Shown here: positions 1 to 64,000 of the stretch, piece by piece
How the letters are laid out: the number at the start of each line of letters is the position of its first letter
Numbering within the stretch: the stretch's first letter is position 1
Assembly: GCA_035501655.1 (NCBI GenBank)
Contig: DATJVU010000033.1
Coordinates: forward strand, 298,770 to 362,769
Origin: Candidatus Solibacter sp.
GTDB taxonomy: Bacteria; Acidobacteriota; Terriglobia; Terriglobales; Acidobacteriaceae
Direction of reading: 5' to 3'
Length of the DNA stretch: 64,000 bases
Program-made: the position numbers and the translations under genes
Notes under the pieces: generated by a model
Seen by the model: the letters and a program-made list of their open reading frames with translations, nothing else
Databases searched by the model: none
Told to the model about the DNA's origin: nothing

Positions 1-1
1 A

Positions 2-1462
2 CTATTTCCACACAAAAGTTGCCACAGCACCGCCAGGCAAGTTCGCGTTAAAACTCTGCCCCTTCCAACTCACCGTGAAACTCGAAGATCCGCTGGCCGA
101 ATTCAGCACCAGCAACACAATCGATCCATCAGGATTCTTAAACGCAACGTCCTCAATATTTCCGTGGCCAAAGCTCGTGGAGTCGATGCGGTAAGCCCCC
201 GGCACAACGAACTTAGCAATATGCCCAAGCACATAGTATTCGACGTTGTTCTGAATGGTTGCGGGCGAAACGCTGGCGTTGATCGTTACAACGCCGCGGC
301 AATTCCCGCACCCGCCGTTCTGAGGCCCAGAATTCTGATCCAACGCCAGGTTCCACAATGAAACGCTGCGCGCCCAGTTGCGCGTCGCGCCGATGAGCAG
401 GTTCTCGGCATTCCATGCCAGATCCCCGGCAAAGCTCGATCCCACGGTGCCGGAGCATTCCGTAAACCAGATTCCTTTGTCCGGAAACGCAGTTTCGACC
501 TGCGATTGCGCGCTGACGTCGCCGTTGTAGCAGTGAAACGCGCTTCCAGCGGTGAAGCTGGCGGCGGTCGCATCGCCGAGAATCGTTTCTGGATAAGCGG
601 TGTTGTCCCAGTTGTGATCGTAGGCCAGGATCTTCACGTTTCCGAGACCGGCCGAAGCCATCGCGGGGCCGAGATTGCCGCCGATGAAGGCAGCCTCATC
701 GGTCGCCGCCAGATATTCGGTGGGATAGTTGTTGTTCGGATTCAGCGGCTCATTCTGCGGAAGCACTGCATAGATTGGCACTCCCGACTGCTGATAGCCC
801 TGCACGAACTTCACAAAATATTGCGCCAGGCTGGGGAAGTACGTGGTGTTCATGTTTCCGCCGTTCATGGAAGCGGGCGTCTTCATCCACGCGGGCGGGC
901 TCCAGGGCACGGCCACAACTTTCATGTTTGGATTGACCGCGATCGCGCTCTTCAGCAGCGGAATGATGTAGGACGTATCGTGCGCGATAGAAAAATTGTT
1001 CAGGTTCGCATCGGTCTGCCCGGCGGGCATGTCGTCGTAGCTGTAATTGCCGCTGGCGGAAAAGTCGCTCGCGCCCATCGGCTGGCGAAGAAAGCTGATG
1101 CCGATTCCCGCCGACGGGCTGAACAGGCTCTGCCAGAGCGCGGTCTGCTGGTCGGGGGTGAGCTTGTTCCAGACCACCCACGCAGCGGAGTCAGTGAGCG
1201 ACGCGCCGAAGCCATCCATTTGCTGGTAGGTGGTGGCGTCGTTGACCGTGATGACGGTGGCCGAGTTTGAGCCGCCCGTGCCAAAGGTCAGATTCGGCTG
1301 AGCCTGCAGCAGCTGAGTTTGATCCCCAGTGGTTTCCACCACTTGCACCGTGGGTCCGTTGGTTACAAAGGTAGACTGAGGCGCCTTGCTGGAGCACGAA
1401 AGCCCTGAAGCAGCCACAAACAAAGAAGCCACACCGACGCATCGAATAAAGGCGGATTTCAT
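2..1462 (-). CDS. glycoside hydrolase family 30-like secreted lipoprotein (glucosylceramidase / beta-1,6-glucanase type)
   Basis: ORF 2..1612. GH30-like blocks MDGFGASLTDSAAW, LPQNEP and IWFTECSG. Start trimmed to ATG 1462 (MKSAFIRCVG...LSCSS signal/lipobox) because the upstream ORF part reads through a repeat element. Confidence 0.8.
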   Translation of the reverse strand: MKSAFIRCVGVASLFVAASGLSCSSKAPQSTFVTNGPTVQVVETTGDQTQLLQAQPNLTFGTGGSNSATVITVNDATTYQQMDGFGASLTDSAAWVVWNKLTPDQQTALWQSLFSPSAGIGISFLRQPMGASDFSASGNYSYDDMPAGQTDANLNNFSIAHDTSYIIPLLKSAIAVNPNMKVVAVPWSPPAWMKTPASMNGGNMNTTYFPSLAQYFVKFVQGYQQSGVPIYAVLPQNEPLNPNNNYPTEYLAATDEAAFIGGNLGPAMASAGLGNVKILAYDHNWDNTAYPETILGDATAASFTAGSAFHCYNGDVSAQSQVETAFPDKGIWFTECSGTVGSSFAGDLAWNAENLLIGATRNWARSVSLWNLALDQNSGPQNGGCGNCRGVVTINASVSPATIQNNVEYYVLGHIAKFVVPGAYRIDSTSFGHGNIEDVAFKNPDGSIVLLVLNSASGSSSFTVSWKGQSFNANLPGGAVATFVWK

Positions 1463-1482
1463 AAAGCTCCGTAATTCTCCCG

Positions 1483-1529
1483 ATGTCATTCCGAACACGC
1501 GCAAAGCGCGGGTGAGGAACCTGCTTTCC
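1483..1529 (+). repeat. GTCAT-family short repeat, type A (GTCATTCCGAAC + CGCGC-AAA-GCGCG hairpin + GGTGAGGAACCTGC)
   Basis: Near-identical copies at 19606-19654 and 20204-20253. Lies in the GH30 upstream region. Confidence 0.85.
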
Positions 1530-1707
1530 GCCGGTGGCTGAGAAAGGCGGAACAAACTTAAACACTCTGGGCCGAACATACATTCTGCGCCAAAATCGGC
1601 GTAGCAGAGCAACTTTCCCGCTCGCGCAGGGTTCCAATTGGAATAGAATCCCTGAGCGGCGGCTCGCCCGGAGCCGGCCAGCGCACCTTTCGGGTGGAGG
1701 TAGTCTT

Positions 1708-2490
1708 ATGAGGAATCCCACCTTTCTGAAGGCCTTTCTCGCAAGTGCAGTCTCCCTTGCCGTTTTCTTTCTTCCAACACAATCTCTGGCGCAGCACGGT
1801 GGAGGTCACGGTGGCGGTGGCGGCCACGCCGGATCCGGAGGTGGGTTCCATGGTGGCGGCTACTCGGGCGGAGCCATGCACGGTGGTGGCTTTGGCGGCT
1901 ACCACGGTGGCGGTGAAGGGATTGGCGGTCGAGGCTCCTTCGGGGGCACGCGCGGAACCTCGTCAATGTCGCGCGGTCTGGGGGCTTCGCATCCTTGGGC
2001 CTCGGAGGGCCGGGGAGTTCGGAATACTTCTCCAGGATGGCATTCGTTTGAGCGCGGCAGCAATGGCGCTGCCTCCGGCATGAGATCGGGCATGGCAGAA
2101 CGCTCCGGCGCATTGGCCAGCAACCACGCCGCCATTGCGGATGGCAACTGGCATGGCTTTGGGGGCGAGCGTTCCGTTTCGACTGTGGCTTCCGCGACTC
2201 GTTTCGGACCGGTAGCCTCGTTCAATCGAGGAGGCTTCCTCGGTCCGGTCGCGCCAGCATGGCGAGGCGGCTTTGGCTGGGGCGGTGGATGGGGTTTCCG
2301 TGGCGGTTTCGGATGTTGGGGCTGTGGTTGGGGCTGGGGTTGGGGACTCGGTTGGGGCTGGGGCTGGGGTTGGGGACCCGGTTGGTGGGGACCCGGATAC
2401 GCCTGGGCTCCCTACTGGGATTGGTCTCCCTATTGGTACAACCCTTACTGGTCGTACGATGATCCGCCATACGCCTATCCGAATTCCTAG
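1708..2490 (+). CDS. secreted Gly/His-rich protein with C-terminal (GW)n and aromatic YW tail
   Basis: ORF 1534..2490. ATG 1708 is preceded by GGTGGAGG. Signal-like MRNPTFLKAFLASAVSLAVFFLPTQSLA, then GGGH/GGGF repeats and GWGWGWGLGWGWGWGWGPGWW. Low complexity, no family recognised. Confidence 0.6.
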   Translation: MRNPTFLKAFLASAVSLAVFFLPTQSLAQHGGGHGGGGGHAGSGGGFHGGGYSGGAMHGGGFGGYHGGGEGIGGRGSFGGTRGTSSMSRGLGASHPWASEGRGVRNTSPGWHSFERGSNGAASGMRSGMAERSGALASNHAAIADGNWHGFGGERSVSTVASATRFGPVASFNRGGFLGPVAPAWRGGFGWGGGWGFRGGFGCWGCGWGWGWGLGWGWGWGWGPGWWGPGYAWAPYWDWSPYWYNPYWSYDDPPYAYPNS

Positions 2491-3338
2491 TCTGGTTTCG
2501 GAATGATCAGATTGTCGATCAGGCGCGCCTTGCCGACGTAGGCGGCCACAGCGGCCAGCGCGCCTTGCACGGTACTCTCCACTGCATCCAGTGTTTCAGG
2601 ATCGACGATCTCAAAGTAGTCCAGCCGCACTTCATTTTCCGAGGCGATTTCGTCGCGGCCGCTGGCGGCCAGCTTCGCGCCGCTGCGCTCGCCAGCACCA
2701 ACCAGTTCTTTCACGCGCATCAACGAGCGATGCAGCACCAGCGCCTGCTTTCTCTGCTGCGGATCGAGGTATGCATTCCGCGAACTCATCGCCAGCCCGT
2801 CGGGCTCGCGTACGATCGGGCAAACCACGATTTCTACCGGCAGATTCAAATCGCGAACCATGCGCTTGATGACCGCCACCTGCGCGGCATCTTTTTGTCC
2901 GAAGAATGCCGCATCGGGCTCGACAACATGAAAGAGTTTCGCAACCACCGTCGTCACGCCGCGGAAATGTCCGGGCCGCGAGCGGCCATCGAGCTTGCCG
3001 CTGAGTTCTTCGACGGTCACCCATGTTACCGCGCCCGCCGGATACATCTCCTCGAGTGAAGGCGTAAAGAGAACGTCGACGCCTTCGCGCTCGAACAACT
3101 CCCGGTCACGCTCGAACGGCCGCGGATACCTGCTCAGATCCTCATTCGGGCCAAACTGCGTGGGATTCACAAAGATTGACGCTATGACGAAGTCGCATGA
3201 AGCCCGCGCCGCCCGCACCAGCGAGAGGTGCCCCTCGTGCAGGGCGCCCATGGTGGGCACGAAGCCAACGCGCTTCCCGTCGGCCCGTGCCGCACGAGAG
3301 GCGGCCCGCATCTCAGCGATGGTTGTGTAGATCTTCAA
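2487..3338 (-). CDS. panC: pantoate--beta-alanine ligase
   Basis: 283 aa. N-terminus GFVPTMGALHEGHLSLV and overall PanC-like sequence. TTG start. Confidence 0.95.
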   Translation of the reverse strand: MKIYTTIAEMRAASRAARADGKRVGFVPTMGALHEGHLSLVRAARASCDFVIASIFVNPTQFGPNEDLSRYPRPFERDRELFEREGVDVLFTPSLEEMYPAGAVTWVTVEELSGKLDGRSRPGHFRGVTTVVAKLFHVVEPDAAFFGQKDAAQVAVIKRMVRDLNLPVEIVVCPIVREPDGLAMSSRNAYLDPQQRKQALVLHRSLMRVKELVGAGERSGAKLAASGRDEIASENEVRLDYFEIVDPETLDAVESTVQGALAAVAAYVGKARLIDNLIIPKPD

Positions 3339-3394
3339 GATTCATGTCGGACAGCCGCTGTCAGTTGTCCGGTCGAGAAGTTCGACGGCTGCAT

Positions 3395-3856
3395 TCACGG
3401 CGAGGGCACCCACTTCACCGCAATCTTCGCGTTCGCCAGCAAGCCGCCCACTATCCCTTTAGTTCGGCGAATTGCCACTCCATCCTGTTCTGACGCGCGA
3501 ACGCCATTTTCCGCGGTCGCCACCACCCGTCCATACGGCCAGTTCGAAGCCGGCAGCTTTGCCAGCGCCGGTAACAACTCATCCGGCTTCAACTCAATTT
3601 CAGCGTTGTCGGCGAAATCGTAGAGCACGACATCATTCGTCCGTACCATGATGTAGGGATTGCGCCACTGCTTCATATTAGTAATGCGCTCGTACCGGGC
3701 AGCGTCGGCAGAGGGAATTGCCTGGAGCAAAGTCGCAGGATCAGGAGCGCTTGGCGCCTTCGGTTGCGAAGAGCAGCCGCTCAGAACGAAGAGAAAAAGA
3801 AGCGCCGAAACCAGCACACAGCCCGGAGATCGAGCCTTTCCCGGTCGAAACATCAC
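3395..3856 (-). CDS. hypothetical lipoprotein
   Basis: 153 aa. Signal peptide with lipobox LLFLFVLSGCSS. No family recognised. Confidence 0.6.
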   Translation of the reverse strand: MMFRPGKARSPGCVLVSALLFLFVLSGCSSQPKAPSAPDPATLLQAIPSADAARYERITNMKQWRNPYIMVRTNDVVLYDFADNAEIELKPDELLPALAKLPASNWPYGRVVATAENGVRASEQDGVAIRRTKGIVGGLLANAKIAVKWVPSP

Positions 3857-3880
3857 AGCGGCGAGTTTACCCCAACGTGC

Positions 3881-4087
3881 CTAGCGAACGTAAATTGGAG
3901 TGTCGTTCTTCACTGCCCACACCAAAGCCACGATCCATCCGATGACGCTCCAGCCAAGGAAGAGGTTGAGCAGAAAAATCGCCAGCAGATCGCGCTTGCT
4001 CCGGGCCAGAGCGATGATCGACGGCAGAAAATACATCACAAATCCAAGCCCGAAGAATGGGAAGAAGAAGAATCCCAAGAGATGCAT
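3881..4087 (-). CDS. small membrane protein, superinfection-immunity (Imm_superinfect)-like
   Basis: 68 aa, two TM segments. YFLPSIIALARSKRD...LNLFLGWSVIGWIVALVWA resembles the Imm_superinfect family signature (from memory). Confidence 0.65.
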   Translation of the reverse strand: MHLLGFFFFPFFGLGFVMYFLPSIIALARSKRDLLAIFLLNLFLGWSVIGWIVALVWAVKNDTPIYVR

Positions 4088-4202
4088 ATCTACCTCCTTG
4101 TAGACCTAGCCTACCGCAAACCGCCCCACACATAACAATACGCAAACCACACGATGCAGGTTCCCGAGTCGATAACGGTTCGATTTTGCCAACCCTCTCG
4201 GC

Positions 4203-4311
4203 GTCATCCCGAACGTCCACGTTTTTTCCAGCGGACGGAGGGATCTCCCCCTAAGTGCCCATTGGGGGAGATCCCTTGCTCCGCCTGAAGAACGGCTCTG
4301 CTCGGGATGAC
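4203..4311. repeat. inverted pair of GTCAT-family repeats (GTCATCCCGA..GGGATCTCCCC)
   Basis: Plus copy at 4203-4250 and reverse copy at 4265-4311, separated by 14 nt. Could fold as one long hairpin. Confidence 0.75.
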
Positions 4312-4386
4312 GGTAGCTACTCCCAATCAAGTCCTTGCGATTCAACCAAGTCCGTGCCAAATCCGCGCAAATCCGTGGCCAAGGTT

Positions 4387-5292
4387 TTATCGGCCCATAG
4401 CGCGTTTGCGAGCCAACACGGTTTCGAGACCGGCGCGGGTCTCTTTCGGCAGATGATACGACTCCGCATCCGACGGATACTGATGCGACTTCACATCCGC
4501 CCGAAATGCCTGCACCGCTTGCGTAATCACCGCCGCCGCGTCTCCATATCGCCGCACGAATTTCGCCGGCGGCCCAAAAGTCAGGTTCACGATGTCGTGA
4601 AACACCAGCACCTGGCCGTCGCACTCCGGGCCGGCGCCAATGCCGATGGTCGGCGCGCTCACCTCCGCCGTGATCATGGCCGCCACTTCGCGCGGAATCC
4701 CTTCCAGATACAGGCACGCCACACCCGCGCGATCCAGCGCCACAGCATCGCGCATCAGCTGTTCAATGCCTGCAAGATTCTTGCCCTGCACCTTGTATCC
4801 GCCCATCACATTGACCGACTGCGGCGTCAGCCCGATGTGCCCGGCGACCGGAATCTCGGCGTCGATAATCTGGCGAATCAGGTCGGCGCGCTTCTCGCCG
4901 CCTTCCATCTTCACCGCTTCCGCGCCGCCTTCTTTCACAAAGCGCAACGCATTGTCTATAGCGTTTTGGGGGTTAGACTGATAAGACCCATAAGGCATGT
5001 CCGCCACCAGCAGCGCATTCTTCACCCCGCGCCGCACGGCTTTGACATGATGCAGCATCTCGTCCATCGTGACCGAGAGCGTATTCTCGTAGCCCAGCAT
5101 GGTCTGCGCCAACGAATCGCCGACAAGAACCATCTCGACTCCGGCCTCATCGACAAGGCGCGCAGCGGAATAGTCGTAAGCGGTGACGCAAGTGATGGGA
5201 TCGTGCTGGAGTTTCTGTTCCCGCAGAGACGCGGTAGTGGTTTTCTGCCCGTGTTCGTCGAGACGACGAACACCAATCGGCGTGAGACTCAT
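4387..5292 (-). CDS. panB: 3-methyl-2-oxobutanoate hydroxymethyltransferase
   Basis: ORF 4387..5340. TAYDYSAARLVDEAGVEMVLVGDSL is PanB-like. Start set to ATG 5292, preceded by GGAGGAAAC. Confidence 0.95.
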   Translation of the reverse strand: MSLTPIGVRRLDEHGQKTTTASLREQKLQHDPITCVTAYDYSAARLVDEAGVEMVLVGDSLAQTMLGYENTLSVTMDEMLHHVKAVRRGVKNALLVADMPYGSYQSNPQNAIDNALRFVKEGGAEAVKMEGGEKRADLIRQIIDAEIPVAGHIGLTPQSVNVMGGYKVQGKNLAGIEQLMRDAVALDRAGVACLYLEGIPREVAAMITAEVSAPTIGIGAGPECDGQVLVFHDIVNLTFGPPAKFVRRYGDAAAVITQAVQAFRADVKSHQYPSDAESYHLPKETRAGLETVLARKRAMGR

Positions 5293-5501
5293 GTTTCCTC
5301 CAGTGCCCCTCCAGCCCAGCCGGATAGAGCCTGTCAACACTCATCATATTTTACTCCGAAGATACTTGTGGGCGCGCCGAAAAAGATTAGCCCAGCTGCC
5401 TTAAGCTAACCGATTGTCTTATTTAGATTTGGCCGCCTCGGGATCTAGGTAAGGCATATACTCAGTTGTCTTACTCATTTTGTTTAGGTAAAATAGTAAC
5501 C

Positions 5502-5759
5502 ATGCCGTCTTACCAAGCCACGATTAGCTCCAAGGGGCAGGTGGTAGTTCCTGCTGAGCTCCGCAAGCGTTTTGGACTTAAAAAGGGGACTCGAGCCATG
5601 TGGAGAGAAGATCGAGGCCAGCTCGTACTCACCTCCTTCGAGCGCATCCTCGACGAAGTCCAGGGATTTTTGAAGCCGCGTCCAGGCGAACCTTCAGCGT
5701 TTGAAGAATCGCTTGCCGAGCGCGAACGGCAACGCAAGCGCGAGCGGGAAGAAGAATAG
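5502..5759 (+). CDS. vapB: AbrB/SpoVT-family antitoxin (VapB-like)
   Basis: MPSYQATISSKGQVVVPAELRKRFGL is a typical SpoVT/AbrB swapped-hairpin N-terminus. Its stop overlaps the start of the PIN gene. Confidence 0.8.
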   Translation: MPSYQATISSKGQVVVPAELRKRFGLKKGTRAMWREDRGQLVLTSFERILDEVQGFLKPRPGEPSAFEESLAERERQRKREREEE

Positions 5760-6202
5760 TGCCTGCCTCTCGCTCTTCGATCCGCCGCTATGTGCTGGAT
5801 GCCAACGCCCTGATCGGATTCTTCGAAGGCCGGCAGCCTGCCGCCGAAAAAGTACGAAGGATGCTGGCAGATGCGCAATACAGTGATCTTCCTCTGTGGA
5901 TGTCGGCAGTCAATTGGGGCGAAGTTTATTACATCGAGTGGCGACGCTACGGCGAAGCGAAAGCGCAGGAAGCAGAGGTCAAGCTTGGCACGCTGCCAAT
6001 CGTTGTAATACCGGCAGACAAAACTCGCGCGACTCGCGCTGCCACAATCAAGCAGAGACACAATCTCGGCTACGCCGATTCTTTCGCCGCGGAACTGGCC
6101 ATCGAGCGCAATGCCTGGCTAGTGACGGCCGATCCGGAGTTCTCGAAAGTAGGAAAAACGCTGGCCGTGTATTGCCTGCCGCGACATGAGCCTAGCCACT
6201 GA
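5759..6202 (+). CDS. vapC: PIN-domain ribonuclease toxin
   Basis: 147 aa. YVLDANALI...ADSFAAELAI...LVTADPEF carries the PIN acidic residues. GTG start overlaps the antitoxin stop (TAGTG). Confidence 0.85.
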   Translation: MPASRSSIRRYVLDANALIGFFEGRQPAAEKVRRMLADAQYSDLPLWMSAVNWGEVYYIEWRRYGEAKAQEAEVKLGTLPIVVIPADKTRATRAATIKQRHNLGYADSFAAELAIERNAWLVTADPEFSKVGKTLAVYCLPRHEPSH

Positions 6203-6224
6203 CCACCGACCACTGGCCACTGCT

Positions 6225-6890
6225 CTACGCACTCGCCGCTTCCTGCCCGCCGAGCGGCAGGAAATACTGCGTACCCTTAATCGGCTCGGTCACTTTCCGC
6301 AGCAACTCCTGCAAATCTTCGTTGCGGTCGACGAAGTCGATCTCCGAAGTATTCACGATCAGCAGATCGGACGAAGTGTAGTGAAAGAAGAAGTGCTCAT
6401 AAGCCTTCACCACTTCTTCCAGATATTCATCGCTAACCGCTTTTTCGCCCGGAGCATTCTTCTTCTTCAGCCGCTTCTTCAACACCTCGGGCGTGGCCTG
6501 CAGATAGATCACCAGATCAGGCGTGGGCAACTGCTCGCGGAAATAGTTGTAGTAGCGATTGTAGGTGTCGAGTTCCTGATCGTTCAGATTGAGGCAGGCG
6601 AAAAGCTTGTCTTTCTCGAAAATAAAATCGGCGACCACAACTTTCTGCGAGCGCGCCGCCAGATCGAGCGCCTGCAACTGCTCGAAGCGCCGCACCAGAA
6701 ACGTAAACTGCGCCTGAAAGGCCGAGCCGCGTTCACCGTCATAGAACGACTCAAGAAACGGATTCGAATCCGGCTCCATCACGCGCTGCGCGTTCAGCCG
6801 CTCGGCCAGAATGCGCGCCAGCGTACTCTTACCGACTCGGATCGGTCCTTCCACTGCAATGTACCGGGGGAGCTCAAAAAGATTGGCCAT
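6225..6890 (-). CDS. deoxynucleoside kinase
   Basis: 221 aa. P-loop IAVEGPIRVGKSTLA and dNK-like ERGSAFQAQFTFLVRRF. Confidence 0.85.
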   Translation of the reverse strand: MANLFELPRYIAVEGPIRVGKSTLARILAERLNAQRVMEPDSNPFLESFYDGERGSAFQAQFTFLVRRFEQLQALDLAARSQKVVVADFIFEKDKLFACLNLNDQELDTYNRYYNYFREQLPTPDLVIYLQATPEVLKKRLKKKNAPGEKAVSDEYLEEVVKAYEHFFFHYTSSDLLIVNTSEIDFVDRNEDLQELLRKVTEPIKGTQYFLPLGGQEAASA

Positions 6891-6952
6891 GGAATTGGAT
6901 ATCGCAGGATATCTTGCTTGCGCCCCGGAGGCAATTGCGGGAAAAGTTAACA

Positions 6953-7054
6953 GGGATTGAGGGATTGAGCGATTGAGTCATCGAGCGATTAAAAGGCAAC
7001 GACCCCATTCCCGATTTTCAATCGCCCGATCACACAATCGCCCAATCACTCAAT
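6953..7054. repeat. imperfect palindromic GATTGAG-type low-complexity element
   Basis: Left arm GGGATTGAGGGATTGAGCGATTGAG.. and right arm ..AATCGCCCAATCACTCAAT are approximate reverse complements. Confidence 0.6.
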
Positions 7055-7078
7055 ATCTCGATCCGCTACAATCCCTGC

Positions 7079-7795
7079 ATGCTCGCGCCGCTCGCCGCCG
7101 GAAGCGCCGTCATCGCCGCCGCGCTAACCGCCGGCTACCAATCGATTGCGCCCACGGCGCAGTGGTACGGACGCACCTTCACCGGCCTCGCGCGCGGAAC
7201 CAAAAAAATTGCCCTCACCTACGACGACGGCCCAAACGATCAACACACCCAGCGATTGCTCGAAGTCTTGGCCCGCCACAACGTGCTTGCGACGTTTTTT
7301 CTCATCGGCCGCTACGCCAAGGAACGTCCAGCAATCGCGCGCGAACTCGTGCAGTCCGGGCACACTGTAGGCAATCACACCTACACACATCCGCTTCTGA
7401 TTTTCAAGAGTGCCGCCGAAATCCGCGAAGAACTCACCGCTTGCCGCGCAATCTTGCAGGATGTGATCGGCGAACACTCCAATCTTTTTCGCCCGCCATT
7501 CGGCGGCCGCAGGCCCGCAACGTTACGCATCGCGCGAGAACTCGGACTCGAGCCGATCATGTGGAACGTCACCGGCTACGACTGGAACGCGCCGCCTGCG
7601 GCCACAATCGAACGAAAAATCGCAAGACACATCCGCGGCGGCGACGTGATCCTGCTCCACGATGGCGGCCACAAGCAACTCGGTGCCGACCGCTCGCAGA
7701 CGGTCCGAGCCACCGACCATCTGATCCAACGCTACAAAGCCGAGGGATACGAGTTCGTGACCATTCCCACGATGTTGGCGGATAGCAAGTCGTGA
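7079..7795 (+). CDS. polysaccharide deacetylase (NodB homology domain)
   Basis: 238 aa. IALTYDDGPND, ATFFLIG and GNHTYTHP motifs. Confidence 0.9.
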   Translation: MLAPLAAGSAVIAAALTAGYQSIAPTAQWYGRTFTGLARGTKKIALTYDDGPNDQHTQRLLEVLARHNVLATFFLIGRYAKERPAIARELVQSGHTVGNHTYTHPLLIFKSAAEIREELTACRAILQDVIGEHSNLFRPPFGGRRPATLRIARELGLEPIMWNVTGYDWNAPPAATIERKIARHIRGGDVILLHDGGHKQLGADRSQTVRATDHLIQRYKAEGYEFVTIPTMLADSKS

Positions 7796-7820
7796 ACGTT
7801 CTGAACATGGAGCCACACCG

Positions 7821-8846
7821 ATGAAGCGTCTGTTTTTTCTGCTATTCGTCAGCACACTTGCCGTCGCCGCTCAGCCGAAGGCCCTTTTTTACATGATCGA
7901 TAATCCCGCGTCGTTGAAGTCATTCGCGGATCACGCCGATAAGGTCGATCTCCTCGTTCCTGCCTGGTATTCCACTGACGGCAATGGCCTGGTCTGGGGC
8001 GGACCGAACTCTGACACGCTGAAGACCGCCGCCGCGCATCACGTTCCAGTCATGCCGATCGTAGCCTGCATGGTGCAGCTAGACCTGCACAAGCTGCTCA
8101 CGACTCCGGCGTCGCAAAGTGCATTCATCGCAGCGCTGATCAGTGAATCAAAAAAGTTCGGCTACAGCGGCTTCCAGGTCGATTTCGAAAATGTGAACTG
8201 GACCGATCGCGGTGCGCTCTCGGCGTTCGTAGCCGAAACCGCCACTGCGCTGCACAAGGAAAAATTACAACTCACGATTGCCACCGTACCCAACGCCCCG
8301 GGATTTCCCGGCAAGAGCAACTACTCGCACTGGCTCTACGCCAACTGGCGCGGAGCCTATGACCTGAAAGCCCTCGCCGCATCCGTCGACCTGATTTGCC
8401 TGATGACCTACGACCAGAACACGCGCTGGACTCAGCCCGGTCCAGTCGCAGGATACGCATGGACCGTCGAGAACCTGGATTACGCGCTGCAGTTCGTTCC
8501 GAAAGAAAAATTGTCGCTGGGCATCCCCGTTTATGGATATCACTGGTTCGCCGGCGATCCAGGAAAAGAAGAAAAGCCGAACCCGTCCGCGGAATACATC
8601 GGCCAGCCGGAAATCAACGAGTACATGGCCGCGTATCACCCAAAGGTTCAGTGGGACGCCGCCGACCGCACGGCGTGGTTCTATTTCTATCGCGACGACA
8701 ATCGCGATTGGGTCTTCTACACCGACAAGCACGGATTCGAAGAGCGCCTGAATCTGGTCCGCGACCGCGGCCTCGAAGGTTTCTGTTCGTGGGTGCTGGG
8801 GCCCGAAGACCCGGAAATCTGGTCTGTGCTGCCCACACACAAGTGA
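7821..8846 (+). CDS. glycoside hydrolase family 18-like secreted protein
   Basis: 341 aa with a signal peptide. YSGFQVDFENVNW (DxE catalytic-type motif) and MTYDQ block. Confidence 0.75.
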   Translation: MKRLFFLLFVSTLAVAAQPKALFYMIDNPASLKSFADHADKVDLLVPAWYSTDGNGLVWGGPNSDTLKTAAAHHVPVMPIVACMVQLDLHKLLTTPASQSAFIAALISESKKFGYSGFQVDFENVNWTDRGALSAFVAETATALHKEKLQLTIATVPNAPGFPGKSNYSHWLYANWRGAYDLKALAASVDLICLMTYDQNTRWTQPGPVAGYAWTVENLDYALQFVPKEKLSLGIPVYGYHWFAGDPGKEEKPNPSAEYIGQPEINEYMAAYHPKVQWDAADRTAWFYFYRDDNRDWVFYTDKHGFEERLNLVRDRGLEGFCSWVLGPEDPEIWSVLPTHK

Positions 8847-8865
8847 GGAGGGGGTCTCGTTCGGG

Positions 8866-10179
8866 CTACTTCTTCACTGCGGCAAATGCGTCCTTCGACG
8901 CTGCAATGGTGCGCTGCACATCGTCGTCAGTATGTGCTGCTCCCAGAAACGCAGCTTCATACTGCGAAGGAGGCAAATAGACTCCCGCATCCAGCATGAC
9001 ACGGAAAAACTTCCCGAACGCAGCCGTATCAGACTTCGAAGCCGAATCCCAATCCGTGACCGGCCCGTTGTTAAAGAACCAGGTAAACATCGAGCCCACG
9101 CGATTCGCGGTCAGCGTTACTCCCGCATCCTTCGCCGCTGCGGCAACACCAGCCACCAAATCAGCGCTCAACTTTTCCAACCGCGGATAAATCTCTCCCT
9201 TGCGATCGCGCAACTGCTTCAGCATCGCGCATCCAGCAGCCATCGCCAGCGGATTGCCCGACAACGTCCCTGCCTGATACATCGGGCCGAGCGGCGCGAC
9301 CAGATCCATGATCTCCTTGGGACCACCGTAAGCGCCAACCGGCAAACCTCCGCCGATAATTTTTCCCAGCGTCGTCAAATCCGGTTTGATGTTGTACAAC
9401 TCCTGCGCTCCCCCGTGAGCCACGCGAAATCCCGTCATCACTTCGTCAAAAATCAGCACCGCGCGCTCACGCTCAGTCAGCAACCGCAAGCCAACGAGAT
9501 AATCGTCGGCCGCCGGCACGCATCCCATGTTGCCCACGACCGGCTCCACGATCACGCACGCAATCTGATGCTTGTATTTCGAGAAGGCGTGCTCCACCGC
9601 CGAAAGATTGTTAAAGGGCAGCGCCACCGTGAACTGAATGAATTCATCCGGAACCCCCGCCGATCCCGGAATCCCCAGCGTCGCCACGCCCGAGCCAGCT
9701 TTCACCAGCAGCGCATCTGCATGCCCGTGATAGCAGCCTTCAAACTTCACAATGTATTTTCGTTTTGTGTGGGTGCGGGCCAGCCGGATCGCCGACATCG
9801 TAGCTTCCGTCCCTGAACTGACGAAGCGCACCTTCTCCATGCTGGGGAATGCGCCAATCACCAGCTCTGCAAGATCGGCCTCCGACGGCGTCGACGCGCC
9901 GAAGCTGGTTCCGTTGCAAGCCGCGGCCACAATCGCATCGAGCACTCCCGGCTCAGCATGGCCGAGAATCAGCGGCCCCCACGATCCCACATAATCGATG
10001 TACTCATTCTCGTCCGCATCCCAAATGTGCGATCCTTTGCCGCGCACAATGAAGGGCGCATCGCCACCTACCGAGCGAAATGCCCGCACCGGAGAGTTCA
10101 CTCCTCCCGGAATCAAGCTCTCCGCGCGCTGTTGCAGCCGCCGCGACTGTTCAGTTTTTCGCGAAGTTGTGGAAGGCAT
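8866..10179 (-). CDS. hemL: glutamate-1-semialdehyde 2,1-aminomutase
   Basis: 437 aa. [10 protein letters not shown], class-III aminotransferase body and [18 protein letters not shown] (PLP lysine). Confidence 0.95.
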
Positions 10180-10371
10180 CCAATCCTCTCGACACAGAAA
10201 AGAAAGAAAAGAAAGATGTCACCGCAGACCGCAATAAGTACGTGGGATAACCGACTACTATAACAGCGATAAGGAATTCATCAGATATTCATCGTTCTGC
10301 AACCAGCATGCAACATCACGACGGTACCGTAACGTCATCAAGTTGCCCTTCTAACCGGGAGGGTTTTCATA

Positions 10372-10410
10372 AGGACAGTCTCGGGGGCTCCGGACTGTCC
10401 TTTTTGAATT
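10372..10410 (+). terminator. intrinsic terminator-like hairpin with no annotated upstream plus-strand gene
   Basis: AGGACAGTC..GACTGTCCT stem (plus inner GC pairs) followed by TTTTTGAATTTTT. The reverse strand has no T-run. Confidence 0.5.
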
Positions 10411-10513
10411 TTTGATTGATGATTTTTGATGGATGATTGAAACCCACCCGGGTCCGGCTGCGCGAATAGACCCGCTTTTCAATCCACAATCAAAAATCAT
10501 CAATCAAAAATTC
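10406..10513. repeat. 108-bp palindromic MITE-like element with perfect 25-bp terminal inverted repeats
   Basis: GAATTTTTGATTGATGATTTTTGAT at 10406-10430 is the exact reverse complement of 10489-10513. A related TTGATTGATGATT motif occurs at 32861-32900. Confidence 0.85.
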
Positions 10514-10542
10514 TCAGCCACTCCACCGACCCATCCCCGGCA

Positions 10543-10556
10543 TTAACTATGGTTAA
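10543..10556. promoter_or_regulatory. candidate DtxR/MntR-type operator (TTAACTATGGTTAA), 11 nt upstream of a TATAAT box
   Basis: Palindromic arms TTAAC/GTTAA. A near-identical TTAACTATAGTTTA lies upstream of the NRAMP gene (17407-17420), with similar spacing to a -10-like box. Confidence 0.45.
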
Positions 10557-10581
10557 CTCCCGCGAAGTATAATCCGAACAA

Positions 10582-11250
10582 ATGATCACCGTCTCGAAGG
10601 AAGACTATCTCAAGTCGATCCTCGAAGCCGAAACCGCCGGAGAAGTCGTCATCTCCGCGCGCCTCTCCGACCTGCTGAAAGTCACGCCGCCGGCCGTCAC
10701 CATGGCGCTGCGCCGTCTCAAAAAAGACGGACTAGTCAGCGTCGAATCCAGCGGACACATTCGCCTCACGTCAGAAGGACGTAAGATCGCACGCCGGCTC
10801 ACGCTGCGGCATCATCTGATCGAGCGCATGCTCACGGAAATGTTCGGCATGGAATGGTGGAAGGTTCACGACGAAGCCGAACGCCTGGAACACGCCGTGT
10901 CTCCCGACTTTGAAGCCAAGCTTTTGGCGAAGCTCGGCGTAGACGGAGCCTGCCCGCACGGCAATTTGAGCGAACTCGAGAGTCCAACCAGCCGCCGCCG
11001 CCGCGGTCTCGTGCTTCTCTCCGACGCCGCACTCGATAGCGCCTACACCGTCAGTGGCATCTACGAGCGCGACCGCGGCCTGCTCGAATTCCTCGAGCAC
11101 CGCGGCATCCGCCCGGGCGCGAAGCTGCGCTTGATCGAACGCAACTACGACCAGACGCTGACTCTCTCCACTCCGGCAGGAAGAGTTTCTGTTGGCCCTG
11201 CCGCGAGCGAACGAGTCTGGCTCGCCCCAGTCGGCCGCGCGAAGCGCTAA
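10582..11250 (+). CDS. DtxR/MntR-family metal-dependent transcriptional regulator with C-terminal FeoA/SH3-like domain
   Basis: 222 aa. SKEDYLKSILEAE, the HTH LSDLLKVTPPAVTMALRRLKKDGLV, and RHHLIERML..HDEAERLEH metal-site region. Confidence 0.85.
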   Translation: MITVSKEDYLKSILEAETAGEVVISARLSDLLKVTPPAVTMALRRLKKDGLVSVESSGHIRLTSEGRKIARRLTLRHHLIERMLTEMFGMEWWKVHDEAERLEHAVSPDFEAKLLAKLGVDGACPHGNLSELESPTSRRRRGLVLLSDAALDSAYTVSGIYERDRGLLEFLEHRGIRPGAKLRLIERNYDQTLTLSTPAGRVSVGPAASERVWLAPVGRAKR

Positions 11251-11354
11251 AACAATGGAGCCGCGGACGCATTTCCTCCGCGGAGCGAGCGCCGAAACTC
11301 TCAGTCCTTAAATCCTCGCTCTTCCTGGGCGGCCGAATGCGTCCGCGGCTCCAG

Positions 11355-14054
11355 CTACTTCTTCACTCCATTCATCCAGTTAGTCACCAGCACCAGCGGC
11401 GTCGGCGGACTCTCCGGCAAAGTCGTCACCACAATCCTCTGACCATCGGCACTGATGTCGAAAGGATCCCCCAGCGGAGCCGTGTAGCTGAGCTGGAACA
11501 ACTCGCGCACTGGATCCGATTCAAACTCCTCGCTTTTCGCGTTCACGGTCACATAGCGCAACGCGCCATCCGGTCCCAGGAACCACAGTTCCTTTCCGTC
11601 GCCGCGCCATGTCGGAAATGTCGCGCCTTCCTGCGAAATCTGCCAGCGGCCCTGGCCGCTCGGGAAATGGGTCACGTAGAGTTCTTCGCGGCCGGACTCA
11701 GTCGAGCTGTAAGCCAGCCAGCGTCCATCGGGCGACAGCCGGAACTGCACGATGCGCGTCTGCGCCGACTGCGGCTTCAGCACGGTAAACGGCTTCCTGT
11801 CGCCGGTCAGCGGCATAGCCTTGATTTCGGCGTCCGTGGGCCCGCTCTGCTGCATATAAAGCAAATATTTTCCATCCGGAGAAAATTGCGGTGACAAGAC
11901 GGTTGCCTGCAACGAAGTGCCAGTTTGCAACAGCACTTCTTCCTGACCACCGCCATTGGCCAGTCGCATGCGCAACGAAGTTCCCGCCATCAGCGTCGCG
12001 CCGTGTTGCGTGACATAGACGATTTTCTGGCCGTCCGGCGACCAGGAAACCATCAGGTGCGTGCCCTCGCCAAAGGTCAATCGCGTCTTCGATCCGTGTA
12101 CCAGATCGAACACCCAAACATCCGCCTCCGGATCGCCCACCGAAATCGCCAGCCGTTTCCCATCCGGAGACAACCGCCCGCTTCCCTTGTACGCCGCCCG
12201 CTCCGCCACTTTTCCCAGCGATTTGCCTGTGCGATCAAGCGATACCAGGTCCGTGCCGGCTCCCGTCCGCGATCCGGGCTCATAGACCAGCAACCCGTTC
12301 TGGCTGGCGGTGAAGGTCGTGTGCCACGTGCCGGCATCGTACTCGACGAAATTCTCGAGCATAATCGGATCGCCCGAGACTGCTCCCGTAGCCGCGTCGA
12401 ATTTCTGCGCCAGCAACTGCGACTGCTGGTGATAGATCAGATAGCCCGAAACATACTGGGCGTCGGAATCGGCATCCAGCACCCGCTTGTACGATCCGTC
12501 ATCCAGCGATGCGAAATAGATTCCGTGCTCCGAGTCTCCGGAGTGGCTGGTGGCGAAGAAGAGGAAATGTTTTTGGTCGGGCAGGAACACCGGCCAGCGG
12601 TGCGTGGTGTGCTTGCCCGCATCGAATTTTGTAAGGCGCGAGGGAGTTCCACCCAGGGCGCTGACCCGCCACAGTGAATCGCGGTAATCGGGTTCGTACA
12701 CGATGACGTTGTCGCGGTTCCATGCGCCGCCGCGCGCGTTAGGAGCGTCCGCAATCACCGTGACCGGGCCACCGGCGGCGGGAAGTTTCTTCAGCCGTCC
12801 GTCTGCGAAGAATCCGACGAATCTTTCGTCGTACGACCAGAAGGGAAACGACGCGCCCTCGCTACCTTCCAGTTTTCGAGGCGCCAGGTCGGTCAGCGAC
12901 TGCACCCACAGCGCGTTCGGCTCTTTCGCTTTACGCGCGCAAAACACGATGGCCGAACCGTCACGGCTAATTACCGGCGGACCTGCGAAATCGCCGACGA
13001 AATCGAAGATGGTGTCTTGCGGCGGCGTCAGATACGAGCGCAGCGCCGGCGAGGGTTCGTGCCCGCGCAGACTCAAGACCAAAACTGCAATTAGCAACCC
13101 CAGGGTGGTCGCGCCCAATGCCGCCAGCCACGGCCACTGCGACTTTGCAGGCACGTGCGGCGCAGCCGCCGCAACGTTCGCTCCGCCCGCCCCAATCCAC
13201 CTCAATTCCAACCCAACATCGCCCGCGCTCTGCCAGCGGTCATCAGGATCCTTCGCCAAACACTCCTGCACCACGTGGTCAAACCCCGCCGCCATCATCG
13301 GCTGCACCGACGAAACCGAAGCGGGACTGCGCTCCAGCACCGCCGCCATAGCGCTAGCCGCCGTTTTCCCTTCGAATGCGCGCTTGCCCGTAGCCATCTC
13401 ATAGAGCACCGCGCCCAAAGCAAAAATATCCGACCGCGCGTCCGCTTCCTTGCCCTCGACCTGCTCCGGCGACATGTACTGAAACGTGCCGACCACCGTG
13501 CCCTGCGCCGTCAAAGGGCTGCTGCCCAAAGGCGTAGTCATAGTCGCCGTCAAACCAGAAGACGCATCCGTAGTCAACACGACGGACTTCGCCAAGCCGA
13601 AGTCCATCAACTTCGCGCCCGTTCTCGTGAGCATGATGTTGCCCGGCTTCAGATCGCGATGCACCACGCCGCTGCGATGTGCGCGCTCCAACCCGTCGCA
13701 AATCTCAATTCCGTACTTGAACACCTGCGCCACCGGCATCGGCCCCTTGCGCAGACGCTCGGCCAGCGTCTCGCCTTCGAGATACTCCATCACCAGGTAG
13801 TCGACGCCGTCCTGATGGCCAATATCGTGCAGCGTGCAGATGTTCGGATGGTTCAGCGAAGAAATCGTCCGTGCCTCGCGCTCGAAGCGCTGCTTCGCCT
13901 CAGGATTTTCTGAAAGGTGCGCGGGCAAAGTCTTGATGGCGACCGTGCGGTCCAGCCGCGTATCCCGCGCCAGATACACCTCGCCCATGCCGCCAGCCCC
14001 GATCGGCGACCGAACCTCATATGGACCAAGCTTTGTCCCGGAAGTAAGCCCCAT
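11355..14054 (-). CDS. Ser/Thr protein kinase with TM segment and C-terminal TolB-like beta-propeller repeats
   Basis: 899 aa. GAGGMGEVYLA, HRDLKPGNIML and DFGLAK, then repeated PDG(K/R/Q) WD40-like TolB-type blades. Confidence 0.9.
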   Translation of the reverse strand: MGLTSGTKLGPYEVRSPIGAGGMGEVYLARDTRLDRTVAIKTLPAHLSENPEAKQRFEREARTISSLNHPNICTLHDIGHQDGVDYLVMEYLEGETLAERLRKGPMPVAQVFKYGIEICDGLERAHRSGVVHRDLKPGNIMLTRTGAKLMDFGLAKSVVLTTDASSGLTATMTTPLGSSPLTAQGTVVGTFQYMSPEQVEGKEADARSDIFALGAVLYEMATGKRAFEGKTAASAMAAVLERSPASVSSVQPMMAAGFDHVVQECLAKDPDDRWQSAGDVGLELRWIGAGGANVAAAAPHVPAKSQWPWLAALGATTLGLLIAVLVLSLRGHEPSPALRSYLTPPQDTIFDFVGDFAGPPVISRDGSAIVFCARKAKEPNALWVQSLTDLAPRKLEGSEGASFPFWSYDERFVGFFADGRLKKLPAAGGPVTVIADAPNARGGAWNRDNVIVYEPDYRDSLWRVSALGGTPSRLTKFDAGKHTTHRWPVFLPDQKHFLFFATSHSGDSEHGIYFASLDDGSYKRVLDADSDAQYVSGYLIYHQQSQLLAQKFDAATGAVSGDPIMLENFVEYDAGTWHTTFTASQNGLLVYEPGSRTGAGTDLVSLDRTGKSLGKVAERAAYKGSGRLSPDGKRLAISVGDPEADVWVFDLVHGSKTRLTFGEGTHLMVSWSPDGQKIVYVTQHGATLMAGTSLRMRLANGGGQEEVLLQTGTSLQATVLSPQFSPDGKYLLYMQQSGPTDAEIKAMPLTGDRKPFTVLKPQSAQTRIVQFRLSPDGRWLAYSSTESGREELYVTHFPSGQGRWQISQEGATFPTWRGDGKELWFLGPDGALRYVTVNAKSEEFESDPVRELFQLSYTAPLGDPFDISADGQRIVVTTLPESPPTPLVLVTNWMNGVKK

Positions 14055-14125
14055 GCGCGACCAAAATTATATTCCACCCCGCTCCCACACGAACAAAGCA
14101 CGTGGGCCCACTGTGCCATCAATCT

Positions 14126-14457
14126 GTCATCCTGAACGGCGGCAAAGCCGCCGTGAGGGACCGTACGACAGCAGAAATCTGCAGTGCGGCAAGCGCGGAT
14201 CGTCCATAAGGCAGACAGTCGTGACGAGAGCTGTGCCCCTCTTAGAGATGCCAAACTATATCGATTGTCATCCTGAGCGAAGCGAGGCGTAGCGAAGGAT
14301 CTCCTGCTTAGCCGGCCCAGCGCCTCAGCCAAACCGCACTTTGCTTTTGCGCTAACGATTCAGTTCGCAGCCCTGTCATGCTGAGCGCAGTCGAAGCATC
14401 CCTGCAATCTGATGTGCGTCGTGGGCGAGATTGCCAAATCCGCGCAGCCGGCGAGGG
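14126..14457 (+). repeat. cluster of three GTCAT-family repeats (types A-like, B, C)
   Basis: 14126-14163 is GTCATCCTGAAC + GGCGGCAAAGCCGCC + GTGAGGGACC. 14267-14338 is GTCATCCTGAGCGAAGCGAGGCGTAGCGAAGGATCTCC... 14375-14457 is GTCATGCTGAGCGCAGTCGAAGCATCCCTGCAATCT... Types B and C recur at 17127-17392. Confidence 0.85.
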
Positions 14458-14534
14458 TAATCTGGCTGATGACGGCCGGGGCTTTTACGTGTTTCTTACG
14501 TACCTCCGTGCTTTCGTGACCAAAACCGCGCTAC

Positions 14535-15044
14535 TTAATCTAGTGGGAAGTTGGGGTTCTCCGGAAAGAACCGCGCCGGCTCACCGCGTGTCTTCCGGAA
14601 CAGATTGCGAATGGTGGAGATCTGGCCCAGATGCCCGGCTAGATGCAGCGCCTGATGGTAGCCCAGCAAATGCGGCGTCAGGGACGGACGGCCCGGCCGC
14701 GTCGCCGGATAAGTCTGTACCGTAAGTTGGTGCAAGTCGGCTTGCGTGGTCTGGTGCAGCGCATGGAGAAAGGCGCGGTAAAGCTCCTCCAGATCCTTCA
14801 GGTTTCGCTCGAAGTCCAGGGATATGGAGGCACCTGGGTGTGCAGCACGCGGCGCGCCGGGATCGATCCTCGCCAGGTGCTCATAGGCCTCGATGAGCAA
14901 GTGTCTCAGAATCAGGTTAATGCTGTTGGCTTGCGGCAGCGGCCTCCAGTCGGCCTCCTCCTCAGTTACATCTTGGAGATCGTGCTTGAGCCGGCTCAAG
15001 ATGAGCTCGTTCATCTCGATCACGACTTGAAGGGATTGGTCCAT
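14535..15044 (-). CDS. DinB-superfamily protein
   Basis: 169 aa. Four-helix DinB-like pattern with His-containing segments (ILRHLLIEAYEHL, LAGHLGQISTI). Confidence 0.6.
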   Translation of the reverse strand: MDQSLQVVIEMNELILSRLKHDLQDVTEEEADWRPLPQANSINLILRHLLIEAYEHLARIDPGAPRAAHPGASISLDFERNLKDLEELYRAFLHALHQTTQADLHQLTVQTYPATRPGRPSLTPHLLGYHQALHLAGHLGQISTIRNLFRKTRGEPARFFPENPNFPLD

Positions 15045-15162
15045 GCTTGTACTCCTAGCGCAGGAAGCTGATCCCAGCGCTGCTGTTGCTTGTCTTGACG
15101 CCGATTATCCCTTGGCGGGTGGGGAACCAACACCCGCCAAAGCTATAATTCCCCGAACACCC

Positions 15163-16101
15163 GTGGCCCAACTCGAAAACTTCCGCCTAAAAGTCTTCCG
15201 CGCCGTAGCCGAGCACCTGAACTTCCGCAAAGCCGCCGAACATCTCTTCCTAACTCAACCAGCGATCACGCTCCAGGTCAAAGCCCTCGAAAACGATCTA
15301 GGCATCCGCCTCTTCGATCGCTCAGCCAACAAAGTAACGTTAACCGCGCAAGGAGCCACCCTTCTCCGCTATGCGCAAAAACTAGCCACACTAGCAACCG
15401 AGGCCGAACAAGAACTCCTCTGCAAAGACGGACAATTCTCCGGCGAACTCTCTCTCGGCGTCTCCACAACAATCGCACAATACGTGCTTCCACGCCTCAT
15501 CGGAGCATTTCTCAACGAGCATCCGCGCGTGCAACTCGACTTGCACAGCGGCAACACGGAAGAAGTCGTCGACCTTCTCCTCGCCGACAAAGTTTCCATC
15601 GGCTTGATCGAGGGCCCCGCCCGTGAGCGCGGAGTCCACACCGAGCCCTTCATGCGCGACGAACTCGTCCTCATCTCGCCCCCCGACACCGACGCCATTC
15701 AATTCACGCCTCAACAACTGCTAGCCTCCAGCCTGCTCATGCGCGAGCAAGGCTCCGGCTCGCGCCGTGTAGTCGAACTCGCGCTCGATAAGGCCGGACT
15801 CAAACCGAAGAACTTCAAGTCCGTGATGTATCTGGATTCCACCGAAGCCATCAAATCCGCCGTCGAAGCCGGCCTCGGCATCGGCTTCGTCTCGCGCTGG
15901 GCCATCTCCAAAGAGCTCGAGCTGGGCGTGCTGAAGACAGCCGAGGTCCGCGGACTCCAGATCGCCCGCCACTTCTCTCTCGTAACCCGCACCGGCCCCG
16001 CGCAGCAAGGCCTGCCGGCCGCCTTCCGCGCTTTCGCCCTGTCCCGCGGCCGCCTGCTTTCGGGCCCCCGAAAGCCGCGCCAGTCAAGCACTTCCGCGTG
16101 A
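15163..16101 (+). CDS. LysR-family transcriptional regulator
   Basis: ORF 15043..16101. LysR HTH LENFRLKVFRAVAEHLNFRKAAEHLFLTQPAITLQVKALE starts right after GTG 15163. TATAAT at 15144-15149. Confidence 0.88.
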   Translation: MAQLENFRLKVFRAVAEHLNFRKAAEHLFLTQPAITLQVKALENDLGIRLFDRSANKVTLTAQGATLLRYAQKLATLATEAEQELLCKDGQFSGELSLGVSTTIAQYVLPRLIGAFLNEHPRVQLDLHSGNTEEVVDLLLADKVSIGLIEGPARERGVHTEPFMRDELVLISPPDTDAIQFTPQQLLASSLLMREQGSGSRRVVELALDKAGLKPKNFKSVMYLDSTEAIKSAVEAGLGIGFVSRWAISKELELGVLKTAEVRGLQIARHFSLVTRTGPAQQGLPAAFRAFALSRGRLLSGPRKPRQSSTSA

Positions 16102-16171
16102 TAAATCCCCCTAATGACCCATTGAAACTACTGCTTGGACTCGGGCGTAGCTCGCACGCGAAACTATCTCC

Positions 16172-17092
16172 GTGGACAAGCGCCTCTTCTTCCTGGGACT
16201 CATCCTCGCCGCCACCGGTCTCATCTCCCCACCCTTCGCGTTGCTCGGCGGCCTCGTCTATGGCTTGACCGTCACCAATCCATTTCAGGGCGAATCGAAA
16301 AAACTGGCGAAATTTCTGCTGCAAGCCTCGGTCGTCGGCCTCGGCTTCGGCATGAATCTTCACGAAGTAGCGCACGCCGGACGCTCCGGCTTCCTCTACA
16401 CCGCCGTCAGCATCACCGCAGTCATGCTCGCCGGCCTGGCTCTCGGATATCTGATTCGCGTCAGCAAAAAATCGGCCTTCCTCATCTCTGCCGGAACCGC
16501 CATCTGCGGAGGCAGCGCCATCGCCGCCGTCGGCCCCATCGCCGAGGCCAGCGAAGAAGAAATGGCTGTCTCGCTAGGCGCCGTCTTCATTCTGAATTCC
16601 ATCGCGCTCTTTCTTTTCCCGCTCATTGGGCTCGCGCTGCACATGAGCCAGTCGCAATTCGGACTTTGGTCGGCACTCGCCATTCACGACACCAGTTCCG
16701 TAGTCGGCGCCACAGCGCGCTACGGCGCCGGAGCGCTAGCGGTGGGCACGACCGTCAAACTAGCACGCGCGCTCTGGATTGTTCCCCTCTCCATCGCAAC
16801 CGCAGTAGCCCTCAAAAGCAAAGCCCGCATCCAGTGGCCCTGGTTCATTCTTTTCTTCTGCGTCGCGGCGTTACTCAACACGCTGCTCCCCGGCTTCAAT
16901 CCAGCATTCACCACGCTAAGCCGCCTCGGCAAGATTGGATTAACCGTAACGCTGTTCTTAATCGGTGCAGGCCTGAACAAAGAAACCCTAAAGAAGGTAG
17001 GCCTCCGTCCGCTTCTCCAAGGCCTAACCCTCTGGATCGCCGTAGCCACAGCCACGCTCGCGCTAATCCTAATCAACTGGATTCACATCTAG
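16172..17092 (+). CDS. YeiH/UPF0324-family integral membrane protein
   Basis: 306 aa, multi-TM, YeiH-like. Sits directly downstream of a LysR regulator, as with the yeiE/yeiH pairing known in E. coli. Confidence 0.75.
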   Translation: MDKRLFFLGLILAATGLISPPFALLGGLVYGLTVTNPFQGESKKLAKFLLQASVVGLGFGMNLHEVAHAGRSGFLYTAVSITAVMLAGLALGYLIRVSKKSAFLISAGTAICGGSAIAAVGPIAEASEEEMAVSLGAVFILNSIALFLFPLIGLALHMSQSQFGLWSALAIHDTSSVVGATARYGAGALAVGTTVKLARALWIVPLSIATAVALKSKARIQWPWFILFFCVAALLNTLLPGFNPAFTTLSRLGKIGLTVTLFLIGAGLNKETLKKVGLRPLLQGLTLWIAVATATLALILINWIHI

Positions 17093-17126
17093 GGGTCAGC
17101 AGCTTCTTCAGCACTCTCAGGGCGCT

Positions 17127-17392
17127 GTCATGCTGAGCGGAGCGGGCGGCCCGCAAAGCGGACCGCCTGCGCAGTCGAAGCATCCCTACAATCTCATGTG
17201 CGTGGCGGGCGATGGGTGCCAACGCACGCAGGCACATGAAATGTCGAGGGAAAAATCCACTGCAGGTCAGTAGCGCTGTCATCCTGAGCGCAGCCGCTTT
17301 GGTAGACCCCCGGCTTATAGCCGGGGGCGAGCGAAGCGAGGCGTAGCGAAGGATCTCCCGCTCAACTGGCCTAACGCGTCAGCCAAACCGCA
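17127..17392 (+). repeat. GTCAT-family repeats type C then type B, each carrying an internal insertion
   Basis: 17127-17250 matches 14375-14457 apart from an extra GC hairpin segment. 17278-17392 matches 14267-14338 apart from an extra CCCCCGGCTTATAGCCGGGGG hairpin. Confidence 0.85.
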
Positions 17393-17406
17393 ACGCCACA
17401 AAGTAG

Positions 17407-17420
17407 TTAACTATAGTTTA
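17407..17420. promoter_or_regulatory. candidate DtxR/MntR-type operator (TTAACTATAGTTTA), 10 nt upstream of a TATACT box
   Basis: Matches 12 of 14 positions of the site at 10543-10556. Lies about 60 nt upstream of the NRAMP start. Confidence 0.45.
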
Positions 17421-17478
17421 CCTCCCTGTGTATACTGGTGCTAATAAGTAAGTGGGGGGCCCGCACCATCAGCTAACC

Positions 17479-18906
17479 ATGACTCAGGGGGATCAATCCC
17501 AATCCGCGATGCCGGCCCCGCTCAATGCGGGCGGCTCCCCCCACGCCAACCATCTCTCCCTCGAAAACGTCCACAGCTCCGTCGCAGTCCCACATCACGA
17601 GGCCGGTTTCTGGGAGCAGTGGCGAGCCTTCGTCGGCCCCGCCATCCTGGTCAGCGTCGGATACATGGACCCCGGCAACTGGGGCACCGACCTGCAAGGC
17701 GGCGCGCAATTCAAATACGGCCTCTTATGGGTCGTAGGCCTGGCCAGCCTGATGGCCATCTTCATGCAAGTCATCTCCGCCCGCCTCGGCGTAGTAACAG
17801 GAAAAGACCTAGCGCAAGCATGCCGCGACTGGTACCCGTCCTGGACCCGCTGGCCCAACTGGCTGATGAGCGAAATCGCCATCGGAGCCTGCGACCTGGC
17901 AGAAGTCTTAGGCAGCGCGGTAGCGCTAAATCTCCTCTTCCACATCCCGCTCCTATGGGCCGTGATCATCACGGGGCTAGACGTTCTCCTACTGCTAGGC
18001 CTGCAGCGCTTCGGCATGCGCACCATCGAGGCGGTCGTGCTCGTCCTGGTCGCGACCATCGGAGTCTGCTACTTCGTGGAAATTTTCATCCTCCCCGAAA
18101 CTCACCCAAGTTTCCTGGAACTCGGCGCCGCGCTAGTTACCCCTCACTTCCGACAGGCCGGAATGATCTACGTAGCCATCGGCATAATCGGCGCCACCGT
18201 CATGCCGCACAATCTGTATTTGCACTCGGCGCTGGTGCAGAGCCGTCGCCTGCAGAAGGACGACGCCTCCATCCGCCGGGCGCTGCAGTTCAACACCATC
18301 GACTCCGCTGTCGCGTTGACGATCGCTTTTTTTGTAAATGCCGCCATCCTGGTTCTGGCCGCGACCGTTTTCTTCGGAAAACAAAGCGTCGTGGTCCCGG
18401 GAGGCCACATCATCGCCTTCGGCGCCAACAGCGACTGGATTCGGGTGGCTTATCTCACGCTCGCCCCGCTGCTCGGCACGGCCTTTGCCAGCTTGTTGTT
18501 TGCGGTTGCGCTGCTGGCCGCGGGGCAAAGCAGCACGATTACGGGCACGCTCGCCGGGCAAGTTGTGATGGAAGGCTTCATGCACTGGCGCATCAAGCCG
18601 TGGCTGCGGCGCCTGATCACGCGCACTCTCGCGATCTTGCCGGCGGTGCTGGTCATCGGGCTGCGCGGAGACTCCAGCGTCACCGATCTGCTCACGCTGA
18701 GCCAGGTCGTGCTCGCGCTGCAATTGCCGTTCGCCATGTTTCCCCTGCTGCACTTCACTAGCTCGCGCCTCCGCATGGGTAGCTGGCGAAACGGCCGCTT
18801 TCTGCTGGCCGCAGGATGGGCGAGTGCTATCCTGATCGCCGCTATGGACATCTACGGCCTGCCGGACTCGGTTCGCACGGCGTGGCAGTTGATTGTTGGG
18901 GGATGA
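17479..18906 (+). CDS. mntH: NRAMP-family divalent metal (Mn2+/Fe2+) transporter
   Basis: ORF 17452..18906. GPAILVSVGYMDPGNWGTDLQGG and ATVMPHNLYLHS NRAMP signatures. Start is ambiguous (GTG 17452 or ATG 17479). Confidence 0.9.
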   Translation: MTQGDQSQSAMPAPLNAGGSPHANHLSLENVHSSVAVPHHEAGFWEQWRAFVGPAILVSVGYMDPGNWGTDLQGGAQFKYGLLWVVGLASLMAIFMQVISARLGVVTGKDLAQACRDWYPSWTRWPNWLMSEIAIGACDLAEVLGSAVALNLLFHIPLLWAVIITGLDVLLLLGLQRFGMRTIEAVVLVLVATIGVCYFVEIFILPETHPSFLELGAALVTPHFRQAGMIYVAIGIIGATVMPHNLYLHSALVQSRRLQKDDASIRRALQFNTIDSAVALTIAFFVNAAILVLAATVFFGKQSVVVPGGHIIAFGANSDWIRVAYLTLAPLLGTAFASLLFAVALLAAGQSSTITGTLAGQVVMEGFMHWRIKPWLRRLITRTLAILPAVLVIGLRGDSSVTDLLTLSQVVLALQLPFAMFPLLHFTSSRLRMGSWRNGRFLLAAGWASAILIAAMDIYGLPDSVRTAWQLIVGG

Positions 18907-18997
18907 TCGTCGAGGAATGATCGTCGAGGTATGAAAAAGTGTCCTGAAGCTGGGAACTCAACCCGTCTCGCGCGCCCCGATCGATTCACGAACTGAT

Positions 18998-19080
18998 CCA
19001 AAGCCGCGAAGCGGCAAAAGAATGCAGCCCACGGCGCAAGCCGTGGGTATGAGAAAGACAAGGAACAGCCCCGAAGGGGC
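18998..19080 (-). repeat. double-hairpin repeat (CCCACGGC..GCCGTGGG plus GCCCC..GGGGC)
   Basis: Approximate reverse complement of 50438-50524, sharing the core GGCAAAAGAATGCAGCCCACGGCGCAAGCCGTGGGT. Confidence 0.8.
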
Positions 19081-19124
19081 GTAAGAAACCAACTTCGACG
19101 CACGCGCTGATCTGAACAACAACC

Positions 19125-19541
19125 ATGTACGACAAAATTCTCGTCACTCTCGACGGCAGCCCGACCGACCGCGCCATCATCGAGCACGTGAAGCGCCTGG
19201 CCAAGCTCGCCCATAGCCGCCTCGTCCTGCTCCATGTCGCCGACGGATGGGCCGCGCGCACCTACGGCCCCGACGCCGTCAGCCGCGAGATCGCCGAAGA
19301 CACTGCCTATCTCGACAGCGTTCGCGTCGAGTTTCAATCCGAGGGCATCCCTACTGAAGCCGAACTCGCCTACGGCGAGCCCGCCAACGAAATCATCAAC
19401 TGGGTCAAGCAGAAGGGATGCGACCTGGTCGCCATGAGCACGCACGGCCACCGCTTTCTGGCTGACTTTTTTCTGGGCACGACCGCCACGCGCGTGCAGC
19501 ACAACATCAGCGTGCCCGTGTTGCTGCTGCGCGCCCGGTGA
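19125..19541 (+). CDS. universal stress protein (UspA family)
   Basis: 138 aa. MYDKILVTLDGS...LVLLHV...DLVAMSTHGH...GTTATRVQHNISVPVLLL. Confidence 0.9.
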   Translation: MYDKILVTLDGSPTDRAIIEHVKRLAKLAHSRLVLLHVADGWAARTYGPDAVSREIAEDTAYLDSVRVEFQSEGIPTEAELAYGEPANEIINWVKQKGCDLVAMSTHGHRFLADFFLGTTATRVQHNISVPVLLLRAR

Positions 19542-19570
19542 TTGGGACACGAGCGCGCTTCACTTGAGCA

Positions 19571-19654
19571 ATGTCATTCTGAACCCGCGCCAAGCGCTCA
19601 CACATGATGTCATTCCGAACGCGCGCAAAGCGCGGGTGAGGAACCTGCTTTTCC
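19571..19654 (+). repeat. composite GTCAT type-A repeat (half copy + full copy), left flank of the PD-(D/E)XK gene
   Basis: About 90% identical, by eye alignment, to the composite at 20169-20253 in the same orientation. Confidence 0.85.
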
Positions 19655-19669
19655 CCGGCGACGAATCAA

Positions 19670-20140
19670 TCACATCTTCTCCAACTCACCCCGGTCTTTC
19701 CCCAACAGCGCCCACGCCTCCCGATACCCCTCATATTTCGGACGGTTGCGCACTCCTTCAAACTGGCACAGCGTAATCGCCGACTTGCCCTTGTGCCCGG
19801 TGATGCGGTGCGCCGGAATGATGTACCACACCTCCTCCGGAATCACATACCCCACGCAAACATCCAGGTCCCCGGCGCTGTACCGCCGTATCCGCCCGCC
19901 GCTCGAGTGCGTAAACTCGCACAGATATCCCGCCCCCGACTTATAACTGGTCGACTTCACCTGCACCCGCAGCAGCCGCCCGTCTCCCTCCACCCCAACG
20001 TCGTAGGCATAGACCTCTCCCCACGGCTTGAGCACCCGATACCCATGAAACGAAGCCGCCGCCATAAACAACATCTCCACCCAGGCGCCCCGCTCCGAAA
20101 ACGACTTGAACCCAAACAACCCCCGTCTCGCTCGCCCCAT
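19670..20140 (-). CDS. PD-(D/E)XK-type endonuclease-like protein (PDDEXK_5-like)
   Basis: ORF 19670..20269 trimmed to ATG 20140 (GGAG 8 nt upstream), because the rest reads through repeats. YAYDVGVE...LLRVQVKST fits a D...(E/Q)xK nuclease core. Confidence 0.65.
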   Translation of the reverse strand: MGRARRGLFGFKSFSERGAWVEMLFMAAASFHGYRVLKPWGEVYAYDVGVEGDGRLLRVQVKSTSYKSGAGYLCEFTHSSGGRIRRYSAGDLDVCVGYVIPEEVWYIIPAHRITGHKGKSAITLCQFEGVRNRPKYEGYREAWALLGKDRGELEKM

Positions 20141-20168
20141 TTCCACTCCCCCACAGCCACCACTACCC

Positions 20169-20253
20169 GATGTCATTCCGAACCCGCGCAAAGCGTCCCA
20201 CGTGATGTCATTCCGAACCCGCGCAAAGCGCGGGTGAGGAACCTGCTTTTTCC
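20169..20253 (+). repeat. composite GTCAT type-A repeat (half copy + full copy), right flank of the PD-(D/E)XK gene
   Basis: Direct repeat of 19571-19654. Confidence 0.85.
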
Positions 20254-20265
20254 CCACCACGAAGC

Positions 20266-20299
20266 CCAAAAAGCAAAAGGCGCGACCCGTGGCCGCGCC
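20266..20299 (-). terminator. intrinsic terminator (minus strand) at the end of 175-bp repeat copy 1
   Basis: Minus-strand RNA reads GGCGCGGCC-ACG-GGTCGCGCC (9 bp, one G-U) then TTTTGCTTTTTGG. On the plus strand the same position would be an A-C mismatch. Confidence 0.7.
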
Positions 20300-20442
20300 T
20301 TCTTCGCCGAAAAATTTATCCTATATATCCAGACTAGCAAAATCAAAAGGGTAGAGTGGACATGATTGGAGACTTTATATTTCGCCCGTTTTCAACAACT
20401 TACGCCAAAAATGTATCGTCCCACCCCCTTGACAGGATTTTT
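20268..20442 (-). repeat. 175-bp direct repeat, copy 1 (unknown function, candidate ncRNA module)
   Basis: Aligns without net indels to 20609-20783 at roughly 86% identity (hand count of about 24 mismatches). Confidence 0.85.
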
Positions 20443-20606
20443 CCCATTTCGGGAATTGGGCATCACGGAACCGGGAAGGGCACGAGTTTTACTCGTGCCG
20501 AAAGAGCATCGACAACAAGAACCGGCTTTAGCCGCTGCGGGCGTGCTCACTCGCGGCAGCCCGTCAGAAAAATCGTGTAAACGTCCCGTCTGTCCCCATG
20601 TTTTCT

Positions 20607-20640
20607 TCAAAAAGCAAAAGACGCGACCTGTGGCCGCGCC
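20607..20640 (-). terminator. intrinsic terminator (minus strand) at the end of 175-bp repeat copy 2, about 180 nt downstream of the HEPN gene stop
   Basis: Minus-strand RNA reads GGCGCGGCC-ACA-GGTCGCGTC (two G-U pairs) then TTTTGCTTTTTGA. Both substitutions relative to copy 1 keep pairing only on the minus strand. Confidence 0.7.
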
Positions 20641-20783
20641 TTTTGCGCCCAAAAATTTGTCCTATATATCCAGAATAGCAAATTCAAAAGGGTAAAGTGG
20701 ACATGATTGAGAACTTTATATTTCTGGCGTTTTCAATGACTTAAGCCAAAAATGTATCGTCTGACCCCCTTGACAAAATTTTT
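20609..20783 (-). repeat. 175-bp direct repeat, copy 2
   Basis: See copy 1. Conserved blocks include CCTATATATCCAGA, AAAAGGGTA, GTGGACATGATTG, GCCAAAAATGTATCGTC and ACCCCCTTGACA (plus-strand reading). Confidence 0.85.
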
Positions 20784-20820
20784 GTCTCAGGTTGAGAAAA
20801 TGCTAACTTAGCACGCGCTT

Positions 20821-21537
20821 TCAGGCAGTGCGCGCCCGCTGTCCCCTAACACAGTACTGTCGACGATCCACGAAACGCTGGATGTTCTTCAGAATCTGTC
20901 GAATGTACAACACGACTTGGCGTTTTATCTCGATTAGAGCATCCAAAGTGAGGTCGCGCCCGCACTCCTTGAACGACTTCAACCCGTGGGCAAGATTGTT
21001 CCGTTCTTGCCGAACACGGGTTAGGTGATATCCGCCCTTGGTTGAACGGGTCGTCTGGTGCGAAAATCCATATTTCGCGGACAGCTCTCGCACACGTTCT
21101 GCATCCAGATTCCCGCTTATCGGCAACAGCTTTGAGTCGAAAAGAATGCGCTTAGAACTAATCACTAACTCAAGCATTTCGATAACGCGCTTGGCGTTGT
21201 TTTCAGGAAGGCGCATCGGGTCTGGCTTGAATTCATCATGTACCCAGAGTTCGCGGAGCTCTTGACGCAAAACCTCATACTGAACCTTATCAGCCTTAAC
21301 CGAATCGTAAATCTCGTTCAAGCCATTCCGGATCGAACTCTCGACGAGGTTATAGAGTATAAGGAGCGCATTGGCCTTAAGTATCTTGACGAGATCTTCG
21401 CTGATTGCAGCCTGCTTAGTTTTTCTGGCTCGTGGGTAGTGCAGCTTCGCGCCCTTTGCTACCACATCCGCAAGAAATGCGAAATAGACCTCTATCTCTG
21501 AGACTCTTGCTTCGTAATCCAGCAAAAGGAGGTTCAT
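20821..21537 (-). CDS. HEPN-like protein (Rx4H motif), last gene of the dcm-vsr-DUF262 operon
   Basis: 238 aa, mostly helical-looking. RQERNNLAHG contains R-N-N-L-A-H (Rx4H). Its ATG overlaps the DUF262 stop (ATGA). Confidence 0.65.
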   Translation of the reverse strand: MNLLLLDYEARVSEIEVYFAFLADVVAKGAKLHYPRARKTKQAAISEDLVKILKANALLILYNLVESSIRNGLNEIYDSVKADKVQYEVLRQELRELWVHDEFKPDPMRLPENNAKRVIEMLELVISSKRILFDSKLLPISGNLDAERVRELSAKYGFSHQTTRSTKGGYHLTRVRQERNNLAHGLKSFKECGRDLTLDALIEIKRQVVLYIRQILKNIQRFVDRRQYCVRGQRARTA

Positions 21538-22616
21538 ACGGCTGAAAGAAGCATATCGCGAACATACTCTATGCGACCCGTCAAACGTGGTGCAGAGTTA
21601 CTAGCGTGGGTGGTAACTTGATGCTGGAAGTCGCTTGAGTTTATCCACGACATGTCGCGAGGCCTCAAACTCGGATTAATCTGAAGAGCAAGATGCGTCC
21701 CAACAGCGATTGCCTCAAATCGAACACGCGGAGTCGTAGACGCGTGTTGGGTCTTTGCAAACCCGAACGGAAAGAACTTATCGACAAACAATAACATTTC
21801 GGCGAAGGAGCTCACTTTGCTCAGGCGGTCCTTCGCTGCCTCAGGGGTGCTCGTCTTGTAAAAATTGTTCTTCTCCACGACATATGCGTTCAGGAACCTA
21901 GCCACGTCGTGTTTGAATGTCTGATAACGCTCAGCGTACGCAAAAAATCGCAACACCAATTCTTGACGCTCGCCTCGCCGCGCGACGCGCTCATTTATGG
22001 GGCACAGTCGCATAAAGTCTGTTTTCCCTGCGCACTCATCGACTAGTTGATAGAACGGACCCGGATATGCGCCTTTACGCAGTTCAGCATTGCGAAGTGA
22101 GTCGCTTCCGGTATTAATTCTTTCGAAGATATCGAACTTGGAATCCGTCGTCGTGTTATCTGAAAGGACTATCATGCGTAAGGTTCGGTTCTTGAATTTT
22201 CTCTGTTGCGCCGCTGGTAAATCCGAATAGGAGACACCGTTCAACGAATTTAGGCTACCAAGACTTCGAAGGCGGAACCCATCATCCATGAAGGCACTAA
22301 GAGTTCGAATGCGCTGCGCTCCGTCTACGATCTCCAATACTCCTTCAGGGGTTTCGGCTGTAAACATGAATGGAATTGGCAGCCCAAGTATGACTGATTC
22401 TATGAAGCGTGATCTCCGCTCATCGGACCACACGAATTCGCGTTGATAGCGCGGGATCGTGAATTCACCCGCTCGAAACTTGTTTACTAACAATTCGACC
22501 GTGAATTCCTTCGTGTCGTAGTTGATAGTTCGCTGCTTTTCGGCAATTTGCTGCTCGGCGCGCGCAATCTCGGCCGCATCCATGAACAATCGTGCCTGCT
22601 TGGCGATTTGCCGCAC
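21534..22616 (-). CDS. DUF262 (ParB-like nuclease superfamily) protein without a DUF1524/HNH domain
   Basis: 360 aa. FTIPRYQREFVWSDERRSRFIESVILGLPIP and IVDGAQRIRTL (DGQQR-type motif). No His-Me finger seen in the C-terminal half. Confidence 0.85.
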   Translation of the reverse strand: MRQIAKQARLFMDAAEIARAEQQIAEKQRTINYDTKEFTVELLVNKFRAGEFTIPRYQREFVWSDERRSRFIESVILGLPIPFMFTAETPEGVLEIVDGAQRIRTLSAFMDDGFRLRSLGSLNSLNGVSYSDLPAAQQRKFKNRTLRMIVLSDNTTTDSKFDIFERINTGSDSLRNAELRKGAYPGPFYQLVDECAGKTDFMRLCPINERVARRGERQELVLRFFAYAERYQTFKHDVARFLNAYVVEKNNFYKTSTPEAAKDRLSKVSSFAEMLLFVDKFFPFGFAKTQHASTTPRVRFEAIAVGTHLALQINPSLRPRDMSWINSSDFQHQVTTHASNSAPRLTGRIEYVRDMLLSAV

Positions 22617-22621
22617 TCGCT

Positions 22622-23005
22622 TTATTCCTTATTCTTACGCTGTTTCAACATATCCATAATTATTGGGACAATCGTTTGGGGTGGTTCGTGGGCCCAGAAC
22701 CGTCGAGCTATCCAACCGTGTGCGCGCAACACCCGAAGACATCTAACATCACGTCGCCGGTTCTCCGAAAGTTTGTTAGTCCACCAGGTTCGATTTGCCT
22801 TTGGAAGGGTACCGTGATTTGGGCATCCATGCCAAAAGCAACCATCTAAGAAAACGGCAACCTTTTTTCTTGGGAACACGAAATCAGGCTGAATTCTTCG
22901 CCCAGCCAGCACTTGCACATGCATTTTGAACGAGATCCGCAAGCGCTTGAGTTCACTTGCAAGCCGGGTTTCGTTTCCTGTTCCGTATCTCCTGACGGAA
23001 AGCAT
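22622..23005 (-). CDS. vsr: very short patch repair endonuclease
   Basis: 127 aa. PDFVFPRKKVAVFLDGCFWHGC and LSENRRRD blocks typical of Vsr. Confidence 0.85.
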   Translation of the reverse strand: MLSVRRYGTGNETRLASELKRLRISFKMHVQVLAGRRIQPDFVFPRKKVAVFLDGCFWHGCPNHGTLPKANRTWWTNKLSENRRRDVRCLRVLRAHGWIARRFWAHEPPQTIVPIIMDMLKQRKNKE

Positions 23006-23043
23006 TCGTCTGGTTGCATCAAGCGATGACGAGCAAGGCCTCT

Positions 23044-24213
23044 TCAGATCGTACGCTCCTCAAATGTTCGCAAGTGTGCTTCGACAGCATCCAAGAAACC
23101 CGGAGCGAATTTGAGGCTGCTGGCTCTCGCTCGTTGAAGAAATCCAGCGGTCGCAGTATCCGACAGTGGGGTAGTTGGAAACCGTAGAAAAGTATTTAGC
23201 TCGCGGTATCGATGTCGAACGGGATATTCACTCACACGAGACGCGTACACACCGTCGCCGAGGCACCACGCAGCCGTTGGCCAACGTGCGCCGTCCTTAA
23301 GCTTCGGATCGTGCTCAGACTCATAGTGCTTTGGGTGTAAAAGACGACGACCTAGCCAAGCTGAAACTGGCACGCTAACAGCATTTCCCAGCAGGTGCCA
23401 GCGACGAGAAACACTGATTTTTCTCCTTGCGCTGGTCCATCCTGGAGGGAAGCCCTGGAGTCGTTCGGCGTCTCGTATGTTGGGGACGACTATTCCTTCG
23501 TCGCGTTGCCAAATGGCCGGTGGCGAAGCTATGCCGAATGCTGAGCCTCGTTTAAGTGGCGGGATTGCGTTTACGGCCCACCCGACTCCGGTGTTCCCTT
23601 CTGTCCAGTAAAACCCGCAAGCGGACTCCGATGGACTGATCGTGCTCTTCTCAGCATCATCAGTTAGGAGCACGCATCTGGGGTCGTGATGCCTTGACGC
23701 TAGAATGATCACCCGTCGGCGACGCTGAGGAAGTCCGAATGCCCTTGTATCCACGATGCGATAGGCCCATCGGAACCGGAGTTCCTGTAACCGACGCAGT
23801 ATCGTCCTCATCGGGCGACCTCGTTGCAGGTGCAGCATAAAGGGCACATTCTCAAGAACCAGCCACTGGGGGTCACTTTTCTTTAGAAGGCGAAAAACTT
23901 CGTTGATCAGAACCGACTGTGATCCGTCAAGTCCGGCAGTTCGTCCTGCTTGGCTCAGGTCCTGGCATGGAAACCCTGCGGTGACAACTGCGGCATCGGG
24001 CAGAGTTTTGAGAGTTCGAATGTCCGACCAGAATCGAGTCTTAGGAAAGCGCAAACGAAAAATCCTACGTGCCGCTTCATCAATCTCGCATGCAAAAGCA
24101 GTACGGAATCCTGCGCGCTCCAACCCGAGTTCCAAGCCGCCGATGCCCGCGAAAAGTGCTGCTACGGTCGGACGCTTTCCTACCGAGATATGGTGTTTGG
24201 TTTTAGTTAGCAA
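23044..24213 (-). CDS. dcm: DNA (cytosine-5)-methyltransferase
   Basis: 389 aa. Motif I LFAGIGG, IV GFPCQDLS, VI LENVP, VIII QRRRRV, X LGNAVSVP. Confidence 0.92.
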   Translation of the reverse strand: MLTKTKHHISVGKRPTVAALFAGIGGLELGLERAGFRTAFACEIDEAARRIFRLRFPKTRFWSDIRTLKTLPDAAVVTAGFPCQDLSQAGRTAGLDGSQSVLINEVFRLLKKSDPQWLVLENVPFMLHLQRGRPMRTILRRLQELRFRWAYRIVDTRAFGLPQRRRRVIILASRHHDPRCVLLTDDAEKSTISPSESACGFYWTEGNTGVGWAVNAIPPLKRGSAFGIASPPAIWQRDEGIVVPNIRDAERLQGFPPGWTSARRKISVSRRWHLLGNAVSVPVSAWLGRRLLHPKHYESEHDPKLKDGARWPTAAWCLGDGVYASRVSEYPVRHRYRELNTFLRFPTTPLSDTATAGFLQRARASSLKFAPGFLDAVEAHLRTFEERTI

Positions 24214-24393
24214 GATTATCTGTACCGTTTTCCACAGTTAAGAAGGCTTGAGCAAGTCAAGAATCTAACAGGAAAATGGCCTGAAATCACCCTCAAATGT
24301 CAAGAGGGCACTTCAATAGCACGTCTTCGAGGGTTCATCTTAGGAACAAGGGCGGGAACGCTCATACTTGTGGGCGGGGGGGAGCCGACCTTC

Positions 24394-24603
24394 GGGTTTC
24401 GATTTCACTTCCCACAACGAAAATGTGGGTGTCTCGCTCTTGCGTTTTTCAAGGGCGGGCACGATGCTGCTTGTGCCACGAGATTTCGGCGGATTCAAAA
24501 CCTTGCGCTGTCGGCGGCACTGTACCCACGTCTCGCAAATTCGGCGAGACGTGGGGCACCCACATCACTTTTGTTCTCGCGAAATCGAAGACTGGGCTGG
24601 GGC
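24394..24603 (+). repeat. about 210-bp dispersed repeat, copy 1 (TGTGGGTG..CTCTTGCGTTTTT..GGGCGGGCACGATG..GATTCAAAA..TGGGGCACCCAC..GAAATCGAAG)
   Basis: Direct repeat of 25668-25897 (which has one extra internal segment). The two bracket the CDS at 24872-25645. Confidence 0.8.
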
Positions 24604-24663
24604 TCAGCTTGCCCGCACAACGAAAGCCGCGTTGTTTGGGCCATCCGTCCTACGGCGGCGAAA

Positions 24664-24693
24664 GACGCGGGCGGGGGCGCCCGCGCCACATCT
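24664..24693 (+). repeat. REP-like hairpin GACGCGGGCG-GGGG-CGCCCGCGCCACATCT
   Basis: 30/30 identical to 26193-26222. The GCGGGCG/CGCCCGC stem is the same as in the hairpins flanking the RAYT gene. Confidence 0.85.
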
Positions 24694-24793
24694 TGCGTTC
24701 ACTTATCTGCACAGCGAGAATCGCTTGTGTAGGACACTTGTCTCCGGGCAGGATTTCTCAGCGTTTTCCACGGCATTGCAAAATCATTCAGTC

Positions 24794-24822
24794 TTGACGG
24801 TGAGCGGGGGTGAAAGAATAAT
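24794..24822 (+). promoter_or_regulatory. sigma70-like promoter candidate (TTGACG-17 nt-AATAAT)
   Basis: Hexamers at 24794-24799 and 24817-24822. Supports the downstream ATG 24872 (GAGG 8 nt upstream) as the real start. Confidence 0.35.
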
Positions 24823-24871
24823 GTCCGCGTCCAGCCTGAAACATTCCCGCTACTTCCGCGAGGTAAGAATT

Positions 24872-25645
24872 ATGCCGCAGACCCACTCATCGAAAACCGA
24901 TCCAAGCCAAACTTATTCGAGCCAGACCGATCCGAACTACGCTGATTCGAGCCAGACTTATTCGAACCAAGTCAATCCGAAGCGACACGCTTTAAGTTTG
25001 AGTGATCATTTGAACAAGCACCTGCTGGCTTATATGGCTACGGCTAGTGCGGCTGGAGTGAGCATGCTGGCGATGACTCAGCCGGCGGAGGCTACAGTTG
25101 TATATACGCCTGCGCACCGGACTATCGTTTCCGGGGCCCATCTTGATTTAAATGGCGACGGGATTCCCGACTTTACTTTTCAGGCGAATCGCTATATCTG
25201 CGGCACCTGTGGCTACTTTGACGTATTCGCCCCCAAGCCCAATCGAGTCATGAGCTACGGGAGCCCTCAGGCGGCGGGAGTGACGGTCGGACCTCCGGGC
25301 GATAACTTTAAGGGCCATGGGGGCGAGATGGTCAATTGGTGTACCTGTTCGGGAAACGGAGCCACCGGGGGCCCGTGGGTGGGAATTCAGAATGGATACA
25401 TGGGTCTGGAATTCAATATTAAAGGGACGATGCATTTTGGCTGGGCACGTTTTTCTGTGACCGACCAGGGAGCCATCACGCTGACCGGCTTTGCGTACGA
25501 GACGGTTGCGCTCAAACCCATTGTGACTGGAGATACCGGAGGCACGGAGAGCGTCGATTCGTTGGGGCCGGCGGCGGGGACAGAACTTCCACGGTTCGGA
25601 CTTGGACATCTGGCGCTTGGCGCGGTGGGGAAGTTGGGGCGGTAG
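24872..25645 (+). CDS. hypothetical secreted/anchored protein with Q/S/T-rich N-terminal repeats
   Basis: ORF 24368..25645, trimmed because the 5' part is repeat DNA. Hydrophobic LLAYMATASAAGVSMLAMTQPAEA segment. No family recognised. Confidence 0.5.
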   Translation: MPQTHSSKTDPSQTYSSQTDPNYADSSQTYSNQVNPKRHALSLSDHLNKHLLAYMATASAAGVSMLAMTQPAEATVVYTPAHRTIVSGAHLDLNGDGIPDFTFQANRYICGTCGYFDVFAPKPNRVMSYGSPQAAGVTVGPPGDNFKGHGGEMVNWCTCSGNGATGGPWVGIQNGYMGLEFNIKGTMHFGWARFSVTDQGAITLTGFAYETVALKPIVTGDTGGTESVDSLGPAAGTELPRFGLGHLALGAVGKLGR

Positions 25646-25667
25646 GGCCGAGTGATTCGGCCTTTGC

Positions 25668-25897
25668 GGTTTGATTTTTCTTTCCAGTGACATATATGTG
25701 GGTGCCCCGCTCTTGCGTTTTTGGCAAGAGCCTGCCCTGAGCTTGTCGAAGGGGCGGGCACGATGATGCTTGTGGCGGTAGATTTCTGCGGATTCAAAAT
25801 CCCACGCTGTCGGCAGCACTGTTCCCAGCCTTCGCAAAAAACGCGAAGACTGGGGCACCCACTTCATCTTTGTTTCATCGAAATCGAAGGCTGGCCG
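25668..25897 (+). repeat. about 230-bp dispersed repeat, copy 2
   Basis: Direct repeat of 24394-24603. Confidence 0.8.
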
Positions 25898-25995
25898 TCC
25901 CTCTCGTCGTTTGACCCTTCTTTTCTTGCGACTGTAAACTCGAAAGAGAGCACTCAGCATTCAGCATTCATTTGCCAGTGTGAAAGGCAACAGCA

Positions 25996-26021
25996 GGTCC
26001 CTCGACTTCGCTCGGGATGAC
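25996..26021 (-). repeat. GTCAT-family repeat fragment (GTCATCCCGAGCGAAGTCGAGGGACC on the minus strand)
   Basis: Seen just upstream of valS. Confidence 0.6.
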
Positions 26022-26078
26022 AATGCTGGAGGACCTTTCAACTGGCTGATTGCCGACGGCTGAGTGCTGACTGCTTCT

Positions 26079-28895
26079 ATGCCCCACGAACTCCCAAAAG
26101 CTTATGAGCCGGGCGCGATTGAAGCGCGCTGGGCTGAGTACTGGATCAAAGAGAAACTTTTTTCCGTCGCTACGCCTCCGGCTGACGCCGGGGACGCGGG
26201 CGGGGGCGCCCGCGCCACATCTGCGTCCGCACAACCTGTGTTTTCGCTGCTGCTGCCGCCGCCGAATGTGACTGGCAATCTGCATATGGGGCACATGTTC
26301 GAGCAGACACAGATGGACATTATTGTGCGCTGGCATCGGATGCGGGGATTTTTGACGTTGTGGCTTCCGGGCACCGACCATGCGGGCATTGCGACGCAAT
26401 TGATGGTGGAGCGGCAACTGGCGTCGGAAGGCAAGAAGCGCCGCGACCTGGGGCGCGAGAAATTTATTGAGCGCGTGTGGGAGTGGAAGAAGAAGTACGG
26501 CGGAAATATCACCGACCAGATGAAGCGGCTGGGCGCGTCGGTCGACTGGGATCGCGAATATTTCACGATGGATGAAAACTTGTCGCGGGCGGTGCGCGAA
26601 GTTTTTGTCCGGCTGTATGAAGAAGGGCTGATCTATCGCGGGAAGTACATCGTGAACTGGTGCCCGCGCTGCGAGACGGCGATCTCCGATCTCGAAGTGA
26701 AGCATGAGGATGTGCCGGGGAAGCTGTGGGAGATTCGTTATCCCGTGATCGGGACGCCGGCGGATAAGCCAGAGTTTATTACTGTCGCTACCACGCGGCC
26801 GGAGACGATGCTGGGCGATACGGCTATCGCGGTGAATATAAGAGACGAGCGCTACACGCATCTGCACGGCAAGAAAGTTTTGCTGCCGCTGATGGAGCGG
26901 GAGATTCCGATCATCACCGACGAACTGGCGCAGCCGGAGTTTGGCACGGGCGCGGTGAAGGTGACGCCGGCGCATGATCCCAATGACTTTCAGGCTGGAC
27001 TGCGCAACAACCTGCCGCAGATTGAAGTGATGGACGAGAACGCCCGCATGAATCAGAACGCGGGCAAGTATGCCGGGCTGGATCGCTACGAAGCTCGCAA
27101 GCAGGTGCTCGCCGATTTGGAGGCAGGGAATTTTTTAGTTGGGACGAAAGATCACACGCTGCCACTCGGCAAGTGCGATCGCTGCGCCACGGTGGTTGAG
27201 CCGCGGCTGTCGACGCAGTGGTTTATCAAGATTGCGCCCATGGCGAAACGCGCCGCCGACGCGGTCCGCAGCGGCGAGATTACTATCGCGCCAGAAAACA
27301 ATCAGCAAATTTATCTGAACTGGATGGACAACATCCACGACTGGTGCATCTCCCGCCAACTCTGGTGGGGACATCGGGTGCCGGCTTGGCATTGTGCTTG
27401 TGGGGAGATTGTGGTGGCGCGCGAGGCTCCGGCTGCGTGTGGGAAGTGCGGTGGGGCGGTGGAGCAGGATGCGGATGTGCTGGATACGTGGTTTTCTTCG
27501 GGGTTGTTGCCGTTCACTACTTTGGGGTGGCCGGAGAAGACTCGCGATCTGGAGGTTTTTTATCCGACGGCGCTGATGATTACCGGGTTTGACATTTTGT
27601 TTTTCTGGCTGGCGCGGATGATCATGTTCGGCTGCCATTTTATGCGGGGGCATGAGCAGGATCCGGCGATTAAGGCGTCTAGCGGATGGAGTGAGCGCAA
27701 GGATGACGCGGTGCCGTTTCGGCGGGTCTACATTCATGCTTTGGTGCGGGATGCGGACCGGCAGAAGATGTCGAAGACTAAGGGGAATGTGGTCGATCCG
27801 CTGGACATTATTGCTCGCTTTGGAACCGACGCGACTCGGTTTACGCTTGCGGCTATGGCTGCGCCGGGAACCGATATTGCGTTTAACGAGAGTCGCACGG
27901 ATGGGTATCGTGCTTTTGCTAACAAGATTTGGAATGCGGCGCGGTTCATGTTTATGAATGTGGACCGGATCGCGGACCGATCTCCGTGGACTCCGATTAA
28001 GGCAGATTCCGAAATCCTGCATGTTGGTGTTGGTGGTGTTAAGACGGTTGCTCTCGAAGACCGCTGGATTCTTTCGCGATTCAACCGCGTTGCAGCCGAC
28101 GTGAACGATGCGTTGGCGACTTATCGTTTTCACGAAGCGGCGAATCGCATCTACGATTTTTTCTGGGGCGAATTTTGCGACTGGTACTTAGAGTTGATCA
28201 AGCCGCGGCTTATGAACGAAGGGGGCTCTGCCAGGGCTGAAGCTAGCGTTGCGTGTTCTAATCTCGTCAACTTGTTTGAGTCATCGCTGCGCCTTCTGCA
28301 CCCGATCATGCCGTTTATTACGGAAGAAATCTGGCATGCGATGCAAGAGAATAAAACTTCAATCAAGTCCATCGCGTTGACGGCTTATCCGCAGGCCGAT
28401 GAAAAGCAATTTGATCTGGCCGCTGAGACCGAGATGGCGATTTTGCAGGATCTGATCGTGAGCGTTCGGAACTTGCGCGCGGAATTGAAAGTCGAAACCA
28501 AGGCCAAGGTGCCGATCGAAATTTTCGCACACGAGCCCGCGATTCGCAGCCTGATTGAGCAGAACCGCGGCGCGGTGGAGCGGCTAGCTAACGTTGAAAG
28601 TATCGCGTTTGCAGGGGGATCGTTGACCAGCAAGGCTGGCGCGCGCAGCACGGCGCGCTTCGACGTGCATGTAATCTATGAGCGCAAGATTGATGTTGCG
28701 GCTGAGTGCGAGCGGTTGAAGAAAGAGCTGGAGAGAATTGAGAAGGGGATGACGAACGGGCAGAAGCAGCTTAGCAACGAAGGCTTTTTGGCAAAGGCTC
28801 CGGCTGCGATTGTGGAGAACCTGCGCAAGCAGCATCAGGAGTTGGTTGTTTTGCAGGAGAAAACTTTGAGCAAGATGAAGGAGTTGGGTTGCTGA
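26079..28895 (+). CDS. valS: valine--tRNA ligase
   Basis: ORF 26064..28895. [13 protein letters not shown] (HIGH), KMSKTKGN (KMSKS) and a C-terminal coiled coil. ATG 26079 preferred. Confidence 0.97.
26193..26222 (+). repeat. REP-like hairpin embedded in frame in valS (encodes [10 protein letters not shown])
   Basis: Identical 30-mer to the intergenic 24664-24693. Lies in the variable N-terminal linker before PPPNVTG. Confidence 0.8.
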
Positions 28896-28932
28896 CGGCG
28901 TTCGGTCTTAGCGGGTGACTGCTCGATTGCAG

Positions 28933-28981
28933 GGATTCTTCGACTCGTGCTCGTTGTCACTCGCCCTTCGCTCAGAATGAC
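28933..28981 (-). repeat. GTCAT-family repeat (GTCATTCTGAGCGAAGG...GTCGAAGAATCC on the minus strand)
   Basis: Downstream of valS. Confidence 0.6.
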
Positions 28982-29232
28982 AGGTTGGGGAGAGTTACTT
29001 TACGGATTTATGAAGGCATTTCATAAAGAAACTGAAGTTAGAACCCGGACTGCCCTCGGGGGCTAAAAACTGGGCGGGTTTAACGCGACTTACGGCGCGG
29101 CTTGAAGCCGCGCCCTTTCAAAACTAATGCGGAATCAGGCTTTTCCTCAGCTTGTGGAACTCGCGCATTTTTTTCGGATCGATTTGTGAGATAAATTCTG
29201 AGAACTGGCCACCGGCCACTGATCACTGCTTT

Positions 29233-30126
29233 ATGGACTGGAATAGCCGCCGCATTACCGCGATTTTGGAGAACGCGCTGCTCGAAGACCGGGCGACGCG
29301 CGATGCGACTAGCTATGCGTGCATTGATGCCAACCAGCGCGCTACGGCGACCATTGTCACCAAGCAGGAGTGCATTCTTGCCGGGATCGGATGCATTGCC
29401 CGCATTCTTGATGTTTATGCGGCGCTTGATGGCGCCGTGACCGCTCATTATGAAGTTACGACGCATCCGGAGATTTTTGATGGCGTTCGGCTGCGCGCCG
29501 GGCAATCGGTCGCTGTTATCCGCCATAATGCGCGGGTGATTCTCTCCTGCGAGCGCGTGATTTTGAATTTTCTGCAGCGCATGAGCGGCATCGCCACGCT
29601 GACGCGTAAATTCGTTGATGCCGTCGGCGGCACGCGGGCCCGCATACTGGATACGCGAAAGACTGCGCCAGGTCTGCGAATTATCGACAAGAACGCCGTG
29701 CGTTGCGGCGGCGGACAAAATCATCGGCTCGATCTCTCCGACGGCGTGCTCATCAAGAACAACCACATCGCCATCGCGGGAGGCATTGTGCCCGCGCTCG
29801 AGCACGCCATTCGCAACCGGCGGGGATCGCAGATCATTGAAGTCGAAGTCCGCTCTCTCGACGACCTCGAACTCGCGCTCACGCACGGGGCCGAAGCGGT
29901 CCTGCTCGACAATATGTCGGTGGAAGAAGTGGACAAGGCTGTCGAACGCTGCTCGCGCATCGACACGCTCAGGGATGGCCGCCGCATCCCGATCGAGTGC
30001 TCGGGTGGCATTCGCCTCGAGAATGTGCGCGCCTATGCGGAGACCGGAGTCGATTTTATTTCGGTCGGGTTGCTCACGCATTCTCCTCAGGCCGCTGATA
30101 TGAGCATGCGGGTGGTGGCTACTTAG
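29233..30126 (+). CDS. nadC: nicotinate-nucleotide diphosphorylase (carboxylating)
   Basis: ORF 29152..30126. ILDTRKTAPGLR, CGGGQNHR and VEVEV...LLDNM blocks. ATG 29233 chosen. Confidence 0.92.
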   Translation: MDWNSRRITAILENALLEDRATRDATSYACIDANQRATATIVTKQECILAGIGCIARILDVYAALDGAVTAHYEVTTHPEIFDGVRLRAGQSVAVIRHNARVILSCERVILNFLQRMSGIATLTRKFVDAVGGTRARILDTRKTAPGLRIIDKNAVRCGGGQNHRLDLSDGVLIKNNHIAIAGGIVPALEHAIRNRRGSQIIEVEVRSLDDLELALTHGAEAVLLDNMSVEEVDKAVERCSRIDTLRDGRRIPIECSGGIRLENVRAYAETGVDFISVGLLTHSPQAADMSMRVVAT

Positions 30127-30194
30127 AACCAAGTGGCAAAGTGACAACGTGGCAAAGTGGCAAGGTTTCAAATGTTTCAATGTTTCGGTCTTGG

Positions 30195-30321
30195 TGCGGT
30201 TTGGCTGACGCGATAGGCCGCTGGCGCGGGAGATCCTTCGCTCCGCCTGAAGAGCGGCTACGCTCAGGATGACGCCGTATAAAACGACGACCGGCTACGC
30301 TCAGGATGACGCCGTATAAAA
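30195..30321 (-). repeat. GTCAT type-B repeat (reverse orientation) with a perfect 30-bp tandem duplication
   Basis: CGGCTACGCTCAGGATGACGCCGTATAAAA occurs at 30255-30284 and again at 30292-30321. The remainder matches the reverse complement of 14267-14338. Confidence 0.8.
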
Positions 30322-30446
30322 GAGGACCGGCTGCCCTTTCAACTCCCGTTGTTTCTTGGGGTTCCGGATTTTGCAACTATGCACCTCTGAGTGCTTTTGA
30401 CTCGCTGGTTTCAGGCTAGATTATTTGTACCGGAGGTCCTCCCCTT

Positions 30447-32816
30447 ATGTTTCCCTCGTTTCCTTTTGCACGTTCCCTCGCGTCCGTGTGCCTTATCGTT
30501 ATGGCAGCTATTAACTCTTCTCCCGCTGCGGGGGAAGCTCGATCTGGCGCTGCACCCGCACGAACTCAATCTTCGCAAACTCAATCTTCGCAAAACTCAG
30601 CCGTTCAAAACCCAGCCTCGCAAACTGCGGCGGATGATTCCGTGCCCGCTACTACCAATGTCAGCGTCACCGTTGACGCGCTTAGCAATCGCCATGCGAT
30701 CAACGCTTATGTCTACGGCGGGGCTTATCCGCAGGACGCGCCTACTATCACCGACAGCGGACTCAGCGTGGTGCGCTGGGGAGGTAATGCTACCTCGCGC
30801 TACAACTGGCAGCTGCAGACTTACAACTCGGCTAACGATTATTTCTTTGAGGACTTTGGCTACTCGGAAATCGGCGACAGCGACTCGATCAAGTTCATCA
30901 AGGATGTGAAGACTGCCGGTAGCCGACCCATTATGACCATGCCGATGCTGCCCTGGGTCGCCAACACCGCCGAGAACGGGACGAACGGGCACTGGAGTTT
31001 TTCGGTGGCGAAATACGGAACGCAGTGCGCGGTCGATCCTTTTAATACTGATGCCGGCGACGGACTTAAGACTGATTGCAGCACTACGCTTACTGCCAAT
31101 CCCAACGACGCGAACGTTCCCTTGCTCGATCAGCTGGGAACGAATGATCCGCCGGGAAGCGTTTATCGAAATCAGTGGGCTGCGGCTTTGGCTACGGCGT
31201 TCGGCACCTCGCCGCATTTTTACAACATGGATAACGAGATTGACATCTGGGGCGGCACGCACCGCGATGTGCATCCCGCGCCGACGGCTTATAACGAAAT
31301 GCGCGACACGTTTGTGGCGGAGTCGCGTGCGCTGAAGGGGTGGGATCCGAAAGCGGTCCGGCTTGGGCCTGTGAGCTGCTGCTGGTGGTTTTATTGGAAC
31401 GGCGCGGATGGCAATGACAAGGGCGCGCATGCCGGAGTCGATCTTCTTCCGTGGTGGTTGAACGAGGTTCTGTGGCAGGACAAAGTCGCGGGATCCCGGT
31501 CGGTCGATGTGCTTGACGTTCACGCCTATCCTGACGGACCCGATACTTCCACGTGGACGCAGGCGCAGAAGCAGGCACTCGCGGCGCGCATCTATCGCGA
31601 CTACTGGGACCCGACGTACGTGAGCGAATCCGACACGATTAACCAGATTTGGGCGACCTTCATTCAGCCCAACAAGACGATTCCGTTCCGCATCCCGCGC
31701 ATGCGGGCCATGGCCAACATGATCTATCCGGGAACGCCGGTCAGCTTCACGGAGTGGAGCGCAGCCTTCGCGGGCGAGTCAGATTTCTCGACGGCTCTGG
31801 GCGATGCCGACGCCTACGGAATCATGGGGCGCGAGCGCATCTATCTTGCGTCGAGGTGGGTTGCGCCGGTTCCGGGCAATCCGAACTATCTCACGCTGAA
31901 ACTGTTCACCAACTATGACGGCAAGCACCACGGCTTTGCCACCACTTCAGTCTCCGACACCAATAACGGCGACCCGAGTCTCTTCAGCAGTTTCGCTGCG
32001 GTCAACTCAACCGGGAACACGATGACGTTGCTTGTGCTGAACAAAGATCCATCGAACAGCGTGCAGGCGCAGTTCGCGATCAATGGATTCACGCCCTCGC
32101 AGATGACTTCGTACACGCTCTCCTCGACGAATGCCACAAAGATTGTGGCCTCCAAAACAACGGCGTGGTCTGCTACGCAGACTTTCGCTCCGTACTCTGC
32201 GACGCTGGTTGTTGCCACCGGTACCTCGCAACTGCCCGGAGCCAGTTGGGACCTCAATCCTGATACGACTATGGTCGCGGCTGGAGGCAAAGTCACCCTG
32301 TCGCCGAAAGTTACGTCAGGATCGGCGACGGTGACGCTGGGAACTCCGACTGCTGACAGCGGCATCAGCGTGGTCGTTACTCAGCCGACTTTGAGCACGG
32401 GGCACCCGGGCAAGATTACGGTGACGGCGGGAACCACGGCGGGCTTCTACCACTACAGCGTGCCCAGCACGGACACGAGCGGCGTGGCGCAACAGCAGAG
32501 CGGATGGATTCTGGTGGGAAATCCTCCGGCTACGCTTACGAAAACCGGCGACAAGCAGAAAGGAACCGTCGGCAGCCAGCTGAATCTTTCTGTGACGATG
32601 AATCCGGGGCAGTCGGGCGGGAGCGCTGCCGGTGGAACGATTTTCTTTACAGCGAATTCCGGGTCGCTCTCCAGCCGCATCGTCACTACGGATTCGACCG
32701 GTAAAGCGGCGGTGGTGCTGACTTTGCCTTCGACCGCGGGAACGGTGCACGTGACGGCCGAGGGGCAGTATGGTTTGGGCCATCCTACGGCTACGTTTAC
32801 GGAAACTGCGCAGTAG
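30447..32816 (+). CDS. glycoside hydrolase family 44-like enzyme with C-terminal Ig-like (Big-type) domains
   Basis: 789 aa with a signal peptide. VVRWGGNATSRYNW, MDNEIDIWGGTHRDVHP and SFTEWS resemble GH44 blocks (from memory). The C-terminal repeats look Ig-like. Confidence 0.7.
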   Translation: MFPSFPFARSLASVCLIVMAAINSSPAAGEARSGAAPARTQSSQTQSSQNSAVQNPASQTAADDSVPATTNVSVTVDALSNRHAINAYVYGGAYPQDAPTITDSGLSVVRWGGNATSRYNWQLQTYNSANDYFFEDFGYSEIGDSDSIKFIKDVKTAGSRPIMTMPMLPWVANTAENGTNGHWSFSVAKYGTQCAVDPFNTDAGDGLKTDCSTTLTANPNDANVPLLDQLGTNDPPGSVYRNQWAAALATAFGTSPHFYNMDNEIDIWGGTHRDVHPAPTAYNEMRDTFVAESRALKGWDPKAVRLGPVSCCWWFYWNGADGNDKGAHAGVDLLPWWLNEVLWQDKVAGSRSVDVLDVHAYPDGPDTSTWTQAQKQALAARIYRDYWDPTYVSESDTINQIWATFIQPNKTIPFRIPRMRAMANMIYPGTPVSFTEWSAAFAGESDFSTALGDADAYGIMGRERIYLASRWVAPVPGNPNYLTLKLFTNYDGKHHGFATTSVSDTNNGDPSLFSSFAAVNSTGNTMTLLVLNKDPSNSVQAQFAINGFTPSQMTSYTLSSTNATKIVASKTTAWSATQTFAPYSATLVVATGTSQLPGASWDLNPDTTMVAAGGKVTLSPKVTSGSATVTLGTPTADSGISVVVTQPTLSTGHPGKITVTAGTTAGFYHYSVPSTDTSGVAQQQSGWILVGNPPATLTKTGDKQKGTVGSQLNLSVTMNPGQSGGSAAGGTIFFTANSGSLSSRIVTTDSTGKAAVVLTLPSTAGTVHVTAEGQYGLGHPTATFTETAQ

Positions 32817-32828
32817 CGGGAGAATTTT

Positions 32829-32945
32829 TACCACGGAGTCGCTGAGACACGGAGAAAAGAAATTGTTGATTGATGATTGTTGATTTTTGATTGGGTCCGT
32901 TCTCAATCAGTTTCTTTTCCTCTGTGCCTCTGTTTCTCTGTGGTG
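32829..32945. repeat. MITE-like palindromic element (CCACGGAG..GAGACACGGAGAAAAGAAA / TTTCTTTTCCTCTGTGCCTCTGTTTCTCTGTGG arms)
   Basis: Imperfect inverted arms of about 34 bp around a TTGATTGATGATT core. The right arm ends 2 nt before the birA ATG. A related CCACGGAGGCACAGAGG lies at 56355-56415. Confidence 0.7.
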
Positions 32946-32947
32946 AA

Positions 32948-34039
32948 ATGCGTTTGCGGTTTGTCCTTTCGCTGAGTTTCACGCATAATCTCGGCATCAC
33001 CAAGCCGACCACAATTCGTAGACGAAAACGAGCTCCGGCGGCGCTCTCGCACGCGCAGCAGCCCACCGATATTCGGCTCGGACGGATCGTGCGGTTGCTA
33101 ACGGAACACGCTACCGTTGTGGTGAGCGGCACCAAGATTGCGCAGGAAATTTCTTCGAGCCGCTCTGAAGTGTGGCGGTTGATTCAGCAATTGCGCGGTC
33201 TTGGCGTCGACGTGGCTGGGCATCCCGCAACGGGCTACCAGCTGCGCTCTGTTCCGGACCTTCTTTTGCCCGAGTTTCTGGGTCCGCTTGTGCGTGGAAC
33301 GATTTTTTCTGACCACATCCACCACTATTACAAGATTGGCTCGACTAACACCGCCGCGATGGCCGCCGCCGCTGATGATGCGCCCGAAGGCAGCGTGTTT
33401 CTTGCCGAAGAGCAGACCGCTGGACGTGGCCGCGGATCTCATAGCTGGGAGTCTCCGCGCTCCACGGGAATTTATTGTTCGGTGGTTTTGCGTCCTCAGT
33501 TGCCTCCTTCGGAAGTGCTTGTGCTCTCGCTCGCGGCCGGACTCGCCGTTCATTCGGCTATTCAGCAGGTCGACTCGCGCGTGAGTGCTGATCTCAAGTG
33601 GCCGAACGATGTGCTGATCGGCGGGGAGAAGGTCTGCGGCATCCTCACTGAGATGAATGCGGAAGCTACGCGCGTGTGCTACATCGTTGTCGGGATGGGC
33701 ATCAACGTTAACCAGTCGACTTTTCCGAGAGAGTTGGGCGCAACTTCTCTGCGGATGGAAACTGGAAGCGAATGGTCGCGCGTGGAACTGGCCGCCGCTT
33801 TGTTAAAATCACTCGACCGCGAATATCGTCAGCTGATCGAAAACTCGCACGCGAAAGAGACGATTCTCCGCCGATTTACCCAGCAGTCTTCGTGGGTTCG
33901 GGGCAAGAGTGTACGAATCGAAGACAATGGCAGGGTACTTGAGGGAACTACGGATGGCCTCGACGATCGTGGGTTTCTGCTGCTGAAGACGCAGCGCGGT
34001 ACGCAAACGGTTTTGAGTGGAACTGTGAGAGAAACGTAG
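32948..34039 (+). CDS. birA: bifunctional biotin--[acetyl-CoA-carboxylase] ligase / biotin operon repressor
   Basis: ORF 32891..34039. N-terminal HTH (SGTKIAQEISSSRSEVWRLIQQLRGLGV), GRGRGSHSW and KWPNDVL motifs. Start uncertain. Confidence 0.85.
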   Translation: MRLRFVLSLSFTHNLGITKPTTIRRRKRAPAALSHAQQPTDIRLGRIVRLLTEHATVVVSGTKIAQEISSSRSEVWRLIQQLRGLGVDVAGHPATGYQLRSVPDLLLPEFLGPLVRGTIFSDHIHHYYKIGSTNTAAMAAAADDAPEGSVFLAEEQTAGRGRGSHSWESPRSTGIYCSVVLRPQLPPSEVLVLSLAAGLAVHSAIQQVDSRVSADLKWPNDVLIGGEKVCGILTEMNAEATRVCYIVVGMGINVNQSTFPRELGATSLRMETGSEWSRVELAAALLKSLDREYRQLIENSHAKETILRRFTQQSSWVRGKSVRIEDNGRVLEGTTDGLDDRGFLLLKTQRGTQTVLSGTVRET

Positions 34040-34076
34040 GGCCGCCGAGACGGCGGCGCTACGGTCGGCTTGCTCT

Positions 34077-34982
34077 ATGCTTCTCGTCATTGACGTCGGC
34101 AATACCAATACGGTTCTCGGAGTGTTCTCGCATGCTTCTGGCGGGGATGATGGTCTGCGTCACTACGATAATCTGGTTGCGAATTGGCGGGTGGCTACCT
34201 CGCGGCGCAGTACGGTTGATGAATACGGAGTTCTCTTCCGCAATCTTTTTTCCATGGCGGGACTGGAATCGGCCGGCATCCACGGCATCGTAATTTCTTC
34301 CGTTGTTCCGCCGCTCGATCCCGTGCTTCGCCAGGTTTGCGAACGCTATTTCAATCTGCGGCCGCTGTTCATCGAGCCTGGAGTCAAGACGGGAATGCCC
34401 GTGCATTATGACAATCCCGCCGAAGTGGGCGCTGACCGAATCGTCAACGCTGTCGCTGCATTTGAGAAATATGGCGGGCCGTGTGTTGTTGTTGATTTCG
34501 GCACGGCGACTACCTTCGACTGCGTGTCGGTGAAAGGCGAATATCTTGGAGGAGTGATTTGCCCGGGAATTGGCATCTCCGCCGACGCGCTTTTCGATCG
34601 CACTGCGCGGCTGCCTCGCGTGGAGATTCGAAAGCCGGTTCGTGTGATTGGGTCGAACACGGTGGGGAGTTTGCAGTCTGGTCTTTATTACGGATATCTC
34701 GGGCTGGTTGACGGCATCCTGGAACTTCTTCTGCAGGAACTTGGCGCCGACACGCGGGTCCTCGCCACGGGCGGACTGGGGCCGATGATCGGCACGGGAT
34801 CGAAGTTCATCAAGAATGTCGACGAGTTTCTGACTCTCGAGGGCCTGCGCATTATATGGGAGCGGAATGCGTCGGCCCGCAAAGATGCCGCGAAGCCCGC
34901 AGCGACGACGGAGTCGAGGGTGCAATCAAGAGCGAAGAATGGTGGCAGCGTGCGCGCCGTTTCCTCACGAACGTCCCGCTGA
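34077..34982 (+). CDS. coaX: type III pantothenate kinase
   Basis: MLLVIDVGNTNTVLGVF, GADRIVNAVAA and VVDFGTATTFD. Has a charged C-terminal extension. Confidence 0.93.
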   Translation: MLLVIDVGNTNTVLGVFSHASGGDDGLRHYDNLVANWRVATSRRSTVDEYGVLFRNLFSMAGLESAGIHGIVISSVVPPLDPVLRQVCERYFNLRPLFIEPGVKTGMPVHYDNPAEVGADRIVNAVAAFEKYGGPCVVVDFGTATTFDCVSVKGEYLGGVICPGIGISADALFDRTARLPRVEIRKPVRVIGSNTVGSLQSGLYYGYLGLVDGILELLLQELGADTRVLATGGLGPMIGTGSKFIKNVDEFLTLEGLRIIWERNASARKDAAKPAATTESRVQSRAKNGGSVRAVSSRTSR

Positions 34983-34988
34983 CTCGCC

Positions 34989-35705
34989 GTGGAGAATTAC
35001 TTCAACTATTTCACCGAGATTGAAGAGCGCTTTCTGCAGCGCCGCGGCGGCGGATTGCTGCTTTCTACGCTTGACTGGGCGCTGATCGAGACGTGGAAAG
35101 ATGCGGGCATCCCGCTTGAAGCTGTGCTGCGCGGCATTGACGTGGCTTTTGACAATTATGAGAGCCGGCCGATTAAGACGCGAAAGGTTAACAGCCTGGC
35201 TTACTGCTCGCAACTGGTGCTTTCTACTGCCGAAGAGATGAAGGAAGCGGCGGTCGGCGTCGCTGGCGAAAAAGAGGAGCACGCGAAACCCGACGCCCGG
35301 CAGGGTTTTGAGCCGGCGGTTGTTGTTGCGTTTTTACGATCGAATGCTGAGAAGTTGGAGGCTGCGGCGTTGTCGCAATCTGGGGCTAACTCTGCGCGGG
35401 CCATCGCTGCTGAATCGGCTCACACTTTGCGGCAGCTTGGTGAGCAGGTGGAGAAGAATCCTGGGCAGCGGCTTGAGGACTTGGAACGCCGCCTTACTGT
35501 GCTGGAAGAGAAACTTCTTGCTGCGCTACTCGCATCAACTCCGGACGACGAGATCGTCACCGTGCGCGCTGAGGCTGACCGGGACCTCCGCCCTTATCGC
35601 GGAAAAATGTCCGGTGCGCAAATCGATCAGCTTATGAAGCAGTACATCCACAAGCGGCTGTTGGAGAGATATCGTCTGCCTCGGTTGAGCCTGTTCTACA
35701 TGTAG
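34989..35705 (+). CDS. hypothetical protein
   Basis: 238 aa, GTG start 7 nt after coaX. Composition looks coding-like. No family recognised. Confidence 0.5.
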   Translation: MENYFNYFTEIEERFLQRRGGGLLLSTLDWALIETWKDAGIPLEAVLRGIDVAFDNYESRPIKTRKVNSLAYCSQLVLSTAEEMKEAAVGVAGEKEEHAKPDARQGFEPAVVVAFLRSNAEKLEAAALSQSGANSARAIAAESAHTLRQLGEQVEKNPGQRLEDLERRLTVLEEKLLAALLASTPDDEIVTVRAEADRDLRPYRGKMSGAQIDQLMKQYIHKRLLERYRLPRLSLFYM

Positions 35706-35772
35706 GAAAGCTCGTATTTGATCAGCGTGACACGACTGGCGCGAGCTTTTGCGCTGATTTACTCTTCTCGAC

Positions 35773-36939
35773 GTGACGCAGCACTTCGACGTAATCATCC
35801 TCGGGGGAGGCGCAGCGGGGTTGATGTGCGCCATCGAAGCCGGAAAGCGCGGACGCCGTGTTGCGGTGCTCGAGCGCGCCGATCACCTCGGGAAGAAGAT
35901 TTTGATTTCTGGCGGTGGGCGTTGCAACTTCACGAATCTCCACTGCGAGCCTGAGAATTTTCTGTCGGCGAATCCGCACTTTGCCAAATCGGCTCTCTCG
36001 CGTTACACGCCGGCCGACTTCATTGCGCTTGTCGAAAAACACCGCATTGCATACCACGAGAAGACGCTGGGACAGCTGTTCTGCGACGGCTCGGCGCGTG
36101 AGATTGTCAACATGCTCGAAGAAGAGTGCCGTGCGGCTCGCGTTGCCGTTTGTCTTAGCACAAACATTAAAGAGGTCCGCCGCGCGGACGAGTTCGTTGT
36201 GAAAGCAATGAACGACGAGTTTCGTGCGCCGGCATTGGTTGTTGCGACTGGCGGCCTTTCTATCCCCAAGATCGGCGCTACTTCGTTTGGATACGATCTG
36301 GCGCGGCAGTTCGGCATCAGGATTCGTGAGCCTTGGCCAGGACTAGTGCCGCTGGTGTTCGATTCGCGGGATCGAGCCGGTTACTGCGATCTCAGCGGCG
36401 TATCAGCAGAGGTGATTGCTTCCTGCGATGGACAGCAGTTTCGCGAGAAGATGTTGTTTACGCACCGGGGACTCAGTGGCCCTTCGATCTTGCAGATTTC
36501 GTCGTATTGGAAGAAGCCACAGCACATTCAGATCGATCTTGCGCCTGGTTTCGACGTGACCGGGGCTTTTCGCGATGCGAAGACGGCTCGAACTCTTGCA
36601 ACGCTCCGTGCTCAGCTTCGGAAGGTCCTTCCCGCACGGCTGGCCGACCGCTGGCTCGAGCTGCACGCGCCTGCGTCGTGGACGAACGCTGCGCTTGCGA
36701 CCTTCGAGCGTGAGCTGCATTCCTGGTCGATCGCGCCGGGTGCGACGGAGGGTTACGAGAAGGCGGAAGTTACTGCGGGCGGCGTTGATACCGACGAACT
36801 ATCGGCCAAGACTATGGAGTGCCGAAACGTTTCTGGTTTGTACTTCATCGGGGAAGTTGTTGACGTGACCGGCCAGCTCGGTGGATTCAACTTCCAGTGG
36901 GCTTGGGCGTCGGGAGCTGCGGCGGGGAGCGCGGTTTGA
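35773..36939 (+). CDS. NAD(P)/FAD-dependent oxidoreductase, HI0933/YhiN (BaiN-like) family
   Basis: DVIILGGGAAGLMCA..GRRVAVLE...KILISGGGRCNFTN. Confidence 0.85.
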   Translation: MTQHFDVIILGGGAAGLMCAIEAGKRGRRVAVLERADHLGKKILISGGGRCNFTNLHCEPENFLSANPHFAKSALSRYTPADFIALVEKHRIAYHEKTLGQLFCDGSAREIVNMLEEECRAARVAVCLSTNIKEVRRADEFVVKAMNDEFRAPALVVATGGLSIPKIGATSFGYDLARQFGIRIREPWPGLVPLVFDSRDRAGYCDLSGVSAEVIASCDGQQFREKMLFTHRGLSGPSILQISSYWKKPQHIQIDLAPGFDVTGAFRDAKTARTLATLRAQLRKVLPARLADRWLELHAPASWTNAALATFERELHSWSIAPGATEGYEKAEVTAGGVDTDELSAKTMECRNVSGLYFIGEVVDVTGQLGGFNFQWAWASGAAAGSAV

Positions 36940-36957
36940 GATGTAGTCTGGACTCAC

Positions 36958-37332
36958 ATGAATCTGCGCCCTTCGAAGCTGCTTTTTTTGTCTGCGATTC
37001 TAGCGACTGCGTTTTCTTTAGCTAACGCCGGAGTTGAGGTTGTTGAATTAGCGAAGATACAGGTCGTGAGGACGTTCGCTGGCACTCTACTGGATCCGAA
37101 CGGTGACCCGATCCGCGGCGCGACTGTCGATGAAGTGACATCCGACATGAAAACGGTGATCCAGACCGTTCAGACTGACGAGTCTGGCCGGTTCAAGTTT
37201 TTGACATGGACAAACGTGAGAACCCATCATTTGTTGATTTCTCACTCGGGATTCAATCCATTGTTCGTGCATGTCAGGGTCAGCAGATGGTCCAGGAAAT
37301 ATCTGCATCTCGAACTTCATTTGGCCACGTAA
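36958..37332 (+). CDS. small secreted carboxypeptidase-regulatory-like domain protein
   Basis: 124 aa, signal peptide. GTLLDPNGDPIRGATV...TDESGRFKF is typical of the CarboxypepD_reg fold. Confidence 0.6.
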   Translation: MNLRPSKLLFLSAILATAFSLANAGVEVVELAKIQVVRTFAGTLLDPNGDPIRGATVDEVTSDMKTVIQTVQTDESGRFKFLTWTNVRTHHLLISHSGFNPLFVHVRVSRWSRKYLHLELHLAT

Positions 37333-37356
37333 AAGATCTACGGTCGAAAGGGCTCC

Positions 37357-38700
37357 TTGCTCCTTACCATTGAAAAGCAAATTTATGGCGGCGAAGGGCT
37401 GGCTCGCCTGCCTGCTGATGACAAAGGGCGCGGCAAGGCTGTGTTTGTTCCGTTCGTACTAGCCGGGGAGAAGGTCGAGTGTTCTCTGGTTGAGCAGAAG
37501 CCGGGGTTTGCGCGGGCTCAGCTTGAGTCGATTGTGGAAGCGTCGCCTTTGCGTGTCGAGCCTGGCTGCCCTTATTTTGCACGTTGTGGTGGATGCGACT
37601 ATCAGCACGCTTCGTACCAGCATCAGCTTGAAATCAAGAAACAGATTCTGTTTGAAACTCTGCGCCGGACGGCGAAGCTCGAGCTGCAGAACGACATTCA
37701 GGTTCACGCTTCGCCGCCGTGGAACTACCGCAACCGCTCGCGCTTGCAGGTTCGAACCACGCCGGAGTTTGCTATCGGTTATTTCCAGCGCGCCTCGCAT
37801 CAGTTGCTGCCGGTGGAGAACTGCCCCATCAGCTCGCCTCTGATCAATCGCGGCATCGACTGCGTTTGGCAGAGTGGGCGGCGGGGCGAAGTGCCACTGG
37901 GCGGGAAGGAAGTCGAATTTTTCGCTGACGCCGACGATTCCAAACTGCTGATCGAAATTTACTGCGCCGCCGAATCTCGGCGTGCTTCGGTGCGTGCGTG
38001 GGCGGAACAACTTTTGGCTAGCATGCCGGAGATTGCGGGCGTGGTGGCTTTCAGGGCGAAGCAGGCTGCCGGTTCGCGCTCTGCGACTCAAGAGACAGAA
38101 AAGCTCGTCTCTGTTGGCGCCGATCACCTTATTTATCGGACGCAGAGGCATGCCTACCGCGTCAGCGCGGGATCGTTCTTCCAGACCAACCGCTTTCTTA
38201 TCGACAAATTGATTGAAATTGTCACTCACGGCGAGTCCGGAGATTTGGCTTTGGACCTTTACGCCGGAGTGGGGCTGTTTTCCACAGCTCTTTGTGACAT
38301 ACGTCACATCGTTTCTGTTGAGTCGTCACAGACATCCACAGGCGACCTTACCTACAATTTGCCACCGAATGGAAAAGCGGTACGGGCCGCGACTGAGGAG
38401 TTTTTGGCCAGTGCGGAAACTTCGGGGCGGGTTGGGAAGGGGTTAGCCTCTCACCTCACCACTTCTCACCCTGACCTTGCGGTGGTCGATCCGCCTCGAA
38501 ACGGCCTGGGCGATCGCGTGGCGCGAAGGTTGGCAAATCTGGGCGCGCCACGCGTGACCTACGTTTCCTGTGATCCCGCAACGCTGGCGCGCGACCTAGT
38601 TCCGCTGCTGGCGTCCGGGTATCGCGTGGATCAGGTACACCTGGTCGATTTGTTTCCGCAGACGTACCACCTGGAAACTGTCGTCCGATTGGCGCGATAG
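37357..38700 (+). CDS. 23S rRNA (uracil-5)-methyltransferase RlmD/RumA-like (TRAM + 4Fe-4S + SAM MTase)
   Basis: 447 aa. CPYFARCGGCDYQH cluster, DLYAGVGLFS SAM motif and VVDPPRNG. TTG start. Confidence 0.85.
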   Translation: MLLTIEKQIYGGEGLARLPADDKGRGKAVFVPFVLAGEKVECSLVEQKPGFARAQLESIVEASPLRVEPGCPYFARCGGCDYQHASYQHQLEIKKQILFETLRRTAKLELQNDIQVHASPPWNYRNRSRLQVRTTPEFAIGYFQRASHQLLPVENCPISSPLINRGIDCVWQSGRRGEVPLGGKEVEFFADADDSKLLIEIYCAAESRRASVRAWAEQLLASMPEIAGVVAFRAKQAAGSRSATQETEKLVSVGADHLIYRTQRHAYRVSAGSFFQTNRFLIDKLIEIVTHGESGDLALDLYAGVGLFSTALCDIRHIVSVESSQTSTGDLTYNLPPNGKAVRAATEEFLASAETSGRVGKGLASHLTTSHPDLAVVDPPRNGLGDRVARRLANLGAPRVTYVSCDPATLARDLVPLLASGYRVDQVHLVDLFPQTYHLETVVRLAR

Positions 38701-38764
38701 GCGCGAGCGAGGGCGAAGCAGTCTTCAAAATAGTCCCGTTACCCAGTTCCAAGAGAAAATCTGC

Positions 38765-41410
38765 TTGCCAATTTCCCCCTCGAGCAGTGCCACTACAAGT
38801 CCTCCCGCGCCCTACTTTCCTGCATTCCGCCTGAAGTCACCGCGCCAGCCCATGCTGTGGGCGGCCGCGGCATACTCTGCGGGGATCGTCGCCGGAACCT
38901 ACCTCTGGCGGCCGACCCTGTGGTGGGTCCTTGCCGGATTCTTTCTGAGCTTTGCAGCGATTTATTTCCTCAGGCGCCGCGCACTCTTCGGTTGGGCTCT
39001 CATTCTCTGCGCTTTGTTTCTCGCCGGTGCATTCCACATTCAAGCGCGTAACGCGATGCCCCTCGAAACTGGCATTCTCCCTTATGCGGACGGAGAGACC
39101 ATCCAAGTCTCGGGCCATGTGGTCCGCGATGGGCGCCTGCAAGATGCCGGATTCGGCGAAAGCGCCCAAACGCTCGACATCGAAACCGAAAGTCTCACGC
39201 GCAAGCCCGCCACCGAGATTCCCGTTCAATCCGGCATCCGGTTCAGGATTTACGGCCCACGCTCCAGTTCCTCCGCGCCGAATCAAAGCTCTGATACGGC
39301 CTCCCGTTTCCGCTACGGCGACCGCCTGCGCCTTTCGGCCCGCATCAAGCTGCCGCGAAACTTCCGCAATCCCGGCGCCTTCGACTATCGCGCCTACCTC
39401 GCCGACCGCGGTATAGCCGCTCTTGGCACCGCGAAAATGGAAGATGTCGAACGGCTGCCCGGCTTCGCCGGCAGCCGAATCGGTCTCATCCGCAGCCGCA
39501 TGCATCAGAGCGTCGTGGCGCAAGTACATCGTTTGTGGCCTGTCCGCGAGGCCGTTTTGATCGACGCCATGCTGATCGGCGAAGAGGCGTTCCTTGACCG
39601 CGACACCCGGGCCGACTTCCAGCGCTCGGGCACCTACCACGTTCTCGTGGTCTCTGGGATGAACGTCACCATCCTGGCTTTCGTCGTCTTCTGGACGCTC
39701 CGCCGCCTGCGTGTCTCCGACTTTCCGGCGACACTTACGACGATCGCCAGCTGCGTGGCTTATGCTTTCATCACCGAGGTTGGCGCTCCCGTCTGGCGCG
39801 CGACTCTGATGTGCGCCGTTTATCTTGGCGCTCGGCTGCTGTATCGGGAACGCGCCATGGTGAACGCTTTGGGTGCAGCGGCTCTGGTGTTGCTGGTCTT
39901 TGATCCGCGACAGCTTTTTACCGCCAGCTTTCAGATGACATTTGTGTGCGTGCTGATTGTTTCGGCGATCGGGGTTCCCATCCTGCAGCGTACTTCGCAA
40001 CAGCACAAACGGGCTCTGGCCAATTGGGAGTCGCCGGATTTCGCGGCGCACCTGCTTCCCCGCGTGGCCCAGTTTCGTGTTGACCTGCAAATGATCGCTA
40101 CACGCCTTGCGCCGCTGGTGACCGAAGTATGGGCTCGGCGCATCGTCCGGAGCACAGCACGATTCGCACTCGACGCGTGGGAACTAGTCTTCATCTCCGC
40201 CGTCATGCAGATGGGCCTCGCCTTGCCGATGGCCTACTATTTCCACCGCGCGACCACCATCGGACTGCCCGCCAATCTCGTAGTCGTTCCCCTGACCCAA
40301 TTGATGATGCCCGCCGCCATCGCTGCTCTTGTGCTGGGATCTTTCTCGTTGTGGCTGGCGAAAATTCCGGTTCTTCTAACTACCGTGGCCATCGATTCCA
40401 TCTCCGGCAGCGTGCGGGGGATGGGAGCGCTGCGCATCGCCGAACTGCGCGTTCCCATGCCGTCGGTCGTCATGATCGCGCTGGCCTCCGCAATTCTTGT
40501 ATTCGCTATGTGGTCGGCGCGGCGACGCGCGATTCTGGCTCTTGCGGGACTTGCTGGCATTTTCTGCGTTTCGCTCGTGCTCGCCTTCTTCACTCCATCC
40601 CTGCGCGCTCGTCCCGGAGTCCTCGAAGCCACGTCCATCGATGTCGGCGAGGGTGACTCCATGCTAGTCATCACGCCCCAGGGACGCACTCTGCTGATCG
40701 ACTCCGGAGGACCGATCGGACCGGGCGGCTCGCAACTCGATTTTGGGGAAGATGTCGTCTCGCCCTATCTCTGGAGCCGCGGCATCTCTCGCCTTGATGC
40801 GGTCGCGATCACGCACGCACACTCCGATCACATCGGCGGCATGCTTGCCGTGCTGAGAAATTTCAGGCCGCGAGAATTATGGGTTGGAATTGAGCCCCCT
40901 AGCGCCAGCCTGGAGAAGATCATCGCTACCGCCGGAGAGTTAGGAGTGCGCGTGGTGCATCATTGGGAGGGTGATGATTTTAGTTTCGGTGGGGCGGAAG
41001 TGTCGGTGCTGTTTCCGCCGCGCGATTGGCCCGCTGGTCCGAAGCCGCAGAACAACGATTCGATGGTGTTGCGCGTGGCCTACCAACAGTCTTCGGCATT
41101 GCTCGAAGGCGACGCCGAAAAGCAGGTCGAGCGACGCATCGCCGCACTGCACCATCCTGCGGCAAGCTTGCTCAAGGTTGGACATCACGGCAGCGCCAAT
41201 GCAACCACGCCCGAGCTGGTCGACTCGGCCAGGCCGCAATTCGCCGTCATTTCAGTTGGATCGGGGAACACCTTCGGGCTCCCGCGGCGGGAAACGTTGG
41301 CTCGCCTCGCCGATGCTGGCGCTCGCGTTTACCGCACCGACCTTTACGGCGCGGTAACCTTCTACCTCGACGGACACACGGTCACGCCTTCGGTGGCGGC
41401 TCTCCAATAG
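38765..41410 (+). CDS. comEC: DNA internalization-related competence protein ComEC/Rec2
   Basis: 881 aa. Multi-TM competence domain plus a C-terminal metallo-beta-lactamase domain (ITHAHSDHIGG). Start ambiguous (38765 or ATG 38852). Confidence 0.9.
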   Translation: MPISPSSSATTSPPAPYFPAFRLKSPRQPMLWAAAAYSAGIVAGTYLWRPTLWWVLAGFFLSFAAIYFLRRRALFGWALILCALFLAGAFHIQARNAMPLETGILPYADGETIQVSGHVVRDGRLQDAGFGESAQTLDIETESLTRKPATEIPVQSGIRFRIYGPRSSSSAPNQSSDTASRFRYGDRLRLSARIKLPRNFRNPGAFDYRAYLADRGIAALGTAKMEDVERLPGFAGSRIGLIRSRMHQSVVAQVHRLWPVREAVLIDAMLIGEEAFLDRDTRADFQRSGTYHVLVVSGMNVTILAFVVFWTLRRLRVSDFPATLTTIASCVAYAFITEVGAPVWRATLMCAVYLGARLLYRERAMVNALGAAALVLLVFDPRQLFTASFQMTFVCVLIVSAIGVPILQRTSQQHKRALANWESPDFAAHLLPRVAQFRVDLQMIATRLAPLVTEVWARRIVRSTARFALDAWELVFISAVMQMGLALPMAYYFHRATTIGLPANLVVVPLTQLMMPAAIAALVLGSFSLWLAKIPVLLTTVAIDSISGSVRGMGALRIAELRVPMPSVVMIALASAILVFAMWSARRRAILALAGLAGIFCVSLVLAFFTPSLRARPGVLEATSIDVGEGDSMLVITPQGRTLLIDSGGPIGPGGSQLDFGEDVVSPYLWSRGISRLDAVAITHAHSDHIGGMLAVLRNFRPRELWVGIEPPSASLEKIIATAGELGVRVVHHWEGDDFSFGGAEVSVLFPPRDWPAGPKPQNNDSMVLRVAYQQSSALLEGDAEKQVERRIAALHHPAASLLKVGHHGSANATTPELVDSARPQFAVISVGSGNTFGLPRRETLARLADAGARVYRTDLYGAVTFYLDGHTVTPSVAALQ

Positions 41411-41705
41411 TGGGAAATTCCGCCGTCACGTCCTCATCTTCCCGCAGTGGCTGGCGCTCCGCGATGATCTGGCGCGCCGAGGCGGCATCTTCCTCACGCA
41501 CCAGGATGAGCATGCCGCCCAGCCCCGGAAACGTATCCTGCACCATCGATGCCGCGGTGAGGTCGCTGTCAACGCCCGCAGAATCCAGCAGGCCTTTGAC
41601 CACGATTGCCTCCGATTCGTCCTCCGAATCGAACACCTTCACCAGCTTTTCGTTGGGATCGGGCTGCGGCCGCTCTTCCGCAGCGGAACTCTCGGGGTTT
41701 GGCAT
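41382..41705 (-). CDS. DUF2007-like small protein
   Basis: 107 aa. LVKVFDSEDESEAIVVKGLLDSAGV pattern. Overlaps the comEC 3' end by 29 nt. Confidence 0.5.
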   Translation of the reverse strand: MPNPESSAAEERPQPDPNEKLVKVFDSEDESEAIVVKGLLDSAGVDSDLTAASMVQDTFPGLGGMLILVREEDAASARQIIAERQPLREDEDVTAEFPTIGEPPPKA

Positions 41706-41947
41706 AGGAACCTCAATTTTAGGATTGGCTCACCGCGTGAGCCATCCGTAAAGCACTGTAATTCTACGCCTCTCCGGAGAGCCACATTTGGGGCAGTTAC
41801 CAGAAGTGAGGCTGGCACGAAACCCGCCCCCACCTTCGTGCAATTGCAATCTTCCCCGCCTGCGTCACAATGCCCAAACGCCGCAACGCGCGGGCCGGTT
41901 GGGTCATCCAACGTTGTGGGTAAAGGGCCGCACCAAAGGGGTAGCGA

Positions 41948-42238
41948 ATGAACATTCAGCAGGCACGTCCGGGAGACAGTTTTCCGTTAGGAGAGGATCA
42001 ATCCCGCAGTGAGCGCGAAGAAGAAGCGCGCAAAATCCGCCGCCTGCAACTCATGATCAGCATGGTCATGTCGGTGATCGGCCAGGATCCCAGCCTTACG
42101 CTTGAAGAAGCCTCAGAACTCGCCGCGGGAGCCAAGAAGGCTGCGCTCGCCATGTTCCCCGACAAGGAACTCGCCTTCGACATCCTCTACAAGCCGCGCC
42201 TGCAGCGGCTGATGCGGGAGCGCTTCAGGCTGCAATAA
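41948..42238 (+). CDS. hypothetical small protein
   Basis: 96 aa ORF in an otherwise empty interval. No family recognised. Confidence 0.4.
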   Translation: MNIQQARPGDSFPLGEDQSRSEREEEARKIRRLQLMISMVMSVIGQDPSLTLEEASELAAGAKKAALAMFPDKELAFDILYKPRLQRLMRERFRLQ

Positions 42239-42281
42239 AAGACCGTGCTCCCTTCCCGGACGAATGGCGCCCGGGGCTCCA

Positions 42282-43094
42282 CTACTCATCCACTACCGGG
42301 TTCTTTAGCGTCCCGACTCCTTCGACGCTGACTTCCATCACATCTCCCGCCACGACGGGGCCCACGCCCGCCGGCGTGCCGCTCGGAATCAGATCCCCGG
42401 GGTACAGAGTCATGGCCTGCGCAATGTGCCGGATCACACGGTCGAGATTAAAGATAAAATCCCGCGTATTGCCGGCCTGCTTAACCGCGCCGTTCACGCG
42501 CGTTTCCACTCCGACGCCTGACCCAGCGCCGAAACATGGATCAATCTCATCGGTGACGACTGGCCCCACTGGGCAGAAGGTGTCGAAGCCCTTCGCACGA
42601 GACCACTGGCCGTCTTTGTTTTGCAGATCGCGCGCCGTGACATCATTCACGCAGGTATAGCCGAGAATGAATTGCTTGATGTCGGCGTCCGCCAGAGGCT
42701 GGTAGCAAGTCTTGCCAATGACCACGCCCAGCTCTCCCTCGTAGTCCACACGCGCGGAAATCTTCGGCCGCCGCACGGTTGCACCCGGCGACAACAACGC
42801 GGAAGTCGCCTTCAAAAAGATTAACGGCTCGACCGGGACCTCGTGGCCTAGCTCCGCCGCGTGCTCGCGGTAGTTGCGCCCCACGCACACGATCTTCGAC
42901 GGACGCACCGGAGGAAGCAGTACCGCTTCCTCCAGCGGGATCGACTCGATGCGCCGCGTGCGCAGGCTCTCCATGTCGCCGTTCGCCTCTTCGGGCGCGG
43001 TCAGCAAAATCCGCACGATCGCGTCCCGCCCGGCAACGGACTCCACGAGCCCATACTGGGGCTGGCCATTGAATTGAAAGCGGCAGTATTTCAT
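42282..43094 (-). CDS. fumarylacetoacetate hydrolase (FAH) family protein
   Basis: 270 aa. [24 protein letters not shown] and [13 protein letters not shown]. Confidence 0.9.
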
Positions 43095-43255
43095 CGCTTT
43101 CTATCTAAACATATCCTTTAAAAACGGAGGGCACAGCCGTCCAAAATATTTTTAGTCGAGTTGTCGATATAAAGTTTGTCATTCGACTATCCGGTGAAAG
43201 GCCAATCCAAGAACCGGAGGTTGGCCGAAAACGAGCCAAAGGAGATCGAAACGCC

Positions 43256-43603
43256 ATGCAATATCTTCTGCTCATCTACGGACAGGAGTCCGACTGGGAC
43301 GGCAAGACCGAAGGGGATCGCAACGCCATCCTCAGCGAGTACATGGATTTCACCAAGAGCATCACGCAGAGTGGCCACTACAAGGGTGGCAACGAACTAA
43401 ACGTCACCTCCACGGCCACGACCGTACGCGTGCGCGACAAAAAGCGCCTGGTCACCGATGGCCCTTTCGCGGAAACAAAGGAGCAACTTGGCGGCTACTA
43501 CCTCATCGACGCCAAAGACCTGGACGACGCAATCTCCGTGGCCGCGCGTATTCCGTCGGCTCGCTGGGGATCGATCGAAGTGCGCCCCATCATTCCCCAC
43601 TAG
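43256..43603 (+). CDS. YciI-family protein
   Basis: 115 aa. MQYLLLIY..., DGPFAETKEQLGGYYLIDA. AAGGAG RBS. Confidence 0.85.
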   Translation: MQYLLLIYGQESDWDGKTEGDRNAILSEYMDFTKSITQSGHYKGGNELNVTSTATTVRVRDKKRLVTDGPFAETKEQLGGYYLIDAKDLDDAISVAARIPSARWGSIEVRPIIPH

Positions 43604-43740
43604 AGGCTTTGAGCTGGGCGGGCGTAGCAGGTAAGTTCCTGGATGAGAAGTCACCCGATAGATCCGCGCAGACGCGCACACGCTAGCGTTTGCCCGGTTC
43701 CTCCGGCTACTCTTGATTCCTGCCGGGCGAACGGGGCGAA

Positions 43741-45018
43741 ATGGATATTGAGCGCATTTTTCGTGAAGAATCGGGGCGGATTCTCGCCACACTCATCGGC
43801 TTGCTGGGCGACTTCGATCTGGCGGAAGAACTGATGCAGGAAGCCTTCACGGTGGCGCTGGAGCAGTGGCCCGCGCATGGCGTCCCGGGCAATCCGCGAG
43901 CCTGGCTGATTTCGACCGCGCATCACAAAGGCATCGACCTGCTGCGCCGGCGCGCCAATTTCGAATCGAAGCGCGATGAACTCAAGAAGATCGCAGACCT
44001 GGAACAGCAACTTGCCGACACGCACATGCGCGGTCACCGAATGAACCCCAACGAAGCGGATGATCAAGGATTTGGCGAAGTGTTCAAAGACGACCGGCTG
44101 CGTCTGATCTTCACCTGCTGTCACCCCGCGCTCGCCCTCGAAGCACAAGTCGCACTCACGCTAAGAACGCTTTGCGGCCTCACAACCGACGAAATAGCCC
44201 GCGGCTTTCTGGTTGCCGCTCCCACCATGGCGCAGCGCCTGCTTCGCGCGAAGCAGAAAATCCGCGACGCGGGCATTTCATATCAGGTTCCAGCCGCGCA
44301 AGATTTGGCCGAGCGGATTGACGCCGTTTTGCTCGTGGTCTATCTGGTCTTCAATGAAGGTTACAGCGCAAGTTCGGGTGACGCCGCCATTCGCCAGGAG
44401 CTCTGCTGCGAAGCCATTCGATTGGGTCGAATCTTGTGCCAGTTGCTGCCGGCGCAGCGGGAAGTTCGCGCGCTGCTCGCGCTGATGCTCCTGCACGATT
44501 CCCGTCGCGCCGCGCGCATCGGAGAAAACGGAGAGCAGATTCTTCTGGAAGAACAAAGCCGAGATCGTTGGAATCAGGACCAGATTCGCGAGGGGCTCGC
44601 ATTGGTCGACTCCGCTTTGAGAAATGGTCCGCCCGGTCCCTATGCGCTTCAAGCCGCGATCGCCGCCGTTCACGCCCGCGCGCAAACAGCCGACGAAACC
44701 GACTGGCGCCAGATTGCCGGACTTTACGAACTACTGTTGCGCGTGCAGCCGTCGCCGGTTGTCCAACTTAATCACGCGGCCGCAGTCGCCATGGCCGAGG
44801 GCCCCGACGCCGGATTGCGCCTGCTCGACGATCTCGAGTCCAATTCCGAGTTGCGCACTTATTACATGTTCCCCGCTTCTCGCGCGGATCTTCTGCGCCG
44901 CCTCGAGCGCTGGCCCGCAGCCGCCAACTATTACCGCCGCGCGCTGGATCTCGCGAACAATGAATCTGCCCGCGCATTCCTTACCCGGCGTTTGTGTGAG
45001 ATGGAATCGAAGATCTAA
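43741..45018 (+). CDS. ECF-type RNA polymerase sigma factor with long C-terminal helical extension
   Basis: 425 aa. Region 2 (NPRAWLISTAHHKGIDLLRRR) and region 4 (LCGLTTDEIARGFLVAAPTMAQRLLRAKQKI). Confidence 0.85.
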   Translation: MDIERIFREESGRILATLIGLLGDFDLAEELMQEAFTVALEQWPAHGVPGNPRAWLISTAHHKGIDLLRRRANFESKRDELKKIADLEQQLADTHMRGHRMNPNEADDQGFGEVFKDDRLRLIFTCCHPALALEAQVALTLRTLCGLTTDEIARGFLVAAPTMAQRLLRAKQKIRDAGISYQVPAAQDLAERIDAVLLVVYLVFNEGYSASSGDAAIRQELCCEAIRLGRILCQLLPAQREVRALLALMLLHDSRRAARIGENGEQILLEEQSRDRWNQDQIREGLALVDSALRNGPPGPYALQAAIAAVHARAQTADETDWRQIAGLYELLLRVQPSPVVQLNHAAAVAMAEGPDAGLRLLDDLESNSELRTYYMFPASRADLLRRLERWPAAANYYRRALDLANNESARAFLTRRLCEMESKI

Positions 45019-45088
45019 GACCGGTCATTTTGCTTGAGTCCCCGTTGCCGATACCGCGCGGAGAGCGGCGCTTAAACGCCGCGTGGAT

Positions 45089-46165
45089 CTATGGCACGCT
45101 CTCCTCTGCTTCCTCGGAGCGCGCGCTCTCGTTGCCTCGCGCATCCACCGCCGACACCGAATAAAAATAATGCTTGCCCGAAAGAACCGCCGCGTCCCGA
45201 TACGCCAGAGTCTTTATCAACTCTGCATTCAACTTCGTGGCCGGGCCGCCTTCTTCACGCCGATACACGTTGTACCCGGCCAGATCCACATCCGCCACCG
45301 GAGCCCAGATCAAATCCACAAACGCTTTCTGCCCCGGTCCCGAGAACACGGCCTGCAATCCCGACGGCACCGCCGGAGGAAATATGTCCTCGGCGAAGAC
45401 CTCGATCTCGTTTGAATCGTCCCCCGCGATCTGCTCGTCGCCGCCGGTCCGCGCGATCAGCGAATCGATCTCAACCCGGTACTCGTACGCCTTCTCCCAT
45501 TCCAGGCCGGAATCGGTAAGAGAAACATCGCCCTCGCCCGTCACCGGCAACTCTCCGGCCAGAGTCCAGTCCTTTCCGTCCTGCAGCCGCCGGTACACAC
45601 GATAAACGTAGCGCACGGATTCGCGCGCCGGTGCACTGGCGCCAGCCCAATTCAGCACCACGCCGCGGCTTGTTACCTTTGCGCGAAAATCCTGAGGCGG
45701 AGGCAGGGTTCGCATTAAAGGAACGCGCACCTGATTGGAGAGACCGGCGCTGCGGCCATTCGCGTTCTTGACTTCGACGGCGTAGCTTGCGAACGCGGAG
45801 GGGGCGTCGGTCTCTAGCGTGCGGGGTAGGGTGTCGACGTAGGAGGCAGAAATTTTCTTCGCCGCCGCATCGCCATTGATCTTCACCGGAGGCGCATCGC
45901 CGACGCCTGCTCCGCACTGCGTCAACTCCGCCTGATTGAGGCGACAGATGCGAGTTGCGCCGAAGCTGTGAGCGGTTTGGCGGTCTGTTGTCTTGGTGGG
46001 AACAGTCCAGGTGAGCGTGATGCGATCGCCTTTGCGCACTGCTCGCAAGTCTGCCGGGGGCTTTGGCAGTTCCAGCGACGGCGGCCGCGGAGGGCCAACC
46101 GTCGCGCACGCCGTGAAGAGGAGAGGCGCAATCAGCGCCGTGACCCTGCTGGTAGGCGATTTCAT
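45089..46165 (-). CDS. lipoprotein with fibronectin type III-like domains
   Basis: 358 aa. Lipobox LLFTACAT. LAGYNVYRREEGG...YFYSVSAVDARGNES is an Fn3-like pattern. Confidence 0.6.
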   Translation of the reverse strand: MKSPTSRVTALIAPLLFTACATVGPPRPPSLELPKPPADLRAVRKGDRITLTWTVPTKTTDRQTAHSFGATRICRLNQAELTQCGAGVGDAPPVKINGDAAAKKISASYVDTLPRTLETDAPSAFASYAVEVKNANGRSAGLSNQVRVPLMRTLPPPQDFRAKVTSRGVVLNWAGASAPARESVRYVYRVYRRLQDGKDWTLAGELPVTGEGDVSLTDSGLEWEKAYEYRVEIDSLIARTGGDEQIAGDDSNEIEVFAEDIFPPAVPSGLQAVFSGPGQKAFVDLIWAPVADVDLAGYNVYRREEGGPATKLNAELIKTLAYRDAAVLSGKHYFYSVSAVDARGNESARSEEAEESVP

Positions 46166-46240
46166 GCAGAAAAATCAGAGTATCAGAATGCTGGCGGAGG
46201 AGCCTCGCAACTGCATCGACGCCGCTTGCCGTCGTAAGGT

Positions 46241-46273
46241 CCTTCACCCGGCTGAGGCCGGGTTCAGGATGAC
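46241..46273 (-). repeat. GTCAT type-A-like repeat with a different hairpin (GTCATCCTGAAC + CCCGGCCTCAGCCGGG + TGAAGG on the minus strand)
   Basis: Same flanks as type A, but the stem sequence is replaced. Confidence 0.7.
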
Positions 46274-46303
46274 ATCGTTTTCGTTGACAGCCGCCGTGTC
46301 GGG

Positions 46304-47653
46304 CTAAGCGCAGAGTTCTTTGACTGCATCGCGAAACACTCTTGTGTGGCGGTCTACATCTTCATTCTCGGTTTGTGGCGACATTAGCGCCATGTTGTGA
46401 AACGGAGTCAGCAGAATTCCGCGGTTCATGGCATACAGGTGCATGAAACGCTCCAGCTCAAAATCCATCGCGTCGTGCGCCTGCTGGCCGTTCACCGGTT
46501 CAGGTCCGAACATGTATTCGGCGCGGCATCCCAGGCGCGTCACATGCCAGGGTAATTCCGCTTCCGCGATTGCCTGCGCTACTCCGGCGGTCCAGCGCTC
46601 CGCCATCGGGATCATGCGGTCGAACGCCTCTTTCGTCAGCACCTTGGACAAAGTCGCGCGCATCGCTGCCAGTGAGAGCGCATTTCCCGCCAGCGTTCCG
46701 CCAATGCCGCCGACGTCGCAGTTCTCTAGCTCTTGCTTCGCTGCGATGCGGTCGGCTACTTCTTGCGAGAAACCATATGCGGCTCCGGGGATTCCTGCGC
46801 CGATGGCTTTGCCGAAGACGATGACGTCGGCCTCAAGACTTTCTGCACGTGTGAATCCGCCGGGACCAGCGCAGATGGTGTGCGTCTCGTCGATGATGAG
46901 CAGTGTTCCACGCTCGCGCGTGATTTCGCGTAGCGCTTTGTGATATCCCGGCTGCGGGTGGACGATCCCTACGTTGGTCATCGCGGGCTCGGCCAGGACG
47001 CAGGCCACGTCGCCCGAGACGAGTGCCGCTTCCAGCGCGTCAAGGTCGTTGAACTCGACGACCTTCGTCGTCTGCGCCGGATTCACCGGCGGTCCAATAT
47101 TTCCCGGCCGGGGCCCGGCGCCATCCGGACCGATTGTGATGAACGTCTCATCCACCGTGCCGTGATAGCACCAGTTGAAGACCAGAATCTTCGGCCGTCC
47201 GGTTATTTGCCGCGCCAGCCGGATCGAGAAGCGATTCGCGTCCGTTGCCGTCAGAGCGAATTGCCAGTATGGCAGATTGAACCGCGTCTGCAATTCTTCG
47301 GCGACTACGATGGCGTCTTCTCCGGGCAGCATGAGCGTGATGCCGCGCCGCGACTGCTCCTCCACTGCTTTGACGGTGGCGAACGGGGAGTGGCCCGTCA
47401 TTGCTCCGGTGTCGCCGAGACAGAAATCGATGTAGCGGATGCCGTCGACGTCGAAAAAGTGCGCGCCTTGCGCCTCGCGCACGAATGGAGGGAATGCCCC
47501 GGCCCACTTCACCATCCAGTTCATGGGGACGCCCGCCAGCAGGGACTTCCGGGCGCGGTGGAACAGCGCCTTCGACTTCGGCCGCTCGTCGATGAACTTC
47601 TTCTGCTCGCGCTGCATGAGCGACTGCAGGCGGGAGCGATCGATGGATTTCAT
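46304..47653 (-). CDS. class-III (HemL-like) aminotransferase
   Basis: ORF 46304..47761 trimmed to ATG 47653. LIIDETHT, FGKAIGAGIP. Second GSA-aminomutase-like gene in the window. Confidence 0.85.
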   Translation of the reverse strand: MKSIDRSRLQSLMQREQKKFIDERPKSKALFHRARKSLLAGVPMNWMVKWAGAFPPFVREAQGAHFFDVDGIRYIDFCLGDTGAMTGHSPFATVKAVEEQSRRGITLMLPGEDAIVVAEELQTRFNLPYWQFALTATDANRFSIRLARQITGRPKILVFNWCYHGTVDETFITIGPDGAGPRPGNIGPPVNPAQTTKVVEFNDLDALEAALVSGDVACVLAEPAMTNVGIVHPQPGYHKALREITRERGTLLIIDETHTICAGPGGFTRAESLEADVIVFGKAIGAGIPGAAYGFSQEVADRIAAKQELENCDVGGIGGTLAGNALSLAAMRATLSKVLTKEAFDRMIPMAERWTAGVAQAIAEAELPWHVTRLGCRAEYMFGPEPVNGQQAHDAMDFELERFMHLYAMNRGILLTPFHNMALMSPQTENEDVDRHTRVFRDAVKELCA

Positions 47654-47678
47654 AAGCACGCAGGTTATCAGAGAACCG

Positions 47679-48234
47679 TGTGGTGGCGGGCGACTCGCCC
47701 GCGCAGTCAAGCAGCAGCAACCAACGCAGCGTCCCACCAAAGCCAGCGACATAAGTCCCAACGGTCAGCCAGTCGGGCCCGCACCGGATTCTGCAAAATG
47801 TAATCGACTTTCCCTCGCAAGCACTCGCATCCGCGCAGCACATGATCAAATGACTCGTCCTGCCAGACACGGCCGGTGCGTCCGAGAGCTTCGTTAATGC
47901 GATGCGCCGATTCGCTCTTGATGGTTCGAGTGATCTCGGGAATCGAGATCAGGCCTTTCGCGTCGCTAAGAGGGAGACAAATCAAGTGCACGTGATCGGG
48001 CATGACCACGGCCGCGTATAGGGTGTATTTGCGCCCGTTGGCCCTGAGGCAGGATTCTAAGGCCAGGGTTCGGGCGACGTCTGGCAGATGCCACCTTTGC
48101 CAAGTTGAATATGTGATGAATAGAGATCGATTTTCTTTTTGATAGTGCGGAAGATAGCGGCGGTAGTGATACTTTCTCTGCACTCAAAGCAGAGTAGCAC
48201 CGAAAGGCGCGCGGGCGAGTCGCCCGCGCCCACA
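47679..48234 (-). mobile_element. RAYT unit: REP-associated tyrosine transposase gene flanked by inverted REP hairpins
   Basis: GCGCGGGCGAGTCGCCCGC occurs on the plus strand at 48209-48227 and on the minus strand at 47686-47704, bracketing the gene. Confidence 0.8.
47707..48183 (-). CDS. REP-associated tyrosine transposase (IS200/IS605 Y1-like, RAYT)
   Basis: 158 aa. YRRYLPHY, HUH motif PDHVHLICLP, WQDESFDHVLR, catalytic-Tyr region VDYILQNPVRARLA. GTG start. Confidence 0.85.
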   Translation of the reverse strand: MQRKYHYRRYLPHYQKENRSLFITYSTWQRWHLPDVARTLALESCLRANGRKYTLYAAVVMPDHVHLICLPLSDAKGLISIPEITRTIKSESAHRINEALGRTGRVWQDESFDHVLRGCECLRGKVDYILQNPVRARLADRWDLCRWLWWDAALVAAA

Positions 48235-48268
48235 AGGTTCAGCTTGGTTTCCAAAGTGGGAAATTGCT

Positions 48269-49696
48269 CTACAGGATGTACCGGCTCAGATCCTGGTCCT
48301 TCACGATATCCGTCAGCATCTTGCGCACGTAATCCGCGTCCACGGTGACGGCCTGCCCCTTTTTTTCGGGCGCATCAAAGCTCAATTCGTCGAGGACGCG
48401 CTCCATGATCGTGTGGAGGCGGCGCGCGCCGATGTTCTCGGTGCTTTCGTTCACGCGAAAGGCGAAGTGCGCAATCTCATCCAGCGCCTCCGTCGTGAAT
48501 TCAAGTTTCACGCCTTCGGTTTCGAGCAGCGCCGTGTACTGCTTCACCAGCGATGACTTCGGCTCGGTGAGGATGCGGACAAAATCTTCCATCGTCAGCG
48601 ATTGCAACTCGACGCGAATCGGGAATCGCCCTTGCAGTTCCGGAATCAGATCGCTCGGCTTGGAGACGTGAAACGCGCCTGCGGCGACAAACAAGATATG
48701 ATCGGTGCGGACCATGCCGTAGCGCGTGTTGACCGTTGTCCCTTCCACGATCGGCAGAATGTCGCGCTGCACGCCTTCGCGCGAAACATCCGGACCATGG
48801 CCGCCTTCGCGCCCGGCGATCTTGTCGATCTCGTCGAGAAACACGATCCCTGAATTTTCCACGCGCTCAATCGCGACGCGGGTAACCTGATCCATATCGA
48901 TCAGCCGCTGCTCTTCTTCCTGGATCAGATATTCGAAGGCCTCGCTCACTTTCATCTTCCGCTTCTTGGTGCGCTGCCCGAAGATGTTCGGCAACATGTC
49001 TTTGATGTTGACGTCCATCTCCTCAACGCCCTGATTGGTGAGAATTTCGAATGAGGGGAAGTTCTTCTCGCGCACATCGATCTCGACGGTCCGATCGTCC
49101 AGCTTGCCTTCGCGTAACTGCTGACGCAGCTTCTCGCGCGTGCGGTTGGAAGAAGAAGACGATTCTGCCAGCGCCGTTCCGCCGTCGATCACCACTCCGC
49201 CTGCGGTTGCAGCCGGATCGGGACGCGGCGGAGGCGACGGAGGCAGCAAAATATCGAGTAGGCGCTCTTCGGCATTTAACTCAGCCTTGTCGGCCACGTC
49301 TTCCAGCTTTTCCTCGCGCACATTGTCGATGGCGATCTCCACCAGATCGCGCACCATCGACTCGACGTCGCGCCCCACGTATCCGACCTCGGTAAACTTC
49401 GACGCCTCGACTTTTAAGAACGGAGAATTCGCCAGCTTCGCCAGCCGGCGCGCTATTTCGGTTTTGCCCACACCCGTGGGCCCGATCATGATGATGTTCT
49501 TGGGGATGATTTCTTCGGCGAGATCGGGCGCCAGCTTCTGCCGCCGCATGCGATTGCGGAGAGCGATCGCTACCGCGCGCTTGGCGTCTTTTTGTCCAAT
49601 GACGTGCTTGTCCAGCTCGGCAACGATTTCGCGCGGAGTCAGTTCGTCCAGCGCGAGCTGTTCTTCTTCGGCGGTAGAGGGCAGATAGATAGCCAT
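48269..49696 (-). CDS. hslU: ATP-dependent protease ATPase subunit HslU
   Basis: 475 aa. [17 protein letters not shown], Walker [26 protein letters not shown]. Confidence 0.97.
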
Positions 49697-49703
49697 AGAA
49701 ATT

Positions 49704-49789
49704 CAGTGGTCAGTGGCCGGTGGTCAGTGGTCAGTCATCAGCTCGGAAGTTCGTTGCTGACCACTGATCACTGGCCACCAGCCACTCAC
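49704..49789. repeat. about 86-bp imperfect palindrome of CAGTGGTCAGTGG-type repeats between hslV and hslU
   Basis: Left CAGTGGTCAGTGGCCGGTGGTCAGTGGTCAG, right CTGACCACTGATCACTGGCCACCAGCCACTCAC. Related motifs at 6194-6222 and 29205-29228. Confidence 0.75.
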
Positions 49790-50334
49790 AGTTCTTCGAT
49801 CGTCACCTGATCATTGGTATAGATGCACATTTTGCCAGCGATCTTCATGGCTTCTTGGGCAATTTGTCGGGCGCTCAGTTCGGTGTGCTCCGCCAAAGCC
49901 TGCGCTGCTGCTTGTGCATAGGGCCCGCCGCTGCCAATCGCCGCCACTGCCCCGTCAGGTTCGATCACGTCTCCTTGGCCGCTGAGCAGAAACGTCTGCT
50001 CCCGGTCGCAGACCAGCAAGAGCGCCTCGAGATGGCGCAAAAACTTGTCCGTCCGCCAGTCGCGCGCCAGTTCAACCGCCCCGCGCCCCAGATTCCCGTG
50101 ATACTGCTCCAGCTTTGCCTCGAACCGGCTGAATAATGTGAACGCGTCCGCCGTCGACCCGGCAAATCCGGCGATGATCTTTTCGTTGTAGAGGCGACGA
50201 ACCTTCTTCGCCGAGTGCTTGATTACCGACTCGCCCAGGGTAACTTGCCCATCGCCTGCCAAAACGACGTTTCCGCCGCGCCGCACCGACAAAACCGTTG
50301 TCGAACGTATCAGTCTCTTCGTAGTCATGAGCAC
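49786..50334 (-). CDS. hslV: ATP-dependent protease subunit HslV
   Basis: 182 aa. [22 protein letters not shown]-terminal Thr protease signature. Confidence 0.97.
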
Positions 50335-50437
50335 AATTTTTGATTATAGCAGCGGGTTGGGAGGCGCTCATGCCGCCGACGAGCGGCAAAATGCAATGAA
50401 CACGAGCGCTGCTCGTCTGTCGGGCCACGTTTCTTCC

Positions 50438-50524
50438 GCCCCTACGGGGCTTGATTGCATTTTTCGCCTGACCCACGGCTTGCGCCGTGGGCTGCATTCT
50501 TTTGCCGCTCCGCGGCTGGGCTGG
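50438..50524 (+). repeat. double-hairpin repeat, second copy
   Basis: Approximate reverse complement of 18998-19080. Confidence 0.8.
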
Positions 50525-50527
50525 CCC

Positions 50528-50761
50528 TTATAGCTCACGACGGCGTTTTCGTCCGTCGTCAGCTACGCGGTTGATGGACGCGTTGATCTCCTTGCGTAGC
50601 CGTCGAATCTCCGCGGTGGTCATCTTTTTGGCAGCAGAGTTTGCCAATTGGTCCATGCTGTCCAAGAGCGTCTCGAGCGACGATTTGGCGCAGTGAGATT
50701 TTTTGAACTGCTCCGTCATTTTGAAATCCGCAAAGCTGATCGGCAAAGAGCCCTGCCTCAC
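50528..50761 (-). CDS. hypothetical small protein
   Basis: 77 aa ORF (GTG), or 63 aa from ATG 50719. Codon pattern looks coding-like. No family recognised. Confidence 0.4.
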   Translation of the reverse strand: MRQGSLPISFADFKMTEQFKKSHCAKSSLETLLDSMDQLANSAAKKMTTAEIRRLRKEINASINRVADDGRKRRREL

Positions 50762-50871
50762 TTCGCTTTCTTAGACAAGCATTTTCAATGAGTTGCCGGT
50801 CTGCGCAGTAACCACTTTCCCGATTACTGGTGTGACTTTACCCGCCTCTAATCAACCCGTAATTTGGGCTC

Positions 50872-51609
50872 ATGCACCGTTCTGCTGCGGTGGTATGTCA
50901 CGACAAATCGTCGCTTAAAGCTCTGGGAAGCGCTCTGGAATCGCTCGGAATCGAGCTCACCGCCTGCACCTCCGGCCGTGAGGCGCTTGAAATGGTTGTT
51001 TCCGGCGAGTGCGGCACACTGATCGTCGATTTCGACCTTCCCGGCGCCGAAGAGGTCATCCGCATGGCCGCGCTCTTGCCGCCGACGCAGAAGCCCGCAC
51101 TGCTCGCCGTTGCGAGCCGTGTGTGGCCGGGCACAGGACAAGCATTTCAGTCGGGCGCCAGCCGCATTCTCTATCGCCCGCTCGATGCCGACCAACTCAA
51201 GGACGCGCTCAAGTCCAGCGCGAAACGCGCGCACAAAACCAAGCGCAAGTCGGCGCGCTATGAGATGAAGACGCTGGTCTATCTTGAGCACGACAGCGTG
51301 ACCACCCCCGGCATCAGCATCGACATCGGTGAGCACGGTATGGCCGTGCAGGCCACCGAGCCTATCCCCGTGACCTCGAACCTCCCATTCCGTTGCGTGC
51401 TGCCCGGCACCGACTTTACTTTGCAGGGCCACGCCGATGTGATCTGGGCGAGCGACCAGGGGCGTGCCGGACTGTTTTTCTCCAAGCTCACGGCTGCCTC
51501 GAAAAAGCATCTGAAAACCTGGCTCCACAAGCGCAGCCATCACAAAGACGGCGCTCACGAACTGATTCCCCCCACCGACGTCGAAGTTCACTACGCCGCC
51601 ACGGAATAG
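50872..51609 (+). CDS. response-regulator receiver domain fused to a PilZ domain
   Basis: 245 aa. REC-like LIVDFDLPG. PilZ motifs RKSAR and DIGEHG (RxxxR ... DxSxxG-type). Confidence 0.7.
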   Translation: MHRSAAVVCHDKSSLKALGSALESLGIELTACTSGREALEMVVSGECGTLIVDFDLPGAEEVIRMAALLPPTQKPALLAVASRVWPGTGQAFQSGASRILYRPLDADQLKDALKSSAKRAHKTKRKSARYEMKTLVYLEHDSVTTPGISIDIGEHGMAVQATEPIPVTSNLPFRCVLPGTDFTLQGHADVIWASDQGRAGLFFSKLTAASKKHLKTWLHKRSHHKDGAHELIPPTDVEVHYAATE

Positions 51610-51683
51610 GCGAAGCTCGCAATAAGTCGCAAAAAATCTCCGAGGCCCGTGATAGCTCATCTTGCCCCGGTCGCGTCTTTTGG

Positions 51684-52097
51684 TCAGGCGGCGGTCGGCT
51701 TGCGGAGGGCACGCGAGACGACGGTTCCGAGCGTAAGAAGCGACATCAGTGAGATGAGGCCTAGGGAGATCACGCAGTAGATGCACCAGACGCCAAGAAT
51801 ATCCTTCTCGATGTGTGCGAGGTAGAGGGAAAAGGCGAATCCCGCGAAGGTTGGGATAATCAGCAGGCGGTAGGAGCGGAAGAAGGCCAGTCCGGCCATA
51901 AGGATGTAGCCGATGATGCCGACCGCGGCCACCGGGATGGGCCCCAGCATGGCGAAAGAGCTGTGGTTGACTACGCCACAATCCCAGTGCTCATTGATGC
52001 TGCACGGGGAGTCTCCGTACTCGCGGTAGTGCTCGCGAAGGGCCAGCGATGAGACGGTGATGCCTAGGATGGAAAGAATCAGGAGGATGTATTTCAT
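51684..52097 (-). CDS. vitamin K epoxide reductase (VKOR) family membrane protein
   Basis: 137 aa, 4 TM. Loop cysteines CSINEHWDC and CxxC (CIYC). Confidence 0.8.
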   Translation of the reverse strand: MKYILLILSILGITVSSLALREHYREYGDSPCSINEHWDCGVVNHSSFAMLGPIPVAAVGIIGYILMAGLAFFRSYRLLIIPTFAGFAFSLYLAHIEKDILGVWCIYCVISLGLISLMSLLTLGTVVSRALRKPTAA

Positions 52098-52315
52098 CGG
52101 GTCTTACTCCACAGGATTCGTAAAGGTGCAGGAAGCCGCCTAGCTTGGGCCGACAAAGGACTGGCCCACCATAAGAATTGTATCCTCAACCTATCCCGAA
52201 GAGGGGCAACGGTTTAGCCGAGGAATGCTTTGCCGCTCGGCGGGCTGCGCGTTCCTTGCCGAATCCGAAGGTGATCCAGTAGAATCAAATATTCGGAATC
52301 GAGGTTGGAACGTAC

Positions 52316-52534
52316 ATGAAAGCAGCAATTCATCCGGCATACAACGAAGTGCGCGTACATTGCGCCTGCGGCAACACATTTATGACCCGGTCGACTCACA
52401 AGGGCGACATCGGCGTGGAAATCTGCTCGAATTGCCATCCGTTTTTCACGGGCAAGCAGAAGCTGCTGGATACGGCCGGCCGCGTCGAGCGCTTCCGGCG
52501 TAAATACGCCAAGGCCGAAACGGCGAAGAAGTAA
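52316..52534 (+). CDS. rpmE: 50S ribosomal protein L31 (Cys-containing form)
   Basis: [22 protein letters not shown]...[13 protein letters not shown]. Confidence 0.95.
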
Positions 52535-52583
52535 CTTCTTTTCCGCGGATCGCGCGGATGAACGCGGATTACGACAGGAACTC

Positions 52584-52612
52584 AGCCCTCGCCCCGGCGA
52601 GGGCTTTGGTTT
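52584..52612 (+). terminator. intrinsic terminator after rpmE
   Basis: AGCCCTCGCC-CCGG-CGAGGGCT followed by TTGGTTT. Confidence 0.7.
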
Positions 52613-52646
52613 GCTAGCTCGAATAAAATGGGTTGGGGAACGAAGG

Positions 52647-53861
52647 ATGCGGAAGTTCTGGGACAATTCGAGCGGCGGAGTGGGGCGTGCAGACGAGACG
52701 TCCACCGCTCCACGTCTTGTTCCCGCGACGCTGCAGATCGGCGGTGTGACTATCTCGCCCGCGACCGTGCTCGCGCCTATGGCCGGCGTCACCGACACGG
52801 TCTTTCGCCGCTTCATCCGCAACCTGGGTGGATGCGGGCTGATCATGACCGAGTTCACCTCGGCCGATGGCGTCCTGCGCAAAAAAGACCAGAAGGCGAA
52901 GCGCTACCTGCATTTCTATGAGGACGAGCATCCGATCTCGGCTCAACTCTTCGGCAGCGATCCCTTTGTGATGGCGGAAGCCGCGCGGATGGTCGAGGGA
53001 CTCGGCTTCGATCTTGTCGACCTGAATCTCGGGTGTCCTGCGAAAAAAGTGGTGAAGTGCAATGGAGGCTCAGGCCTGCTGCGCGACCTGCCGGCGATCG
53101 GAAAGATCTTCGAGTCAGTGCGGGCAGCGGTAAAGATTCCGTTTACGGTCAAGTTCCGCGCGGGCTGGAGCGATAGCGAAATTGTCTGCGTGGAATTGGC
53201 GCGCATGGCCGAATCCTGCGGACTGGCTGCGGTGGCATTGCATGCGCGTACGCGCGAGCAAGGCTATAGCGGCGCTGCGCGGTGGGAATGGATCGCAGCC
53301 GTAAAAGATGCGGTGCAGATTCCGGTCATCGGCAACGGCGACATTCGCTCGCCGGAAGACGCTTGCGCTATGGTGACGCAGACCGGTTGCGATGCGGTGA
53401 TGATTGGGCGCATGGCGCCGTCGAATCCATGGATTTTTCGGCAGATTGAGCAGTATTGCTCGGGCATGGCCGCTGGACATGTAGGCACAGCCGCCCTCAG
53501 CTGTCCGGGCCGCACACCCGATTCGTTTCAGCCGAATGCCCTGCAGACATCGGGATCAGTCGAGCTTTGCTCGACCGGACAGCCGGGGGCGGCTGTCCCT
53601 ACATCAGAACCTTCCTACGATCATCCCTCCGAGTTCGATCGCTACGAGATGATCCGCACGTACTTCAAGATGCTGATTGAAGAAGAGTTGCCCGACGCGG
53701 TGGGCAAGATGAAGCAGTTCGCCTCGTGGTTTACCCATGGCGTGCCGGGCGGCGCCGGGTTGCGCAAAGAAATCTATGAATCGAAGAGTGCGCCCGAGAT
53801 TCTTTCGCGCGTGGAAGACTTCTTCGAGGCGCGCATCGGAGCACTCGCGTTGCAGCCGTAA
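52647..53861 (+). CDS. tRNA-dihydrouridine synthase (Dus family) carrying a 42-codon palindromic insertion
   Basis: ORF 52611..53861. LAPMAGVTD, DLNLGCPAKKV, HARTREQ and GNGDI motifs. ATG 52647. Confidence 0.9.
   Translation: MRKFWDNSSGGVGRADETSTAPRLVPATLQIGGVTISPATVLAPMAGVTDTVFRRFIRNLGGCGLIMTEFTSADGVLRKKDQKAKRYLHFYEDEHPISAQLFGSDPFVMAEAARMVEGLGFDLVDLNLGCPAKKVVKCNGGSGLLRDLPAIGKIFESVRAAVKIPFTVKFRAGWSDSEIVCVELARMAESCGLAAVALHARTREQGYSGAARWEWIAAVKDAVQIPVIGNGDIRSPEDACAMVTQTGCDAVMIGRMAPSNPWIFRQIEQYCSGMAAGHVGTAALSCPGRTPDSFQPNALQTSGSVELCSTGQPGAAVPTSEPSYDHPSEFDRYEMIRTYFKMLIEEELPDAVGKMKQFASWFTHGVPGGAGLRKEIYESKSAPEILSRVEDFFEARIGALALQP
53479..53604. repeat. 126-bp element with 30-bp terminal inverted repeats (27/30), in frame inside the Dus gene
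   Basis: ATGTAGGCACAGCCGCCCTCAGCTGTCCGG ... CCGGACAGCCGGGGGCGGCTGTCCCTACAT. The right arm contains the hairpin GGACAGCCG-GGGG-CGGCTGTCC. Confidence 0.75.
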
Positions 53862-54027
53862 TACCTCGATTCTTCGGTTATTTCTTTCCAACGCGCGTCA
53901 GGAAAGCGTACCATGCGAGCGCATACGGCGGATCGTCGCGCTCGGGGCGGCATATCACTAGGGTTTGGTTCCATCAAATGGCTGTAACGATCGCGGCGCG
54001 TCGCTCACCATCTTCACAGGAGGGTTT

Positions 54028-54669
54028 ATGCCACTGTTCGATGGGCTAACCCTGGGCGAGCTCGTGTTGCTGATCGGCGGCGCCCTTTTCTTTGTCGCAC
54101 TGCTGGCTGTGTTCCTGCGAAAGTCTTTCACCAACAAATCCGTGAAAGGGCTGCTGGCCTTCTTCGCCGTGCCGATCGTGATGATGGGCTTCCCGACGAT
54201 CTCATCATTCAAGATCAGCCAGGAAGGCGTGGAGATTGACAATCAGACAACCGCGCTGCAGAACAATCCGAATGATGAAGCGTCACGCAAGGCGCTCGAA
54301 ACGAACGTTGTGGAACTGAAGAAGAGATCGTTCAGCAATCCGCAGACGCTGGCCAAGCTGGCGCGGGCAGAGTATGCCCTTGGCCAGGAGCAGGAAGCAA
54401 AGAACGATGTAGCCCAGGCGCTGAAGAGCGATCCGTCGCTGCAGCCCGCGGTGGAATTGAAGACGAAGATCGAGTTGGCCGACAAGATTTCGGCATTGAA
54501 CGCGGCAGCCGAGAGTCCTGCAGCGACGCCGGAAGTGAAGCAACAATTGGGCACGGCGGTCGCGCAGGCGAGCCAGTACAAGTTCGCGAATCCGAAAGCG
54601 CTGCAATCGTTGCAGAAGGCGACGAAGATTCTGAAGCCGGAGCAGGTGGCGCAGGCGCCCAAGAACTAA
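54028..54669 (+). CDS. hypothetical membrane-anchored protein (2 TM + helical/TPR-like C-terminus)
   Basis: ORF 53965..54669. ATG 54028 is preceded by AGGAGGG. No family recognised. Confidence 0.55.
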   Translation: MPLFDGLTLGELVLLIGGALFFVALLAVFLRKSFTNKSVKGLLAFFAVPIVMMGFPTISSFKISQEGVEIDNQTTALQNNPNDEASRKALETNVVELKKRSFSNPQTLAKLARAEYALGQEQEAKNDVAQALKSDPSLQPAVELKTKIELADKISALNAAAESPAATPEVKQQLGTAVAQASQYKFANPKALQSLQKATKILKPEQVAQAPKN

Positions 54670-54731
54670 GCGCAAAAATGTGTTTCTCTGAATCGCGCTC
54701 CTTAAGGTTTCTGGCGATCCCCAAAAAACAA

Positions 54732-54769
54732 ACTCCACGGCACCTTACGCCGTGGAGTCTTCTTTTCTT
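54732..54769 (+). terminator. intrinsic terminator
   Basis: ACTCCACGGC-ACCTTAC-GCCGTGGAGT then CTTCTTTTCTT. Confidence 0.7.
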
Positions 54770-54802
54770 CCAGCCCAGTCTGCCATGTAGAGCTTGAGCA
54801 CA

Positions 54803-54834
54803 GAGAAAAAGCGCGCGCCGAAACGACGCGCGCC
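54803..54834 (-). terminator. intrinsic terminator (minus strand)
   Basis: Minus strand reads GGCGCGCGTC-GTTTC-GGCGCGCGC then TTTTTCTC, 30 nt after the stop of the 54864-55274 gene. Confidence 0.7.
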
Positions 54835-54863
54835 TTCTAGCGAAGCGTGAGAACAAAAGCGAG

Positions 54864-55274
54864 CTACGGGAGAACGGTCACCGCGACGCGTACACCGGGA
54901 TGCCTGAGGTTGAAAAGGTAGTATTCACCGTCAATGAAGTCGATGTAGCAATCGTCGCTGTAGGCCCATCCGGCGGGCCAGGGCTGCACGATTTCAAAGC
55001 GGTAGCCGCCATATTCGAATCGCGGGCGTCCCTCGACAACCGTTACGTGTCGCACCGCGAAATGATGCTCGCGGCCGAAGTGCTCGCGAAAATGTTCGTC
55101 GGAAATCCGGCGATGTTCCTCGCGCCGCTCCTCATGTTCATGGCGCTCTTCCTGCCGCGCCTCGTGGTGCTCTTCCTGTTTTTCGTCTCGATGTTCATCT
55201 TGGGCGAACGCGCTGAGCGCGCCTCCCAGGAGAAACGACGCGCAAATGCCGCCTGCAATTGCCAGCTTTCTCAT
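54864..55274 (-). CDS. small secreted His/Glu/Arg-rich protein
   Basis: ORF 54864..55970 trimmed to ATG 55274. Signal peptide MRKLAIAGGICASFLLGGALSAFA, then DEHRDEKQEEHHEARQEERHEHEERREEH. Confidence 0.55.
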   Translation of the reverse strand: MRKLAIAGGICASFLLGGALSAFAQDEHRDEKQEEHHEARQEERHEHEERREEHRRISDEHFREHFGREHHFAVRHVTVVEGRPRFEYGGYRFEIVQPWPAGWAYSDDCYIDFIDGEYYLFNLRHPGVRVAVTVLP

Positions 55275-55399
55275 CGTTAGTTTCCCTCGCTTGTTTTGAA
55301 GTTGCACCCAAGCGCCGTCGAATCCGAGATGTAAAGAAGATGCGGAATTGAGGGACTCTGTTGCCGGAAACTTTGGCGGCTGCGTAGGAGTTGAAAAGT

Positions 55400-56329
55400 T
55401 TAGCGAGGTTGCGAGTCGATTCTGCGCGCGACCATCTTTCCCAACTCGTCCTTTTCCACATAGGCCCACGGAGTTTTCGGATCGTGCGTGAACACAGTGA
55501 GCCACCGCTCTGGAATGGATTGCGCGTAGTAGGCCTTCTTGCTCTCGATGGTCTGCAGGGGATAGAGATCGAATCCCATGCCCCAGGTGATGTCGATGTG
55601 CGCCGTGGTTGGAATCAGATCGGAGATATAGCAGGCCACTTGAGGGACCGCTACTGCTGAGGCATCTGCGCTTAGTTCTTTTTGCTGGATCTGGGAGTTG
55701 TTGTTCGCGCCTGTAACGATGACGCCTAGCATATGCGCGGTATGGCCGGAAAATGTCTTCACCGAAATTCCGGGCACGATCTCTTCGCCCCCTTTCAGCA
55801 GGGTCATCTGGCCAGAGGCGACCAGCGGATCGTAGTTGTCCGGGATATAGCTGATGGTGTCGCGCTCGCTGGGTTTCCGGGCGTATTGCCATTCGCCCTC
55901 GGGGGCGTAGTACTTTGCGCGCGGGAAGGTCGGGACAATCTTTCCGTTGGCATCGCGCATGGTGTTCCACCCGCAGTGGTCGAAGTGCAGGTGCGTGTTG
56001 ATAACGATATCGATGTCATCCGGAGAGACTCCGGCCGTGCTGAGGTTTTCGAGCAGCTTTGCCGGCTGCCCGTAGAACTTGACCATGCGCTCGGAGAGCT
56101 TGTTGCCCATACCGGTCTCGATGAGTACGGTGTGCTTGCCGGTGCGGGGCCCATCCATGCGAACCAGGAGCGAGTTAAGTCCGGTGGTGACGTAGTTGCG
56201 CGAGTCGGCCTCGACTTTGCGCGACCACATGATCTTGGGAATCACCCCGAAGAAGGCGCCGCCGTCGAGCGGGTAGGTACCGTCGGAAAAGATGCTGAGT
56301 TCAAGGTCGCCGAGCGTCAGTTGAGCCAT
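55400..56329 (-). CDS. MBL-fold metallo-hydrolase
   Basis: ORF trimmed to ATG 56329. HxHxDH motif INTHLHFDHCGWN. Confidence 0.85.
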   Translation of the reverse strand: MAQLTLGDLELSIFSDGTYPLDGGAFFGVIPKIMWSRKVEADSRNYVTTGLNSLLVRMDGPRTGKHTVLIETGMGNKLSERMVKFYGQPAKLLENLSTAGVSPDDIDIVINTHLHFDHCGWNTMRDANGKIVPTFPRAKYYAPEGEWQYARKPSERDTISYIPDNYDPLVASGQMTLLKGGEEIVPGISVKTFSGHTAHMLGVIVTGANNNSQIQQKELSADASAVAVPQVACYISDLIPTTAHIDITWGMGFDLYPLQTIESKKAYYAQSIPERWLTVFTHDPKTPWAYVEKDELGKMVARRIDSQPR

Positions 56330-56501
56330 AAAACTAGTGTGCCACGACGCGCTTCTCCACGGAGGCACAGAGGCGCGGAGGGAATTACCGGTTTCTCATT
56401 CCCGGTGCCTCCGTAGTAGAAGGCCCGTACAGGGCCTGGACCCTTCGGGGTCTCTGTCGCATCTAATGGTTATTAGTTCAGTAATAACTCGGAGAGAAAC
56501 T

Positions 56502-57200
56502 ATGATTCACATTCGTCCGGCAGGGCAGCGCGGGGGTGGCGATCACGGCTGGCTTAAGACTCACCACACGTTCAGCTTTGCCGATTATTGGGACCCGAAA
56601 TGGATGGGATTCCGCTCGCTGCGCGTGATCAATGAAGACTGGGTGGCGCCGAACACGGGTTTCCCGACGCATCCGCACCGGGACATGGAAATCATCACGT
56701 ACGTGCTCGAAGGCAAACTGCAGCACAAGGACAGCCTCGGCACGGGCTCGGTGATTCAGCCTGGGGACGGGCAGCGTATGACGGCCGGCAGTGGAATTTG
56801 GCATAGCGAGTTCAATCCGTCGACGACCGAGCCGGTGCATCTGCTGCAGATTTGGATTCATCCGGAGAAGGATGCTCTGCCGCCGAGCTACGAGCAGAAG
56901 TCTTTCCCGGAGGATGAAAAGCGCGGTAGGCTGCGGCTGATTGCATCGCGCGATGCTAGTAACGGGTCGGTAAAGATTAACCAGGATGCAAAACTCTACG
57001 TCTCCTTGTTGAAGCCGGGAGACGAAGTCGAGCATGAGTTCGCCCGCGGACGCCACGGATGGCTGCAAGTGGCGCGAGGGTCGGTCGAATTGAATGGCCG
57101 GAAACTGGCGCAGGGTGATGGGGCGGCGATCAGCGACGAGCATAAGGTGCACATCTCGGGCGCGAGCGATGCGGAAGTGTTGCTGTTTGATTTGGCATAG
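56502..57200 (+). CDS. pirin family protein
   Basis: ORF 56337..57200. ATG 56502 after GGAGAG. HGWLKTHHTFSFA, FPTHPHRDMEIITYVLEG. Confidence 0.92.
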   Translation: MIHIRPAGQRGGGDHGWLKTHHTFSFADYWDPKWMGFRSLRVINEDWVAPNTGFPTHPHRDMEIITYVLEGKLQHKDSLGTGSVIQPGDGQRMTAGSGIWHSEFNPSTTEPVHLLQIWIHPEKDALPPSYEQKSFPEDEKRGRLRLIASRDASNGSVKINQDAKLYVSLLKPGDEVEHEFARGRHGWLQVARGSVELNGRKLAQGDGAAISDEHKVHISGASDAEVLLFDLA

Positions 57201-57329
57201 CGCGCTTTCCCACATGGGGACATCGATGGCCAGCAGCCGTTTTTTCGCGAAGGTGACAGGGCGTGGAGCGAGCGCCGATAAGGTCTCACTCGCTCCGCTA
57301 CTTTGACGCGCGGCTGCGCTCTTCGTAAG

Positions 57330-58733
57330 ATGCCTTCGATGAAGCGTCTTTCAATCTGCCTCCTTTTCGTACTTGCTGCGTCGATTCTCTTGCCTGCGCA
57401 ATCGTTGCCTGAAGTTGTCATCCGCAACATTACGGTGATTGATGTCGCTGGCGGCTATTTGCAGACACATCGCACCGTTGTGGTACGCGACGGGAAAATT
57501 GCGGAGGTCGACGACGCCAGTGCCGCCGCGAGCGGAAAGCAACACGGCATCACCGTCAATGGCACTGGTAAGTTTCTTATCCCTGGCCTGTGGGACATGC
57601 ATGTCCACATTGTTTTCGGCGACTGGTTCCCGCGCGGCAAGGAAGTCACGCTGCCGCTGTTCGTCGCCAACGGGATCACCGGCGTACGCGATATGGGCAG
57701 CGATTTGGAGACGCTGCAAGCGTGGCGCAAAGAAATTTCTGCTGGAACTCTGATCGGACCTCGCATCGTCATGTCCGGGCCGATGCTTGACGGGCCGCAG
57801 CCGCGCTTTCCTAGTTCGATCGCTATCAAAACGCCAGACGACGGACGCCGCGCCGTCGACGACTTGAAGAAGCGCGGGGCGGATTTCATCAAGCTGCAAT
57901 CGCTGATTCCGCGGGATGCGGTCTTCGCCATTGCCGACGAGGCCAAGAAGCAGGAGATCACTTTCGTCGGCCATGTGCCGGACGCGGTGCGGGCGTCCGA
58001 GGCCTCCGATGCCGGACAGAAGAGTTTTGAGCATCTGATTGGAATCTTCGAAGGCAGCTCGCCGCTGGAAGACGAGTTCATCAAGGGCGCGAAGAGCGAG
58101 GGCAAGTTTCTCTCGACTTACGACGCGGCGCGCGCGGCAAAGCTGTTCGAGTTGCTGGCGAAGAATCACACATGGCAGTGCCCGACTCTGGTGTGGGAGC
58201 GCGGCGGCAACTTAATCGAGCTCACCGATTTTGCCAAAGACGAGCGCGCAAAATATGTCCCCGCCTACTGGAAAGATGTGACGTGGAAGCGCTTCACCGA
58301 ACAGGTCATGCACGACTTCAACACTGACGATCTGGCGACGCGCAAGCGCTTCGTCGCCAAGGAACTCGAGGTTGTGAACGCCATGCACAAGGCGGGAATT
58401 CCGTTTCTCGCGGGAACCGATACGCCGCCGGGGGTTTACATTTTTCCGGGCTTCAGCCTGCACGAAGAGTTGCAGCGTTTCGTTGCCGCAGGGTTCACGC
58501 CGCTCGAAGCCTTGCAAACGGCAACGCTGAACCCGGCGAAGTTCTTCGGCAGAGAAAATGAATTGGGGACGATTGAAAAAGGCAAGCTAGCCGACCTGGT
58601 GCTGCTCGACGCGAATCCGCTCGATGACATTCGCAACACGCAGAAAATTGCAGGCGTCGTGGCGAACGGGCGCTATTTCTCGCGCGCGGATTTGGATAAG
58701 ATGCTGGCGAGTGTAGAGAAGGCCGCGAAATGA
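57330..58733 (+). CDS. amidohydrolase family protein (secreted)
   Basis: Signal peptide MKRLSICLLFVLAAS. LIPGLWDMHVHI metal-binding motif. GTDTPP region. Confidence 0.85.
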   Translation: MPSMKRLSICLLFVLAASILLPAQSLPEVVIRNITVIDVAGGYLQTHRTVVVRDGKIAEVDDASAAASGKQHGITVNGTGKFLIPGLWDMHVHIVFGDWFPRGKEVTLPLFVANGITGVRDMGSDLETLQAWRKEISAGTLIGPRIVMSGPMLDGPQPRFPSSIAIKTPDDGRRAVDDLKKRGADFIKLQSLIPRDAVFAIADEAKKQEITFVGHVPDAVRASEASDAGQKSFEHLIGIFEGSSPLEDEFIKGAKSEGKFLSTYDAARAAKLFELLAKNHTWQCPTLVWERGGNLIELTDFAKDERAKYVPAYWKDVTWKRFTEQVMHDFNTDDLATRKRFVAKELEVVNAMHKAGIPFLAGTDTPPGVYIFPGFSLHEELQRFVAAGFTPLEALQTATLNPAKFFGRENELGTIEKGKLADLVLLDANPLDDIRNTQKIAGVVANGRYFSRADLDKMLASVEKAAK

Positions 58734-58751
58734 CAACCGTACCGCGTCACG

Positions 58752-59660
58752 TCACTCGGTCTGCGGGCTCGCAATCGCTAGACCAAGAGTCGTTCCTGCA
58801 TAGAGCATCGTGTCGCCAAAATAGTTGATGCCCTCAACCTTCACTGCGGTGCTCGGGTCGAGCAGAGCCAGAATCAGAACAGGACCATAGATGACGAGAA
58901 CCTCGAGCGCGATGAAAGCGCCGAGATAGGCTGCCGCTAACCGCGTTTTCTTGGCCAGCAAAATGCACACGCCACAACCCAGTAGCATGGCGCCCGTCAG
59001 ATAACCGATGAGCGCACGCAAGGGAATCCACGCGGGCATTTCTTTCTCCAGCGGGACGCCGGGCATTCCCCACGGATGAAGGAAGTGCTCAACCCCATAA
59101 AAGATCGCGCTGATTCCGAGCACAATACGGCCAACGGTGATGAGCGTGCTCTTCGCTCGAGGCTGCCATCCATCTGTGGCACTCGCTGAGAATAACCATC
59201 CACCCGAACCGAACGACAACTCGCGTAAGAGAAGCGCCCAGCCGAACCGGTCGTGCGGCTTTTGGATCACGCCGGGAATATCCATCATCGCTACAAACGA
59301 AAACATCATGATTCCGAAGAACAGACCTGACCAGCGAATCTGAATTTTCGTGGCAATGCTCAACGACGCCGCGATCAATGCAAAGCCGACGAGATAAGTC
59401 CAGAACAAGGGCCACGGCATAAACGAGGGCACAGCCTGCGAGATACCCTGGGCTGCCGAGAGATGTTCGGCGCCGAAGATTGCCAGTGGCATCGCGAAGA
59501 GCATGTAGCCCAGCGCGACCGCTTTGTCGAGGCCGCGAGCCTGGGCGACGTCGTTTCGTGCGGCGACTGCGGCGATCACAAACAACACGGCGCCGGCGGC
59601 GCACGTCGAGAAGGCCGTGCGTGAGAGTTCGAAAAAGATAGCGAGAGTGGTTAGGTGCAT
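58752..59660 (-). CDS. integral membrane protein, family not recognised
   Basis: ORF 58752..59864 trimmed to ATG 59660, because the upstream part reads antisense through a tRNA-like sequence. About 8 hydrophobic segments. Confidence 0.55.
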   Translation of the reverse strand: MHLTTLAIFFELSRTAFSTCAAGAVLFVIAAVAARNDVAQARGLDKAVALGYMLFAMPLAIFGAEHLSAAQGISQAVPSFMPWPLFWTYLVGFALIAASLSIATKIQIRWSGLFFGIMMFSFVAMMDIPGVIQKPHDRFGWALLLRELSFGSGGWLFSASATDGWQPRAKSTLITVGRIVLGISAIFYGVEHFLHPWGMPGVPLEKEMPAWIPLRALIGYLTGAMLLGCGVCILLAKKTRLAAAYLGAFIALEVLVIYGPVLILALLDPSTAVKVEGINYFGDTMLYAGTTLGLAIASPQTE

Positions 59661-59745
59661 GGATAATCCCGAATCGGTCCAGTTCTCTCGAGTTTTAAAA
59701 GCGAAAGGTAAATTCAGCAGCGTCTCACGCGATAGTCGTGACCGG

Positions 59746-59808
59746 GGGCCCGTAGTGTAATGGCGGCATAACTGCCTGAAGGTGCGGGTTCGAATCCCGT
59801 CAGGTCCA
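59746..59808 (+). pseudogene. truncated tRNA-like sequence (63 nt, lacks the 3' half of the anticodon stem)
   Basis: GGGCCCG-TA-GTGT-AATGGCG-GCAT-A-ACTGC-CTGAAGG-T-GCGGG-TTCGAAT-CCCGT-CAGGTCC-A. Acceptor 6/7 pairs, canonical T-arm, GAA in the anticodon position, about 9 nt missing. Confidence 0.45.
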
Positions 59809-59870
59809 TTCCCCGGTTCGGTAGGGGAATCTGAAGAGGGGCCTTTGACGGGCGGGCTCCTCAAGTAATC

Positions 59871-59899
59871 TTGACTTCAAGAGAGCGCCTTTCCATAAT
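59871..59899 (+). promoter_or_regulatory. sigma70-like promoter candidate (TTGACT-17 nt-CATAAT)
   Basis: Hexamers at 59871-59876 and 59894-59899, with no protein gene downstream on this strand. Confidence 0.4.
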
Positions 59900-59905
59900 C
59901 ACAAT

Positions 59906-59971
59906 GAAGCTTGACGGGCAGATGTGCTGACCCCGAGTGCGAGTCGAAGATGCGCTCGGGGTTTCGTTTTT
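59906..59971 (+). ncRNA. candidate small RNA of about 65 nt (promoter to terminator)
   Basis: Bounded by the promoter candidate and a strand-specific terminator. Convergent with the glnS 3' end. Confidence 0.3.
59931..59971 (+). terminator. intrinsic terminator (plus strand)
   Basis: CCCCGAGTGCG-AAGTCGAAGA-TGCGCTCGGGG (includes T-G wobbles that would be A-C mismatches on the other strand) then TTTCGTTTTT. Confidence 0.7.
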
Positions 59972-59975
59972 CAAC

Positions 59976-61700
<1,725 letters not shown>

Positions 61701-61776
61701 GCATCGATCTTATCGCAACTGATTTTCTGTAAGGATCTACGGCGCGCGAGCGTGGGTGCGTGCTGGCTTTTCGCAA

Positions 61777-62340
61777 CTAGTTGTGCACGTGCGGGCTCTG
61801 CGCCGGATTATGGCGTGGGCCCGGCGGCTCCTTCACAACCTTCACTTCAAAACTGACCGGCAAAGTCTTCGGCGGGAAGCACTGCGCGTTGTCGCAGGCC
61901 TGGTAGCGCAACACGCCGTGCATCACATATTTCCCCGGCACGACAGCGTGCAGCGGGTGCACGGCCACCGCCACGGTGAAGTCACCGGTGTAGACGCTCA
62001 GCGTCTCGTCCGGAGAGAAAGGAAAAGTCAGGTCCTGGCCGGCAGGGTAGTCGATCTTGCCCAGAATGATGTCGGTGGGAAGGTCCATCTTCAGAGCGGT
62101 CGGAATCAGATATTCGGTCTTCGGCGTGTTCGAGTTGATGTGGAATCCATTGCCGATGCGAAAGTTCAGCTTGACCACCGTCTGCGCCGCGCGCGGCGCC
62201 GTGACCAGAGGTACGGGAGCCATCGACACCGAAGGAGTTTTCCCCGCTGGCACCGGTTGCAGCGGCGGATCGGACTGGGCCGCGGCCGCGCCCGCCAGCA
62301 GTGCCAGGCAAAAAAGCAGATTCAATCGTCGCAATATCAT
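61777..62340 (-). CDS. DsbD N-terminal (alpha) domain-like periplasmic protein
   Basis: 187 aa, signal peptide. HINSN...LRYQACDNAQCFPP is typical of the DsbD alpha / DsbC-N-like domain. Confidence 0.7.
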   Translation of the reverse strand: MILRRLNLLFCLALLAGAAAAQSDPPLQPVPAGKTPSVSMAPVPLVTAPRAAQTVVKLNFRIGNGFHINSNTPKTEYLIPTALKMDLPTDIILGKIDYPAGQDLTFPFSPDETLSVYTGDFTVAVAVHPLHAVVPGKYVMHGVLRYQACDNAQCFPPKTLPVSFEVKVVKEPPGPRHNPAQSPHVHN

Positions 62341-62399
62341 CGCGAATAAATGGTAGAGCGTTCGACGCTCTTTTTGCTATTGCCACTTCTGAGACTGCG

Positions 62400-63077
62400 T
62401 CACTTCTGAGCTTGCGAGGCCGAAGCCATGTCAGCCGCGTTCGTAACGGGCTGCGCATCGAGCGTCTTCTTGATCGCGTCTTCCACCTCGCCCTTGCCGC
62501 GCAGCCCGATGAACTTGTCCATGATCTTCCCGTCGCGGCTGATAAAGAAACTCTCGGGCAGCGCGGGCACCCCGCCGTACGCCTCGCCGACGGCCTCTTT
62601 TCCAATCAGTACGGGATAATTCACGCCCATGTCCTTAGCAAACTTGGCGATGTCCTCTTTCGAGGAGTCGTCCATAGCCACGCCGACGATCTGAAACCCT
62701 TGCGGGCCGTATTCTTTTTGCAGTTCCACAAACCACGGCATCTCAATCTTGCACGGACCGCACCACGTAGCCCAGAAATTCAGCAGCACGGCCTTGCCGC
62801 GAAAATCCGAAAGGCGCATGTCTTTTCCGTCGAGCGACTGCAGCGTGAAATCGGGAGCGGGCGAAGATTTGACGGTGCTCGATCTGTGCGTCGGGCCCGC
62901 GCGGCGGGCCATGTGAAAACCGAAATAGAGCATCAGCGCAGCAACGACAGCGGCGACAAACAGCGACATGGGGCTGCGGCCGCGCTCCACCGGCGGCGGT
63001 AAAACGGGCGTGCCGCCATTTACATTGCCCGCTTCTGGCTGCGGTCGCGGAGTCTGATCTTCTGGTTCGATTGACAT
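62400..63077 (-). CDS. TlpA/ResA-like membrane-anchored thioredoxin (redoxin family)
   Basis: ORF 62400..63488 trimmed to ATG 63077. TM anchor. LLNFWATWCGPCKIEMP. Confidence 0.85.
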   Translation of the reverse strand: MSIEPEDQTPRPQPEAGNVNGGTPVLPPPVERGRSPMSLFVAAVVAALMLYFGFHMARRAGPTHRSSTVKSSPAPDFTLQSLDGKDMRLSDFRGKAVLLNFWATWCGPCKIEMPWFVELQKEYGPQGFQIVGVAMDDSSKEDIAKFAKDMGVNYPVLIGKEAVGEAYGGVPALPESFFISRDGKIMDKFIGLRGKGEVEDAIKKTLDAQPVTNAADMASASQAQK

Positions 63078-63097
63078 AAGAATGGAATGACACCTCA

Positions 63098-63820
63098 CTA
63101 CAAAGCAAAACGGTTCAAAAACGACAGCCAGCTTGAGATCAAAGTGAAGCGCCCAATTACCAGCAGCACGCCGAGCGCGATCATCAATCCTCCGCTCGCT
63201 ACTTCGAGCGCATGCATGTGAGAGCGGAAACGGCTGTAAAACTTGAGGAAACGCTCCATCAGAAGCGACGTCAGCAAAAACGGCACCGCTAACCCGAGCG
63301 AATAAACGGCCAGCAGCAATATGCCTTTCACCAGCGTATCTTCTTGGCTGGCGAAGCCGAGGATGAGCGTGAGAATCGGCCCGAGGCACGGAGTCCAGCC
63401 GAAGGCGAAGGCAAAGCCGATTACGAATGCGCCGATCATCGTGCTGTTGCCCTTCACGTTGTGCAGGCGCGTATCCTGCAGCAGCCACTTGATCTGAAAA
63501 ATCCCGGTCAGGTGCAGGCCGAAAATAATGACCACTACTCCGGCCACAATCGAGAGCGTGTGCTTATATTGCGCCGCCAATTGCCCGATCTCCGTCGAGA
63601 CCGCGCCCAGCGTGATGAACACGACGCTGAAGCCCAGGATGAATCCGATGGAATTCAGCATCACGCGCCGCATCAACTGGCCTTGAGCCGCCTTCAATTC
63701 TTCTACGCCGGCGCCGGAAATCATCGAGACATATCCCGGCACAAGTGGCAGCACGCAAGGAGACAGAAACGAAATCAGACCCGCGACAAAAGCGGCAATC
63801 GGCAGTGGAAGGCTGGTCAT
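63098..63820 (-). CDS. ccdA: cytochrome c biogenesis protein CcdA (DsbD transmembrane beta-domain family)
   Basis: 240 aa. FLSPCVLPLVPGYVS and WTPCLGPIL motifs, 6 TM. Confidence 0.9.
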   Translation of the reverse strand: MTSLPLPIAAFVAGLISFLSPCVLPLVPGYVSMISGAGVEELKAAQGQLMRRVMLNSIGFILGFSVVFITLGAVSTEIGQLAAQYKHTLSIVAGVVVIIFGLHLTGIFQIKWLLQDTRLHNVKGNSTMIGAFVIGFAFAFGWTPCLGPILTLILGFASQEDTLVKGILLLAVYSLGLAVPFLLTSLLMERFLKFYSRFRSHMHALEVASGGLMIALGVLLVIGRFTLISSWLSFLNRFAL

Positions 63821-64000
63821 TCGTTATTTATTGTACCCGCACAACATTGACCATGGAGCCCGGGCCACGCTCGTCCGGAGTCGAAGCGCCGCAAATCTCG
63901 GGTTACGAGGCCGCTTTCAAGCCCACGCCACGTCCGCCCACGGGTCTTCTCGAATCAGACGCTCAATCTGACGTTGGCGTAGGGGCCTCTAGCATCTTTT

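Follow-up and report, generated by a model that had tools for sequence, protein, structure and literature searches.

A duplicated non-coding cassette associated with an I-Ssp6803I-like nuclease gene in Terriglobia

The repeated unit and the gene that it accompanies

Two diverged direct repeats lie between the HEPN gene of a Dcm-Vsr-DUF262-HEPN operon and a small nuclease gene, which raises the question of what the repeats are and to which of the two neighbours they belong. An earlier note on this DNA had described them as 175-bp direct repeats with about 24 mismatches (roughly 86% identity), and had proposed that they are 3'UTR/terminator modules or small-RNA genes tied to the HEPN/DUF262 system. 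The repeats are real. In the window, by which we mean the whole 64-kb stretch of DNA that was analysed, the repeat search returned units A and B (Table 1) as 176-nt direct repeats of about 88% identity, and our own count refined this to 22 mismatches, no indels and 87.5% identity. The two copies match each other with an E value of 1e-59 in blastn inside the window, where neither blastn nor the family HMM found a third copy; the HMM matches span 20259-20459 for unit A (E 1e-44) and 20601-20790 for unit B (E 8e-43). The starts of the two units are offset by 341 bp, and the edges of the duplication are the edges of the unit. The counts of conservation, promoter signals and covariation given below are based on an alignment of 85 copies, among which A and B are mutually nearest (87.5% compared to at most 76% to any other copy). 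Paired cassettes were seen only at the present locus among about 130 loci.

The unit is non-coding, as had been claimed, with stop codons in all six frames and no ORF conserved between A and B. A small ORF present in both copies (MSTLPF followed by a stop) was judged coincidental; it lacks a Shine-Dalgarno sequence, the predicted transcription start is downstream of it, and it falls in a region that varies across the family. Tandem repeats were found neither within the unit nor in 19500-21000. A repeat pair of a diversity-generating retroelement was considered and rejected, since the 22 mismatches between A and B hit all bases and not adenines alone, and none of the ten neighbouring ORFs scanned, from 17452 to 26975, matched a reverse transcriptase.

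The protein encoded downstream of unit A matches I-Ssp6803I (PDB 2OST) with E values of 2.5e-12 as a single sequence and 2e-19 as a profile, and the alignment of the two has the YD...VQVKS motif in common. PADLOC labels the gene as a homing endonuclease (HEase, E 1e-13). By homology, the gene is a homing-endonuclease relative in which the catalytic motif is retained. Rfam gave no match to a group I intron in the window or at typical loci, and the gene was not found to reside in an intron or intein.

Table 1 Features of the locus. Coordinates are positions in the window; letters A and B denote the two repeat units.
Feature	Coordinates	Strand	Basis or remark
PD-(D/E)XK endonuclease gene, 156 aa, PDDEXK_5	19670-20140	minus	Pfam PF11645, E 1e-13
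Two REP-like repeats of ~35 nt, between unit A terminator and nuclease start	20169-20263	minus	Repeat families D2, D3
Unit A, full non-coding cassette before the PD-(D/E)XK gene	20267-20442	minus	Upstream boxes, promoter (predicted), leader, terminator
Unit A intrinsic terminator (predicted)	20268-20303	minus	Hairpin AGAAGGCGCGGCC-ACG-GGTCGCGCCTTTT and U-tract; terminator scan
Predicted transcription start	20324 (A); 20665 (B)	minus	Inferred from -10 position, 7 nt past -10 hexamer
Unit A extended -10 element TGCTAGTCT, pattern TGnTAnnnT	20331-20339	minus	Family alignment column
Proximal box ATGTCCACTCTACCC, family nTGnCn...TTTACCC	20349-20363	minus	~25-39 nt before predicted start
A/T-rich box AAATATAAAG	20373-20382	minus	~50-59 nt before predicted start
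Distal box CTGTCAA (family TTGTCAA), 5' edge of conservation	20429-20435 (A); 20770-20776 (B)	minus	Column conservation
Spacer between units	20443-20607	minus	Dispersed REP/MITE-like pieces
Unit B, orphan cassette without nuclease ORF	20608-20783	minus	Starts 38 nt past HEPN stop codon
Unit B intrinsic terminator (predicted)	20609-20646	minus	Hairpin and U-tract; 15 pairs in terminator scan
Unit B extended -10 element TGCTATTCT	20672-20680	minus	Same alignment column as in unit A
HEPN_MAE_28990 gene, upstream neighbour of unit B, outside the element	20821-21537	minus	Pfam

Loci for comparison were obtained via the neighbouring gene instead of exact patterns. Exact searches for ATCATGTCCACTNTACCCTTTTGA in viral contigs and for TCATGTCCACTNTACCCTTTTG in metagenome contigs, the source contig included, returned no match, and a search for the exact 15-mer TCTGGATATATAGGA gave chance matches only; such scans are too insensitive because the copies are about 75% identical to one another. 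We picked 80 loci of species-representative genomes via the protein (44-75% amino acid identity) out of at least 563 relatives, and nhmmer detected a gene-strand unit in 79 of them, with E values over the loci ranging from 6e-4 to 5e-46 (76 below 1e-7). The unit is upstream of the nuclease gene at every locus with a callable ORF. Three orthologous loci (L130, L131 and L134) carry a single unit each, on the gene strand and 55-177 nt ahead of the start codon. The distance from the U-tract to the nuclease start codon is typically about 14-25 nt; measured to the first in-frame start, its median is about 22 nt, which leaves no room for another promoter. In a reverse test, 120 metagenome loci were collected by the hairpin pattern, which matches about 60% of the known copies, and yielded 54 full units; the nuclease gene is downstream in 45 of the 51 that have enough downstream sequence, and transposase genes follow three of the six orphan units. 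Mean identity is 62% at the nucleotide level for the unit and 58% for the protein, in line with constraint on the unit. The nuclease belongs to a multi-copy family: several paralogs can share one contig, and species representatives gave at least 563 matches. Downstream of the nuclease gene there is no conserved element, only scattered REPs. We rejected a phage origin, as just two distant relatives of the nuclease were found in 2.9 million viral contigs, both without the unit. The unit belongs to the nuclease gene and not to the HEPN operon.

The proposed tie to HEPN/DUF262 is unsupported because related cassettes carry no unit. Homologues of Dcm-Vsr-DUF262-HEPN were found at three loci and of its DUF262-HEPN part at a fourth, with 67-72% DNA identity; in all four the homology ends at the HEPN stop codon, and blastn and the family HMM detected the unit in none of these four distinct cassettes (six loci, 40.8 kb). 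A search for identical HEPN proteins returned the same organism only (three loci). A common dispersed repeat unrelated to the operon had been named in the earlier note as the case that would speak against its proposal. The unit is indeed unrelated to the operon, but as a cassette linked to a gene it differs from a free dispersed repeat. One part of the proposal that stands is the 3'UTR/terminator role in one copy, as unit B would in effect supply the 3' end and the terminator of the HEPN operon.

Terminator, putative promoter and conserved boxes

A terminator had been noted at the minus-strand end of each copy, and the terminator scan recovered both on that strand (20303-20275 in A, 20646-20614 in B). 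Both copies have the GC-rich stem, short loop and 3' U-tract of an intrinsic terminator and are predicted to terminate transcription. In the family, the terminator consists of an 11-bp GC-rich stem and then 7-8 U, with 7-8 T found within 10 nt past the stem in 80 of the 85 copies. Across the 85 copies 96.1% of the hairpin cells are paired and 9 cells are changed on both sides, which was equalled by none of 500 shuffles; one of the pairs is GC in 66 copies, GU in 8, AU in 7 and CG in 1. The check for structural covariation suggested in the earlier note thus came out positive for the terminator hairpin and negative everywhere else in the unit. RNAalifold and an all-pairs helix scan found no other conserved helix across the 85 copies. 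The consensus fold of A and B shows a long-range helix between TCAAGGGGGT and ACCCTTTTGA with one seemingly compensatory change; it was dropped because the partner varies uncompensated in L130 and L131 and the 85-copy consensus does not contain the helix. The suggested Rfam/Infernal scan gave no family that covers the unit at E <= 1-10.

The hairpin also agrees with the earlier view that the minus strand is the functional one. The substitutions between A and B at pairs 141/167 and 145/163 stay paired on the minus strand solely via G-U, A and B both have G-U at pair 150/158, and the consensus fold has -41 kcal/mol on the minus strand compared to -23 kcal/mol on the plus strand. G-U accounts for about 89 of the 764 hairpin cells, all of which would read as A-C mismatches from the opposite strand, and the apical pair is G-U in 52 of the 85 copies. 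The identical hairpin sequence is also found alone as an ordinary terminator, with 67 of 133 pattern matches covering the hairpin part only.

No convincing promoter had been seen inside the unit before, and the family alignment corrects this. An extended -10 element sits about 30 nt ahead of the hairpin at one alignment column, where TG and at least four of six matches to TATAAT are found in 78 of the 85 copies. Conservation at T132, G133 and T135 is 84, 80 and 84 of 85, respectively, while A136 and T140 are present in all 85; no alternative promoter position on either strand is common to more than 9 copies. The pattern is that of a sigma-70 extended -10 element (TGnTAnnnT, with A-11 and T-7 invariant), and it would be expected to act as a promoter. 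The hexamer of unit A, TAGTCT, has just three of six matches and a unique G at position 137. A generic promoter scan of 19500-21000 found nothing, and no -35 element is recognisable at proper spacing.

At the predicted start, 84 of the 85 copies have T(-1) and 82 have A(+1), and positions +1 to +10 read AUAGAGWAAA. The terminated RNA is predicted to be about 58 nt long, with a fold of -26 kcal/mol for unit B. The short RNA product suggested in the earlier note is plausible. Its leader of about 25 nt ranges from 11 to 41 nt in the family and tolerates insertions, and neither a leader peptide nor an alternative antiterminator structure was found in the 25-nt leader. The near-invariant stem and the conserved start of the leader may hint at an extra function, such as a site for protein binding or an RNA with a role of its own.

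Further conserved boxes are found upstream. Every position of the distal box is at least 90% conserved in the 85 copies, and the box has no -10 partner on either strand and is part of no conserved helix. Its reverse complement contains a perfect TTGACA, and a plus-strand promoter built on it was rejected, as the -10 partner is absent in most copies. In the A/T-rich box A93 and A95 never vary and A91 and T94 hardly do, with one subfamily reading AAATATTTTT; judged by position and composition, the box resembles an UP element. An upstream promoter formed by the TATAAA box with TAAGT/TAACT as -35 has a poor -35 match and lacks T-7, and we regard it as a minor possibility only; the position of an UP element appears to be the better fit for this box. 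The proximal box is conserved at T109 (83 of 85), C112 (78), T117 (78) and C120-C122 (70-81), and its spacing of 21 nt to the -10 element is too long for a standard -35. The upstream boxes of the cassette also include a conserved TAA box. Inspection by eye for sigma-54, ECF, Fur and IHF motifs and for integron attC sites gave nothing convincing.

Proposed expression by read-through and alternative readings

The cassette is a non-coding, family-conserved element of roughly 180-190 bp that belongs to a chromosomal nuclease gene in Terriglobia (Acidobacteriota). We propose, with a probability of about 0.6, that the repeats are two copies of a promoter-leader-terminator cassette of this I-Ssp6803I-like gene and that the gene is expressed by read-through. 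RNA polymerase would start near the predicted position in each unit, most transcription would halt at the terminator with release of the RNA of about 58 nt, and the nuclease ORF would be carried by read-through transcripts alone, so that a potentially toxic endonuclease would be held at a low or conditional level. The repeat, its tie to the gene, the pattern of conservation and the strand-biased covariation of the hairpin are observations, whereas we infer promoter activity, start site, termination efficiency and control by read-through from sequence. The cassette would have been duplicated within the lineage, copy A being the working copy before the nuclease gene, and two REP elements would have been inserted between its terminator and the nuclease start. 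Copy B would be a lineage-specific orphan followed by REP-like DNA only; a blastx comparison of that DNA to the nuclease family was not significant (E > 0.2). Since Dcm-Vsr-DUF262-HEPN lies directly upstream of B, the terminator of B would end the operon by accident of position.

A promoter right before a strong terminator would be unusual if gene expression were the sole purpose, and the RNA of about 58 nt may itself be functional and, much as in type III systems, act on the nuclease or its mRNA as antitoxin or regulator, with B as an extra antitoxin gene. The order of promoter, short RNA, terminator and nuclease ORF is the type III architecture, the first 10 nt and the stem are conserved beyond the need of a promoter and a terminator, and orphan units persist in some genomes. 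We nevertheless consider a functional RNA unlikely, as the leader is insertion-tolerant, variable in length and without tandem short repeats, units are single at most loci, the protein is a homologue of DNA homing endonucleases and not an RNase of the ToxN/AbiQ type, and the hairpin by itself occurs as an ordinary terminator in the hairpin-only matches described above. In a more speculative version, to which we give only a small chance, RNA and nuclease would form one undescribed module in which an excess of the RNA controls a selfish endonuclease that multiplied in Terriglobia, either antitoxin-like or as a decoy/operator; orphans such as B would be stand-alone regulators and the locus upstream would be a capture hotspot for defence cassettes such as Dcm-Vsr-DUF262-HEPN. 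The boxes and the 25-bp pseudo-palindrome could instead be DNA sites for the endonuclease, that is, an operator for autorepression or a protected remnant of its homing site, within a selfish free-standing module that multiplied in Terriglobia. The I-Ssp6803I tetramer recognises a pseudo-palindromic target of 23 bp (PMC3384342), and I-TevI represses its own promoter via an operator (PMC2988022). The many paralogs and relatives of the family, a variable hotspot upstream of the unit in the orthologous loci and the agreement between duplication edges and unit edges are in line with such sites. However, the frequent G-U pairs of the stem, above all the apical one, would be mispaired if the palindrome acted as DNA, which argues for selection on RNA, the 3' side of the gene has no conserved element, the two viral relatives do not carry the unit, and Rfam found no intron context. 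Such DNA sites are in our view improbable, and they can be compatible with expression by read-through and need not replace it.

It is very unlikely that the whole 176 nt form a structured cis-regulatory RNA, either a riboswitch or a protein-binding leader, that controls the terminator. The unit does occupy the 5' region of the gene with the terminator at its end, single-sequence folds of the minus strand are somewhat more stable than those of shuffled sequences (z = -2.6 for A and -3.3 for B), and one apparent compensatory change is seen between A and B; yet the terminator is the only helix kept in 85 copies, the long-range helix is broken in L130 and L131, conservation takes the form of invariant sequence blocks, among them a promoter signature halfway along the unit, and there is no Rfam match. 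Modules or small-RNA genes that serve DUF262-HEPN defence, as first proposed, are hardly credible. Unit B closely follows the HEPN gene on the same strand and is the sole terminator downstream of the operon, but the four related cassettes do without the unit, which accompanies a different gene family at about 130 independent loci.

Comparison to known systems and surrounding DNA

Type III toxin-antitoxin systems (ToxIN, CptIN, TenpIN) consist of a promoter, a non-coding RNA, a Rho-independent terminator and the toxin ORF, an order that yields more RNA than protein. The gene order here is alike, with the terminator between RNA and ORF and a median distance of about 22 nt from terminator to start. 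In type III systems, however, the RNA is an array of 34-36-nt repeats, which is absent here; the protein here is of the PDDEXK_5 family and not an endoribonuclease of the ToxN/AbiQ/CptN/TenpN type, and the 176-nt repeats of the window are whole promoter-terminator cassettes whose pairing is exceptional in the family. Leader-terminator attenuators share the succession of promoter, short leader, intrinsic terminator and gene, whereas the 25-nt leader here has no leader peptide or antiterminator. The two similar promoter-to-terminator units, about 340 bp apart, also resemble tandem sibling small RNAs such as PrrF1/PrrF2 and OmrA/OmrB, but tandem duplication is not a feature of this family, with one case in about 130 loci.

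Homing endonuclease genes of phage T4 and its relatives (mobE, segF, segB, I-TevI, seg43(25)) are under tight multilayer control (Edgell, Gibb and Belfort 2010, PMC2988022), the parts of which include promoters, intrinsic terminators and stable hairpins located at the ribosome-binding site or shortly before it; the very stable hairpin of seg43(25) lies just upstream of the ribosome-binding site without sequestration (PMC2988022). The likeness to the present locus is a small nuclease gene with a terminator or hairpin before its start, control being predicted in our case. In contrast to the T4-type genes, the present gene is chromosomal in Acidobacteria with just two relatives in viral contigs, it has the PD-(D/E)XK fold, the putative promoter lies upstream of the terminator in one conserved cassette, and the sequence of this cassette is kept across paralogs and orthologs (79 of 80 loci, at least 563 relatives of the protein). 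Homology to I-Ssp6803I of the Synechocystis tRNA-fMet group I intron is near full-length and includes the YD...VQVKS motif, both proteins having about 150 aa. Unlike I-Ssp6803I, the present gene has no intron context and has its own promoter-terminator cassette, and its identity as a homing endonuclease is by homology.

These results do away with a tempting but mistaken connection of a HEPN defence operon to a candidate pair of small RNAs. They also add an undescribed conserved element, a non-coding cassette of about 180 bp that can be aligned while the proteins have diverged to about 45-55% identity, and which may be used as an annotation marker for such loci in soil Acidobacteria, a group with hardly any known regulatory elements. 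Expression by read-through would make the locus a natural case of promoter-terminator-gene control of a potentially toxic nuclease, with a predicted transcript about 58 nt long. Should the nuclease interact with the RNA or with the palindrome, toxin-antitoxin or homing-endonuclease biology would extend to a new fold and a new phylum.

The DNA around the units is rich in dispersed repeats. The spacer hairpin GGGCACGAG-TTTT-ACTCGTGCC that had been pointed out earlier is present and belongs to a dispersed repeat of about 70 nt at 20470-20540, copies of which were found by blastn in both orientations at five other loci, twice at one of them. A remnant of the nuclease gene in the spacer, where ATGGGG... 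resembles the gene start, was considered and rejected (blastx E > 0.2), and the matching part lies in the dispersed repeat. More REP copies of the D2/D3 type occur at 1479-1527 and 19570-19665.

The repeat pair and its neighbourhood

Units A and B, the two direct repeats of the window, are copies of a conserved cassette with a predicted promoter, a leader and a terminator that belongs to a family of I-Ssp6803I-like nuclease genes in Terriglobia. A repeat search of the window gave their length as 176 nt, with 22 mismatches and no indels (87.5% identity), and neither blastn nor the family HMM found a third copy in the 64 kb. Both are AT-rich (44% and 39% GC vs 58% for the window). In a terminator scan each unit was closed by a minus-strand hairpin and a U-run (see Table). 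Substitutions between the two hairpins keep pairing solely via G-U on the minus strand, and the two-sequence consensus fold reached -41 kcal/mol on the minus strand vs -23 kcal/mol on the plus strand. Neither copy has an unbroken frame among the six, and there is no conserved ORF past a 6-codon coincidence. Since the repeats, the terminators, the G-U strand bias and the broken frames were all found, the earlier note was accurate in describing indel-free, apparently non-coding repeats with minus-strand terminators.

Table. Features around the repeat pair and related elements in the window
Feature	Position	Strand	Remark
Dcm methylase	23044-24213	minus	
Vsr	22622-23005	minus	
DUF262/GmrSD_N	21534-22616	minus	NsnA-like by PADLOC
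HEPN_MAE_28990	20821-21537	minus	
Four-gene cassette (Dcm to HEPN)	20821-24213	minus	low GC
Small upstream hairpin, B	~20784-20797		TCTCA-ACC-TGAGA
Unit B	20608-20783	minus	between HEPN_MAE_28990 gene and spacer
Predicted start site, B	20665		conserved A
Terminator hairpin and U-run, B	20646-20614	minus	
Spacer		 	165 nt, between unit B and unit A
Dispersed repeat	20470-20540		~70 nt
Small upstream hairpin, A	20441-20455		TTCCC-GAAAT-GGGAA
Unit A	20267-20442	minus	between spacer and REP-like repeats
Predicted start site, A	20324		conserved A
Terminator hairpin and U-run, A	20303-20275	minus	
Two REP-like 35-nt repeats	20169-20263		between unit A and nuclease gene
PD-(D/E)XK protein	19670-20140	minus	156 aa, Pfam family PDDEXK_5
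REP-like repeats, paired	19570-19665		
REP-like repeats, paired	1479-1527		
Acido-Lenti-1 RNA	19002-19047	minus	~620 nt downstream of nuclease gene
Acido-Lenti-1 RNA	50472-50517	plus	
ValRS to nuclease cassette	~20140-26064		variable interval

The same note had assigned the repeats to the HEPN/DUF262 system as terminator modules or small-RNA genes. Look-ups of the identical HEPN protein gave the same organism only, and its relatives of 76-82% protein identity occur in four different contexts on other contigs (L124, L127, L128 and L129). Homology of these loci to the cassette DNA (67-72%) begins inside the Dcm gene and ends at the HEPN stop codon; three metagenomic contigs keep the whole four-gene cassette at this identity, and in L128 the homology is restricted to the DUF262-HEPN part. 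The unit is absent from all four loci by blastn and by the family HMM, and we therefore reject its link to HEPN. The four-gene block itself has about 49% GC vs about 60% in its flanks, directly follows a long Cas1 gene (505-515 aa) in L124 and L127, and has the appearance of a mobile defence module linked to a methylase.

Association of the unit with the nuclease gene

In L130, L131 and L134, orthologs of the PDDEXK_5 protein (74-80% identity) are encoded close to ValRS. Each of these loci has one unit, 72-78% identical to A and B, on the gene strand and ending 55-177 nt 5' of the start codon. A protein-profile scan gave at least 563 relatives in species-representative genomes, and the best 80 of these come nearly all from Terriglobia MAGs, several genomes having at least two paralogs. 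Of these 80 loci, 79 gave an nhmmer match to the unit on the strand of the gene, at protein identities down to 44% and with E-values of 6e-4 to 5e-46 (76 below 1e-7); L194 was the sole locus without a match. Wherever an ORF could be called, the unit was upstream of the nuclease gene. The unit was absent beside two distant nuclease relatives on viral contigs.

In a reverse test, metagenome contigs were scanned with the hairpin sequence alone, giving 120 loci with 54 full units. A PDDEXK_5 ORF followed in 45 of the 51 full units with enough downstream sequence. The remaining six (~12%) were orphans, and in three of them the unit is followed by a transposase gene, RAYT/IS200-like in L305 (minus strand, after 610) and L322 (after 8594) and IS1595-like in L234 (after 115). 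This suggests that insertion elements sometimes replace or displace the nuclease gene behind the unit. The L305 and L322 ORFs are Y1 transposases with the motif MPEHVHLL...RFYDFNVWS. For 67 further pattern matches the family HMM aligned over the hairpin part only, and the hairpin sequence alone is therefore also an ordinary terminator elsewhere.

The family profile matches one solved structure only (2OST, E 2e-19), the homing endonuclease I-Ssp6803I, to which the window protein can be aligned almost from end to end; the two have a YD...VQVKS motif in common. I-Ssp6803I is a tetramer recognising a 23-bp pseudo-palindrome (PMC3384342). We found no group I intron signal in the window or in typical loci.

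The family is multi-copy: L216 has two complete unit-plus-nuclease modules about 3 kb apart (2693-2871 and 5678-5869), and in several other genomes a single contig carries two paralogs. Modules also occur in MAGs labelled Dormibacterota, Verrucomicrobiia, Binatia and Eremiobacterota-like (L147, L176, L192, L198, L201, L202), reflecting either horizontal transfer or binning contamination.

Anatomy of the unit and its possible function

Unit anatomy was derived from 85 aligned copies (alignment A7), and no Rfam family matched the unit. Where amino-acid identity between the proteins averages 58%, the units are on average 62% identical at the nucleotide level. By RNAalifold and an all-pairs scan, the terminator hairpin is the only conserved structure. 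Its cells are paired in 96.1% of cases, and both partners are changed in 9 cells, a number that none of 500 shuffles attained; one pair is GC in 66 copies, GU in 8, AU in 7 and CG in 1, and 52 copies have G-U as the apical pair. G-U accounts for about 89 of the 764 cells and would turn into A-C mismatches if the other strand were folded, a pattern in favour of selection acting on RNA of the sense strand. Behind the stem, 80 of the 85 copies have 7-8 T among the next ten bases.

The remaining 130 nt consist of invariant sequence blocks, the clearest being TGnTAnnnT at unit-A positions 132-140 (T 84, G 80 and T 84 of 85 copies; A and T in 85/85). In a -10 hexamer, the two invariant bases would correspond to A-11 and T-7. 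An extended -10 test was passed at this one shared column by 78 of the 85 copies, and no rival column on either strand was common to more than 9. The start site is predicted at a conserved A seven bases downstream, and the first ten bases from there are conserved as AUAGAGWAAA. Between start site and hairpin the leader usually measures 25 nt (range 11-41 nt), and the median distance from the U-tract to the first in-frame start codon is about 22 nt, too short in a typical locus to accommodate a second promoter. Upstream of the predicted start are a box nTGnCn..TTTACCC (~25-39 nt) and an A/T-rich box, AAATATAAAG or AAATATTTTT, in the UP-element position (~50-59 nt); at its 5' edge the conserved region is marked by a TAA box and, distally, a TTGTCAA box. 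A small 5-6-bp hairpin immediately precedes the TTGTCAA box; compensatory changes preserve it in the closest orthologs (L130, L134, L137, L138, L165) and not in distant paralogs.

The evidence best fits a cassette in which upstream boxes, an extended -10 promoter, a short leader and a strong terminator come directly before the nuclease ORF. The data demonstrate the association with the gene, the conservation and the hairpin, while the start site, the attenuation and the activity of the promoter are inferred. Judged from sequence, most transcripts would end at the terminator as an RNA of about 58 nt, whose predicted hairpin folds at -24 to -26 kcal/mol in the window copies, and the nuclease would be expressed via read-through only. 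This arrangement is similar to the way T4-like phages keep their homing endonuclease genes under tight, layered control, where terminators and stable hairpins lie beside the ribosome-binding site and I-TevI uses an operator (PMC2988022). The likely mechanism is of a known kind; the cassette is apparently undescribed. Two further roles are compatible with it. The short RNA may itself be functional, in a layout like that of type III toxin-antitoxin systems, although the RNA has no repeat array and the toxin would be of a different kind. Alternatively, the nuclease may use the palindrome and boxes as DNA sites.

Duplication and flanking repeats

Among the 85 copies, A and B are closest to each other (87.5% vs at most 76% to any other), so the duplication is specific to the source lineage. 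The duplicated stretch has exactly the borders of the unit conserved in the family, beginning with the A-tract that precedes TTGTCAA and finishing where the U-tract ends, and unrelated REP-like DNA lies 3' of each copy. Two 35-nt REPs follow A. After B, the spacer does contain the hairpin noticed earlier, GGGCACGAG-TTTT-ACTCGTGCC, as part of a dispersed repeat, copies of which (77-85% identity, both orientations) lie in unrelated acidobacterial loci (L176, L188, L192, L202 twice, L212). No significant nuclease gene remnant was found after B, and B is therefore an orphan cassette, as were about 12% of the reverse-test units. With the Dcm-Vsr-DUF262-HEPN cassette just upstream, its terminator now ends the HEPN operon.

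The REP-like repeat GATGTCATTCCGAACCCGCGCAAAGCG(CGGGTGAGGAACCTGC) occurs on both sides of the nuclease gene and is inserted into its 5' leader. Gene content between ValRS and the nuclease cassette differs in L130, L131 and L134 (a PKD/peptidase protein, hypothetical proteins, or nothing), and this interval appears to be a variable insertion hotspot directly upstream of the unit. Acido-Lenti-1 RNA (RF01687) matched three times above the gathering score, twice in the window and once in L163 (3593-3638, minus strand), there directly downstream of a paralogous nuclease gene.

Follow-up and report, generated by a model that had tools for sequence, protein, structure and literature searches.

The window analysed here, by which the whole 64,000-nucleotide stretch of DNA is meant, harbours a compact, horizontally acquired and mobile cassette of four genes, very probably for defence, which all lie co-directionally on the minus strand and are intact open reading frames at the coordinates given in the preliminary description. 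These genes and the features downstream of them are as follows:

23044..24213, minus strand: C5-cytosine DNA methyltransferase (Dcm-type), first cassette gene; 389 aa; PF00145 3.9e-47, TIGR00675 4.3e-47
22622..23005, minus strand: Vsr very-short-patch T:G mismatch endonuclease, N-terminally short form; 127 aa; PF03852 2.1e-13
21534..22616, minus strand: NsnA-like ParB-DUF262 NTPase domain with a helical ParBDB-type C-terminal domain, proposed DNA sensor; 360 aa; PF03235 GmrSD_N 6.6e-29
20821..21537, minus strand: MAE_28990-family HEPN protein, predicted RNase effector; 238 aa; PF18737 HEPN_MAE_28990 3.6e-23
20604..20646, minus strand: terminator-like hairpin, the first strong one downstream of the HEPN gene; 15-pair stem, then a T-run
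19670..20269, same (minus) strand: PD-(D/E)XK endonuclease gene; PF11645 PDDEXK_5, 9.6e-14

As had been claimed, 38 nt lie between the first and second genes and 5 nt between the second and third, and the third and fourth overlap by 4 nt (ATGA). The suspected lower G+C content of the block is real: no other 3.9-kb stretch of the window (mean 0.582, sd 0.021) is as low as 20270-24213 (0.510), and the GC3 of the cassette genes ranges from 0.48 to 0.58 as against 0.69 to 0.84 in the flanking genes. The hairpin at 20604-20646 is probably the operon terminator; it sits within a copy of a 176-nt repeat (20608-20783) and is not common to the related cassettes, because DNA homology with these stops at 20828. 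The PD-(D/E)XK gene, which the preliminary description had omitted, lies 551 nt downstream of the HEPN gene.

Pfam bears out both identities proposed for the upstream half of the cassette, namely the C5-cytosine methyltransferase (PF00145) and Vsr (PF03852, 50.3 bits against a cut-off of 27). The methyltransferase carries all catalytic motifs, matches the PADLOC MTase_II profile PDLC03324 over almost its full length (4.3e-129) and resembles M.HhaI in its catalytic half (2e-21), and orthologues of 389-426 aa occupy the equivalent position in loci L086, L090, L002 and L001. The Vsr gene adjoins it, forming a Dcm-Vsr pair. With NCBIfam TIGR00632 the Vsr protein scores 92.4 bits, slightly under the cut-off of 97.85, and in the alignment to E. 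coli Vsr its first residue is the equivalent of Met14; the catalytic Asp of PDFV and the GCFWH motif are conserved, with WAHE in place of WEC. Vsr proteins of 127 and 129 aa were observed in the equivalent slot of L086 and L090. The conserved core consists of methylase, DUF262 and HEPN; Vsr is an accessory largely confined to the clade of the window, and its presence speaks for methylation of the host's own DNA.

The DUF262 protein is matched best by the PADLOC NsnA profile (3.8e-60, residues 22-308), which is also the best PADLOC match for all 34 DUF262 homologues and scores higher than PD-T4-2_A (PDLC04027; 9.4e-37, residues 54-272). The QREFVW and DGAQR motifs noted earlier are present and fall, like F..R.N, in family-invariant columns, the invariant set of the family comprising QR..W, DGxQR, F..R.N, TPRVRFE and THASNS. 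Its AlphaFold model (pLDDT 88.7) has an all-helical C-terminal half, and Foldseek with this model returned BrxU (7p9k, prob 1.0) as the best solved structure, followed by ParB/Noc CTPases. The reported lack of a His-Me/DUF1524 half holds, as Pfam recovers GmrSD_N alone and no His-Me motif was found in the helical C-terminal half by Pfam, the AlphaFold model or Foldseek. Within the family, DUF262 retains 50-60% identity across phyla; the methylases linked to it form three sequence clusters sharing less than about 40% identity.

The HEPN protein scores 83.3 bits with PF18737 (cut-off 26.8) and also matches PF18735 (8e-8, Pfam); its AlphaFold model is helical (pLDDT 88.9), and its family comprises 1,841 clusters at 50% identity. 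Since a Foldseek search with this model matched no solved HEPN structure, the assignment draws on the Pfam profile and on the motif. The RNNLAH previously pointed out corresponds to R179, N180 and H184 in family-invariant columns; these three residues of RNxLAH are invariant in 33 HEPN homologues and kept in nearly all surveyed loci. From the ATGA overlap, the HEPN gene is predicted to be translationally coupled to the DUF262 gene. Pfam, a sequence search against solved structures and Foldseek revealed no restriction-endonuclease fold in the DUF262 or the HEPN protein, in agreement with the earlier reading, and the HEPN fold itself is the only nuclease fold that Pfam and Foldseek leave to the two proteins, which occupy the slot of a type II system's restriction gene.

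Conservation was assessed over a survey of 83 genomic loci from many phyla and over a further set of 38 viral contigs, of which 36 were assessable. In 82 of the 83 loci the gene directly upstream of HEPN is DUF262, with stop and start usually overlapping or abutting. The proposed methylase linkage is conserved across phyla and viral contigs: an adjacent C5 methylase was observed in 45/83 loci, in 36 of the 38 viral contigs (the remaining two end at the contig edge), on a Klebsiella plasmid and in an E. coli P2-like phage. This linkage takes three clade-consistent arrangements with three methylase sequence clusters, indicating repeated recruitment and not one inherited accident. In eight Firmicutes loci a 98-aa HTH_3 gene lies immediately upstream of the methylase, a placement resembling that of the controller proteins of type II systems, which counts for a restriction-modification-like (RM-like) reading. 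Among 80 chromosomal loci, about 35 have an intact DUF262-HEPN pair but no C5 methylase within 7 kb, indicating that methylation is not obligatory for the pair. The four-gene cassette was found again in four other contigs, directly after a Cas1 gene in three of them, and at the DNA level L086, L090 and L002 are homologous to the window over positions 20828-24173 only, that is, exactly the four genes; the module is real and mobile, being shared as one block amid different surroundings. Differential conservation was also observed within the proposed sensor, where P206 (LCPxS) and N340 (ASNS) are 100% conserved in 44 methylase-linked proteins and were lost in two independent methylase-less lineages, the cyanobacterial one having lost P296, R299 and A302 as well, a correlation that amounts to two or three independent events only. 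Sensor motifs that are invariant with the methylase and lost without it constitute a new lead. In several methylase-less Microcoleus loci the DUF262 gene is truncated.

The architecture is not new. A MAE_28990 HEPN/ParB/DNA methylase operon was predicted by Anantharaman et al. (2013, Biol Direct 8:15, Table 1; PMC3710099), and the association of COG1479/DUF262 with HEPN was also remarked by Makarova et al. (2013; PMC3632139), in agreement with the comparative-genomic predictions, linking HEPN with DUF262 and RM genes, to which the preliminary description referred; the novelty that it implied was overstated. RefSeq names are likewise in use for all three proteins ('MAE_28990/MAE_18760 family HEPN-like nuclease', 'DUF262 domain-containing protein' and 'DNA cytosine methyltransferase'). 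The cassette shares with the 2013 operon, whose Microcystis locus type is L056 of the survey, all three components, namely a PF18737 HEPN, a ParB-type DUF262 partner and a DNA methylase together; it differs in that the window's clade adds Vsr between methylase and DUF262, the 2013 description being purely computational and its 'ParB nuclease' now being better understood as an NsnA-like NTPase sensor. That the cassette is a defence module of this MAE_28990/ParB/methylase operon family is highly probable.

Systems related to it protect E. coli from phages. One of them, PD-T4-2 (E. coli ECOR65; Vassallo et al. 2022, PMC9519451), whose activity against T4 was validated in the native strain, is likewise a DUF262 plus HEPN gene pair, and its HEPN was assigned by the authors' HHpred to RiboL-PSP (97.8%) and MAE_28990 (96.9%); the window's DUF262 protein matches PD-T4-2_A, but PD-T4-2 has no methylase and is smaller, at 1,540 bp for two genes, and PADLOC's PD-T4-2_B (PDLC04028) gave no match at E<=1 for the window's HEPN and matched one of 33 family members (0.0078). 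PD-λ-5 (E. coli ECOR7; same study, PMC9519451), compared by composition only from the paper's supplement, gives broad phage protection, is read by its authors as a compacted RM and abortive-infection (Abi) system, and, among experimentally validated systems, comes closest to the logic proposed below, combining ParB-like, HEPN and DNA methyltransferase parts; however, its ParBc (not DUF262) is fused to HEPN and its methylase is of the D12 N6-adenine class without Vsr, whereas the window encodes separate proteins and a C5 enzyme. The proposed sensor is most like NsnA of Menshen (NsnABC; Millman et al. 2022; Li et al. 2025, PMC12065111) in joining ParB-DUF262 to ParBDB, but the NsnB ABC-ATPase is absent, the DUF262 gene's neighbours being Vsr and HEPN without an ATPase domain (Pfam, PADLOC), as is the NsnC inactive-PIN effector, for which PADLOC gave no match, the directly downstream gene encoding HEPN (PF18737). 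With GmrSD, BrxU and SspE the cassette shares a DUF262 NTPase domain bearing QR..W, DGxQR and F..N motifs; those enzymes cut or nick DNA on modified DNA through a DUF1524 His-Me nuclease, whereas the cassette has no DUF1524 and its only predicted nuclease is HEPN, on a separate polypeptide. PrrC-EcoprrI, of type Ic RM, similarly embeds a HEPN RNase in a DNA-modification system that keeps it latent through DNA-sensing partners, but PrrC contains an ABC-type NTPase domain of its own and is accompanied by a complete DNA-cutting HsdMSR, and the cassette has no DNA cutter. From an ordinary type II RM system the cassette differs in having no recognised cognate restriction endonuclease: neither the DUF262 nor the HEPN protein showed an endonuclease fold in the searches above, and the nearby PDDEXK_5 gene does not accompany the related cassettes.

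An RM-like logic without a DNA-cutting enzyme, in which a DNA sensor would drive an RNase as the "restriction" arm, is the likeliest of the readings considered, though evenly balanced between true and false, and the specific mechanism of a methylation-gated RNase stands at even chances or slightly below. According to this mechanism, the C5 methyltransferase would methylate the host chromosome at its target sites and Vsr would repair the T:G mismatches arising from 5-methylcytosine deamination; the DUF262 protein, a ParB-type NTPase with a helical DNA-binding domain most like Menshen NsnA, may act as DNA sensor, with HEPN as effector held at a fixed ratio to it through the putative translational coupling. 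The trigger would be DNA lacking the cassette's methylation, be it phage, plasmid or host DNA after loss of the cassette. On such DNA the sensor would undergo NTP-dependent switching and release the HEPN RNase, which would cut cellular RNA and so stop translation, with abortive infection or post-segregational arrest as the end result. Of the earlier reading, the module, its slot and its linkage stand, and the self-protection/abortive-infection hybrid is a putative mechanism. The data show the identities of the four proteins, their intact catalytic motifs, the conserved linkage and the mobility; we infer the reading of methylation by the sensor, the cleavage of RNA by HEPN and the abortive outcome. 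The tight linkage of the pair and the methylase, the mobility of the block, the self-methylation suggested by Vsr, the motif loss, the invariance of the NTPase and Rx4H motifs and the lack of any nuclease fold but HEPN count for this reading, as does the role of DUF262 as NTPase and sensor in GmrSD, BrxU and SspE (PMC12065111; PMC10952713). PrrC-EcoprrI provides a precedent for a HEPN RNase restrained by RM proteins (PMC3710099), and the authors of the Menshen study independently regard non-modified genomes as a possible target of ParB-DUF262 in cases where a methylase comes without a partner nuclease (PMC12065111). Counting against it, defence by PD-T4-2 without a methylase, together with the methylase-less loci, indicates that the pair can be silent and triggered without cognate methylation, and the sensor is far more conserved than the methylases, unlike a sequence-specific reader matched to each of them. 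In the older literature the ParB-like domain is termed a nuclease, which also counts against it. As a more specific and more tentative proposal, which we hold to be possible though rather short of even, the cassette would be an RM system that never cuts DNA, whose sensor reads missing 5-methylcytosine, be it on incoming DNA or on that of a host deprived of the cassette, and unleashes the HEPN RNase, P206 and N340 (and, in cyanobacteria, P296, R299 and A302) marking the methylation-reading surface; if true, self/non-self discrimination would be epigenetic and the effector would act on RNA.

Alternatively, the DUF262-HEPN pair may be an autonomous, PD-T4-2-like Abi system with a methylation-independent trigger, such as a phage protein or a replication intermediate, and Dcm-Vsr a separate, co-located passenger of mobile elements for escape from host restriction or with an epigenetic role. 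We regard this as rather unlikely. Solitary methylases are often found on phages and plasmids, which fits a passenger, and the methylase-less chromosomal pairs lie amid housekeeping genes (ClpB, aconitase B, MetH), the sensor stays highly conserved despite differing methylase partners, and T4 protection by PD-T4-2 needs no methylase (PMC9519451). A passenger, however, would not be expected from a methylase that is immediately adjacent, often with overlap, across three gene orders and three methylase families and in 36/36 assessable viral contigs, or from the movement of all four genes as one block; and autonomy sits poorly with sensor residues lost in step with methylase absence and with the truncated DUF262 genes of Microcoleus.

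A conventional RM system, with DUF262 as a DNase or nickase of unmethylated DNA and HEPN as a second-line, PrrC-like suicide RNase freed if the first line is blocked, is clearly improbable. It would suit the 'ParB nuclease' of Anantharaman et al. (2013), who proposed multi-pronged defence for RM-linked HEPN genes (PMC3710099), and the PADLOC 'REase_II' model PDLC03418 does match here (9.4e-19), but this match is confined to the DUF262 domain (residues 54-197), and the NsnA model is far better with longer coverage. In GmrSD, BrxU and SspE, moreover, DUF262 serves as NTPase and sensor and DUF1524 cleaves (PMC10952713, PMC12065111), a domain not present in this cassette, and the nearest folds of the protein are ParB/Noc CTPase switches and BrxU. 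A type IV-like system, in which DUF262 would sense foreign modified DNA (hydroxymethyl- or glucosyl-cytosine) like GmrSD and the methylase would be irrelevant to the trigger, is very improbable: the domain is common to GmrSD and BrxU, BrxU is the best structural match, and T4, the phage on which PD-T4-2 was selected, carries modified cytosines (PMC9519451), but a sensor of modified cytosine beside a 5mC-producing methylase would risk self-targeting, Vsr points to methylated host DNA, and the tight, repeated methylase linkage would be left without explanation. Scarcely credible is that the PD-(D/E)XK protein (19670-20269) is Dcm's cognate restriction enzyme in an ordinary type II system with two extra genes since, for all its PDDEXK_5 match, shared strand and proximity to HEPN, its homologue occurs in 0/83 related loci, related-cassette homology stops short of it, two strong terminator hairpins separate it from the cassette, dispersed 68-nt repeats flank it, its GC3 of 0.75 is host-like, and PADLOC assigns it to a homing-endonuclease type.

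Four co-directional reading frames were detected on the minus strand of the window, encoding a C5-cytosine methylase (Dcm), Vsr, a DUF262 protein and a HEPN protein. An ORF check of the window reproduced the coordinates and spacings of the preliminary description, and each of its four assignments was backed by a profile search (Pfam, with TIGR00632 for Vsr).

Genes of the cassette in the window
23044-24213, minus strand: Dcm, C5-cytosine methylase, 389 aa; PF00145, 3.9e-47
22622-23005, minus strand: Vsr, 127 aa; PF03852, 2.1e-13; TIGR00632, 92.4 bits, just below the 97.85 cut-off
21534-22616, minus strand: DUF262 protein (proposed sensor), 360 aa; PF03235 GmrSD_N, 6.6e-29
20821-21537, minus strand: HEPN protein (predicted effector), 238 aa; PF18737 HEPN_MAE_28990, 3.6e-23; PF18735, 8e-8

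The genes are separated by gaps of 38 nt and 5 nt, followed by a 4-nt ATGA overlap between DUF262 and HEPN, and the sensor-effector pair is translationally coupled. Judged from the sequence, all four genes and their catalytic motifs are intact; NCBIfam gave no model for the DUF262 or the HEPN protein. The cassette is compositionally foreign, and the AT-richness first estimated from sample lines holds for the whole block, with 20270-24213 at 0.510 G+C, the lowest 3.9-kb stretch of the window (mean 0.582, sd 0.021), and GC3 at 0.48-0.58 in the cassette versus 0.69-0.84 in the flanking genes. The flanks are housekeeping in nature, with a PF03601 membrane protein, Nramp/MntH and Usp on one side and valS on the other.

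The window carries a further member of an operon family already defined by computation, in which a MAE_28990-type HEPN gene is joined by a ParB-type partner and a DNA methylase (Anantharaman et al. 2013, PMC3710099). Makarova et al. 2013 (PMC3632139) regarded COG1479/DUF262 in combination with HEPN as a potential cell-death module with a link to DNA modification, and two analogues, PD-T4-2 and PD-λ-5, were validated as E. coli defence systems by Vassallo et al. 2022 (PMC9519451), PD-T4-2 carrying DUF262 and HEPN as in the window but lacking a methylase, and PD-λ-5 pairing a ParB-like/HEPN protein with a DNA methyltransferase. The hybrid of modification-dependent self-protection and abortive infection suggested for the window is a reasonable interpretation but not a new one, being already predicted in the literature and its analogues validated. 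The literature searched yielded no experimental or mechanistic work on this exact HEPN-DUF262-methylase family, nor on PD-T4-2 and PD-λ-5. We infer a methylation-gated HEPN RNase, to which, taken as a whole, we give roughly an even chance: the methylase would mark self DNA, Vsr would limit the mutational cost of methylation, and the DUF262/ParBDB protein would sense DNA without the mark and activate the HEPN RNase through NTP-dependent switching, with abortive infection or post-segregational arrest as the outcome. Li et al. 2025 (PMC12065111) suggest that ParB-DUF262 could act against unmodified genomes in the case of methylases with no partner nuclease, and PrrC is kept latent by a restriction-modification complex (PMC3710099). 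If the model is true, the self-marking logic of restriction-modification would be coupled, with only three genes, to an abortive-infection effector that acts on RNA, a coupling proposed since 2013 and for this family never demonstrated. This analysis contributes locus counts for both the pair and the methylase, the precise limits of the four-gene block that moves as a unit, the casposon-like setting of that block in related loci, and differences in sensor motifs between methylase-linked and methylase-less lineages.

The survey comprised 83 loci with relatives of the HEPN protein, three obtained by exact protein look-up and 80 drawn from 343 matches in one-genome-per-species collections, and the window's best match in the species-representative collection showed 41% identity. 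The gene association that the preliminary description had read from a single locus recurs widely: in 82/83 loci HEPN is immediately preceded by a DUF262 gene, the remaining locus being cut at a contig end, and 45/83 have a C5 methylase as direct neighbour. The DUF262 stop and HEPN start mostly overlap or abut. The adjacent methylases are upstream and co-directional in 26 loci, downstream and convergent in 16, and downstream and co-directional in 3; their arrangement tracks the DUF262 tree and they form three sequence clusters, indicating that the partnership with the pair arose or was swapped several times. On viral contigs the pair was present in 38/38 and an adjacent methylase in 36/38, the other two being truncated by the contig end, and the trio of methylase, DUF262 and HEPN was also observed on the Klebsiella plasmid NZ_CP069825, where all three are fully RefSeq-named, and in the E. 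coli P2-like phage P2_4B2. The linkage of the pair to C5 methylases is therefore repeated, tight and mobile. Family members occur in Acidobacteriota, Cyanobacteria, Firmicutes, Proteobacteria and Planctomycetota, with phages, plasmids and casposon-like elements as carriers. Outside the window's clade Vsr was near the module in only 5/80 loci, indicating an accessory role, and among 991 clustered flanking ORFs no fifth gene (ATPase, nuclease or antitoxin) common to the clades was detected, apart from within-lineage synteny and HTH_3. The latter is a 98-aa gene of Xre/Cro type that immediately precedes the methylase in eight Firmicutes loci (1399-1695 in L011; also L016, L023, L025, L026, L028, L029 and L040), and its product is similar to the controllers of type II restriction-modification systems. 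In phage P2_4B2 (NC_049387, 140-3041) the DUF262 and MAE_28990 HEPN proteins are 41% and 33% identical to those of the window and the C5 methylase is convergent; this methylase is annotated at 234 aa, the N-terminal half of the family only, and may be truncated or frameshifted. The homologues in this phage and in the Klebsiella plasmid are tractable models for the methylation-gating question.

In 38/83 loci no C5 methylase was detected within 7 kb, profile HMM included. Three of these lie at contig edges, among them L032 and L069, which keep the methylase-linked sensor motifs, so that their methylase is probably off-contig; the remainder belong mainly to one cyanobacterial clade amid housekeeping genes and to a Bacteroidota/Verrucomicrobiota clade. 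A motif scan and 19 Pfam-checked flanking proteins yielded one non-C5 methylase beside methylase-less pairs, an N6_N4 gene 1.1 kb off in L004. A methylase is not an obligate partner of the pair. In the main rival explanation, rather unlikely in our estimate, the pair would be autonomous like PD-T4-2 and the methylase a passenger. The sensors themselves bear on this point: P206 (of 'LCPxS') and N340 (of 'ASNS') are present in 100% of 44 methylase-linked sensors and lost in two independent methylase-less lineages, and the cyanobacterial methylase-less sensors are also without P296, R299 and A302 of 'TPRVRFEA'; both the NTPase motifs and the Rx4H of HEPN stay intact. Such loss is what one would expect if the sensor were functionally coupled to methylation, the independent events being few (two lineages). 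Separately, in seven Microcoleus/Oscillatoriales loci without a methylase (L043, L051, L058, L062, L065, L068 and L072) the DUF262 ORF measures only ~180 aa, which may represent sensor decay or a shortened form, and the HEPN protein is full length with Rx4H intact.

The top PADLOC model of the window's DUF262 protein was NsnA of Menshen (NsnABC; 3.8e-60, residues 22-308), followed by PD-T4-2_A (9.4e-37), and the same pattern was observed for 34/34 aligned homologues. The motifs QR..W, DGxQR and F..R.N are invariant in the alignment, and TPRVRFE and THASNS are very conserved in the C-terminal half. The AlphaFold model (pLDDT 88.7) has a ParB-like α/β domain and then a domain made up of helices only, with BrxU as the top solved-structure match (probability 1.0) and ParB/Noc CTPases next; the sequence search against solved structures matched the BrxU N-terminus weakly (0.0039) and no other. 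A conventional restriction-modification system, with the ParB-like protein as the DNase and HEPN as a second line, appears quite improbable, the PADLOC 'REase_II' model covering the DUF262 domain only and the structure matches containing no restriction-endonuclease fold, in keeping with the preliminary description, which recognised no restriction endonuclease in the module. The methylation-gated mechanism assigns DUF262 the part of NTPase and sensor that it has in GmrSD, BrxU and SspE (PMC10952713, PMC12065111). The methylase aligns to M.HhaI and M.HaeIII in its catalytic half only, and this alignment points to no target sequence.

HEPN domains are typically metal-independent RNases. The assignment of the effector to them follows from the Pfam profile and from R179, N180 and H184, which are invariant in 33 homologues of many phyla. 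Its AlphaFold model is helical (pLDDT 88.9); Foldseek against the PDB returned no significant match (best E 0.28), a result that speaks neither for the HEPN fold nor for a different one, and the profile matched no sequence of a solved structure. The MAE_28990 HEPN family contains 1,841 clusters at 50% identity, nearly all stand-alone proteins of 220-250 aa. No model of PADLOC v2.0.0 recognises this partner, so the pair probably goes unreported as a system by PADLOC and by censuses using its models.

The DNA homology of relatives to the window is confined to 20828-24173, indicating that the four genes travel as one block. In the related loci L086 and L090 the four genes have lengths identical or nearly so to those of the window, and in L002 and L001 the gene order is the same, with a Vsr ORF within the Dcm-DUF262 gap. 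The block lies directly downstream of a Cas1 gene in the metagenomic contigs L002, L086 and L090, and a family-B DNA polymerase (PolB) is also present in L002 and L086.

Regions recorded for this arrangement (coordinates of each locus)
1-5198: L002
1-5196: L086
1-288: L090

These neighbours suggest casposon-like carriage, and the cassette may be cargo of such elements in the three loci; Cas1 and PolB remnants were sought in the window and none was found. A 640-aa GHKL-type ATPase (HATPase_c_3) adjoins the cassette in L086 (8737-10659) and in L089 (1149-3065), both close relatives, the two ATPases being ~70% identical; it may be another defence gene and is absent from the window.

Downstream of HEPN, a PD-(D/E)XK reading frame and two families of direct repeats were observed in the window.

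Features downstream of the cassette
19670-20269, minus strand: PDDEXK_5 gene; PF11645; PADLOC 'homing endonuclease'
19598-19665 and 20196-20263: 68-nt direct repeats bracketing the gene, containing a GCGCGCAAAGCGCGGG palindrome; third copy at 1482-1534, ~18 kb off
20267-20442 and 20608-20783: 176-nt direct repeats, 88% identical, 341 nt apart start to start

The PDDEXK_5 gene was rejected as a hidden cognate restriction enzyme, given its host-like codon composition (GC3 included), the lack of a counterpart in related loci, the two strong terminators between it and the cassette, and the dispersed 68-nt repeats around it. Because its annotated N-terminus is translated repeat, translation probably begins at a more internal position. 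The 176-nt repeats lie within the low-GC sequence that separates the HEPN stop codon from this gene, each ending in a strong minus-strand terminator hairpin (13-15 pairs and a T-run), with no further copies elsewhere in the window. An RNA antitoxin or a part of the module was considered for them; that they belong to the conserved module is unsupported, as they have no Rfam match and are absent from every related locus.

Several minor features were also recorded. An Acido-Lenti-1 sRNA (RF01687; 19002-19047, minus strand; 47.5 bits versus a gathering score of 37) lies just upstream of the Usp gene, consistent with acidobacterial origin; the nearest homologues likewise assign the window to Acidobacteriota. 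A 143-nt direct repeat, 78% identical (24453-24595 and 25752-25894), brackets the Pfam-blank region between dcm and valS, and within that region the ORF 24368-25645 contains a 15-nt periodic repeat (24899-24981) that codes for peptide repeats rich in SQT(Y/D). A 30-nt exact repeat occurs at 24664-24693, unannotated and upstream of dcm, and at 26193-26222 in the N-terminal part of the valS frame, where it encodes a peptide segment in an apparent N-terminal insertion.

Follow-up and report, generated by a model that had tools for sequence, protein, structure and literature searches.

The valS gene and its linker

The window (the whole 64,000-nucleotide stretch of DNA analysed here) contains an intact valS gene, with no other valS-class match elsewhere in the genome, and a gene for a RAYT-like transposase. 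The features are listed in Table 1. An exact 30-base repeat, GACGCGGGCGGGGGCGCCCGCGCCACATCT, is found at exactly two sites in the window, one intergenic (24664–24693) and the other inside valS, both on the + strand. No third copy is present in the window, even with up to 3 mismatches allowed, and none of 100 dinucleotide-preserving shuffles of the window contained two matches. The original prediction – that the sequence in valS is identical to the intergenic one, and that it is translated in frame as ten residues – is correct on both counts.

Table 1. Coordinates of features in the window
Feature	Position	Strand	Description
Intergenic REP copy	24666–24691	+	same orientation as valS copy, 1.5 kb upstream
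valS (valine-tRNA ligase)	26079–28895	+	938 aa; intact ORF; 1GAX match E = 1e-72
30-mer	26193–26222	+	REP core + 5' GA + 3' CT; ValS residues 39–48
REP core in valS	26195–26220	+	26 nt, CGCGGGCG-GGGG-CGCCCGCG-CCACAT; family consensus matched throughout
REP variant beside RAYT	47678–47703	-	+ strand: GTGTGG-TG-GCGGGCG-ACT-CGCCCGC-G
RAYT-like Y1/HUH transposase ORF	47710–48183	-	158 aa; PDHVHL and DYILQNP motifs; PF01797
REP variant, other RAYT side, inverted	48210–48234	+	CGCGGGCG-AGT-CGCCCGCG-CCCACA

The core of the repeat forms a hairpin with an 8-bp G+C stem and a GGGG loop. Its predicted fold as single-stranded DNA has an energy of -13.2 kcal/mol, with z = -3.1 for one strand and -3.9 for the other, and a hairpin is also predicted for the RNA. 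None of the six frames of the element contains a stop codon. The intergenic copy lies upstream of a hypothetical gene, and reading frames across it have a negative codon score. Both copies in the window carry the same extra flanking bases, GA and CT, which occur in only 7 and 4, respectively, of the 57 copies in the genome described below. Because the two share these four bases (30 identical positions rather than a 26-nt core), the flank frequencies suggest that they may be a donor and recipient pair.

The insert in ValS is found where it was predicted to be, in the linker that joins the N-terminal helix to the PPPNVTG/HMGH strand, the first strand of the catalytic fold. The KLF-to-PPPNVTG distance is 31 residues, versus 18 in 85 of 119 related ValS proteins. 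The REP contributes about 9 codons (AGGGARATS) to a linker that exceeds the one in most congeners by 13 residues. In a HMMER alignment with the Thermus thermophilus ValRS (1GAX) there is a 15-residue gap exactly at the insert, and it is this gap that suggests a loop position. An AlphaFold2 model of ValS built with 60 homologues was poor (mean pLDDT 51.5, pTM 0.38, residues 1–106 all below 50); its input alignment was too shallow (77–84% identity), and the model was not taken as evidence of exposure.

The comparison of orthologs proposed with the original prediction bears it out. The element is absent from valS in all 21 of the sampled congeners with a readable gene; 18 of these have the short linker PTPPPGETRPVF, and three have an unrelated 5-residue extension. 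The finding that would have counted against a mobile hairpin – a distant ValS with the same residues – did not arise, the position being a gap in the Thermus enzyme. The nearest ValS in a search space of 5.8 billion proteins (P0002; 84% identical protein, 79.6% identical DNA) also lacks the element; among close relatives there was no clean empty site. Two metagenome scans with valS-specific 27–28-mers from both sides of the insert gave no match. Comparing the valS junctions (GACGCG before the insert, GCGTCC after it) with the ancestral sequence GAGACGCGTCC leaves the assignment of GCG ambiguous. This is compatible with a 27-nt insertion or with a 3-nt duplication, and it is not repeated in other copies. 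A fixed insert length was rejected – the net gain is 39 nt in this valS, 27 nt in that of P0006, and 15 nt in the gpmI gene of the congener G011 – and in a UvrA loop discussed below the net gains are 18–63 nt.

A REP family and its candidate transposase

About 57 copies of the element, with no more than 4 mismatches to the 26-nt core, are found in the 6.0-Mb genome, which has a G+C content of 58%. The consensus of the core is CGCGGGCG-[G/A/T]GGG-CGCCCGCG-CCACAT. Apart from the first base of the loop, its positions are kept in 49–57 of the 57 copies. The REP has the head GTGG, which the + strand of the consensus shows as CCAC; each of its four positions is kept in 54–57 copies. The borders of the family are sharp at 26 nt; the flanks are unrelated, with at most 0.26 bit per position. 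Flank logos gave no target motif next to the copies; C was mildly avoided at -1 and T somewhat preferred at +1. Nor did the flanks allow a target-site duplication to be defined. Most copies, including the one in valS, are singletons; the nearest other copy to valS is the intergenic one. There are 2–3 inverted pairs among the 57 copies (C2:14942/14995, C40:119030/119134), and C40:119030/119134 is a true inverted doublet, in frame in a homoserine dehydrogenase gene.

The family appears restricted to the genus. Of 24 congeners sampled, 22 have it, their copy numbers ranging from 1 to 92, and it was not found in any of 16 genomes from the neighbouring family. A reversed-pattern control had no matches across 41 genomes. 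Exact copies in public genomes are nearly all from Acidobacteriota, Terriglobales, and Candidatus Sulfotelmatobacter MAGs. No description of this REP family in Acidobacteria was found in the literature.

The RAYT-type gene in the window is bordered by hairpins in inverted orientation that have the stem and tail of the valS REP family, and these strengthen the 'REP-like' label of the original prediction. The match of its product to PF01797 is a narrow pass (23.5–23.9 bits, cut-off 23), and the genome has four Y1_Tnp ORFs. The loop of the flanking hairpins is AGT, not GGGG, a subfamily with 10 copies in the genome, and no RAYT with GGGG-loop REPs as flanks was found. Since the flanks belong to the AGT-loop subfamily, a link between this RAYT and the GGGG-loop subfamily can only be inferred. 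An ortholog in the congener G015 is 74% identical and has the same flanking hairpins, and paralogous RAYTs in other congeners are each flanked by a sister REP family of their own. A close homolog of the RAYT is encoded in all seven genomes with at least 19 copies of the element and in eight of 18 low-copy genomes (Fisher p = 0.02, which overstates the association because the genomes are related).

Copies inside genes and the origin of the valS insert

At least 23 of the approximately 57 copies are in frame within real genes, as identified by Pfam or conserved motifs. The scan for other in-frame copies that was suggested with the original prediction therefore supports it. Host genes include valS, leuS, gltX, uvrA, gpmI, mnmE, fpg, rsmB, and parB; three tRNA synthetase genes thus carry a copy in one genome. 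Hosts were confirmed by Pfam for 20 genes besides valS, in many of which the domain match runs across the insert, and by conserved motifs for ParB. The host proteins are unrelated, and the copies in them occur in both orientations and in five of the six frames. Use of the frames is uneven among 22 verified copies (8, 1, 0, 8, 4, and 1; chi-square p = 0.003), and the two favoured frames are the Gly/Ala/Pro-rich ones. The possibility that intragenic copies are older or younger than the rest was rejected, their mean number of mismatches being similar to that of the other copies (1.41 versus 1.23, p = 0.5).

Some of these sites appear to have been occupied repeatedly. Several uncultured relatives have a REP at the same ValS linker, and at least one of these insertions is independent. 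The linker is occupied in the same frame in P0006, P0019, P0031, and P0104, and in another frame and at another insertion point in P0049; P0004 has a variant hairpin, and P0007, P0008, and P0093 have a sister REP family. Sites in UvrA, LeuRS, GltX, and GpmI show the same recurrent occupation, and one UvrA loop holds three unrelated REP families. At all examined sites presence or absence differs among congeners.

The valS hairpin is very probably one copy of this genus-restricted REP family, putatively mobilized by a RAYT, that has settled as an in-frame passenger. The mobilizing enzyme would be a RAYT (an HUH/Y1 transposase of the IS200/IS605 type) that acts on the REP as a hairpin of single-stranded DNA. 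In this genome the strongest candidate is the RAYT at 47710–48183, with its inverted hairpins of the same stem and tail. Counting against this account are the AGT loop of those hairpins, the narrow Pfam pass of the RAYT, the flanks that define neither a target motif nor a duplication, the unequal insert lengths, and the predominance of singletons. Selection would then retain only those insertions that preserve the frame and lie in loops or linkers, where they would be read as small, flexible residues. Such selection would account both for the number of host genes and for the dominance of two frames out of six. The copy in valS, judging from sequence comparison, is most probably translated and carried as a passenger, neutral or nearly so, with no gained function. 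The original prediction held that a mobile hairpin had been either tolerated or exapted; toleration is supported, while nothing favours exaptation.

It is conceivable, though rather unlikely, that intragenic REPs in this genus are more than inert remnants and repeatedly rewrite the same linkers in ValS, LeuRS, GltX, UvrA, and GpmI, with occupied sites kept identical to the prevailing master copy of the genome by RAYT-driven or recombination-driven replacement. If so, REP turnover would continually supply essential proteins with changes in their linkers and loops.

Alternatively, copies may have been spread or homogenized by recombination or gene conversion, overwriting occupied or similar sites with no fresh transposition, which is unlikely but has some evidence in its favour. 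The gpmI copy in this genome (G000) and that in G011 are identical at 30 of 30 bases, against 77% identity over the 231 aligned bases around them (P about 5e-4 if the copy diverged like its flanks), and the ancestral gpmI site, CGCGGGCAGGCGCTGGCCACCAT, was already similar to the element. In the ValS linker of P0019 the core is identical at 25 of 26 positions within a gene that is 77% identical, and P0004 shares the upstream GCT GAC GCC GGG with G000 yet its hairpin is a variant whose stem is complementary along its whole length. However, independent insertions at permissive hot spots fit the same data, the differing frame and insertion point of P0049 and the three families in one UvrA loop speak against overwriting, and a tract of 26 nt is short for homologous recombination. 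A gained function of the valS insert is less probable still, be it through a hairpin early in the gene, in mRNA or ssDNA, that tunes translation, the stability of the mRNA, or events linked to replication, or through a peptide loop that alters how ValS behaves. The stability of the predicted hairpin, the lack of extra decay in intragenic copies, and the occupation of the same linkers in several lineages are consistent with a function. Against this, the hosts are unrelated and the frames and orientations mixed, occupancy varies among congeners at each site examined, and the closest known ValS lacks the element; furthermore, the fold of the 81-nt context does not stand out from those of shuffled sequences (z = -1.3), and the hairpin begins 116 nt past the start codon, outside the initiation region. 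A chance or convergent origin of the match to the intergenic copy, or derivation of that copy from valS, has practically no likelihood. G+C-rich DNA, and the GC-rich codons of Gly/Ala-rich linkers, would favour chance matches, but this reading is refuted by the number of dispersed copies with identical 26-nt borders, together with the shuffles and the reversed-pattern control.

This genome is a clean and well-populated case of mobile hairpins within essential genes, among them three for tRNA synthetases as well as uvrA, gpmI, mnmE, and fpg. The host bacteria belong to the Acidobacteria of soil and peat, an abundant but little-studied group. For annotation, Gly/Ala/Arg-rich inserts of this type are repeat-derived and best not taken for lineage-specific functional motifs, and their insertion sites mark positions at which enzymes tolerate added residues. 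The family also offers natural material for two questions – how REPs move, and whether intragenic copies evolve in concert with their family. The genus is suited to the first of these because each RAYT clade appears to own a REP family.

Comparison with known systems

The Rickettsia palindromic elements (RPEs), reportedly described by Ogata et al. in 2000 in frame within genes that remain functional, were the comparison made in the original prediction. RPEs are known only from Rickettsia and are inserted mostly at surface positions; RPE-1 is about 100–150 bp and encodes tens of residues. The element here is likewise palindromic, in frame, and in an intact host gene, but the likeness is functional – one unit measures 26 nt, roughly 9 codons, and is unlikely to be related to RPEs in sequence. 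Membership in the RPE family is implausible given the size of the element and the phylum of its host.

The RAYT-mobilized REPINs, said to have been described by Bertels and Rainey in 2011, are by definition inverted REP doublets, the two REPs being close together and moving as a single unit. The family here belongs to the same RAYT-associated class of repeats and includes the doublet in homoserine dehydrogenase; unlike REPINs, the valS copy is a singleton and inverted pairs are few. The chemistry would be like that of IS200/IS605 elements (TnpA, HUH/Y1), in which a Y1 enzyme (PF01797) recognizes a subterminal hairpin in single-stranded DNA. Here, however, there is no IS, the hairpin alone would move, and no target tetra- or pentanucleotide is detectable beside the copies. 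A MITE (70–300 bp, with TIRs and target-site duplications) was rejected, as the unit spans 26 nt, conservation ends at its borders, and no duplication of the flanks was seen.

The closest precedent is the intragenic REPs of the GTAG type, including copies in uvrA and tRNA synthetase genes, described by Di Nocera, De Gregorio and Rocco in 2013 (PMC3733652), so that the comparison with RPEs stands as an analogy but not as the nearest parallel. The family here shares with GTAG-type REPs and REPtrons a short G+C-rich hairpin with an 8-bp stem, a 4-nt loop, and a conserved head, as well as intragenic copies read as linker or loop residues (PMC3733652). The length of its core is within the 20–40 bp of such palindromic units, and the RAYT-like gene between inverted AGT-loop hairpins is a candidate for the RAYT of a REPtron. 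Its GTGG head is a described variant – in GTAG-20 of Opitutus terrae, GTAG is mutated to GTGG in most units (PMC3733652). Intragenic units are a listed feature of GTAG families, but these are mostly intergenic, and more than half of their intragenic inserts are dimers or groups (PMC3733652); here about 40% of the copies are intragenic, mostly as singletons, and the family is not predominantly extragenic in the sense used for GTAG REPs. It also differs in sequence, in its phylum (Acidobacteriota, Terriglobales), and in that the copies flanking the RAYT are an AGT-loop variant of the abundant GGGG form. For Koribacter, only TIR-flanked tyrosine transposases are mentioned (PMC3733652). Intragenic REPs have thus already been described in other bacteria, and the valS REP is a clear new example of them.

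The REP in the valS gene

The 30-mer GACGCGGGCGGGGGCGCCCGCGCCACATCT occurs exactly twice in the window, on the same strand, and no further site was found there with up to 3 mismatches allowed. Two matches were seen in 0 of 100 dinucleotide-preserving shuffles. The copy in valS is indeed identical to an intergenic one, as the original prediction had it. The ORF that holds the second copy is plainly that of a valine-tRNA ligase – it matches the Thermus thermophilus ValRS (1GAX) across the first 207 residues (E = 1e-72), and the usual ValS Pfam families are present in homologues of its product. It is the only valS-class gene in the genome, so the insert-bearing enzyme must work. The REP is almost certainly translated; the 30-mer corresponds to ten residues.

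The 30-mer has a GGGG loop on an 8-bp G+C stem. The suggested hairpin was predicted for single-stranded DNA (-13.2 kcal/mol; z = -3.1 on one strand, -3.9 on the other) and again in the mRNA context, although the 81-nt context, taken whole, showed no folding advantage over shuffled sequence (z = -1.3). Directly upstream of the REP, the predicted mRNA fold has a second small hairpin; it is made by extra linker codons that short-linker congeners do not have.

The valS gene was readable in 21 sampled congeners, 18 with the linker PTPPPGETRPVF and 3 with an unrelated 5-residue extension. The linker in the genome holding the window (G000) is unique among these, at 25 residues (13 longer than the short form), and its REP is common to none of the sampled congeners. 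At the DNA level, the ancestral GAGACGCGTCC has become GGGACGCG-[27 nt]-TCC; the junction is ambiguous over GCG, and there is another 12 nt of linker difference. In the alignment to the Thermus enzyme a 15-residue gap opens exactly at the insert. The AF2 model of ValS was poor, and metagenome scans for valS matches that could reveal within-species polymorphism found none.

The 120 best ValS matches in a large protein collection had 77–84% identity, too low for any to be from the same species. An 18-residue linker is present in 85 of 119 of these best matches. In four of the relatives (P0006, P0019, P0031 and P0104) the same linker contains AG[GE]GAR[AT]T, read in the G000 frame; in P0049 the element is read in a different frame (GGRGRPPH), P0004 has a variant hairpin, and P0007, P0008 and P0093 have a sister family (SVRATQ). 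The REP-coded peptides were confirmed by the DNA of five of these relatives. No REP was found in P0002, the closest relative among the best matches (79.6% nucleotide identity). The P0049 element precedes the ancestral GAG ACG CGT rather than following it, which makes it an independent event, while P0004 shares the upstream GCT GAC GCC GGG with G000 and has a fully complementary stem variant. Judging from these sequences, the ValS linker is a permissive spot, colonised more than once. The insert is probably neutral. The linker of P0093, from an uncultured relative, is DKSVRATQARATQARATQ; a piece of a REP-derived peptide was apparently duplicated in tandem there.

Coordinates of REPs and associated features (window positions, or G000 contig and position)
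Feature	Position	Strand	Details
30-mer, intergenic copy	24664-24693		
30-mer, copy in valS	26193-26222		ValS residues 39-48
valS ORF	26079-28895	+	938 codons, valine-tRNA ligase
Small hairpin upstream of the valS REP	26176-26193		CUCCGGC-UGAC-GCCGGGG
RAYT-like Y1_Tnp ORF	47710-48183	-	PF01797; HUH-type motif PDHVHL, DYILQNP motif
Inverted hairpin flanking the RAYT	47678-47703		GTGTGG-TG-GCGGGCG-ACT-CGCCCGC-G
Inverted hairpin, other side	48210-48234		CGCGGGCG-AGT-CGCCCGCG-CCCACA
Second repeat family	24500-24600, 25700-25880, C10:423400-424300		GTGGGGCACCC... beside a GTCTCGC...GCGAGAC hairpin
UvrA locus	C39:87929-88615		loci L058-L082
GpmI insertion	C23:391349		
Homoserine dehydrogenase pair	C40:119030, C40:119134	-, +	inverted copies, 104 nt apart
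lipB REP	C38:458507		

The REP family and its probable link to a RAYT

The genome (6.0 Mb, 41 contigs, 58% G+C) has 57 copies, on both strands, with at most 4 mismatches to the 26-nt core CGCGGGCG-[G/A/T]GGG-CGCCCGCG-CCACAT. Core positions are kept in 49–57 of the 57 copies, the first loop base excepted, and the ten bases on each side of the core have at most 0.26 bit per base, giving sharp borders. On the opposite strand, the GTGG head comes first and the hairpin after it. A second, smaller subfamily, with 10 copies, combines this stem with an AGT loop and a G(C)CCACAC tail.

With up to 2 mismatches allowed, 22 of 24 sampled congeners had the 26-mer family, at 1 to 92 copies per genome, and 0 of 16 genomes of the neighbouring family did; a reversed-pattern control had no matches in any genome. 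When prokaryote species, one genome for each, were scanned for exact matches, nearly all of the matches listed were soil and peat MAGs assigned to Acidobacteriota, Acidobacteriaceae, Terriglobales or Candidatus Sulfotelmatobacter. The valS element is thus a member of a lineage-restricted family.

Four ORFs of 158–188 codons in the genome have the Pfam domain Y1_Tnp. The one in the window is bracketed by inverted hairpins with the stem and tail of the valS element, as has been described for REP-associated tyrosine transposases (RAYTs). Its orthologue in congener G015 is 74% identical and is flanked by the same two hairpins, at nearly unchanged distances. Less similar paralogues in other congeners (about 50–57% identity) have other hairpin families on their two sides, whose heads are likewise of the GTGG type. 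A close homologue of the window RAYT was present in 7 of 7 genomes with at least 19 copies of the 26-mer, versus 8 of 18 low-copy genomes (Fisher p = 0.02, which is overstated, the genomes being related). Because the window RAYT scores only narrowly above the Pfam cut-off, and because its flanking hairpins are of the AGT-loop subfamily rather than the abundant GGGG-loop form, we only infer that it mobilises the valS-type unit as single-stranded DNA.

The second repeat family, GTGGGGCACCC, flanks another Y1_Tnp gene, on contig C10, and is apparently translated (GGAPSV, DGAPTV) inside KpsF, the phage portal protein and ParB.

In-frame copies in other genes

Six frames through every copy were scored by a codon model that had been trained on long ORFs of this genome, and host ORFs were translated. 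At least 23 of the 57 copies (40%), valS included, are in frame inside genes, three of them tRNA synthetase genes; this count excludes several copies just upstream of likely start codons. The original prediction of a mobile hairpin carried in frame within an aminoacyl-tRNA synthetase ORF holds: the hairpin is a REP in a variable, probably surface-exposed linker of an essential enzyme, and one of at least 23 such cases in the genome.

Twenty host ORFs were scanned against Pfam, and all were recognisable genes: these encode GpmI, UvrA, LeuRS, GltX, MnmE, homoserine dehydrogenase, Fpg, RsmB, a PBP2-type transpeptidase, KpsF, a xanthine-dehydrogenase-type molybdoenzyme, an ABC exporter, RNase H, a threonine-synthase-like PLP enzyme, LarC, ThyX, LipB, a phage portal protein, agmatine deiminase and LolE. 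In ParB, another copy separates the N-terminal motif from the core. In many hosts a single domain match spans the insert, including iPGM_N (residues 83–331), Ni_insertion (4–432), TrmE_N (17–178, with a 117-position profile) and Fapy_DNA_glyco (1–167, 117 positions). The pair of copies in homoserine dehydrogenase forms a REPIN-like doublet, in frame within the NAD-binding domain, and lengthens the protein by about 50 residues.

All frames of the element are free of stop codons, and copies inside genes match the consensus as well as copies elsewhere do. Frame use was uneven among 22 verified copies (chi-square p = 0.003) – 8, 8 (xVARAPSPA), 4, 1 (ARAGAPAPH), 1 (MWRGRPRPR) and 0 (RGRGRPRHI) – the pattern expected if selection removed Arg-rich, Trp- or Cys-containing inserts. 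In lipB, the last 10 codons before the stop come from a REP; the ATGTGG head of this REP is in the reading frame of the 2-oxoacid dehydrogenase E1 ORF downstream, and REP heads might thus now and then serve as start codons.

The same linkers have been occupied repeatedly. The UvrA loop before the conserved LRFAQRFEC is 198 nt in its basal form and 216 to 261 nt when occupied; its in-frame REPs represent at least three sequence families, which differ between congeners: the 26-mer family in G000, G017 and G019, a GCGGGCAGGAGTGCCCGC-TCCACA family in G007 and G002, and a GACGGACAGGAGTGTCCGTCCCACA family in G001, G016 and G009. The GltX interdomain linker and a loop in the LeuRS anticodon domain are similarly varied, and here repeats of an unrelated family, the GTCAT type, occur as well. 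The GltX linker of several congeners (L229, L230, L232, L237, L241) has peptides such as VIPSEARN, which resemble this GTCAT-type family.

The GpmI insertion is common to four species. Between G000 and G011 (L035 versus L036) its REP is identical at 30 of 30 positions, despite 77% identity in the surrounding 231 aligned bases (P about 5e-4). The P0019 valS copy is similar, with 25 of 26 core positions identical in a gene just 77% identical to that of G000. Together with the P0004 copy, these cases are consistent with two explanations: conversion or re-insertion may renew the REP at occupied sites, or selection may act on the hairpin itself. The ancestral gpmI site (CGCGGGCAGGCGCTGGCCACCAT) was already similar to the element.

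Comparison with known REPs

The RPEs of Rickettsia are an older, longer analogue of these inserts. Prokaryotic REPs have been sorted into GTAG- and CGTC-headed superfamilies (Di Nocera, De Gregorio and Rocco, BMC Genomics 2013, PMC3733652), and in the GTAG-20 family of Opitutus terrae the head is GTGG in most units. The same study described REP-flanked RAYT genes and REPs inside known genes of several species, many in replication/repair genes such as uvrA and, in three species, in tRNA synthetase genes, and argued that such inserts probably lie in flexible linkers or loops. A REP in frame within a gene is thus an already documented kind of event; our literature search found no paper describing REPs of this kind in Acidobacteria. 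The present family is like the GTAG-type REPs in size, head, hairpin and RAYT context, but unlike those of PMC3733652 in phylum, in sequence, in its high intragenic share and in consisting mostly of singletons.

Follow-up and report, generated by a model that had tools for sequence, protein, structure and literature searches.

A gene of 158 codons is found between hslU and a class-III aminotransferase gene on the minus strand of the 64,000-nt stretch of DNA analysed here (the window), and the hairpins at its two ends raise the question of whether it is the transposase of a REPtron and which of the similar hairpins scattered over the genome it serves. The host is a peat-soil acidobacterium from a Candidatus Sulfotelmatobacter-like genus of the Terriglobales, an order of Acidobacteriota abundant in peat and soil, and its draft genome amounts to 6.0 Mb in 41 contigs with 58% GC. 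The genes hslV and hslU, the transposase gene and the aminotransferase gene are all co-directional, and the locus is composed as follows.

48269 to 49696, minus strand: hslU, the upstream neighbour, co-oriented with the transposase gene (Pfam AAA_2 and ClpB_D2-small).
48249 to 48262, no strand assigned: the TTCCCACTTTGGAA palindrome, lying after the hslU stop and before the upstream REP.
48209 to 48233, minus strand: upstream REP of the A-type, on the gene strand 5'-GTGG-GCGCGGGCG-ACT-CGCCCGCGC, its foot pointing away from the gene.
47707 to 48183, minus strand: the RAYT/TnpA_REP gene, 158 aa, with GTG start and TGA stop.
47680 to 47704, plus strand: downstream REP, A-type and inverted, 5'-GTGG-TG-GCGGGCG-ACT-CGCCCGC-GC.
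46304 to 47653, minus strand: class-III aminotransferase gene, the downstream neighbour, co-oriented with the transposase gene (Pfam Aminotran_3, 3.9e-38).

The protein carries the motifs PDHVHL, VWQDESFDH and YILQNP. Its HUH motif is H64-V-H66 within PDHVHL, and the predicted catalytic tyrosine is Y128 within YILQNP, on a Y-x3-NP helix that includes N132 and P133. All 15 of the 15 residues that are invariant across 56 homologues are present, among them D63, H64, H66, Y128 and N132. The protein was recognised by the NCBIfam model of the REP-associated tyrosine transposase (RAYT) equivalog, NF047646, with 81.1 bits against a cut-off of 80, a margin of only about 1 bit, and by Pfam Y1_Tnp with 23.9 bits against 23, a margin of 0.9 bit. 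By sequence, the top match in the PDB is E. coli TnpA_REP (4ER8), to which the HUH and Y-x3-NP motifs align, YILQNP being placed on the YIYINP of 4er8. An AlphaFold (AF2) model built from the 56 homologues (pLDDT 89, pTM 0.84) was compared with the PDB by using Foldseek, and 4er8_A was again first (E 5e-7, TM 0.61), followed by the TnpA proteins of ISDra2, IS200 and IS608. The NCBIfam match and both comparisons with 4ER8 agree with the first-pass annotation, made from the sequence alone, which had read the protein as a RAYT rather than an IS200 transposase. RAYT genes above the NCBIfam cut-off number four in the host genome, plus two fragments. The window gene is the single member of its subfamily there; three further, distant RAYTs (on contigs C21, C31 and C10, 29–36% identity) each have their own unrelated flanking hairpin repeats.

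REPs of the type found at this locus are units of 25–26 nt, in which a 5'-GTGG foot is followed by a GC-rich hairpin of 7–9 bp, GCGGGCG/loop/CGCCCGC. Around the gene, GCGCGGGCGAGTCGCCCGC lies at 48209–48227 on the plus strand and its exact reverse complement at 47686–47704. The identical inverted 19-mers that had been reported around the 158-aa HUH/Y1 protein are therefore exact copies, and only their distances need correction: the upstream one is 25 nt from the GTG (28 nt had been given) and the downstream one 2 nt after the stop (3–4 nt had been given). The upstream REP has a 9-bp stem (GCGCGGGCG/CGCCCGCGC) directly abutting CCAC, and its folding energy as single-stranded DNA is -15.4 kcal/mol (z -3.8). 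The downstream REP reads GCGCGGGCG-AGT-CGCCCGC-CA-CCAC-3' on the gene strand, has a stem of 7 bp, separated by two bases from GTGG, and folds as single-stranded DNA with -11.3 kcal/mol. The four hairpins of this type in the window range from -11 to -15 kcal/mol, and for the three other than the upstream REP z is only -1.5 to -2.1, in a GC-rich context. The two flanking REPs are inverted relative to each other, with both GTGG feet outward. Hairpins with a GT[AG]G foot were found by an automatic scan beside about 92 of 108 homologous RAYT loci from five phyla, and the arrangement seen in the window, with feet outward both up- and downstream (UP+/DN-), is the commonest among the 108 loci.

On the downstream side, the true ATG of the aminotransferase gene is at 47653, a start kept in relatives, which bears out the earlier distance of 54 nt from the RAYT stop; the foot of the downstream REP is 26 nt from this ATG. 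An effect of the unit on aminotransferase expression is plausible, and the scan around the REPtron unit detected no relevant sigma-70-like promoter or intrinsic terminator.

The same hairpin is widely dispersed. Within the window, GCGGGCG-N1-8-CGCCCGC occurs 4 times compared with 0.08 expected, and two copies lie away from the transposase gene.

24666 to 24691, plus strand: B-type REP, C-GCGGGCG-GGGG-CGCCCGC-GCCACAT, in a region of 1.85 kb that has no recognisable genes and many other short repeats.
26195 to 26220, plus strand: B-type REP in valS, in frame, part of a 39-nt (13-codon) insertion.

Both had been listed before, at 24664–24693 and 26193–26222 with a GGGG loop, and GCGGGCG-GGGG-CGCCCGC-GCCACAT was indeed located there; they had been taken as ordinary dispersed copies, and the second proved to be in frame inside valS, not extragenic. 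Throughout the host genome, the exact-stem pattern GCGGGCG-N1-8-CGCCCGC has 67 occurrences, 62 of them with a CCACA tail, and the reversed control pattern of stem plus CCACA tail has none; copies of GTGG-GCGGGCG number 62–65. This genome-wide count had been proposed in the first-pass annotation, for which absence of the hairpin elsewhere would have been fatal, and such absence was not observed. When the copies were oriented and aligned, conservation was limited to the 26-nt unit C-GCGGGCG-loop-CGCCCGC-GCCACAT, with background level on either side. A scan of the host genome for perfect hairpins with a GT[AG]G foot returned four families (GCGGGCG 65, ACAGCCG 21, ACGGGCG 16, GCGGACG 7), and only scattered singletons in the reversed-genome control. 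Since the controls gave zero counts, the 26-nt unit ends sharply and its GTGG foot is constant, readings of the hairpins as chance matches or as terminators were rejected.

The copies in the host genome are solitary, save for one inverted doublet (C40:119037/119135, gap 80) among 62 and the pair around the RAYT. The BIME-like pairing that had been suggested as a check is consequently the exception, and it is not the case in this genome that most copies stand as close inverted pairs, as in a REPIN; doublets are frequent in another genome of the genus, G019. Across the genus, 22 of 24 sampled genomes have the GCGGGCG family, with 1–79 copies; it is missing from all 16 genomes taken from other genera of the order. 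REP orientation in the host genome showed no association with GC skew (26 vs 36, p = 0.4) or with gene-strand bias, and this absent polarity neither supports a replication-fork bias nor excludes it, the genome being a draft with weak skew.

It is hardly credible that the unit is an ordinary autonomous member of IS200/IS605, an insertion sequence with subterminal hairpins that resemble the others by accident. Such an element would be expected to match Pfam Y1_Tnp, as the protein does, and the next-best folds are those of IS200/IS605 TnpA, but the IS200 transposase model (transpos_IS200) gives 19 bits against a cut-off of 55, which the protein fails, and the clustering with ordinary IS200 transposases that had been named as grounds for abandoning the RAYT assignment did not occur. 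Furthermore, the gene-bearing unit is found once and the hairpin alone more than 60 times, the two ends are the same sequence in inverted orientation, each with a GT[AG]G foot, and not dissimilar left and right hairpins, there is no tnpB, and the position is shared with a relative, G015. The insertion-sequence reading was accordingly discarded, as contradicted by the single copy, the identical inverted ends and the IS200 model score.

We consider it highly probable that the locus is a REPtron, with a single-copy, vertically inherited RAYT/TnpA_REP of HUH-Y1 fold flanked by two inverted cognate REPs. If it works like E. coli TnpA_REP and the transposases of IS200/IS605, the enzyme would bind the REP hairpin folded on single-stranded DNA and cleave beside the GTGG foot through Y128, with H64 and H66 holding the metal. 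The strand would then be rejoined elsewhere, and the outcome would be solitary REPs seeded between genes and, in frame, within tolerant gene loops. Catalysis and current activity of the RAYT are presumed, as is the choice of REP subtypes that it would serve.

In the host genome, the major subtype B has the loop RGGG and the tail GCCACAT (39 exact copies), and the minor subtype A has the loop AGT and the tail GCCCACAC (10 copies, including both at the RAYT). The GGGG-loop subtype is four-fold commoner than the AGT-loop subtype, and only 10 of the about 65 GCGGGCG copies carry the loop of the RAYT flanks. The GTGG foot and the whole 7-bp stem are common to both, and only the loop and one spacer base differ. 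In the maximum-likelihood tree, the window RAYT groups with those of G015 (74% identity), L029, L030, L031 and L033, and these five closest homologues with flanks (54–74% identity) all have the GCGGGCG stem with the loop ACT or ACCT. At least seven hairpin types exist in the genus, each tracking a RAYT clade, and the stem type follows the RAYT tree, needing 21 label changes where shuffling gave a mean of 58, with the caveat that kin share labels. GCGGGCG REPs with the RGGG/CCCY loop flank a separate RAYT clade in G017, G018 and three MAGs, often as doublets. This B clade (L016, L022, L024, L075 and L102; 99/100 support) is sister to clades with GCGGGCA and xCGGACA hairpins. No B-clade RAYT was found in the host genome by tblastn with four B-clade proteins, for which the best match was the window gene (44–52% identity). 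One candidate, at C38:345636, was rejected as a C-terminal piece of about 50 residues, 38–39% identical over 42–46 aa, with an internal TGA and not specifically B-like.

The earlier proposal that this RAYT mobilises the GCGGGCG hairpins thus stands for one part of the family. The AGT-loop subtype, which flanks the window RAYT and its closest homologues, is on sequence grounds the cognate REP of the enzyme. For the GGGG-loop copies the proposal is not established, these being the flanks of another clade that is absent from the host genome, and they may or may not be a substrate of the window RAYT.

One account of the GGGG-loop copies, to which we would give somewhat less than an even chance, is that the window RAYT serves the minor AGT-loop REPs only, and that the GGGG-loop REPs were spread by a B-clade RAYT since lost and are now relics or used by the host. 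The existence of a B clade with GGGG/AGGG-loop REPs, well apart from clade A, is in line with this account, as is the host genome without a B-clade gene. Moreover, B-type REPs occur in many genomes of the genus that lack a B-clade RAYT: in G019 there are 76 B-type copies and neither clade A nor clade B, in G004 there are 14 B-type copies and no RAYT match at all, and GGGG-type abundance across the genus has no correspondence with the presence of either clade. Similarly, 9 A-type copies are found in G016 without clade A, and the host genome also has 21 D-type (GGACAGCCG) and 7 E-type REPs without cognate RAYT clades. However, the A and B types are nearly the same sequence, 23 of the B-type copies in the host genome are identical across 24 nt, and draft assemblies could miss a gene. 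The B-type copy in valS tells against a lost enzyme as well, since its 39-nt insertion is missing from 13 of 13 aligned relatives in the genus, which fits activity in the host lineage, whose sole candidate enzyme is that of clade A.

The foot and stem common to the A and B types make a loose specificity possible, the other reading of these data being that REPs outlive their transposases. A further idea, which we regard as tentative and rather doubtful, is that the RAYTs of this genus are loosely specific and accept any hairpin with a GT[AG]G foot, or that REP sites are recycled, with existing REPs as preferred swap targets. If true, this would explain the A, B, D and E types beside only one matching RAYT clade, the five REP types in five species at one codon-level site of an aconitase-family gene, and the three unrelated RAYT lineages downstream of hslU.

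The genes that contain REPs provide a record of insertion. The valS ORF encodes ValRS (Pfam tRNA-synt_1, 4e-135), and its frame is open across the REP, some 20 residues ahead of HMGH. When the genome was screened by codon score and the ORFs that span REPs were inspected, at least 16 more copies proved to lie in frame in long, plainly real genes. These genes, named by eye from sequence, appear to be xanthine-dehydrogenase-like, S9-peptidase-like, PBP-like, MnmE, UvrD, aconitase-family, iPGM, KpsF-like, GltX, LarC-like, portal-like, MutS, homoserine dehydrogenase (the doublet), LolC/E-like and DAG-kinase-like. About a quarter of the hairpin copies are in frame inside working genes, and REPs are under-represented in coding sequence, 24% being flagged versus 52% of random positions in the same codon-score test. 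A count of 46 of 66 REPs inside genes, based on crude calls (the longest ORF from the first start codon), was rejected as an artefact of over-extended 5' ends. The window also has an in-frame D-type doublet in dusB at 53479–53604.

In most relatives, the orthologous site lacks the copy found in valS, mutS or the aconitase-family gene. The aconitase-family site holds an A-type REP in the host genome, a GCGGGCA type in G009, a CTCC-loop GCGGGCG type in G006, a GCGGCCG type in G011 and another palindrome in G003, and it is empty in six genomes; the mutS site is variable likewise. The presence of different REP types at one intragenic site in different species points to continuing turnover.

It has also to be considered that the RAYT is fully domesticated and immobile, with a host function, and that the REPs are kept as RNA or DNA structures, such as transcript-end hairpins or protein-binding sites. 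The gene is in single copy, its position after hslU is kept in three species, and it is under purifying selection, with dN/dS of 0.05–0.10 within the closest clade, a range that comes only from within-clade pairs with measurable dS, as dS is saturated when the window gene is compared with its nearest homologues. REP families are retained where cognate RAYTs are missing, and RAYTs have been described as resembling housekeeping genes in their behaviour (Bertels et al., 2017, as summarised in PMC6006769). Nevertheless, we regard full domestication as unlikely in view of the lineage-specific insertions within essential genes, the turnover of REP types at a single intragenic site and the intact catalytic residues.

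The history of the locus can be followed in the relatives, in which the C-terminus of HslU is 92–98% identical throughout the genus. The close homologues of the RAYT are from Terriglobales and Candidatus Sulfotelmatobacter MAGs (among them G015, the SbA1 peat MAG), and members of the subfamily, with 43–72% identity, also occur in Thermodesulfobacteriota, Planctomycetota, Chloroflexota and WOR-3 MAGs. At least eight genomes of the genus have hslU, about 90 nt, and then the aminotransferase gene directly, nearly all of this empty spacer being a palindrome built of CACAGAGG-type words; in the host genome, the REPtron replaces most of it. G015 has an orthologous REPtron after hslU (74% identity, same REPs), followed by a different gene, and G046 has a relic at the same place, made up of a degenerate REP and the first ~29 RAYT codons (MQRKYEYRPNLPQ...). 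This ortholog and this relic indicate that the A-type unit is old at the site. A RAYT of another family, 81% identical to the C21 gene of the host genome, stands after hslU in G016, and fragments of a C10-like RAYT do so in G022. With three unrelated RAYT lineages directly downstream of hslU in different species, the hslU site seems prone to receive RAYTs.

The locus is a genuine REPtron of an already known type. Like the E. coli REPtron, with its TnpA_REP and REP/BIME elements (Nunvar 2010; Ton-Hoang 2012; Messing 2012, as cited in PMC6006769 and PMC3733652), it has a single-copy HUH-Y1 gene, inverted REP flanks, the same REP dispersed, and a GC-rich hairpin with a 5' GT[AG]G foot at its base. 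In contrast with E. coli, the protein is only 26% identical to TnpA_REP, the foot is GTGG and not GTAG, the stems are short, perfect and 7–9 bp long without a bulge, and about 65 copies are found instead of hundreds, almost all solitary and not in BIME/REPIN doublets, with about a quarter intragenic. Quentin and others described a TnpA_Y1 subclass 2.7 with [ND]HVH, WQ and YI[LR][NQ]NP, about 213 aa, long REPs and occurrence mostly in Cyanobacteria, and a subclass 2.5, equal to Bertels group 3, in Pseudomonas and Xanthomonas, with DH[LF]H and YI[VI]ANP (Quentin et al., 2018; PMC6006769, Table 1 for subclass 2.7). Compared by motif table only, DHVH, WQ and YILQNP of the window RAYT fit subclass 2.7 exactly, whereas its 158 aa and short 7–9-bp stems differ from that subclass; its size and short REP hairpins are like subclass 2.5, from which its DHVH and YILQNP set it apart. 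Acidobacteria are named in that survey for class 3 only, with CnGA-foot structures, and no Acidobacteria names occur in its supplementary text (Quentin et al., 2018; PMC6006769).

Di Nocera and others reported that the Acidobacteria examined by them carry TIR-flanked “TIRYTs” and not canonical foot-plus-hairpin REPtrons (Di Nocera et al., 2013; PMC3733652); unlike in those, the canonical type is abundant here in Terriglobales MAGs. In-frame intragenic REPs, notably in repair genes and including the UvrD type, are on record in the same work, as are GTGG variants of the GTAG foot, and both features recur here. The system also resembles the REPIN-RAYT systems of Pseudomonas (Bertels and Rainey, 2011; PMC3116915), in that one RAYT clade corresponds to one REP type, inheritance is vertical and several RAYT/REP systems are found per genome. 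It differs from them in that the replicating unit in Pseudomonas is the inverted doublet, which is exceptional in the host genome, and in that REP types of this genus often have no matching RAYT clade.

These results extend canonical foot-plus-hairpin REPtrons to Terriglobales Acidobacteriota, a phylum for which earlier surveys had recorded only atypical (TIR-flanked, class 3) systems. The genus furnishes a dense natural series, with hairpin types by clade, REP families that exceed their cognate genes in number or outlast them, and many in-frame insertions in essential genes (valS, gltX, mutS, uvrD, mnmE), and this series could be used for testing RAYT specificity and the tolerance of proteins to REP-encoded peptides. 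For annotation, such hairpins should not be presumed extragenic or terminators.

A minor feature of the locus is the TTCCCACTTTGGAA palindrome between hslU and the upstream REP, of the form TTCCC-N5-6-GGGAA. The motif does not occur in the empty hslU–aminotransferase spacers of relatives, and it is a candidate regulatory site that travels with the RAYT genes of this subfamily. Of 102 homologous RAYT genes, 34 have it upstream, with 5 expected, at -75..-80 or -130..-137.

Among the 66 GCGGGCG REPs, a hairpin family with a GTGG foot, found in the 6.0-Mb genome of this Candidatus Solibacter sp. (G000; C-numbers are its contigs), at least 17 lie in frame within long, real genes, and the copies with an AGT loop located away from the RAYT are intragenic in five cases out of eight. 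The host genes of the in-frame REPs resemble valS, gltX, mnmE, uvrD, mutS, PBP, iPGM, hom and a lolC/E-like gene.

Intragenic GCGGGCG REPs of G000
Window 26195-26220
C2:42132 and C2:115676
C8:27577
C10:77732 and C10:124348
C19:21601
C23:391350
C30:65110
C33:82697
C35:63227
C38:474296
C39:575296
C40:119037/119135, C40:266543 and C40:337670

The site at C19:21601, in an aconitase-family gene, and its orthologous sites (L160-L173) are filled in five species, with a REP type that differs from one species to the next, and empty in six other species; a similar behaviour was observed for the mutS REP site. These patterns suggest that REPs have repeatedly inserted at existing REPs or replaced them.

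Another in-frame case is the doublet within dusB (window 53479-53604), which is of the D-type, a different GT[AG]G-foot hairpin with the form GTAG-GGACAGCCG-CCCY-CGGCTGTCC, present in 21 copies in G000. In relatives, D-type hairpins flank a RAYT clade that belongs to the subfamily of the window RAYT, and this clade is absent from G000. The genome holds three further RAYT genes, scored here with the NCBIfam RAYT model NF047646 (cut-off 80 bits), and each is flanked by its own, differing hairpin repeats (CCGGGAAGGGTGCGACTTCCAGTCGCACC; GACGCGGCCCTGAAGGGCCGCTCTTCCACGG; GGGTGCCCCACCCTTGTCTCGCG...).

Further RAYT genes of G000
C21:71352-71753, 125 bits
C31:124449-124844, 121 bits
C10:423631-424029, 103 bits

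Directly 3' of hslU, three unrelated RAYT lineages were found across species of the genus, namely that of the A-type REPs (AGT/ACT loop) and those resembling the C21 and C10 genes, and one further species retains a decayed A-type relic at this position.

Loci examined downstream of hslU
L125, genome G016
L131, genome G022
L126, genome G046
L130, genome G015

The seemingly "empty" hslU-aminotransferase spacer of the relatives (L117-L122, L128, L134, L140) is a palindrome of about 70 nt built of CACAGAGG/GGACAC-type words, similar to the one made of word arrays that lies between hslV and hslU in the window (49704-49789).

A further palindrome, TTCCC-N5-6-GG(G)AA, at window 48249-48262 and upstream of RAYT genes in L002-L104, precedes 34 of the 102 RAYT genes of the window RAYT subfamily (5 expected; shuffle maximum 12), at one of two fixed distances, near -77 or near -133. 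In G016 the palindrome also stands before a RAYT that belongs to another family, and it is enriched throughout G000 (126 vs 47). A role as operator or promoter element is possible.

Finally, the 1.85 kb that separate the dcm-type methylase from valS (window 24214-26078) gave no Pfam matches. Several short segments of this stretch, at about 24400-24580, 25697-25894 and 25990-26040, recur at numerous sites in G000 and in relatives. The stretch has the look of other repeat families clustered together.
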